Shown one piece after another: positions 1 to 31,453 of a stretch of DNA of 31,453 nucleotides (position 1 is its first letter; each line of letters begins with the position of its first letter). The translations under genes and the position numbers were made by a program. Source of the DNA: Candidatus Tectimicrobiota bacterium (lineage in GTDB: Bacteria; JACPUC01); contig JACPUC010000030.1 of the NCBI GenBank assembly GCA_016192455.1, positions 124,001 to 155,453 of the forward strand, written 5' to 3'. The notes beneath the pieces are model-generated. The model did not search any database. It saw only the letters and a program-made list of their open reading frames with translations, and was not told the DNA's origin.

Positions 1-27
1 GTGTGGAGGGGGCGCGCAAAGCGCAGA

Positions 28-55
28 AAGGGGCAGCGCCGCCGCGCCGCCCCTT
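28..55 (-). terminator. Probable intrinsic terminator downstream of the first ABC substrate-binding gene
   Basis: Minus-strand stem AAGGGGCGGCGC/GCGCTGCCCCTT with a 4-nt loop and only a short T run, ~25 nt after the stop at 82. Confidence 0.5.
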
Positions 56-81
56 GCAGGAGGGTCCAGGTCTCCCGAACG

Positions 82-1092
82 CTACTTCTTCCCCGCCGCT
101 TTCAGGAAGCTCAGGTCGAAGAGCTGGTCCTCGGGCACCATTTTCTGCACGTTCCCGGTCTTGACAAGCCACTCCTGCATCGCCATGACGCTCTTTATGT
201 TCGGCATGGAATCGTACGTAAAGCCGGCATGGATGGACTTCTTGATGAGGTCCGGCTCAAGCTTCGTCCATTTGTTCATCACCGTGGCCACTTCATCGCT
301 CTGCTTGCCTTTGTCGATGTAGAACTTCACCCCCTTCTGGTAGGCGTTCATCCATTTCTGGGCATCGTCGCGGCGCTCGCGGATGAACTTACCGGTGTAG
401 ATGAAGAACGCCGAGGTAAAATCGAGGGTGCCGGGGGTCTGATCGCCGGTGACCAGGATTTTGCCGACGCCCATCTCCTCGGCGCGCGTCCCCCATGGGT
501 CCACGAAGATGCCCGCGTCGACGGCCTTGGTCTGCATCCCCTGCACCATCTTCGGGATGTCCATGTATTTGACCTTGTTGTGATCGTAGGGAACACCGTT
601 CGAGGTGAGGATGTGGTAGAGGAGGTACTCGCCGGAGGTGAAGGGGGCGTTGTTGTAGATCGTCCGGCCGGCAAGGTCCTTCACGCTGCGGACCTCGCCG
701 GAGTCGTAGAGGTCCTTGCGGACGGCCAACAAGAGGTAGCCGTTGCCCTTCGACAGCTTCCCCTTGTCGGCGACGATCTTCATATCCAGGCCCGTGGCGA
801 AGGCGTTGAAGAAGCCCGCGCTCACCGCGCCGCCGAGGACATCGAGCTGCCCGGTGGCGGCGGGCGCCATCATCTTCTGGGCGGAGATGAAGCGCTCGGC
901 CTTGACCGTCAGTCCTGCCTCCGTGAAGTAGCCGTTGTCAATGGCGATAAAGAACGGGGCGTAGGAGAGGAACGGTTGGTAGCCGGCATTCACCTCCGCC
1001 GCCGAGGCCGGGCCGAGGGGCAGGGCGAGCAGGCTGGCGAGCAGAGCGAGGGGGAACGTCAGGGATACAACGCGTCGCATGCGTGGCAGCAT
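82..1092 (-). CDS. ABC transporter substrate-binding protein, NitT/TauT (SsuA/THI5-like) family
   Basis: Signal peptide (…LPLGPASA|AE); family-typical segments 'APFFIAIDNGYFTEAGLTV', 'ATGQLDV', 'VKDLAGRTI'; GAGGAG SD 8 nt before ATG 1092. Confidence 0.88.
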   Translation of the reverse strand: MLPRMRRVVSLTFPLALLASLLALPLGPASAAEVNAGYQPFLSYAPFFIAIDNGYFTEAGLTVKAERFISAQKMMAPAATGQLDVLGGAVSAGFFNAFATGLDMKIVADKGKLSKGNGYLLLAVRKDLYDSGEVRSVKDLAGRTIYNNAPFTSGEYLLYHILTSNGVPYDHNKVKYMDIPKMVQGMQTKAVDAGIFVDPWGTRAEEMGVGKILVTGDQTPGTLDFTSAFFIYTGKFIRERRDDAQKWMNAYQKGVKFYIDKGKQSDEVATVMNKWTKLEPDLIKKSIHAGFTYDSMPNIKSVMAMQEWLVKTGNVQKMVPEDQLFDLSFLKAAGKK

Positions 1093-1394
1093 CTTGATAC
1101 CTCCTCAGGAACAGCGCGTGCGTTCAGTGGCCGCTCCTCTCATCTCGTCGCCGCGCCGTTCGGGGCAGCGCTCCGCGATGAGAAGGCCGCAGGACCACAT
1201 CTCCTCATGCCGACTTGGTGAGCGGAGAGGCTCCGCCGCCGAGCATCACTTGTGCAGAGCTGGGTGTGCTCTCTCCCATATACCAGCCGCGCCGCAAGAG
1301 TTCAAAGGGAAAGCGGCCCAGCCGCCCGGCCCGCGGCTGTGGCGTGGTGACCCTCCACCCCGCCGCGCCGGTCGTCGTCCTGCCCCGGCGCGTC

Positions 1395-2375
1395 TTAAAA
1401 CTTCGCAAAGAGCTCCTTGTCCGGCGCCTTCTTCACGATGCCGAGCTCCACCGCTTTCCGCACCTGCCACCTGCCGGCCTCGATCGCCTTGTCATCCCAC
1501 GGCGTCTTGTAGATGCGGATCATTCGCTGCTTCAGGACGGCGATGACTTTGGGATCGCTGATCTCCAGGGTTTTCCTGCCGATCTCCAGCGCTTCATCGG
1601 GATGCGCCAGAATCCAGGCGCGCGCCTGCCCCACGGCGCGGGCCAGCCCTTGCGCCGCCTTCGGGTGCGCATCGAGCCACGCCTTGCGCGCCGCTAACGT
1701 CGAGAAGAGGAGCGGCACGCCCTTCGTCGTCTCGTTCCAGAGGTCTTCAAACCACACCACTTCCTCGGCCTCGCCTTTCGCGATCAGCATGCTGGTGAAG
1801 GGCTCGTAATGGATCGACGCGTCAACCTCCTTGCGGCTGATGAAGGCCATCAAGGCGATGGGGTTGCCGATGATGAGCTTGTAATCCTTCTCGGGATCAC
1901 AGCCGCGCACCGCGCAGAGAATCCTGAACGTGTTGTACGTTGAGGAGCTGCGCTGGACGAAGCCGAGGCGCTTCCCCTTCAGGTCCTCAAAGCGGTTGAG
2001 TTTCGCCCCCGCGGGTCTGAGGAAGCTGACATGCGCGTCCATGACAATCTCAAAGTTGACGAGATGGTTCCCCTCGGCGAGTTGCTCGGCGGCGATGATG
2101 GGGCTGAAGTAGGAGACGTCCACACTCCCGAGGATGAGACCCTGGATCGCTTTGGGTCCGGCGAAGTACTTGTACTCGATGTCGAGCCCATACGGCTTGT
2201 GAAGTCCCTTCGCTTGGATGATATCCGACACGAGGCGGGTGCCGCCTCCGGTCGAGGAGCCGTAGATCACCTTCTCCTGAGGCTGCGCCGGCGCCTGCGT
2301 CAGCGGACTGAGCAGCAAGGCCAGGACGACGAGCAACCCCAAGGCGCAGCTCCCCCTGCGTCGCTCCTTCCACAT
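1395..2375 (-). CDS. ABC transporter substrate-binding protein, NitT/TauT family
   Basis: Signal peptide; 'GLHKPYGLDIE', 'FEDLKGKRLG', 'KAWLDAHPKAAQGLARA'; AAGGAG SD 7 nt before ATG 2375, preferred over 2411. Confidence 0.85.
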   Translation of the reverse strand: MWKERRRGSCALGLLVVLALLLSPLTQAPAQPQEKVIYGSSTGGGTRLVSDIIQAKGLHKPYGLDIEYKYFAGPKAIQGLILGSVDVSYFSPIIAAEQLAEGNHLVNFEIVMDAHVSFLRPAGAKLNRFEDLKGKRLGFVQRSSSTYNTFRILCAVRGCDPEKDYKLIIGNPIALMAFISRKEVDASIHYEPFTSMLIAKGEAEEVVWFEDLWNETTKGVPLLFSTLAARKAWLDAHPKAAQGLARAVGQARAWILAHPDEALEIGRKTLEISDPKVIAVLKQRMIRIYKTPWDDKAIEAGRWQVRKAVELGIVKKAPDKELFAKF

Positions 2376-2664
2376 GGCTGCACTCCTTACTTTTCTGCGA
2401 GGAAAGCTCAACCCACCCCCTCCACCTCACTCCGGGGCAGGGGTTCGACGCTCGTCAGGGAAGGCCCGCAATCTGGCGGCGCGGCAACGGCTCCCAAACC
2501 TTCCACGTCCCACTTCAGCGCCGGTCATCGCGGCCCGGCATGCCTCTCTGCGTGCTTCAGGTGACAGGGAAAGACATATCAAGCTTCACCGACTGCGTCA
2601 AGGAAAGAAGCGCGGCGCGAGCGGCGAGGGGGTGCCGCGCAGGTGGCGGTGGTCCGTCGAGGAT

Positions 2665-2707
2665 TTGACATCTATCAAGGACAGTGCCCCGGGCAGAAGG
2701 CCACAAT
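2665..2707 (+). promoter_or_regulatory. FNR/CRP-family-like box (TTGAC-ATCT-ATCAA) with a downstream -10 (CACAAT)
   Basis: One mismatch to the FNR consensus TTGAT-N4-ATCAA at 2665-2678; centre ~42 nt upstream of the start implied by CACAAT at 2702-2707 (class II geometry). Confidence 0.55.
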
Positions 2708-2920
2708 GAAAACGAGGGAGAAACTGTGGCAGGAACCGTCCGGAACGCCGCCGGCGTGGCGCGGCCGGCCGTCTGCCGCCGCCCCAGGCGCGGGGATCAA
2801 GCGGGGGATCACGCCGCGCGTGCTTGAGGGCGGCAGGGGGGATGGGGGGATGGCGCGGCTCCAGTGAGCAACGTCAGCAACCGACGCGAGGTGAGAAAAG
2901 GCGCCCGAGGGGGGAAAGCA

Positions 2921-5563
2921 ATGGCTTCAACGGCAGACAGCGCGGCACGCGAAGGCGTTCTCGACTCCAGCCACGACGACGTCTGGATTCCGACCGCCTG
3001 CAGCATGTGCTATGGCACCTGCTCGATCCTTGCCCACCGCGTCAATGGCGTGGTGACGAAGATTGAGGGCAACCCGGCGAGCGAGATCGGCAAGGGACGC
3101 CTCTGCGCCAAGGGCATCAGCGGCATCATGACGCTTTACGACCCGAACCGGGTGAACGTCCCCCTGCGGCGCACCAACCCGAAGAAGGGCGTCGGCGTCG
3201 ACCCCGGCTGGCAGGAGATCACCTGGGACGAGGCCCTCGACGAGATCGCCGCGCGCCTGCGCAAGGTGCGCGCCGAGGACCCCCGCAAGCTCTTCGTGCA
3301 ACGCACCACCACGAACATGACCATCGGGCCGACGACGCACGCCTTTTGCCACGCCTTCGGGACCCCGAACTCCTGGTCGGCCGGCGGCGGGCTGCACTGC
3401 GGCAACGGCGCCCATCTCATCAGCGGCATCATGCACGCCTCGTGGTCCATCGTGCCGGATTTCGAGCACTGCCAGTACGCCGTTTACTTCGGCGCCTCGA
3501 AGGGGCACGCCGCTGGGCACGCCTCCTGCTCGAACATGGGGCTGGCGGCGGACGCGCGGGTGCGCGGCATGAAGATGGTGGTGGTGGACCCGATGTGCAA
3601 CTTCGCCGCCGCCAAGGCGAACGAGTGGGTGCCGATCCGCGTCGGCACGGACGCGGCCTTGGCCCTGGCGATGGCGCACGTCCTCGTCAACGAGCTCGGC
3701 ATCTGGGACGCGCCCTATCTGGCCTCGAAGACGAACGCGCCCTACCTGATCGGGCCGGATAAACTCTACGTGCGCGACAAAGAGACGAACGAGCCTCTGG
3801 TGTGGGATGCCGGCGCCGGAAAAGCGCGCCCCTACAACGCCGAGGGCCTCGGTCAGCTCGCCCTGGAGGGGAGCTATGCAGTGAATGGCGTGCGCTGCCG
3901 GCCGGCCTTTGCCTGCCTGAAGGAGCACCTGGCGCGGCACACGCCGGAGTGGGCGGCGCCGATGACGACGATCCCGGCGGCGACGATCCGTCGCCTGGGG
4001 CAGGAGTTCGGGCGCGAGGCGCGGGTGGGGAGCACCATCGTCATCGACGGGGTGCGGCTGCCGTACCGGCCGGTGGCGGCGATCGCCTTCCGCGGCTCCG
4101 AGGGGCACCGCAACGCCGTTTACAACTTCCTGGCGGTGGACCTGTTGAACCACCTCGTCGGGGCGGCGGACGTGGTCGGCGGCTGCCTGGGGTTCAACCC
4201 GGTCTGCCACGGCCATCCGGAGACGAAGCGGCCCGCCTACGTCCCCTACGCCGGCCCCGACGGCCTCATGGTCACTGGCACCTGGATGGTCCCCCACCTG
4301 CCGTACCCCTTCGAGTACCCCCGCATGCCGAAGTCGATGGGTTTCAACGAGCTCTTCCCGCTTGGGATGCACTCGCTGCTCATGGCTTCCGGCGATCAGG
4401 AGGACCTCTGGCGGCGCTTCGATCTCCCCTACCGCCCCGAGGTGATGATCAACATCGGCTGCAACTCGGTGATGAGCGTCGGCAACTCGGAGACCGTCAT
4501 CAACACCATCCTGCGCATCCCGTTCGTCGTCTCCATCGACCTCTTCAAGACCGAGCTTTCCGAGCTGGCCGACATCGTCTTGCCCGATACGAGCTACTTG
4601 GAGGCCGTCGACTCGAAGCCCAACTACCCCTTCATCTTCAACCTGCCGGGGGGCATGGGGGACTGGACCTGGGCGATCCGCCAGCCGATCGTGGAGCCGC
4701 TTGCCGAGCGCCGGCAGATGAATGACGTGCTGCTCGAGATCGCCGATCGCCTGGAGATGCGCGAGGAGATGAACATGGCGCTCAACGCCATGTTGAAGCT
4801 GCAGCCCCCCTTCCACCTGAAAGGCCAGCAGCGCTACACCTTCGCCGAGGTCTGCGACCATCACCTGAAGTCGAATTTCGGCCCCGAGCATGACCTGGCG
4901 TGGTTCAAGGAGCACGGCGTCCTCTCCTGGCCGAAGAAGCCGCAGGAGGTCTACTGGCGCCCCTTCGTTGAGGTGCGGGTGCCGATCTACTGGGAGTACC
5001 TGAAGCGCGTCGGCGATCAGGCGCGGGCGCTGGCCGAGCCGCGCGGCCTGCACCTGCCGGAGGAGTACTACGATCCCCTGCCGACGTGGCTGCCGTGCAC
5101 CAGCCACACCTGCAGCGATGCCCAGTTCGACCTCTACGCCTTCTACTACCGCGACACCATCCACACGAACAGCTTCACCATGGAGAACCCCTGGCTGGAC
5201 GAGGCGGCGCAGCTCGATCCGAACTCGTACTACATTGCCATGAACGCTGAAACCGGCGCCAGGAAGGGGCTGCGGGACGGCGAAGAGGTGTGGCTGGAGA
5301 CGGTGAAGGGGCGGCGGGTGCGCGGGCGCCTGCACCTCACCCAGGCGGTGCATCCGGAATGCCTCGGCATCGGGGCCTGCGCCGGGCATTGGAGCGACGG
5401 GCAGCCGATCGCCAAGGGCAAAGGCGTCTTCTTCAACGAGCTGCTCGAAGTCGATATGAACCACGCCAGCCCCGTCAACTTCAACCTCGACCTCTGCGCC
5501 AAGGTGAAGATGACCAGGGTGGAGGAGAACGGCTCAGCGTCCCAGGGGAGTGTGGCGCCCTAG
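2921..5563 (+). CDS. Molybdopterin (bis-MGD) oxidoreductase catalytic subunit, DMSO reductase family
   Basis: N-terminal CSMCYGTC…C 4Fe-4S motif; 'YDPNRVNVPLRRTNPKKG…ITWDEALD'; 'EWVPIRVGTDAALALAM'; 'LADIVLPDTSYLE'; C-terminal dinucleotide-binding domain; purine-rich SD before ATG 2921. Confidence 0.93.
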   Translation: MASTADSAAREGVLDSSHDDVWIPTACSMCYGTCSILAHRVNGVVTKIEGNPASEIGKGRLCAKGISGIMTLYDPNRVNVPLRRTNPKKGVGVDPGWQEITWDEALDEIAARLRKVRAEDPRKLFVQRTTTNMTIGPTTHAFCHAFGTPNSWSAGGGLHCGNGAHLISGIMHASWSIVPDFEHCQYAVYFGASKGHAAGHASCSNMGLAADARVRGMKMVVVDPMCNFAAAKANEWVPIRVGTDAALALAMAHVLVNELGIWDAPYLASKTNAPYLIGPDKLYVRDKETNEPLVWDAGAGKARPYNAEGLGQLALEGSYAVNGVRCRPAFACLKEHLARHTPEWAAPMTTIPAATIRRLGQEFGREARVGSTIVIDGVRLPYRPVAAIAFRGSEGHRNAVYNFLAVDLLNHLVGAADVVGGCLGFNPVCHGHPETKRPAYVPYAGPDGLMVTGTWMVPHLPYPFEYPRMPKSMGFNELFPLGMHSLLMASGDQEDLWRRFDLPYRPEVMINIGCNSVMSVGNSETVINTILRIPFVVSIDLFKTELSELADIVLPDTSYLEAVDSKPNYPFIFNLPGGMGDWTWAIRQPIVEPLAERRQMNDVLLEIADRLEMREEMNMALNAMLKLQPPFHLKGQQRYTFAEVCDHHLKSNFGPEHDLAWFKEHGVLSWPKKPQEVYWRPFVEVRVPIYWEYLKRVGDQARALAEPRGLHLPEEYYDPLPTWLPCTSHTCSDAQFDLYAFYYRDTIHTNSFTMENPWLDEAAQLDPNSYYIAMNAETGARKGLRDGEEVWLETVKGRRVRGRLHLTQAVHPECLGIGACAGHWSDGQPIAKGKGVFFNELLEVDMNHASPVNFNLDLCAKVKMTRVEENGSASQGSVAP

Positions 5564-5607
5564 CCTGGCCCGGCGGGGCGCCCGCGTGCCGCGTGGCAAG
5601 GCCGCCA

Positions 5608-5922
5608 TCACGCGGTCGGCTTCTCGCTGAGCTGGATGACCTCGTGCATCTCGAAGACATTGGGGCCGGCGTACATCTCCTTCGGGGGGCGCGGGCCGGC
5701 GTGCGCCTGCTTGAAGGAATCGCTCTTCGTCCAGGCCTCAAAAGCCTCCTGCGACTCCCAGTGCGTCAGCACCACGTAGTAGTCACCCCGCAGCGGCCTC
5801 AGCAGCTCGTTACGGATAAAACCCGGGAACCGCTCAACTTTCCCAAGGCGGTTCGCAAAGCGCTGCTCGAAGTCAGCCTCGTACCCCGAGGCGACCTGAA
5901 TGCGGTTCGCCACGACAATCAT
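5608..5922 (-). CDS. Antibiotic biosynthesis monooxygenase (ABM) domain protein, IsdG/HmoA-like
   Basis: 104 aa 'MIVVANRIQV…FEQRF…PGFIRNELLRP…YVVLTHWESQEAFEAWTKSDSFKQAH'; AGGAGA SD before ATG 5922; only the 3' part of the tracked ORF 5608..6633. Confidence 0.88.
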   Translation of the reverse strand: MIVVANRIQVASGYEADFEQRFANRLGKVERFPGFIRNELLRPLRGDYYVVLTHWESQEAFEAWTKSDSFKQAHAGPRPPKEMYAGPNVFEMHEVIQLSEKPTA

Positions 5923-6005
5923 CGCTGCAGTCTCCTGATCTTTGTACACGGATGTGGGTGGAAGAGCTGGCGGAGCCCGCGCCTGCGGCGCTTCTCGGAG
6001 CCGGC

Positions 6006-6503
6006 CTAGAGCGCGCAGTCCGCACCGGCTGGGGTGGTGTCCCGCCCCTTGCCCTGCGACAGCTCGAGGCGTGTGACATGCTTCACGTTGGCGCAGGCGT
6101 TCGAGCCGGGGATCACCAACCGCAGCGGCCCGCCGAAGCGCTGCTGCAAGGGCCGGCCTTCCAGGGCGTAGATAAGGATGCCCTTCGCGAGCACCTCCAG
6201 CAGTTCCACGCTGGCCGAGAAGCCTCCATCGTTGGAATGGAAGGTAACGTGGCTCGTCTGTTCCGGAATGCCGGCCGCTTCCAGGATGCCCCGCACGAAC
6301 ACGCCGGCGCCGCCGAAATGCGGCACGTAGCGGCTGACGTCCGGCGCCTGGTGGTGCGGCGCCAGCGCTTGCAGATCGCCGAAGCAGAAGGAGCGGACGT
6401 TGCCGCCGGCTCCCGGCCCGCAGTTGATCACCTCGAGGAGCACCGCCGGCGCGCGGTCCCAATTGTCGCCCGAACGGCTCTCCTGATCTCCCGGCTGATC
6501 CAT
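6006..6503 (-). CDS. Small sulfite-oxidase-type molybdopterin-binding domain protein
   Basis: 'GV..RGILEAAG', 'DGGFSASVEL', 'ILIYALEGRPLQQRFGGPLRLVIPG…NVKHVTRLEL' match the Oxidored_molyb pattern; GAGGGG SD. Confidence 0.75.
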   Translation of the reverse strand: MDQPGDQESRSGDNWDRAPAVLLEVINCGPGAGGNVRSFCFGDLQALAPHHQAPDVSRYVPHFGGAGVFVRGILEAAGIPEQTSHVTFHSNDGGFSASVELLEVLAKGILIYALEGRPLQQRFGGPLRLVIPGSNACANVKHVTRLELSQGKGRDTTPAGADCAL

Positions 6504-6635
6504 ACGGCCCCCTCATGCGGGGGAGCACCCCGCTCGCGCAGGCAGGTAGGGCACGGGGCAGGCGCTCCCGCGGCATGACCCCGACGCGGGCTGGTCTTCT
6601 GCCCCGTCGACCAGCCCGGTCAGCGCGGTTCATGG

Positions 6636-6665
6636 AGTATAGGGAGGAGCTTCCAGCCCGGTCAA
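6636..6665 (-). promoter_or_regulatory. Putative sigma70 promoter for the Moco-domain/ABM genes
   Basis: Minus strand TTGACC-N18-TATACT. Confidence 0.5.
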
Positions 6666-6842
6666 GATCGAGCCGACGGCATAGCTGGCCGCATCGCCCC
6701 CCTGTCGAGCGTGTCTTGCGGCTTCGACGGTGCGTGGCCTGCCGCGGCCACCAAGGAGCTGGTTGCGACCGAGGCTTCTCCAGGTGTTCGGTTTCATGGC
6801 CGGTCGCGCCCCTCTCCTGCGGGGCGCTCGTTCACCCTCTCC

Positions 6843-6871
6843 TTGACCCATGGTGAAGGCGCTCCTATATT
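6843..6871 (+). promoter_or_regulatory. Putative sigma70 promoter for the DAHP synthase gene
   Basis: TTGACC-N17-TATATT. Confidence 0.55.
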
Positions 6872-7103
6872 CCACCCAGCTTCCCGCGCTCGGCCCTCGG
6901 CTCCCGCCGGTTGACCCTGCTGCCGCTGGGGCAAGGTCGGCGGGGCAAGGCTGCTGGGGCGGCCGCTTCGCGGCAGATGCAATGCTGGCGGGGAGAAAGT
7001 TTCACGCCGGTGCTCCACGAGCATCGCAGGGGTCTCTGGCTCGGATGCTGGCGTCGCGTCACGGTTCGGGCTTGGTGACCCGAGCGGAGAGGATTGCGCA
7101 ACC

Positions 7104-8120
7104 ATGATCATCGTCATGTCACCGCGGGCGACGGCGGCGCAGCTTCAGCACGTCATCGAACGCATCGAAGCCCTGGGCTACCATGCCCACGTCATTCACG
7201 GCTCGGAACGCAACGTCGTGGGGGCCGTCGGCGACGAGCGCGGCAAGTTTCAGCTCCAGTCGCTCGAATCGCTGCCGGGGGTTGATTCGGTTGTCCCCAT
7301 CCTGAAGCCCTACAAGCTGGCCAGCAAAGAGGTGAAAGCGGAGAAGAGCATCATCACGGTGGGCCATGTCAAGATCGGCGGCCCGCGGCTTGTGGTGATG
7401 GCCGGCCCCTGCTCGGTGGAGAGCCGCGAGCAGGTCATGGAGACCGCCGAGGTGGTGAAGCGGGCCGGCGCCCAAATCCTGCGCGGCGGCGCCTACAAGC
7501 CGCGCACCTCGCCGTACTCCTTCCAGGGGATGGAGGAGGAGGGGCTGAAGCTGTTGGCCGAGGCCCGCGAGGCGACGGGGCTGCCGATCATTACCGAGGT
7601 GATGAACCCGCGCGAGATCGAGATCATCGAGCGCTATACCGATATCATCCAGATCGGCGCCCGCAACGTGCAGAACTTTTCTCTCCTGAAGGAGGTGGGA
7701 CAGTGCCGCAAACCGATCTTCCTGAAGCGCGGCATGAGCACCACCATCAGCGAGTTTCTCCTCTCCGCCGAGTACATCCTGTCGCAGGGCAACCGCGACG
7801 TCATCCTCTGCGAGCGCGGCATCCGCACCTTCGAGACGGCCACCCGCAACACCCTCGACCTCAGCGCCATTCCGGTGCTGCAAGGCGAAACGCACCTGCC
7901 GGTTGTCGTTGATCCCAGCCACGCCACCGGCCACTGGCGCCTCGTGCCGCCCATGGCCAAGGCCGCCGTGGCGGCCGGCGCCGACGGCCTGATGATCGAG
8001 GTGCACCCCCATCCCGAAGAGGCCCTCTCCGACGGCCCCCAGGCCCTGAAGCCGGAACGCTTCATCCACCTGATGGAAGAGCTGCGGCGCTTCGCCGAGG
8101 TTGCCGGACGCACGCTGTAG
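7104..8120 (+). CDS. aroF: 3-deoxy-7-phosphoheptulonate (DAHP) synthase, type I-beta with N-terminal regulatory domain
   Basis: 'MAGPCSVES', '[16 protein letters not shown]', '[10 protein letters not shown]', '[10 protein letters not shown]', 'VDPSHATG', '[14 protein letters not shown]'. Confidence 0.97.
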
Positions 8121-8392
8121 TGTCGCCCGCATCCCCGCCAGGCTGGTCCCCTTGGGCTGTCCCCGCGGGACCGCTCGCGGAGATTGACACCAGGGGCGCA
8201 CCAACGCTCATCCGCTGCCCTCCATGAGACGGTGTGAGAGGTGGCCCTACCGGATGGTGGAAGCCCTGCGCCGTCCTGACGCGGTCTCGGTGAGCGGCTT
8301 CTCCCATCGCACCACGCCGGCTCGCGGGTCGGAGGGGTCGAGGGCTGGGCGCGCCTCGCCCGTATGGCGGGAGGGATGAGAAGGTCAAGATG

Positions 8393-8422
8393 TTGACTAC
8401 AAGGTCTCAACGTAGGTACACT
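8393..8422 (+). promoter_or_regulatory. Putative sigma70 promoter upstream of the thioesterase
   Basis: TTGACT-N18-TACACT in an AT-richer patch. Confidence 0.5.
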
Positions 8423-8622
8423 TATCTTTCTTGCAGAGAGGGGCAAGAGGGACGAAGCGTCGCCACGGGCGCGGCGCGCTCCTTCCTGAAGGGCGATCGG
8501 GCTTGCCCCGCCGCGGCTGGCGAGTCGGTCGGCGCCTTCTCGCAGCTCCGAGAAGGGTGCGGCGCTCAATCCTGGTCGTGAGCCGGGCCCCAAAGTAAGT
8601 TGTGCCGTCACTGGAGGAAAGC

Positions 8623-9069
8623 ATGAAGAGGTTCATCTTCGAGCAGCGCGTGCGGTGGGAGGATTGCGATCCCGGCGGGTTGATCTTCTATGGCAACTAC
8701 TTCCGCTACTTCGAGGCCGCGGAGGAGGAGCTGCTGCGCTCCACCGGCACCTCCGAATGGGAGATGAAGCAGAAGTACAACATCGCTCTCGGCAAGACCG
8801 ACGTGGGCATCCAGTTCTTCGCCCCGGCCCTTTACGATGACCTGATCGAGGTTCAGACGTGGATCCCGGAATACGACGATAAGCGCTACCTCATGCGCTT
8901 CGAGGTCTACAAGCAGGGCACCGAGACGCTCCTCTGCAAAGCCCATGCGAAGGTAATCTGCATGCAGAAGGGCGGCGAGCGCCTGCGCGCCCGCGAGCAT
9001 CCGCCCGAGTTGCTCGAGATCCTGGAGACCTACGCTGAAGAGGGCGCCCGGAAGGAGAAGATCCGCTGA
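8623..9069 (+). CDS. Acyl-CoA thioesterase, 4HBT/YbgC hotdog family
   Basis: 'RVRWEDCDPGGLIFYGNYFRYFEAA', 'FFAPALYDDLIEV'; GGAGG SD before ATG 8623. Confidence 0.9.
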   Translation: MKRFIFEQRVRWEDCDPGGLIFYGNYFRYFEAAEEELLRSTGTSEWEMKQKYNIALGKTDVGIQFFAPALYDDLIEVQTWIPEYDDKRYLMRFEVYKQGTETLLCKAHAKVICMQKGGERLRAREHPPELLEILETYAEEGARKEKIR

Positions 9070-9322
9070 GGAGGGGGCTCGCCTGGCGCAGGCGCGGGGC
9101 GCGCCCGGCGTTACCATGCAGGGACGAACACAACACAGCCCGGCGCGGGGCGCTTGCGCGGGACAAGGAGTGATGCCCGGCAGCAAGCCCCGGGGATCGC
9201 CTTCCAGCGCCCCCAGGCGGTGTCTTCGGCGGTGAATGGTTTGTCCGCAGCGCGTTTTCCGCCGTAGTCGGAGCTGTTGTCAGGCCGCACCGGAGCGGCA
9301 GAAGAAAAAGCGTCGGCTCCGC

Positions 9323-9352
9323 TTGACAGGTGCGGGGCTTTATTCCTATTAT
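9323..9352 (+). promoter_or_regulatory. Putative sigma70 promoter of the small-peptide unit
   Basis: TTGACA-N18-TATTAT in an AT-rich patch. Confidence 0.6.
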
Positions 9353-9409
9353 TCTTGTAGGTTACGTTCTTCGTAGTCGGCCGAGTTCTTCAGCATGGAG
9401 GGCTCAAGC

Positions 9410-9475
9410 ATGGTGTGGAGGATGACCGCCTTGGAGCGTTGCGCCGTTCTGGGGGTCTTCAAATTTCCACGCTGA
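9410..9475 (+). CDS. Small peptide 1 (21 aa, MVWRMTALERCAVLGVFKFPR), unknown function
   Basis: GGAGGG SD at 9397-9402; same length and C-terminal motif as peptide 2; an in-frame ATG at 9395 is an alternative start. Confidence 0.55.
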   Translation: MVWRMTALERCAVLGVFKFPR

Positions 9476-9683
9476 TCCCTGGCTGGGGGAGGTCTTGCCA
9501 GCCAGGGGTTGCGGCAGTGAGCGGTTCGCAGTCAGGGCATGCTCCCGTGGGAGAGCATGGGGCGTCAAGCGGAGATGACGCCGATCCCTGCTGAGGCTTC
9601 CGAGGCGTCGCCCAGATCGTTGCATCGGGAGCGTGGACTGGGCGGCGGGAAGATTCGGGTTCCTCTCTCTCGAGGAGGCGCCT

Positions 9684-9749
9684 ATGAGGCTGATCCATAT
9701 CAAGGCCACCCTGCGAGCGCTGACGGGGAACTTCAAGTATCCGTACTAA
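9684..9749 (+). CDS. Small peptide 2 (21 aa, MRLIHIKATLRALTGNFKYPY), unknown function
   Basis: Strong GAGGAGG SD at 9672-9678; shares A-x-x-G-x-F-K-[FY]-P-x-stop with peptide 1, with synonymous third-position differences. Confidence 0.65.
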   Translation: MRLIHIKATLRALTGNFKYPY

Positions 9750-9855
9750 TCCCTGGCCGCAAGGTTGCGCGCGGGCCAGGGTCACCCAAGCCAGCGAGAT
9801 CAGAGCACCCGAAGCCGCGAGCTTCGGATAAGGATGGATCCCGAAAAGGGGTCAC

Positions 9856-9881
9856 GGCGCCGCGCAAGCGGCGCCTTTTTT
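9856..9881 (+). terminator. Rho-independent terminator
   Basis: Perfect stem GGCGCCGC-GCAA-GCGGCGCC followed by TTTTTT. Confidence 0.88.
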
Positions 9882-9908
9882 GCTTTGCGGCGGCCCCCAT
9901 ACTATAAA
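9880..9908 (+). promoter_or_regulatory. Possible sigma70 promoter for rnr
   Basis: TTGCTT-N17-TATAAA overlapping the terminator T-tract. Confidence 0.35.
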
Positions 9909-9987
9909 AGGTACGCTGCGCTTTGCCTCCTCCTTGCGCTACACTCCCACAGGTCACCCTTACCTCGCTGGTCAAAGCTTCCGATCC

Positions 9988-12279
9988 ATGATGGTTTCAG
10001 AAGACGAGATCCTCGATTTCCTGCGCCGCATGGCGCCGCGCGCCGTGCCGGCGAAGGAGCTTTACCGCGCCTTGGGCGTGCAGCCTGACGAACGGCGGAG
10101 CCTCAAACGCCTGCTGCGCGAGCTCGCCGCCAACGGCCAGGTCGCCCGCCTGAAGGGGGCGCGCTTTGCCCTCGCGAACAGCTTGCGGGGCGGCAGGCTG
10201 CGGGGCGTCTTCCGCAGCCACCCCAAGGGCTTCGGGTTCGTCACCCCGCACGACCGCGGCATGGAGGACCTCTACATCGCCGCCGCGGCCACCGGCGGCG
10301 CGCTGCATGGCGACGAGGTGGAGGTGCGGCTGCACGCGGCGGGGTTGGGGTCGCGGCGCGCCGGCGAGGTGACCCGGGTGGTCCAGCGCGGCCAGCGCGA
10401 GATCATCGGGCAGCTCCTCAAGGTGCAGCGCCATGCTCTGCTCGTGCCGGTCGACCGGCGCCTGACGGTCGATATCGTCATCCCCTGGAAGGAGCGCAAC
10501 GGCGCCGAGCACGGCCAGATGGTGCTGGCGGAGGTGACCGAGTACCCGACGGCGCGCCGCCCCATGCGCGCCCGCGTGCTGAAGCTGCTCGGCGATCCGG
10601 ACGACCACGAGGTCCTCGCCCAGATCATCCTGCACGAGCACGGCGTCACGCAGGAGTTTCCCCGCGCCGTCGTGGAGGCCGCGGCCGCCTGCCCCGAGCG
10701 CATCCCCGCCTCCGAGCCGGCCCGCCGCCGCGACCTGCGCCCCTGGCCGTGCGTCACCATCGACGGTGAGACCGCCCGCGACTTCGATGACGCCGTCTCC
10801 GTCCGCCGCCTGGAAGGGGGCGGCTTCGAGCTCGGCGTGCACATCGCCGACGTGAGCTGGTACGTCGAGGAAGGCTCCCCGCTGGACCTCGAGGCCTACG
10901 ACCGCGGCACCAGCATCTACCTCCCGGAGCGCGCCATCCCGATGCTCCCCGAGCGCCTCTCCACCCATCTCTGCAGCCTGCGCCCCGACGCCGACCGCCT
11001 CACCCTCAGCGCCATCATGCGCTTTGACGCCGACGGCGCGCCGCAGGAGGCAGAGCTCTGCGAGTCGGTCATTCGCAGCCGGGCGCGCTTGACCTACACG
11101 GCCATCCAGCAGCTCTTCGCGCGTTTGGATGCGGAGCGGGCCGCCGACGGAGGCGCGGCCAAATCCAAGGTTGCCGCGCGAAGCGCCCGCGCCGCCTCCG
11201 CCGACGAGCCGCCCGCGGAGCTGCACGACGACCTCCTGACCATGCGCGAACTCGCCCACTTGCTGCGGGCACGGCGCATGCGCGCCGGCAGCCTCGACTT
11301 CGACCTGCCGGAGCCGGACTTCATTCTCGATGAGAGCGGCAGCATCGTGCACATCGAGGAGCTGGCGGCGGACGAGGCGCACCACCTCATCGAGGAGTTC
11401 ATGCTGGCGGCCAACCGCACGGTGGCCCGGCAGCTCCGCGCCCGCAAGATCCCCCTGCCGTACCGCATCCACGAGCCGCCGCCGCCCAACAAGGTCGCCC
11501 TGCTGGGCGACGTCATGACGCGCTTCGGACACCGCTTCGAGGTGGATCCCCAGGCGCCGAACCAGAAGGAGCTGCAGGCCCTCCTCGATGCCGTGCGCGA
11601 CACGCCGGAGGCGCGCATCCTGCACACGCTGGTGCTGCGCACCATGAAGCAGGCGCGCTACGACACCTTCAACGTCGGCCACTTCGGGCTTGCCTTCGAC
11701 CTCTACACCCACTTCACCTCGCCGATCCGCCGCTACCCCGATCTGCTCGTGCACCGCCACCTGCGCCGCTTCTTCTTCCAGGGCGAGCCGGTGCCGGAGG
11801 AGAGCCTCTGGCACGAGCGCCTGGCGGCGGCCGCGCGCACCGCCTCCGAGCGCGAGCGCCGCGCCGACCGCGTCGAAAACGCCGTCAACGACCTGAAAAC
11901 CGCCGCCTATATGGCCAACCACCTGGGCGAGGAGTACGAAGGGTTCATTACCGACTTGGTGAGCTTTGGCTTCTTCGTCGAGCTCACCACGCTCTTCGTG
12001 CACGGCCTCGTGCACCTCGCCACCCTGCGCGACGACCACTACCTCCTCGACGAGGAGACGTTCTCCTTGGTCGGAGTGCGCACGGGGCGCGTCTTCCACC
12101 TCGGAGACCGGGTGCGCATCAGGGTGCGCCAGGCGGACCTGCTGCGACGCCGCATTGACTTCGAGCTCCTGGCGGTGCTCGAGCAGCGCCGCTGGACGAG
12201 CCACCCCGGCCGCCAGCGGCACGCGGCCCGGCAGAGTTGGCGAGGCGAACGGCGAGGCGGCGGCAGCCGGCGCCCGTGA
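9988..12279 (+). CDS. rnr: Ribonuclease R
   Basis: N-terminal HTH; CSD 'HPKGFGFV…ALHGDEV'; RNB motifs 'VTIDGETARDFDDA', 'LIEEFMLAAN', 'YTHFTSPIRRYPDL'; C-terminal S1 and basic tail; start ATG 9988 or 9991 uncertain. Confidence 0.96.
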   Translation: MMVSEDEILDFLRRMAPRAVPAKELYRALGVQPDERRSLKRLLRELAANGQVARLKGARFALANSLRGGRLRGVFRSHPKGFGFVTPHDRGMEDLYIAAAATGGALHGDEVEVRLHAAGLGSRRAGEVTRVVQRGQREIIGQLLKVQRHALLVPVDRRLTVDIVIPWKERNGAEHGQMVLAEVTEYPTARRPMRARVLKLLGDPDDHEVLAQIILHEHGVTQEFPRAVVEAAAACPERIPASEPARRRDLRPWPCVTIDGETARDFDDAVSVRRLEGGGFELGVHIADVSWYVEEGSPLDLEAYDRGTSIYLPERAIPMLPERLSTHLCSLRPDADRLTLSAIMRFDADGAPQEAELCESVIRSRARLTYTAIQQLFARLDAERAADGGAAKSKVAARSARAASADEPPAELHDDLLTMRELAHLLRARRMRAGSLDFDLPEPDFILDESGSIVHIEELAADEAHHLIEEFMLAANRTVARQLRARKIPLPYRIHEPPPPNKVALLGDVMTRFGHRFEVDPQAPNQKELQALLDAVRDTPEARILHTLVLRTMKQARYDTFNVGHFGLAFDLYTHFTSPIRRYPDLLVHRHLRRFFFQGEPVPEESLWHERLAAAARTASERERRADRVENAVNDLKTAAYMANHLGEEYEGFITDLVSFGFFVELTTLFVHGLVHLATLRDDHYLLDEETFSLVGVRTGRVFHLGDRVRIRVRQADLLRRRIDFELLAVLEQRRWTSHPGRQRHAARQSWRGERRGGGSRRP

Positions 12280-12549
12280 GCAGCGATGCGCGGAGGTGGG
12301 CAAGTTCTCCCTTCTTGCCGCGTCCAGACTACGTGAGGGGGTGGAGCCGCTGGCAGGTGCTCCCAGCCACTGCGCGCCAGGGAGCAGTGCGACGCGCCTC
12401 GCCGGACCCGCTCCCTACTTCAGCGAGGAGAAAAATTTCTCCCGCGCGGTGCGGCAACGTCATAAACTGGGAAGGAGGAACCGAGATTTTACGGCGCCGG
12501 TAGCTTTTCAGAGAGGCTCTGCATGGTCACACCAGTGGGGGGTGGGGAG

Positions 12550-13527
12550 ATGTGGAGACAGGCAGGAGGGAGGCTCGTTGCGACTCGTGTCGTCAGGGGG
12601 TGGCCCGGCTTCCCGAGCGTCGCTGCGACGGCTCGCCGGGGCTTCGGGGTGGCGCTGAGCGTGGGCCTGGCGCTGCTCCTTTTCAGCACCGCCGCCGCGG
12701 CCCGCTGCCGGCAGCAGAGCCTGGTGCGCGGCCCCTCGCTCTACCAGCTCGATCCGGCGGGGCCATGGCGCCGCGCGGTCGCGGCCAGCCCGCCGGAAGA
12801 TCGCTTCGCCGGCGTGCCGCGCCGCGCTTCCTGGTCCAGCGCCTCCTCCTTGCCTTCGTTCCTGGCAGCCGAGAGCCCCCGGGTGGCGCTCACGTGGTAC
12901 GGCCATAGCTTCTTCCGCCTGCTCACCGAAGGGGGCACGAGCATCGCCATGGACCCGTTCCACGGCGACCTCGGGCTGCCTCTGCCGGAGGTTGACGCCC
13001 ATGCCGTCACCGTGGGGCGCGAGCATCGCAACCACAACAACGTCGCCTTGCCGCGCGGCGAGCCGCTCATCCTGCGCGGCGTGGACCTCGAGGCGGGCGG
13101 CTGGTGGCGGGTTGACCAGCAGGTGCGCGAGGTGCGCATCTCCGGGGTGCCGATCTACCAGCGCGCCTACTGGGGGGAGATGGTGAACGGCAGCGCCTTC
13201 CTCTTCGAGGTCGGCGACCTTTGCATCGCCCACCTGGGCGACATCGGCAGCGAGTTGAGTCCCGCCCAGCTCGAGAACTTCGGCTCCATTGACGTGGCCC
13301 TGGTTCCCATCGGCGGCCGCTACAGCGCCGATCCCGCCACGGCGCGACGCATCCTCGAGCAGCTTCGGCCGAAGATCGCCGTCCCCATGCACTACTGGGA
13401 CAGCGAGTACAACCTCGGCGAGTTCGTGAAGGGCTTTCCGCGCGTCTACGAGCTGGGGAGCAACCATCTCACCGTGCTCAAGAGCTCCCTCCCCTCCGAG
13501 ACGACCATCCTCATCATGCGCCATTGA
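12550..13527 (+). CDS. MBL-fold metallo-hydrolase-like protein, probably exported
   Basis: 'LTWYGHSFFRL…IAMDPF', 'IAHLGDIG', 'IDVALVPIGG', 'PKIAVPMHY'; hydrophobic N-terminal segment; start uncertain. Confidence 0.8.
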   Translation: MWRQAGGRLVATRVVRGWPGFPSVAATARRGFGVALSVGLALLLFSTAAAARCRQQSLVRGPSLYQLDPAGPWRRAVAASPPEDRFAGVPRRASWSSASSLPSFLAAESPRVALTWYGHSFFRLLTEGGTSIAMDPFHGDLGLPLPEVDAHAVTVGREHRNHNNVALPRGEPLILRGVDLEAGGWWRVDQQVREVRISGVPIYQRAYWGEMVNGSAFLFEVGDLCIAHLGDIGSELSPAQLENFGSIDVALVPIGGRYSADPATARRILEQLRPKIAVPMHYWDSEYNLGEFVKGFPRVYELGSNHLTVLKSSLPSETTILIMRH

Positions 13528-13547
13528 CTTCGGAGCCGGCGCGGGCG

Positions 13548-14354
13548 CTAGACCTGCGCCCCCATGCTGTAATACCAGTGGCAGAGGCGACGGCCGGCCA
13601 GCCCCACCAGGCGGTCGAAGGTGTACCCGAAGACGGCGATGGTGAGGATGCCGACGAAGACTTCGTCGGTGCGCAGCATGCGCTGCCGGAAGAGGATGAG
13701 AAAACCGAGGCCGCTGCTGGAGGCGACCATCTCGGCGACGAAGAGGAGCGCCCAGGTGAGCGCCATGGAGATGCGCAGGCCGGCGAATATCTGCGGCAGA
13801 ACGTGCGGCAGCACGACGCGGCGCAGCACCTCCCCCTTCGTGGCGCCCATGCTGAGCGCCGCCCAGACCATCTGCTTGCTCACCCCCTGCACCCCGGCGG
13901 AGGTGTTGATGATGAGGGGGAAGACGGTGGCCAGGAAGATGACGGCAACCTTCGATTCCTCGCCGATGCCGAACCAGACCATGAGGAGGGGGACGAAGCC
14001 GACCTTTGGAATGGGGTAGATGATCGACACGATGGGGTCAAAGAAGCCGCCGACCTGCCGGAACCAGCCCATGCAGAGGCCCAGCGGAATGCCGATGAGG
14101 ACGGCGCTGCTGAAGCCCAGCATCGCCCGCTGCATACTGGCGGTGACATGCCAGACGAGGTTGCCATACAGGCTCAGCTCGTACCACTTTCCGAGGACCT
14201 GCGTGAACGGTGGCATGAAGACATCGGAGACGAACCCCGAGCGTCCGATGATCTCCCAAAGGAGGAACACGGCAAGCAGGGAGTAGTAGCGGCGGAGAAG
14301 CCTCAGGAGCAGGGGAGATTCCCGAGCCGTTGCAGCCGCCGCAGCCTCAGCCAC
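13548..14354 (-). CDS. ABC transporter permease, NitT/TauT (SsuC/TauC-like)
   Basis: Multiple TM helices; 'YPIPKVGFVPLLMVWFGIGE'; EAA-like 'AALSMGAT'; 'AEMVASSSGLG'; GTG start with GAGGAGG SD. Confidence 0.92.
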   Translation of the reverse strand: MAEAAAAATARESPLLLRLLRRYYSLLAVFLLWEIIGRSGFVSDVFMPPFTQVLGKWYELSLYGNLVWHVTASMQRAMLGFSSAVLIGIPLGLCMGWFRQVGGFFDPIVSIIYPIPKVGFVPLLMVWFGIGEESKVAVIFLATVFPLIINTSAGVQGVSKQMVWAALSMGATKGEVLRRVVLPHVLPQIFAGLRISMALTWALLFVAEMVASSSGLGFLILFRQRMLRTDEVFVGILTIAVFGYTFDRLVGLAGRRLCHWYYSMGAQV

Positions 14355-14549
14355 CTCCGGCGTCCTCCTCAGTCTGAACCTCGCACCTGATACACGCCCC
14401 TCCCCGCGAGCTGCACAGCAGCTCGCGCAGGGGTGCGCCTGCCCGCGCGTCGCACGCAGTCAGGCGAAGGGGCGTGGCTCCCTCGCTCCACAAGGTCTCG
14501 CTGACCGGGAGCCAAGCTGACACCCCCCGATGGACGTGCGACTCCCCCC

Positions 14550-15398
14550 TTAACGGTCACCCTTCTCGAATCCCATGGCGAAGTACCAGTGGCAGAGCCG
14601 GCGGCTGAGGAGGCGCAGCAGCCGATCGCAGCCGAACCCAAAACCGCCGATGCAGATGAGGCCAACGAGCACCACATCGGTGCGCAGCTCGTTCTCGCCC
14701 ATCAGCGTGAGGAAGCCGAGGCCGCGATCTGAGGCGAGCATCTCCGCCGAGAAGAGGAGGATCCATGACACGCCCATCGCCAGGCGCAAGCCGGTGAAGA
14801 TGTGCGGCAGCGTGCTGGGGAAAATGATCCGGCGGAAGATCTCCTGGCGCGTCGCTCCCATGGAGAGAGCCGACCAGACCAGATGCTTGCTCGTTCCCTT
14901 CACCCCGGCGTAGGTGTTCACGAGCAGCGGGAAGATGGCCGCCACGATGATGATCGCCAGCTTGGAAAGCTCGCCGATGCCCAACCACAAGATGAAGAGA
15001 GGGATGAGCGCCACCTTCGGGATGGGGTAGGCAAAGGAGATGAGGCGGTCGAGAATCTCCTCGCCGCGCTTTGTCAGCCCCCAGATGAGGCCAAGCGGGA
15101 TGCCGACCACCATGACGATGATGAAGCTGGTAAGGGCGCGAAAGGCGCTCGTGGCGATATGGCCGAAAATCTCGCCGCTGCCGAGGAGGTCAGCGAAGGC
15201 ATGCGCGACGCTCTGCACCGACGGCAGGGTGAGCTCATCCACGAGGCCAAAGCGTCCCAACGCCTCCCAGAGAAGAACCAGGACGGCCAGGGGATAGTAG
15301 CGGCCGACGTGCCGTAGAAGTCTCGCCAGGAACAAACCCCGCTGTTCAGCGCGCCCGGTGGCGATTCCGGCGCTCGGCTCGGCGCTCCCTGCCGCCAT
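14550..15398 (-). CDS. ABC transporter permease, NitT/TauT (SsuC/TauC-like)
   Basis: 'YPIPKVALIPLFILWLGIGE', 'SALSMGAT', 'AEMLASDRGLG'; AGGAG SD before ATG 15398. Confidence 0.92.
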   Translation of the reverse strand: MAAGSAEPSAGIATGRAEQRGLFLARLLRHVGRYYPLAVLVLLWEALGRFGLVDELTLPSVQSVAHAFADLLGSGEIFGHIATSAFRALTSFIIVMVVGIPLGLIWGLTKRGEEILDRLISFAYPIPKVALIPLFILWLGIGELSKLAIIIVAAIFPLLVNTYAGVKGTSKHLVWSALSMGATRQEIFRRIIFPSTLPHIFTGLRLAMGVSWILLFSAEMLASDRGLGFLTLMGENELRTDVVLVGLICIGGFGFGCDRLLRLLSRRLCHWYFAMGFEKGDR

Positions 15399-15790
15399 AT
15401 CCTGGCTCCTTTGCTTCGCCAACGAGTAACCCAACAGCATAGCTACCATAGCCCGGGACGTCGCGCAAGCCGAGGCGCGCTCCCGTGGCAGGCTGGTCTT
15501 CCCGTCGTTCGCTTGGGGTCCCGCCCCGGGCGCGCGGCGCTTTACCCGCGCCCCCAGCCGGCAACGAGAGCGTCAACCCAGGCGCTGAAGCGGAGAGCAG
15601 CCCGAGGCCGGCGGGGTGGACCCTCCTGGAACCATGCAGTATAGTGCGGCGTGTGCCGTTCCCCTCCCCGGCGCCGCGCCAGGCGCAGAGTTCGGGCGTC
15701 GTCCGTCATGGGGCGGCGCCAGGGAGTGGAGCCGCGGCGACCCGCGCCTTCCCCGACCGATGCGACGCGACGTTGCTTCCGGAGCACGAC

Positions 15791-17392
15791 ATGGCCGCCT
15801 TCCCCCTCGCCTTCGCTGATCTGCGCGCCTGGATCGACTACCTGGAGCGCCACGGCCAGCTCGCCCGTGTTGAGGCGCCGGTGCACTGGCACTCGGAGCT
15901 TGGGTTGGTGCTGCGGCGCGCCTGGGATGTCTACGGCGATGCGGCGCCAGCCCTCCTCTTCACGAACATCATCGACTACCCGCCGCCGGGGCCGCACCGG
16001 CTCTTCACCGGCGCCCTGCGGGGGCACCACCGCCTGGCCATGCTCATGGGGCTCGATCCGGCGGCCGCCGGGCCGGCCCAGCTCGTCGAGCACCTGCTCG
16101 AGCTCCTCCACGATCGCCGCCGCCACCTGCCTCCCAAGCAGGTGCACGATGGGCCGGTGCTGGAGAACGTGCTGACGGGGGACGCCATCGACCTCTTCCG
16201 CTTTCCCATCCCGCACTGGAACGAGCGCGACGGCGGGCGCTACCTCGGCACCCTGCACTGCGTCATCACGCGCGATCCCGACAGCGGCGCCTGCAACTAC
16301 GGCACCTACCGCATGCAGGCGTTCACGGCGAACGAGGCGGCGATCAACATCTCTCCGTCGCAGCACATCGGCGGGCACTTCGCCAAGCACCTGCGCCGGC
16401 GGCGGCCCATGGAGGCGGCCGTGGTCATCGGCCAGGAGCCGGCGCTGACGCTGCTCGCCACCTGCCCCACCCACGACCCGGTGGCCGAGATCGAGGTCGC
16501 CGGTGCGCTGCGCGGCGCGCCCATCGAGGTGGTGCGCTGCCGCACCGTGGACCTCGAGGTGCCGGCGCATGCGGAGATCGTCGTGGAGGGCTACGTCGAT
16601 TGGCAGGAGCGGCGCATGGAGGGACCGTTCGGGGAGTTCGCCGGCTACCACGGCATGCCCCCGAGCCCGAAGCCGGTCTTCAAGGTCAACGCCGTTCTGC
16701 ACCGCGACGATCCAATCTTCCGCGGCACCCTGGAAGGCCACCCGGTGAATGAGGACCACGTGATGAGCTCGGTGCTCTTCTCGGCTTACTTCACCGAGCT
16801 GCTGCGGCGCCTCGGCGTCCCCGGGGTGCGCCGGGTGGCGATGCCGCTGGATGCCGCCGGCTACGGCCACTGCGTGGTCTCCATCCGCCCCAGCGCGGCC
16901 GGCCAGGCTGATATGATCGCCCACGCGCTGTGGGCCTCGCGTCTCAGCCCCTTCACGGTGAAGCACGTCATCGTCGTGGATGAGGACATCGACCCCTGGA
17001 ACAGCGAGCAGGTGAATTGGTCGATCGCCTGGCGGGTGCGGGCGACCGAGGATATCAAAATCTGGCCGCGGCACCGCAGCCTGCGCACCGACCCGCGCAT
17101 CCCGCCCGAGGAGAAGGATTTCTGCGACCGCATGCTCATCGACGCCACGCGGCCCGTCACCTGGAAACCCCGCAGCCTCTGGGGCTACGAAGGGGTGGAG
17201 AAGGGGCGCCCGCTGCGCTTCCCTCCCTCGACGAAACCGAGCACGGTGTTGGCGCGCCAGGTCAACGATGGGTGGCAGCGTTACGGCATCACCCCCGCGC
17301 CCTGCTACAATGGCAAGCCGGCGGGAATGATGCAGAGCTGGTGGGAGAGCGACCTCATCCAGCAGCACATCGACGGCCGCATGGACCCCTAG
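15791..17392 (+). CDS. UbiD-family (prFMN-dependent) decarboxylase
   Basis: 'DLRAWIDYLERHGQL', 'DGGRYLGT', 'NYGTYRMQ', 'VPAHAEIVVEG', 'EGPFGEFAGY', 'VIVVDEDIDP', 'MLIDAT'; GGAG SD before ATG 15791. Confidence 0.93.
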   Translation: MAAFPLAFADLRAWIDYLERHGQLARVEAPVHWHSELGLVLRRAWDVYGDAAPALLFTNIIDYPPPGPHRLFTGALRGHHRLAMLMGLDPAAAGPAQLVEHLLELLHDRRRHLPPKQVHDGPVLENVLTGDAIDLFRFPIPHWNERDGGRYLGTLHCVITRDPDSGACNYGTYRMQAFTANEAAINISPSQHIGGHFAKHLRRRRPMEAAVVIGQEPALTLLATCPTHDPVAEIEVAGALRGAPIEVVRCRTVDLEVPAHAEIVVEGYVDWQERRMEGPFGEFAGYHGMPPSPKPVFKVNAVLHRDDPIFRGTLEGHPVNEDHVMSSVLFSAYFTELLRRLGVPGVRRVAMPLDAAGYGHCVVSIRPSAAGQADMIAHALWASRLSPFTVKHVIVVDEDIDPWNSEQVNWSIAWRVRATEDIKIWPRHRSLRTDPRIPPEEKDFCDRMLIDATRPVTWKPRSLWGYEGVEKGRPLRFPPSTKPSTVLARQVNDGWQRYGITPAPCYNGKPAGMMQSWWESDLIQQHIDGRMDP

Positions 17393-17450
17393 CGCGGAGA
17401 TGCCGCAGGGCGGCGGTCAGCAGACGGAGAACGGAGAGAAGGGCACGCAC

Positions 17451-18386
17451 ATGCAGTTCGGTTTCCACCTCCCTAATTTGGGGCCGGAGCTCAGCGCCGA
17501 CACGGTCGTGCGCATGGCCTGGCGGGCGGAGGTCTTCGGCTTCGACTCGGTCTGGGTCGTCGAGCGCATCCTGTGGCCGCGGCAGCCGTCCGTTCCCTAT
17601 CCAGGCTCGGACGACGGGAGCGTCCCGGAAAGCTTCCAGAAGGTCTTCGAGCCGCTCAGCCTCCTTGCCTGGCTGGCGCCGCAGATGCAGCGGGCGAGGC
17701 TCGGCACCAGCATCGTGGTGACGGGTGAGCGGCAGCCCGCGGTGCTGGCGAAGACGGCGGCGACGGTGGACGTGCTGTCGAAGGGACGCCTCATCCTGGG
17801 GCTGGGGGTGGGGTGGAATGCCGAGGAGCTGCAGGCGGCCGGGGTTGACTACGAAAGCCGCGGGCGGCGGATGGACGAGGTGCTGAAGCTGCTCGCCCTC
17901 CTGTGGACCGGCGAGGTGGTGAGCTTCCGCGGCGAGTTCTACAGCGTCAACGAGGTGATGTGCGCTCCGGCTCCCGTGCAGAAACCTTACCCCGAGCTCT
18001 GGATGGGCGGCTTCGCCATGGCGGCGGCGCGCCGCGCCGGCACCTGGGGCCGCGCCTGGCACCCGTCGATGCGTCTGCCGGAGCCGGCGCTGCGCAAGGG
18101 CATCGAGGTGATGCGCCGGGCCGCCGAAGCCGCCGGCCGCGATCCCGGCGGCGTCATGCTGGCGCCGCGCGTGGCGCTGCATGTCGGCAAGGAGGAGGGC
18201 CCTCACCGCCAGCGCTTCAACGGCTCGCCGGCCCAGATCGTTGAAGATTGCCAGTACATGCGCCGCCTCGGCGTCACCTACGCCATGCTCGACTTCAACC
18301 TCCCTTACCAGTACCCCATCGGCGAGCAGCAGGAGATGCTGGAGATGCTCGGCCACGAGGTGCTGCCGCTGGCCAAGGAACTTTGA
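17451..18386 (+). CDS. LLM-class (luciferase-like) flavin/F420-dependent oxidoreductase
   Basis: 'AEVFGFDSVWV', 'LAKTAATVDVLSKGRLILGLGVGWN', 'PAPVQKPYPELWMGG'. Confidence 0.92.
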   Translation: MQFGFHLPNLGPELSADTVVRMAWRAEVFGFDSVWVVERILWPRQPSVPYPGSDDGSVPESFQKVFEPLSLLAWLAPQMQRARLGTSIVVTGERQPAVLAKTAATVDVLSKGRLILGLGVGWNAEELQAAGVDYESRGRRMDEVLKLLALLWTGEVVSFRGEFYSVNEVMCAPAPVQKPYPELWMGGFAMAAARRAGTWGRAWHPSMRLPEPALRKGIEVMRRAAEAAGRDPGGVMLAPRVALHVGKEEGPHRQRFNGSPAQIVEDCQYMRRLGVTYAMLDFNLPYQYPIGEQQEMLEMLGHEVLPLAKEL

Positions 18387-18412
18387 GGCGAGGCGGAGTC
18401 GGGCAATTTTGC

Positions 18413-18439
18413 TTGACATGCGTGCAAATAGAGTATAGT
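18413..18439 (+). promoter_or_regulatory. Putative promoter upstream of the subtilase
   Basis: TTGACA…TATAGT in an AT-rich patch, but the spacer is only 15 nt. Confidence 0.4.
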
Positions 18440-18698
18440 GAAGTAAAGTATCTTTCTTTACCAGCGCTGGGCGGCAGCCAACGAGGGGGTCCAAACCGAT
18501 CTAAAGGCGCTGAACCTCTCAGGAAGCCAGCTCCTCATCGGCCGCCGCGCGCTGCTCGGAGGAAGGTGCTGGTATTTGACGGACGTCGGCGACGCCACGT
18601 GTGAGAGCGCTCTTGAGCTACCGAGGTGAACCATGCGCAAGGTGAGCTGTATCGCTGGTTTTGGCCGCTTGCCGACGAGCAAGCGGGGGGAAAGGGTC

Positions 18699-20480
18699 AT
18701 GCGTAGGCTGACGCTAGTCTTGCTCATCCTGGCGCTGGGTATGCTGGCGGTTCTGACGCCTCTCAAGGCCCAGGCGCAAGGGCCGGAAAGGTTCAAGGTT
18801 TTCGTGGTGTTCGACCGCCAGCCGGGGCCGACGGATGAAGCCGAGGTGCGGAGCCTTGGCGGCCGGGTTAGGTATGCGTACCACCTGGTGCCGGCGATTG
18901 CGGCTACCGTCCCCGAGGCGGCCCTCCGTGGCCTGTTGGCCAACCCTCGCGTCGTTGCCATCGAAGAGGACGGCGAGGTGCGCGCCATTGATCATGCGAC
19001 TACTGCCGGCGACGCCGAATTAGACAATACTTGGGGCGTCAAGCATATCGGCGCGGGCACGGTGCATGCTGGGGGCAACAAGGGCCTGGGGGTGAGAGTG
19101 GCCGTCATCGACAGCGGCATCGACTGCACGCACCCCGACCTGAATGCGAACTGCGCCGGCGGGTATGACTTTGTAAATAATGACGCGGACCCCAGCGACG
19201 ATAACGGCCACGGCACGCACGTGGCCGGCACGGTTGCCGCCGAGGATGATGGCGCCGGCGTTGTGGGCGTGGCGCCGGCGGCCAGTCTGTATGCGCTGAA
19301 GGTTCTGAGCAGCAGCGGCAGCGGTTCGTGGAGCGACGTGATCGCGGCCCTGCAATGGGCCGTGGACAACGGCATCCAGGTAACCAACAACAGCTACGGG
19401 GCGAGTACGGATCCCGGCACGACCGTGCGGGCGGCGTTTGATAACTCCGCGGCGGCGGGCGTTCTGCATGTGGCCGCCGCGGGCAACAACGGCAATCGCC
19501 GTGGCACCGGCAACAATGTCGGTTGGCCTGCCCGCTATGCCTCCGTCATCGCGGTGGCGGCCACCGATGCAAACGATGCGCGCGCCTCCTTCTCCAGCAC
19601 CGGTGAAACGGTGGAGCTTGCCGCCCCCGGCGTGGCGATCAACTCCACCTTGCTCGGCGGCGGCTACGGCACGGCAAGCGGCACCTCCATGGCCTCTCCG
19701 CATGTGGCGGGCACGGCGGCCCTGGTGATCGCCGCCGGCATCGCCGACGCCAACGGTGACGGCAAGATCAACGACGAGGTGCGGCTGCGGCTGCAAGAGA
19801 CTGCCGACGACCTGGGGGATCCGGGGCGCGACACGAAGTATGGCTTCGGCCTCGTGGACGCCGATGAGGCCGCGGCGATTGGTCCTCAGAACAATCCTCC
19901 CGTTGTCTCTATTACCAGCCCGGCCGACGGCGCGACGTTTGCCTCAGGCGCCACGATTCTGTTCGAGGGGACGGCGAGCGACACCGAGGACGGTGACCTG
20001 ACGGCAGTCCTGGCGTGGAGCTCCAGCATCGATGGTCCGCTCGGCACGGGCGGGAGCTTCTCGACGACGTTGAGCGACGGGAACCACACCATCACCGCCT
20101 CGGTCACCGACTCGGGCGGCAAGACCGGCAGCGCCTCGGTCGGCATCACGGTGGGGACTCCTCCCCCTGGGCCGACGACCGTCAGCGTCGCCTCCATCGC
20201 CTACACCACCGAGGGCGGCAAGAACAGCGATAAACACCTGAACATCACCCTCGCGCTGGTGGACGACCTTGGGAATCCGGTCGCCGGCGCCGCTGTGTCG
20301 ATCACGTTATCGAATGGAACAAGTTCATGGTCCGGCACTGCCACCACAGGTTCCGCTGGGACGGTGACCTTCACACTCAAGAACGCGCCCTCAGGTTGCT
20401 ACACGACGAGTGTCACCAATGTGGCGGCCGCAGGCCTGACGTGGGACGGCGTGACACCGGCAAACGAATTCTGTAAGTAG
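18699..20480 (+). CDS. Secreted S8 (subtilisin-like) serine protease with propeptide and C-terminal Ig-like domains
   Basis: Signal peptide; catalytic triad motifs 'VAVIDSG', 'GHGTHVAG', '[11 protein letters not shown]'; 'AAAGN'; C-terminal Ser/Thr-rich beta domains ('[14 protein letters not shown]'). Confidence 0.95.
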
Positions 20481-20601
20481 CAGGTGAGTTGGTTGACGTT
20501 GCTCGGAGGTATCGGGCGCATCGCAAGATGCGCCCAATCTTTTTGCGGCGAGAGGCATGAAGGGGAGGTAGTTTAACCACCAAGACACAAAGGGCGCCTG
20601 C

Positions 20602-20665
20602 TCTGCGAAATCTGCGTCATCTGCGGATTCTAGGTTTATCCGCAGATTGCGCAGATGACACGGAT
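20602..20665. repeat. 64-bp imperfect palindromic (REP-like) repeat, copy 1
   Basis: TCTGCGAAA-TCTGCGTCA-TCTGCGGAT-tctaggttt-ATCCGCAGA-TTGCGCAGA-TGACACGGAT; 62/64 identical to copy 2. Confidence 0.9.
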
Positions 20666-20720
20666 GAGGGAAAGAGGAGGGGGTTATGGTGACAGAGGTC
20701 GCCTGGATGTGTCTTGTCGT

Positions 20721-20784
20721 TCTGCGAAATCTGCGTCATCCGCGGATTCTAGGTTTATCCGCAGATTGCGCAGATGGCACGGAT
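20721..20784. repeat. 64-bp imperfect palindromic (REP-like) repeat, copy 2; contains the GxxExxY stop codon
   Basis: Direct repeat of 20602-20665 with 2 substitutions. Confidence 0.9.
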
Positions 20785-21173
20785 TTGGAAAAGACGTAGC
20801 GACGGTATTCAAGAGACTGAGCGCCGAAATTGAACAGCAAGCCGACTTCATAGCCACTCGCCTTCAAGTAATTAATGACTTGCGCCTGTTCAGTCCCGCT
20901 GAGTTTTGCCAGTGCCTTGACCTCGACAATGACGGAATCGAAGCAAACGAAGTCAACTCTATAGGCGGTATTGAGGCGCCACCCTTTGTAGAATACCGGC
21001 AATTCAAATTCACGCTTGTACGGCACCCTTCTGACGGCCAGTTCCCGCTCCAGCGCTTCCTGATACACCGCTTCCAGAAATCCACACCCCAGTTGCCCAT
21101 GCACCTCCATGGCGGCACCGATGATGGCATAGGACCTTGGGTCGCTTTTGTCTCTCTGCGCAATCTGCGTCAT
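20736..21173 (-). CDS. GxxExxY protein (PD-(D/E)XK nuclease-like)
   Basis: 'IIGAAMEVHGQLGCGFLEAVYQEAL', 'YRVDFVCFDSVIVEVKA', 'AQVINYLKASG..GLLFNFG'. Confidence 0.93.
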   Translation of the reverse strand: MTQIAQRDKSDPRSYAIIGAAMEVHGQLGCGFLEAVYQEALERELAVRRVPYKREFELPVFYKGWRLNTAYRVDFVCFDSVIVEVKALAKLSGTEQAQVINYLKASGYEVGLLFNFGAQSLEYRRYVFSKSVPSAQSADKPRIRG

Positions 21174-21180
21174 CTGCGGA
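21155..21180. repeat. Half copy of the same 9-nt-periodic repeat; contains the GxxExxY start codon
   Basis: TCTGCGCAA-TCTGCGTCA-TCTGCGGA, 25/26 identical to the left arm of copy 1. Confidence 0.85.
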
Positions 21181-21195
21181 AGCTTCTCGGGCTGA

Positions 21196-21831
21196 TCAGC
21201 GCAGCAGGTTGGCGAAGCGTTCCCAGCGCACCAGGCGCAGCCAATCGGCGCCCCAGTTCCACGACCAGTAGATGATGAACGCCTTGCCGACGATGGCCTT
21301 GCGGTCGACCAGGCCCCAGTAGCGGCTGTCGTAGCTGTTGTCGCGGTTATCCCCCATCATGAAGTATTTGCCTGGCGGAATGGTCAGCGGCCCGAAGTTG
21401 TCGCGGCGGGAGAGGAGGCCCGGCTCAATGCTGCCGAGGTCCGCCTGCGAGTAAGGCTCGGCAAGGGGCGCGCCGTTGATGAACACCCGCTTGCGGGTCA
21501 TCGAGATGCGATCGCCCGACAGGCCGACGACGCGCTTGATGAGGTCGGTCTTGCCGTCCTGGGGCGAGACGAACACCATGATGTCGCCGCGCTTCGGCTC
21601 GGTGAACCAGTAGTAGAACTTCGCCACCAGGACGTGGTCGCCCACCAGGAGGGTGGGGATCATCGACCCGGAGGGGATGTTGAAGGCCTGCACCACGAAG
21701 GTGCGGATGAGGAGCGCCAAAAGGATGGCGACGATGAGCGCCTCGGCGTACTCTCGGAACACCGATTTGCGCCGCGGCTGGGGATCTTGCTGCGGTTGGG
21801 ATACGCTGCGCGGCTGCGGTGATTTCTTCAT
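21196..21831 (-). CDS. lepB: Signal peptidase I
   Basis: TM anchor; 'IPSGSMIPTL'; 'LIKRVVG'; 'MGDNRDNSYDSRYWG'. Confidence 0.95.
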   Translation of the reverse strand: MKKSPQPRSVSQPQQDPQPRRKSVFREYAEALIVAILLALLIRTFVVQAFNIPSGSMIPTLLVGDHVLVAKFYYWFTEPKRGDIMVFVSPQDGKTDLIKRVVGLSGDRISMTRKRVFINGAPLAEPYSQADLGSIEPGLLSRRDNFGPLTIPPGKYFMMGDNRDNSYDSRYWGLVDRKAIVGKAFIIYWSWNWGADWLRLVRWERFANLLR

Positions 21832-22063
21832 ACGCCGTCCATGACTCAGGCGGAAAATGGGAGCTGATTGCGGCGCGGCGGCGCGCGGTTCAGGGCGGCG
21901 CCCCGCGGTTCAGGCCGCCAAGCGGGGGGCGCGGGGGCTCCCCGCCTCCCTCCTGGAGGCCAAAGCTCCACCGCGGAGACACCTCGACCGATGACCCCTC
22001 GAACAAGCGCCCCGGATCATCCTGGATCATTGGGCGGTTGTCTCGGGCTCATGTCCGCCGTCG

Positions 22064-22684
22064 TTAGCGCAGCAGTTTTCCGAGCCGCCGCCAGCGCACT
22101 TTCGCCAGACCTCTTGCCTCCGCGTCCCATGACCAGTAGATGAGGAACGCTTTGCCGACCACTGCGTCGTTGCTGAGCGGCCCCCAGAAGCGGCTGTCGA
22201 GGCTGTCGTCGCGGTTGTCGCCCAACATGAAGTAGGTCCCCGCCGGCAGCGTCAACGGCCCGAAATTGTCCCGATTCGACAGGCGGCCGGGCTGCACCGT
22301 GTCACTCGAGAAGGAGACGTACTCTTCCCGCGCCGGCTGGCCATTGATAGAGATCTGCTTGTTTTTGATCTCGATGGTCTCGCCGGGCAGCCCCACGATG
22401 CGCTTGATGAAGTCGCGCTGCGGATCGAGGGGGAACTCGAAGACAATAATGTCACCCCGCCGCGGCTCGGTAAAGTAGTAGATGAATTTATTCACCAGGA
22501 GGTAGTCGCCGATGCGCAGGGTGGAGAGCATGGAGCCGGAGGGGATGGTGAACGCCTCGACCACGAAGGTGCGAATGCCGAGCGCCAAGATGACGGCCAC
22601 CACGATGGCTTCGGCATAGTGGCGGAAGGCCGACTTGGGCCGCTGCTGCGGTGGCGGCGGAGCTTGCGGGATGGCGTCAGTCAC
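22064..22684 (-). CDS. lepB: Signal peptidase I (second paralog)
   Basis: 'IPSGSMLSTL'; 'FIKRIVGLPG'; 'LGDNRDDSLDSRFWG'; GTG 22684 has an AGGAG SD (alternative start 22705). Confidence 0.95.
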   Translation of the reverse strand: MTDAIPQAPPPPQQRPKSAFRHYAEAIVVAVILALGIRTFVVEAFTIPSGSMLSTLRIGDYLLVNKFIYYFTEPRRGDIIVFEFPLDPQRDFIKRIVGLPGETIEIKNKQISINGQPAREEYVSFSSDTVQPGRLSNRDNFGPLTLPAGTYFMLGDNRDDSLDSRFWGPLSNDAVVGKAFLIYWSWDAEARGLAKVRWRRLGKLLR

Positions 22685-22701
22685 CAGTGCGGGCTCCTTC
22701 C

Positions 22702-24510
22702 TCACTTCTCGGCGTCAATGCGCAGCAAGGCCATGAAGGCCTCCTGAGGGAGCTCCACCTGGCCGACCTGCTTCATGCGTTTCTTCCCCTCTTTCTGCTT
22801 CTCGAGCAACTTCCGCTTGCGCGTGATGTCGCCGCCGTAGCACTTGGCCGTCACGTTCTTGCGCAGAGCCTTCACCGATTCCCGCGCAATGACGCGGCTG
22901 CCGATCGCCGCCTGGATGACCACTTCGAAGAGCTGCCGCGGCACGAGCTGGCGCATCTTCTCCACCAACTCCCGGCCGTAGTCATAGGCGCGGTCACGGT
23001 GCACGATGAGGGAGAGGGCGTCGACCACCTCGCCGTTCACCAGGATGTCCAGCTTCACTAGGTCGGCCTTGCGGTAGCCCAGGAGATCGTAATCGAAGCT
23101 GCCGTAGCCGCGCGTCTGCGACTTGAGCTTGTCGTAGAAGTCGAGCACGATGGAGCTGAGCGGGATTTCGAAGCTGAGCATGGCGCGGCTCTCATCGATG
23201 TACTCCATGCTCTTGTGCAGGCCGCGGCGCTCCGTGGCGAGCTTCATGATGGCGCCGATGCTGCTGGTGGGGGTGATGATCGAGGCCAGGATCACTGGCT
23301 CCTCGATGCGATCGATGAGACCGGCCGCCGGGAAGCGCGAGGGGTTCTGCACCTCGAGCGCCTCCCCGTTCGTCTTGTAGACGCGGTACACGACGGTGGG
23401 CACGGTCACCAGGAGCGTCAGGTCGAACTCGCGCTCCAGGCGTTCCTTGACGATCTCCATGTGCAGCAGGCCAAGGAAGCCGCAGCGAAAGCCGAAGCCG
23501 AGGGAGTCCGAGATCTCCGGCTCATAGCGGATGGCGCTGTCGTTCAGGCAGAGCTTCTCGAGCGCGTCGCGGAGCTGCTCGAACTGGGAGCTCTGCACCG
23601 GGTAGAGGCCGCTGAAGACCATCGGCTTCTTGTCGCGGAAGCCCGTCAGCGGGGCGGCGGCCGGACGCTGCGCATCGGTGACGGTGTCGCCGATCTTCGT
23701 ATCCTGGACGCGCTTGATGCCGGCCAGGAAGTAACCGACCTCGCCGGCCCAGAGCTCCTCGGTCTTCATGCGCCGCAGACGCAGCATGCCCACCTCGCTC
23801 ACTTCGTGGACGCTGCCGTTGCTCATCAGCTCGATGAGCTGACCCTTGCAGATGCGGCCGTTCATCACCCGCACGAGGACCACGGCGCCCTGGTAGGAAT
23901 CAAACCAGGAATCGAAGATGAGCGCCTGCAGGGGAGCGCTGGGATCGCCCTTCGGCGCCGGGATGCGTTCCACAACGGCTTCCAGCACCGCGGCGATGCC
24001 GAGCTTCTCCTTGGCGCTGGTGAGGAGCACGTCCTTGGGGTTGATGTCCAGCAGTTCGCTGAGCTGGCGTTTCACCCCTTCGATGTCGGCATTGGGGAGG
24101 TCGATCTTGTTGATGACCGGGATGATCGTCAGGTTCTGCTCCAGCGCCAGGAAGGCGTTGGCGATGGTTTGCGCCTCGATGCCCTGCGCCGCATCCACGA
24201 CCAGGAGCACCCCTTCGCAGGCCGCCAGGCTGCGCGAGACTTCGTAGCTGAAATCGACGTGTCCGGGAGTATCGATGAGGTTGAGGCGATAGAGGGTGCC
24301 GTTGGGGTGGCGGTAATCAATGCGGATCGCCTGCGCCTTGATGGTGATGCCGCGCTCGCGCTCGATGTCCATCTGGTCGAGCACCTGGTCGGTCATCTCG
24401 CGCTGGCTGATGGTCCCCGTCACTTCAAGCAGACGATCGGCCAGGGTAGATTTTCCATGGTCGATGTGGGCGATAATGGAAAAGTTGCGCACATGCTCCA
24501 GCGTATACAT
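22702..24510 (-). CDS. lepA: Translation elongation factor 4 (LepA)
   Basis: '[19 protein letters not shown]', '[11 protein letters not shown]', '[13 protein letters not shown]', '[25 protein letters not shown]'. Confidence 0.98.
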
Positions 24511-25405
24511 CGAGGGAATCCGTTTCAGACCTGACAGTGGTACGGGCAAGGCGCCAAGAGACTCACCTCACCCCTGGGGGCTCCACATCGCCTCCGCGGC
24601 CGCTCGCCGCGCTGAAGCGGCAGGGCTCCCTTCCCCGCGCGCCGCTCAGAAGCTTCGTGCCAAAAACCATGGCAAGGCAGGCAGGTCGACGATCGCCGGC
24701 GCGCCGCCACACCGCGCCACGGCCGCGGCTCTACCCTGCACGTTCAAGACAGCGCGGCGGCCGGGATGGTTCCCTCCCCTCCGCCGCGGCCCATGCGCGC
24801 GGCGCGCCGGGCGAACAACACCGCCGCCTCGCCGGGGAACGGACACTCCTCCGCACCACGAGGCTCTCACCGGCAGAGCCGCACCCGGCAGAACGGCTGT
24901 TTTCATGCGGAAAACCAGCAAGCCGGCGAAGTTGCGCTCGCGTGGGTACGCGCCTGGCGGCGAGAACAGAGGTCCCTTCGCAAGCTGGGCATGGCGCCCG
25001 AGGGCGGGTGCGCGGCGAGCGACAGACATCGGACATGCCGTGGCGCCTTCCGAGGTGAGCCCGCCGCGTCCTCCAGGCAATCTAGCAACATTTGAACTTT
25101 CAGCACGTTATGGTAATGTAACAGGACCAGGGAGAAATCGCAACGAGGAATTCGGTGTATCTCGCCCCGCTGCGGCGCGGCGCGGTCCTGACGCGCGTCG
25201 CGGCGGCGCGGAGCAGAGCGTCGGCGCCAGCAGGCGCGGCGTCGGTTCTCGCAGGGGGTCCCCGGCCAGGGCCGCGCTGTTGCTCCCCGTTGCAACCTCC
25301 CGCCGGCGTGCTTATCTTGACAGCGGAGGAGTAGTCGTCAGGTGTTGGTGAGCGTGGAGGGACGGCAGCCGCCCGCGAGTCGCTCTCCGAGAGGCGACCC
25401 GGAGG

Positions 25406-25434
25406 GGAACTTTCGTTCTCAGGGTGCTGTCTAA
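25406..25434 (+). promoter_or_regulatory. SigmaE-type (autoregulatory) promoter upstream of rpoE
   Basis: GGAACTT-N16-GTCTAA closely matches the RpoE/AlgU consensus; ~80 nt before the sigma gene. Confidence 0.75.
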
Positions 25435-25511
25435 GCTGGCAGTCTTGATGATCCACGCGTCCCCTGCATGGTAGCTTGCCTTTCGTTCCCGGGATCAGGT
25501 AGGGCGGCGAT

Positions 25512-26072
25512 TTGGATTCCGACCAGGTTCTTGTAGACCGCAGTCAGCTAGGGGATACGAAGGCCTTCGACGTGCTGGTGCTGAAGTATCAGCAGCAGGT
25601 CTTCTCGCTCATCTATCGTCTGACGAGTGATCGCCAGGCGGTGGAGGACTTGGCGCAGGACGTCTTTCATAACGCCTATCGCGCCATCAGGCACTTCCAG
25701 GGCAAGTCAAGCTTCTTCACCTGGCTCTACCGCATCACCGTGAATACGTGCATCAACTTCACCAAGCAGCAACGCTTGCGCCGGGTGATCACCTCGGTGG
25801 AAGACAACCCCTACGGAGATGTGCCGTCGCCCAGCCACCAAGAGGTCGACAGCCCGGAGCGGGCGTTGGAGAACAAGCAGCTGGCCGGTCTCATTGAGAA
25901 GGCGCTGTCGAGCATCTCCGAGGATAAGCGGACCATCCTCATCCTGCGTGATATCGAGGGGTTGAGCTACGAGGAGATTGCGGAGATCATGGACTGCCCG
26001 ATTGGGACGGTGCGATCCCGGCTCTTCCGCGCGCGGGAGAAGATTCAGGTAAAACTGCGCGCCTACCTCTAG
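25512..26072 (+). CDS. rpoE: ECF RNA polymerase sigma factor, RpoE/AlgU-like
   Basis: 'GDTKAFDVLVLKYQ', 'EDLAQDVF', 'FFTWLYRITVN', 'EGLSYEEIAEIMDCPIGTVRSRLFRARE'; TTG start. Confidence 0.93.
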   Translation: MDSDQVLVDRSQLGDTKAFDVLVLKYQQQVFSLIYRLTSDRQAVEDLAQDVFHNAYRAIRHFQGKSSFFTWLYRITVNTCINFTKQQRLRRVITSVEDNPYGDVPSPSHQEVDSPERALENKQLAGLIEKALSSISEDKRTILILRDIEGLSYEEIAEIMDCPIGTVRSRLFRAREKIQVKLRAYL

Positions 26073-26141
26073 GCGTGTCCGTAAGGGGCGGCAGGCGTCC
26101 CAGGTGCGAGGTGAGCTCTTTCCAAGCAGAGGGAATCGTTT

Positions 26142-26765
26142 ATGCGATGTCTCGCCACGCGTGAGCAACTGTCGGCATTCATCGACAACGAGCTCGACTC
26201 TCAGGAGGTGCGCGCCCTGAACGCGCACTTGGAAGGGTGCACGAGCTGCCGGCAGGAGCTCGAGCAGTTGCGCGCGGCGCAGATGCTGCTGCGGGAAGTG
26301 GCGTTTGCCGTGCCGGCGCCCAAGCCGTCGGTCCATTTTTCCGCGCGCGTCATGCAGGCTATCGCCGAGGACGACCTGTCGCACGCGCCGCAGGCGCGCG
26401 GCCCCTTCCTGGCCGAGCCTGCGCTGGGGCGCTTCTGGGAGGCACTCCTCGAGCGCGCGCACGGCTGGCTGCGCCTGCCTCGCTACGCGCTCAGCATGGC
26501 GAGCCTGGCGCTGGCCATCGGCGTTTTGACCATGGTGGTCAGTGGTGGCGGGGTGAAGTTCGCGGCGAGCTGGTTTGGCCCGCAGCGCCCCACCCTCACC
26601 ACCGTGTACAAGCTTCCCCAGATTGCCAGCCTCAAGATGCCGCGAGAGACCGACCTCGAAGAAGCGCTGCGGGAGTTCGCCTACCACTCCTCCGGCGAGC
26701 CCACCCTGGAGGGCGGGGCATGGGTGGCCTTAGCGCAGGTTCGCTATGGGGCGGGGGCCAACTAG
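26142..26765 (+). CDS. Transmembrane anti-sigma factor with zf-HC2 (ZAS) domain
   Basis: 'C…LSAFIDNEL…HLEGCTSC' (HxxxCxxC); one TM helix; directly downstream of rpoE. Confidence 0.88.
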   Translation: MRCLATREQLSAFIDNELDSQEVRALNAHLEGCTSCRQELEQLRAAQMLLREVAFAVPAPKPSVHFSARVMQAIAEDDLSHAPQARGPFLAEPALGRFWEALLERAHGWLRLPRYALSMASLALAIGVLTMVVSGGGVKFAASWFGPQRPTLTTVYKLPQIASLKMPRETDLEEALREFAYHSSGEPTLEGGAWVALAQVRYGAGAN

Positions 26766-26838
26766 ACGGAGCTGGCGGCGCCGTTTGAGGCAGCGGCAGG
26801 GGAAGTGCGAGGCATCTGCCGCACGGTCGGGTTGAACC

Positions 26839-28044
26839 ATGATGCACGACACCTTGGCAAGCTCGGCGCTCCCGGAGAGCGCCGCGCGGCGGCAAAGTGG
26901 GAGGCTGCTGGTGCAGAACGTTCCGCATTCTCCGCCATGGGGCCGGAGGTCGCTTGCCTCCTCGCTCAGCCGGAGGCTAGCCTGGCTGCGGCGGTTGGGG
27001 AGGCGATGGGGGCTCCCAGGGCTGTGCGGCGCGCTCCTCCTCGGCAGCGCCTGGCCGGCCAGCGCGTGGGCCATCGAGGCGAAAGCCTGGCACATGCTCG
27101 AGCGCATGGCGCAGGCCGAGCTAAGCCAGGTCTACGCCGGCGAGAAAGTGGTGGCGGACCTGACGCAGCCCGTGCCGAAATTCCTCCACTTCCGTGTTAT
27201 TCGGTTGCTTCCCAACCTGGAGCGTCGAGAGTTCCTACACACCAACAACCAACCGGCCGATGTCGTCGTCAATGACGGCAACTATCTCTGGCACTATCAA
27301 CCGTTGCGCGGCCTCGTGGAGAAGCGCAAAGCACCCTCCCTGCAGCAACGTCGCACCTTGCAGCTCCGCACCCTCGATCTCATCAAGGAGAATTACGCAG
27401 TCAAGGTTCAGGCTCTCGAGCAGCCGCTGGATGGGCGCCGCGCTGATCTCCTGGAGTTCTCCAGCAAGTTGGAATCCGCCCGCCTGCTGCGGCGTGTGTG
27501 GATTGACCGTGAAACAGGCTTGGCGCTGCGGACGGAGGTGTACGGCCTCGACGCGCGGCTGACCCATCTCTCCTACTTCACCCGCATCAACTTCAGCCCC
27601 GCGGTGTACAGCGAAACCTTCGAGCTGCGGGTGCCGAACTCCACCCGCATGCGGACCGTGGAGGAGCTCTCCCTCTCCACGCTGAGAGAGATTTCGCAGG
27701 AATTCGAGCGCTCCCAGTCGGTGCGGGTGCACCGCCCCAGCTACCTGCCGCCGGGGTTTTCGATCATCCGTTCGCAAGTCCAGTCGGTGAACAGCGAGAA
27801 GAAAGTGCTGCTCAAGTTCTCGGACGGGCTCAACACCTTGCTCCTCTATCAGACCGTGTTGCCGTCGGCGCCCCGGCCCTCGAATCAGCCGAGCCGCCCC
27901 ATCGATATCGGGGGAGTGGCGGGTCACATCTTCGAGCTGGGCTACGTGCGCGCCCTGAAGTGGCACCGGGATGGCAACTATTACACCTTGGTAGGGAATC
28001 TTCCCGAAGAAGAACTCGTCCGTACCGCCGCCTCAATCCAATGA
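26839..28044 (+). CDS. rseB: MucB/RseB-family periplasmic sigma-E regulator
   Basis: Signal-like segment ending 'ASAWA'; 'RRVWIDRETGLALR'; 'PSYLPPGF'; 'FSDGLNTLLLY'; gene context; start uncertain. Confidence 0.8.
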   Translation: MMHDTLASSALPESAARRQSGRLLVQNVPHSPPWGRRSLASSLSRRLAWLRRLGRRWGLPGLCGALLLGSAWPASAWAIEAKAWHMLERMAQAELSQVYAGEKVVADLTQPVPKFLHFRVIRLLPNLERREFLHTNNQPADVVVNDGNYLWHYQPLRGLVEKRKAPSLQQRRTLQLRTLDLIKENYAVKVQALEQPLDGRRADLLEFSSKLESARLLRRVWIDRETGLALRTEVYGLDARLTHLSYFTRINFSPAVYSETFELRVPNSTRMRTVEELSLSTLREISQEFERSQSVRVHRPSYLPPGFSIIRSQVQSVNSEKKVLLKFSDGLNTLLLYQTVLPSAPRPSNQPSRPIDIGGVAGHIFELGYVRALKWHRDGNYYTLVGNLPEEELVRTAASIQ

Positions 28045-28363
28045 TCGTCAACGACGCGGCTGCAGCCGACCCTTGGCCCCTGGGGGAGGGAGGCGGGATT
28101 CTCTGCGCGGCTGAGCCGCGCGGAGCGCTCCTGGCGTAAGCGCCGCAGCCGCGCGCCGCTCGTTGCCAAGCGCCGCCGGTCGGCGCCGGTGAAGAAGGTC
28201 GCTGATCCCTGCCCCGAAGAGCCTCCCCATGCCCGGGCGTTCGAGGCGCCTGATCGGTTGGCCCAAGTGAGCGGCCGGGATAAGCGGGCGGCGCGCCTGG
28301 GCGGGCTGTCCCAGGGGCTGTACGAAGGGAGCCGGGACGCCTCCCCTGTTTCTCCTGTTCTCT

Positions 28364-29902
28364 ATGAGGGAGATCACGAACGTGGATCCCACTCTGAAGT
28401 CGATGCTTCATGCCCGCTGGCGTCGCAGCCGGCGTGCGCCCATCCGGACCTTCGTGGTGCTCCTGCTGGGGCTGTTCGCTCTCGCCCTCCCCCTGGTGAG
28501 TGGCGTGGGTGACAGCCAGGCCGGCGCTTCCAATGAGCCGCTCAGCAGGCGCTGGGTGGCGGACATCGTCAAGTCCCAGCGCCAGGCTGTCGTTGGGATC
28601 ACCACGCAGCGCCGAGCCAGCCAGAGCCAGCGGCAGTTCCGCGGCCCCTTCCATCGCAACCCGTCGCTGCGCGAATTCTTCGAGCGCTTCTTCGAGGAGA
28701 TGCCTCGCTCGCCTCGCGACCAGCGCGGCCTCGGCTCGGGTTTCATCATCTCGCGGGACGGATTTGTCATCACCAACAACCATGTCATCGACGAGGCGGA
28801 CGAGATTGTCTTGACGATGCACGATGACTCCGAGCAGACCGCTAAGGTCGTCGGCCGCGACCCGGCAACCGACCTTGCCCTCGTGAAGTTCGAGCCCAAG
28901 GCGGGCATGGAGCTCACCGTGGCGAAGCTCGGCAACTCCGACGACATGGAGATCGGCGATTGGGTGGTGGCGATCGGCAGTCCCTTCGGGCTCTTCGGCA
29001 CCGTGACCGTCGGTGTGGTGAGCGCCAAGGGGCGGAATATCGGCGGCGGCCGCTATGCCGACTTCATCCAGACCGACGCGCCGATCAACCCCGGCAACAG
29101 CGGGGGGCCGCTGCTCAACGTCAACGGGGAGGTCATCGGCATCAACACGATGATCATCCCCGGGGGCCAGGGCAATCCCTTCGGCGGCATGCCTGGGAAT
29201 ATCGGCATCGGCTTCGCCGTCCCCATCAACCAGGCCAAGAGCATCCTCGAGGACCTGCGCGAGAAGGGCAAGGTGACGCGCGGCTGGCTTGGGGTGTACA
29301 TCCAGAAGGTGACGCCGGAGCTGGCGGGGGAGTTCAAGCTCGAGAAGCCGCGCGGCGCCCTGGTGGCGGATGTCATGCAAGGTGGACCCGCCGAGAAGGC
29401 CGGCATCAAGAAAGGCGATATCATCACCGACTTCAACGGCAAGAAGATTGAAGAGATGGAAGAGCTGCCGCGCTTCGTGGCGCAAACGAAACCGGGGACA
29501 AAGGTGGCCCTGAAGTACATCCGCGACAGCAAGCCCCAGGAGGCGAACCTCGAGGTTGGCAAGCTCGAGGAGGACGTGGTTGCCGGACGCGCCGCGCCGG
29601 CCTTGAGCGAGCGGCTGGGGATGAACGTGCAGGACATCACCAGCGACATCGCGGAGAGCCTGGGGCTGAAGGAGACCCAGGGAATCCTCGTTGCCGATGT
29701 GGAGAGCGGCGGGGCCGGAGAAAAAGCCGGCATGCGCCGTGGCGATGTGATCCTCGAAGTGAACCGCAAGAGCATCAAGAGCGTGCGCGACTTCGAGGCG
29801 GAGCTGAACGCGGCGAAGGGGAAGGAGAGCGTGCTCATGCTCGTGAAACGGGGCGATAGCACGCGCTTTGTGGCCGTGAAACAGGGCAAGGAGAAGGGCT
29901 AG
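28364..29902 (+). CDS. degP: Do/DegQ-family (DegP/MucD-like) serine endoprotease with two PDZ domains
   Basis: 'GLGSGFII', 'TNNHVI', 'DLALVK', 'IQTDAPINPGNSGGPL'; two PDZ domains; start may be 28403. Confidence 0.94.
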   Translation: MREITNVDPTLKSMLHARWRRSRRAPIRTFVVLLLGLFALALPLVSGVGDSQAGASNEPLSRRWVADIVKSQRQAVVGITTQRRASQSQRQFRGPFHRNPSLREFFERFFEEMPRSPRDQRGLGSGFIISRDGFVITNNHVIDEADEIVLTMHDDSEQTAKVVGRDPATDLALVKFEPKAGMELTVAKLGNSDDMEIGDWVVAIGSPFGLFGTVTVGVVSAKGRNIGGGRYADFIQTDAPINPGNSGGPLLNVNGEVIGINTMIIPGGQGNPFGGMPGNIGIGFAVPINQAKSILEDLREKGKVTRGWLGVYIQKVTPELAGEFKLEKPRGALVADVMQGGPAEKAGIKKGDIITDFNGKKIEEMEELPRFVAQTKPGTKVALKYIRDSKPQEANLEVGKLEEDVVAGRAAPALSERLGMNVQDITSDIAESLGLKETQGILVADVESGGAGEKAGMRRGDVILEVNRKSIKSVRDFEAELNAAKGKESVLMLVKRGDSTRFVAVKQGKEKG

Positions 29903-30326
29903 CCGGCGCCGCGCCCCCTGTTGCGTGGAAGTTCGGGGCAGCGGCGAGGAGGGTCGCCCGCGGAGAGCGCCCGGCGCAACGGGCGGCGCAAGCGGCTCGT
30001 CCACCCAGGTCCCCCCCCGCGGGCGAAATGAAGATGCCCCGCTGAGTCTCGTCAGCGGGGCATCGTTGATTCGGCGCGGGCGTGGCGGGCGGAGCGTGGA
30101 AAACCGCCACCCTGCGCCAGGCCCGTGGACATCCTCGCCGCCGACTCCGAAGGTCGGCGCGCAGGTCCGCGCGAAAGCTGTGCTTGGCATCTCTTAGCGC
30201 CACCTCGCCCGAGGCCGGCAGAGCGTGTGGCGGTCAACGTGCTTCTCGCCAGACAGCCCGCCGCCATGGTATCCTGCTCCAGGATTCATGACCGACGCTG
30301 GCATTCTGGCTGCAAGGAGCCGACAA

Positions 30327-31316
30327 GTGTTCATGGATATTGAGTTCGATTCCGGAGCGGTGATTCCCCTTCCCGACGTGATGGAGCTGGCGCAGATCGC
30401 CGAAGCCAAGAACTTCGACACGGTGTGGGGCGGGGAGGCGAACAACAAGGACCCCATCATCATGCTGGCGGGGATTGCCGCGCGCACCACGAAGGTAAAG
30501 CTCGGCACGGCCATCTACCACATCTTCGGGCGCAGCCCGGTGAGCATGGCGATCATGTCGGCCACCCTCGAGGAGCTGTCGCAGGGGCGCTTCCTGGTCG
30601 GCTTCGGGGTCTCGAATCAGAACATCGCGCGCTGGCATGGCGCCACCTTCGAGAAGCCGGTTCGGGCCATGCGCGAATACATCGAGCTCTTCCGCAAAGC
30701 GTACGCCGGCGAGAAGCTCTCCTACCACGGAGAGTTTTTCAGCTCCGAGAACTTCAAGCTCGCCTTCACGGCGCCGGGGCCATCCGTGCCGATCTACGTC
30801 GGCACCCTCGGTCCGCAGATGGCGCGCATGGCGGGGCGCCTCTGCGACGGCGTCATCATCAATATGGCCGTTCCCTCCGAGGTGCGGCGCATCGGTGACG
30901 TGGCCCGGGAAGGGGCGAGGGAGGCGGGCCGCGACCCCGCCAAGATCGAGGTCGTCTGCAAGCTGCGCTGCTCGCTGCATGAGGACCTCGAGGCCGCCAG
31001 GCGGCCGCTGCGGCAGATCGCCGCCTACTACTGCCTCCCCGACTTCTACCGCGACATGATGGCGCGCGTCGGCTTTGCCGACACCGTTGACCGCATGCGC
31101 CAGGTGCATCGGGAGAAGGGCTTCCGCGCCGCCGTGGAGCTGATCTCCAACGACATGCTCGACGAGCTGCCGACCGTGGCCGCCCAATCAATCGAGCCGA
31201 TCCGCGAGCGGCTGGCGCGCTTCGAAGCGGCGGGCGCCAACCGCGTCATCATCTCCTATGTCCCCTGCTCGGATGACGTGACCGCCGAGACGCGCCGCTT
31301 CCTGGACATCTTCTAG
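30327..31316 (+). CDS. LLM-class flavin/F420-dependent oxidoreductase (Mer-like)
   Basis: 'FDTVWGGE', 'KLGTAI', 'LSQGRFLVGFGVS', 'PIYVGTLGPQMARMAG'; AAGGAG SD 7 nt before GTG 30327 (or ATG 30333). Confidence 0.9.
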   Translation: MFMDIEFDSGAVIPLPDVMELAQIAEAKNFDTVWGGEANNKDPIIMLAGIAARTTKVKLGTAIYHIFGRSPVSMAIMSATLEELSQGRFLVGFGVSNQNIARWHGATFEKPVRAMREYIELFRKAYAGEKLSYHGEFFSSENFKLAFTAPGPSVPIYVGTLGPQMARMAGRLCDGVIINMAVPSEVRRIGDVAREGAREAGRDPAKIEVVCKLRCSLHEDLEAARRPLRQIAAYYCLPDFYRDMMARVGFADTVDRMRQVHREKGFRAAVELISNDMLDELPTVAAQSIEPIRERLARFEAAGANRVIISYVPCSDDVTAETRRFLDIF

Positions 31317-31453
31317 GAGCCTGTCGGGGTAATGGTTACCGGCAGGGGTGATAGGTCAGGGTGCGGGGGTCGTCGTCCTGGTGCGTCGGGTTCAGGAAGC
31401 TGGACGACGCCTGCCTGCCCGCAGGCGCCTGTCTGCGTCAACGGAGAGGGAGA

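Follow-up and report, generated by a model that had tools for sequence, protein, structure and literature searches.

The region described here lies in the genome of an uncultured groundwater bacterium (4.46 Mb, 88%-complete), within a stretch of 31,453 nt that was analysed as a whole and is referred to below as the window. All coordinates are window positions, and the RNA unit and rnr both read on the plus strand. A 918-nt gap between a 4HBT-type thioesterase gene (8602–9069) and rnr (9988–12279) houses the whole unit. The rnr gene encodes RNase R, with RNB (1.2e-110), CSD2, OB_RNB and S1 matches, and starts 107 nt beyond the terminator of the RNA unit in the same direction; we describe it as context, and membership of the unit is not implied. 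Its ATG at 9988 is not preceded by a Shine–Dalgarno site. A candidate weak promoter for rnr (TTGCTT-17-TATAAA, 9880–9908) was noticed by eye; it overlaps the T-tract of the terminator and scores below the threshold of our promoter scan, and one natural variant (X7, see below) has an extra A after 9905, inside this candidate region.

The unit opens with a sigma-70-type promoter, TTGACA-N18-TATTAT (9323–9352), that matches 11 of the 12 consensus positions. A scan of 8900–10100 returned this one site, compared with a mean of 0.0 in 50 shuffles, and no further promoter with at least 9/12 matches. Genome-wide, 49 sites reach at least 11/12 on both strands of the 4.46 Mb. Since 35 of these 49 fall in the intergenic-like 22% of the genome, and one precedes a tRNA-Ala gene by about 40 nt, the organism appears to use the sigma-70 consensus, and the promoter at 9323–9352 is among the best matches to it in this genome. 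The promoter scan at the tmRNA gene yielded no calibration. At the other end of the unit, an intrinsic terminator (9856–9881) consists of an 8-bp all-GC stem (9856–9875) with a 4-nt loop, followed by T6. A preliminary description of this DNA had named both the promoter and a strong terminator, and both are located where it put them, the promoter clearly exceeding chance. From the two signals we infer a transcript of about 523 nt (9359–9881), highly structured, with its start at about 9359–9360. An 18-nt inverted repeat (89% complementary) connects 9310–9327, which overlaps the −35 box, with 9564–9581 in a hairpin of the transcript; by a rough hand estimate it is marginally beyond chance.

The predicted transcript contains two small ORFs, which together make up only 25% of its length. 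ORF1 (9410–9475) encodes MVWRMTALERCAVLGVFKFPR in 21 codons followed by TGA, and ORF2 (9684–9749) encodes MRLIHIKATLRALTGNFKYPY in 21 codons followed by TAA. Both are preceded by a GGAGG Shine–Dalgarno sequence, at 9397–9401 for ORF1 (8 nt before the ATG) and at 9674–9678 for ORF2 (5 nt before the ATG, with a CU-rich stretch at 9661–9669 in front of it), so the coordinates and initiation signals of the preliminary description are correct. For comparison, GGAGG occurs 4–10 nt ahead of 37 out of 2833 random ATGs in this genome (1.3%), and a correctly spaced GGAGG is found at 13.9% of the first ATGs of 2197 long ORFs. The two ORFs are offset by exactly 274 nt, both from start to start and from stop to stop.

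The two peptides resemble each other, with a local alignment score of 28 versus 13.2 ± 3.2 in 5000 shuffles (p = 0.002). The likeness is limited to residues 12–20, where the gap-free identities listed earlier (A12, G15, F17, K18, F/Y19, P20) were all recovered; the N-terminal halves are unrelated (p = 0.92). At the nucleotide level, the first 41 nt of ORF1 and ORF2 agree at 13 of 41 positions by hand count, which is the level expected by chance. The 274-nt register has thus been kept though the N-terminal halves have diverged, and the start signals look maintained rather than inherited. The common start and stop register of the two ORFs, each with its own initiation signals, is hard to obtain by chance. 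In a pattern search across all six frames of the 4.46-Mb genome, FK[FY]Px-stop occurred twice, at these two ORFs. Neither peptide has an amphipathic-helix signal, the hydrophobic moment being no higher than in shuffles.

To score codon usage, we trained a codon model on 1710 long ORFs, used 3335 small ORFs as the null set and scored the transcript in 462 windows. With 0.755 per codon, compared with means of 0.645 for true coding windows and −0.34 for null small ORFs, ORF2 ranks among the highest 0.4% of the null set. The best of the 462 transcript windows begins exactly at the ATG of ORF2, and the codon usage of ORF2 is typical of genes. ORF1, at 0.129 per codon, ranks among the highest 11% of null ORFs and the lowest 6% of coding windows, and is ambiguous by this measure. 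Conventional protein genes on either strand were considered and rejected: the long ORFs across the region have scores between −0.28 and −0.47, and every one of them crosses position 9670, a site of insertions and deletions between strains.

The likeness of the two ORFs is part of a larger repeat. A 33-nt direct repeat (9451–9483 and 9725–9757, 76% identical) extends into a 66-nt module, and the two copies of this module form a gap-free alignment with 38 invariant columns. Each copy starts with the last seven codons of the ORF (G-x-F-K-F/Y-P-x) and continues through the stop codon into a hairpin, the 5′ arm of which begins at the stop. Module 1 spans 9445–9510 (core arms 9477–9486 and 9498–9507; 80.5 bits) and module 2 spans 9719–9784 (arms 9751–9758 and 9774–9781; 81.8 bits). 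The hairpin arms CCCUGGC/GCCAGGG are identical in both copies, and at two predicted pairs (columns 6/25 and 40/56) the copies differ by compensating changes, U-A versus C-G. A covariance model built on the module recovers the two copies in this genome and one additional match at E = 4.

Identity between the copies runs 9 nt past the stops and into both hairpin arms, and RNA-level selection could alone explain the repeat. From G15 to the stop, ORF1 and ORF2 differ at eight nucleotides. Two of the differences are synonymous third-position changes, one exchanges one stop codon for another, and five change a residue; sorted by codon position, two are at position 1, three at position 2, two at position 3 and one in the stop. 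The preliminary description had taken the synonymous differences as a sign of selection on the peptide. The synonymous and stop-to-stop changes do exist, but five of the eight differences are residue changing and the identity crosses the stops. Because third positions are not favoured and identity continues beyond the stops, the differences alone do not show peptide-level selection.

The whole transcript folds with a minimum free energy of −246.1 kcal/mol (z = −2.75 versus shuffles). Apart from the module hairpins, the predicted fold includes a 10-bp hairpin at 9383–9405 (−12.6 kcal/mol), in which the GGAGG of ORF1 pairs with an upstream U/C-rich stretch, and a central structured domain at 9533–9658 (z = −2.69), in which hairpins 9538–9559 and 9561–9582 are enclosed by CAGGG/CCCUG and followed by a long hairpin with a variable tip. 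Two further hairpins (9809–9827 and 9837–9853; 9809–9853 in all) precede the terminator, and the 3′ part has a z-score of −4.10. The Shine–Dalgarno sites of both ORFs are base-paired in predicted folds, that of ORF1 at five of five positions in all folds computed with or without masked footprints. The motif ATCCC occurs four times (9475, 9584, 9749 and 9838) compared with 0.56 expected (p = 0.002), and each occurrence forms one arm of a stem.

In folds of the whole transcript (9358–9882) without a mask, module hairpin 1 forms (10/10) and hairpin 2 does not (0/8); with a ribosome footprint masked at the ORF1 stop, hairpin 1 is lost (0/10) and hairpin 2 forms (8/8). The module hairpins look mutually exclusive in these folds, which may be an artefact of long-range minimum-energy pairs.

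Natural variants of the unit were found in sequencing runs. The stretch is present in 11 listed runs from 7 studies; four of these runs are possible sources of the assembly, and none is on record as RNA. Four runs were compared at a likeness of at least 80%, and the variation seen represents strains about 94–97% identical to the reference. Run X8 contains one 455-nt contig that covers 9384–9837 with 21 substitutions and one base inserted after 9670 (95% identical), and run X5 contains the same variant over 9516–9710. In this variant both reading frames, starts, stops and Shine–Dalgarno sites are intact, the single indel is outside the ORFs, 14 of the 21 substitutions fall between the two ORFs, and neither 33-nt repeat core has changed. 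A contig from run X7 (9395–10035) has 41 differences and two gaps. On the 13 of these 41 differences that were available in detail, X7 retains the frames, starts, stops and Shine–Dalgarno sites, and it has a synonymous change at 9713 (L10), a change at 9680 between the ORF2 Shine–Dalgarno site and the ATG, and a deletion at 9670.

Among the variant changes seen, ORF1 has a single one, the synonymous GAG to GAA at 9436. The X8/X5 variant of ORF2 has two amino acid changes, H5Y (9696) and L10V (9711). The changes seen within the ORFs amount to two synonymous (9436 and 9713) versus two non-synonymous (9696 and 9711), numbers too small for dN/dS. When the 21 substitutions are placed on a fold derived from the reference only, nine are unpaired, four keep a pair and eight break one (p = 0.07–0.13), at best a weak sign that the predicted structure is conserved, and no compensating double change between strains is found among the 21. 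The changes at 9436, 9567, 9601 and 9786 avoid paired positions or keep pairs in local hairpins. The joint fold (alifold) of the window and the variant is fitted to both sequences and was left out as a structure test.

One of the variant contigs also bears on expression. The library of run X8 is recorded as METATRANSCRIPTOMIC but flagged as 'RNA? (probably DNA)'. Its 455-nt contig, wholly inside the unit, has a word depth of 57.8. A uniform depth of 57.8 over 4.46 Mb would need about 258 million letters, compared with the 72 million letters of the run, and the stretch is thus over-represented, as an abundant RNA would be. The contig hints at abundant RNA, being one contig from a library whose RNA status is doubtful; contigs carry no information on the strand, ends or level of an RNA. 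X8 gives no cover of the stretch outside 9384–9837, an observation to which we give no weight as evidence.

To identify relatives, we compared the unit with known RNA families and with other genomes. Across the whole window, covariance models of Rfam 15 give no match at gathering score. When E values up to 10 are admitted, the interval 9070–9990 has five matches, all on the terminator region (9816–9894), the best being LPR69 with 22.4 bits against a cut-off of 40. The preliminary description would have been refuted by a match to an Rfam noncoding RNA; none was found, and its view of a discrete transcription unit, bounded by promoter and terminator and outside all known RNA families, holds.

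Individual housekeeping and regulatory RNAs were checked and rejected. The genes rnr, smpB and ssrA often cluster. ARAGORN finds no tmRNA gene in the window, and the tmRNA of this genome is on contig C7 (182.3 bits); about 6.5 kb downstream of this gene, the tmRNA model matches a second time, below its cut-off of 47 (C7:283079–283252, 40.3 bits). The RNase P RNA of the genome is on C31, away from the unit. The 6S model (RF00013) has no match anywhere in the 88%-complete genome, in a search whose control finds 6S RNA in only 5 of 14 known genomes; the unit also does not fit 6S RNA in size and shape. A CsrB/RsmZ-type sponge is not indicated, despite a csrA gene on contig C3, since GGA motifs are not enriched (15 versus 13.4 ± 2.7 in 500 shuffles; AGGA, 3 versus 3.1).

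In the genome collection searched, the phylum is represented by this genome alone, and the lineage is not known to have close relatives that are cultured or sequenced. A DNA search of 40 other genomes gave no match (1/41, this genome itself), and the module covariance model matched none of 150 other genomes. The closest relative of the RNase R is 67% identical and is encoded on a 3767-bp ENA contig; all others are at most 46% identical, and those among genome contigs reach at most about 42% (80 loci). A search of 89 loci by nhmmer with the RNA returned one match at E = 6.2, and the pattern [FYW][KR][FYW]Px-stop does not occur on the plus strand of 80 rnr loci from other phyla (697 kb). A metagenome scan with TTYAARTWYCCNNNNTRRTCCCTGG yielded nine stretches, all unrelated and most of them TGG-containing coding DNA. 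A loose motif search of the genome with two mismatches gave hundreds of chance matches, none of them useful.

Our preferred reading, which we hold with moderate confidence, is a stand-alone structured RNA of about 520 nt that contains two translated, paralogous 21-codon ORFs. A structured RNA that carries two translated ORFs would be a small-peptide or dual-function RNA. The near-consensus promoter would fire, and the strong terminator would end the RNA before rnr. Because both Shine–Dalgarno sites are paired in the folded RNA, translation is probably conditional. A ribosome reaching either stop codon would have to open the adjoining hairpin, and the conserved C-terminal heptapeptide would then be either the active end of a peptide after its release or a segment that acts within the ribosome during termination. 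Sequence and statistics establish the signals, the module and the gene-like codon usage of ORF2, whereas the transcript ends, translation, the opening of the hairpin and any function of the peptides are inferred. The peptide reading of the preliminary description is thus partly supported, and action by the peptides after release and action in cis by the unit of ribosome, stop and hairpin are both possible. Of the functions put forward there, an arrest or sensor peptide and a small regulatory protein are possible.

If the ORFs are translated, they would constitute a new family, either of very small proteins or of nascent peptides with a regulatory role, encoded on a structured RNA in which one conserved unit joins codons, stop codon and hairpin. 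If they are not, the locus would encode a noncoding RNA of about 0.5 kb that is new and probably abundant. In either case, the unit has been missed by standard annotation.

Well-known dual-function RNAs include Staphylococcus aureus RNAIII (hld), SgrS/SgrT, AzuCR/AzuC and Spot 42/SpfP, and RNAIII is about 0.5 kb long. The unit resembles them in being an RNA with its own promoter and terminator, present here as predicted signals, in its many hairpins and in its very small coding part. It differs in having two paralogous ORFs instead of one and a conserved unit that includes both stop codon and hairpin, and it has no sequence or Rfam relation to these RNAs; its translation and any base-pairing are putative.

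Tandem small peptides are also known from the PSM-alpha operon of staphylococci. As in PSM-alpha, the peptides have about 21 residues, lack signal sequences, have their own ribosome-binding sites and are encoded on one short, strongly expressed transcript (predicted here). In contrast to PSM-alpha, 208 nt of structured RNA lie between the ORFs and no exporter gene is nearby. Amphipathic PSM-like peptides were rejected as a candidate, since the peptides found here, unlike PSM-alpha, lack the helix signal and have hydrophobic moments no higher than in shuffles.

A possible, though less probable, alternative is a structured small RNA that is noncoding throughout and assembled from repeated hairpin modules, working for instance as a regulator that binds proteins or base-pairs with other RNAs; the ORFs would then be incidental. 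The gap-free 66-nt module that crosses the stop codon, with its two compensating pair changes between copies, would be expected of such an RNA. The same can be said of folding that is better than in shuffles overall, in the 3′ part and in the centre (z = −2.75, −4.10 and −2.69), and of the fourfold ATCCC (0.56 expected), which is always found at a stem. Variant changes tend to avoid or keep pairs (9436, 9567, 9601 and 9786), the codon score of ORF1 is weak, and the high-depth contig of X8 fits an abundant stable RNA. However, two well-spaced GGAGG–ATG pairs with in-register stops 21 codons on are unlikely without translation, and ORF2 has gene-like codon usage in a best window that starts exactly at its ATG. 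The conservation test also gives this alternative little help, with nine substitutions unpaired, four pairs kept and eight broken (p = 0.07–0.13) and no compensating double change between strains; the unit matches no Rfam family, and GGA is not enriched (15 versus 13.4 expected).

We consider it unlikely that the unit is a cis-acting leader of rnr, in which translation or arrest of two leader peptides at their stops would control read-through of the terminator. The order of promoter, small ORFs, intrinsic terminator and a co-directional gene 107 nt later would suit such a leader, as would the failure to find another promoter of at least 9/12 in 8900–10100. By analogy, the conserved C-terminus, the Pro next to the last codon and the hairpin at the stop may reflect the logic of arrest peptides. 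Very short regulatory leader or arrest peptides include TnaC, SpeFL and pheL/trpL, and the mgtCBR leader has two ORFs. The ORFs described here share with them their very short length, a conserved C-terminus and stop context, a Pro near the stop, and a terminator and gene downstream. TnaC-type arrest peptides have a conserved W12, D16 and P24, with the Pro as last codon before the stop, and lie upstream of tnaA. Here, by contrast, the Pro is at position 20 of 21 and thus second-to-last, there is no Trp/Asp pair at matching spacing, and the downstream gene is rnr. Unlike the trpL/pheL-type attenuators, the unit has no run of regulatory codons and no predicted antiterminator alternative, and in contrast to known leader peptides in general, its ORFs are paralogs 274 nt apart with a terminator 107 nt beyond ORF2.

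The predicted folds do not favour the attenuation of rnr either. The terminator keeps eight of eight pairs in all four full-length folds and in both folds of the 3′ part, whether the RNA is free or footprint-masked at either or both stops, and no antiterminator appears in any fold in silico. Read-through into rnr, as proposed in the preliminary description, is without support because the terminator is fully formed in every masked fold. Between the ORF2 stop and the terminator lie 107 nt with three hairpins, and rnr may have a weak promoter of its own (TTGCTT-17-TATAAA, 9880–9908). The Phe/Tyr-sensing leaders suggested there fare no better, as each ORF contains two or three aromatic codons (two Phe in ORF1; one Phe and two Tyr in ORF2) and no run of them. 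No leader-peptide attenuation of RNase R is described in the titles and abstract openings of the literature matches listed. With the terminator intact in all folds and so few aromatic codons, classical attenuation of rnr is unsupported in silico, and the layout still permits some leader role for rnr.

A more specific version of action in cis, which we put forward as speculative and rather improbable, would make the two modules paralogous termination-coupled sensors. The nascent G-x-F-K-F/Y-P-x would slow release at the stop codon, and the paused ribosome would hold the hairpin open. An abundant regulatory RNA encoded beside RNase R would thereby be switched in its fold, stability or processing. 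If true, this would represent a new class of arrest peptide.

Least probable are precursors of modified or secreted peptides (RiPPs, or pheromones derived from the C-terminal heptapeptide), for which the conserved seven or so C-terminal residues, free N-termini, tandem paralogs, strong promoter and hairpin after each ORF may speak by analogy, but Pfam scans (27 translations, 24 likely genes, spanning 82–31316) found no radical-SAM, YcaO, lanthipeptide, peptidase-exporter or Rgg-type receptor gene among the 24 likely genes of the 31-kb window, hence no maturase for the RiPP precursors suggested earlier, and the genome contains no further copies.

Elsewhere in the window (21196–24549 and 25512–29902), two tandem signal peptidase I genes adjoin lepA, and behind them comes a cluster whose products are an ECF sigma factor with a zf-HC2 anti-sigma factor, an RseB-like protein and a protease of the DegP-like kind.
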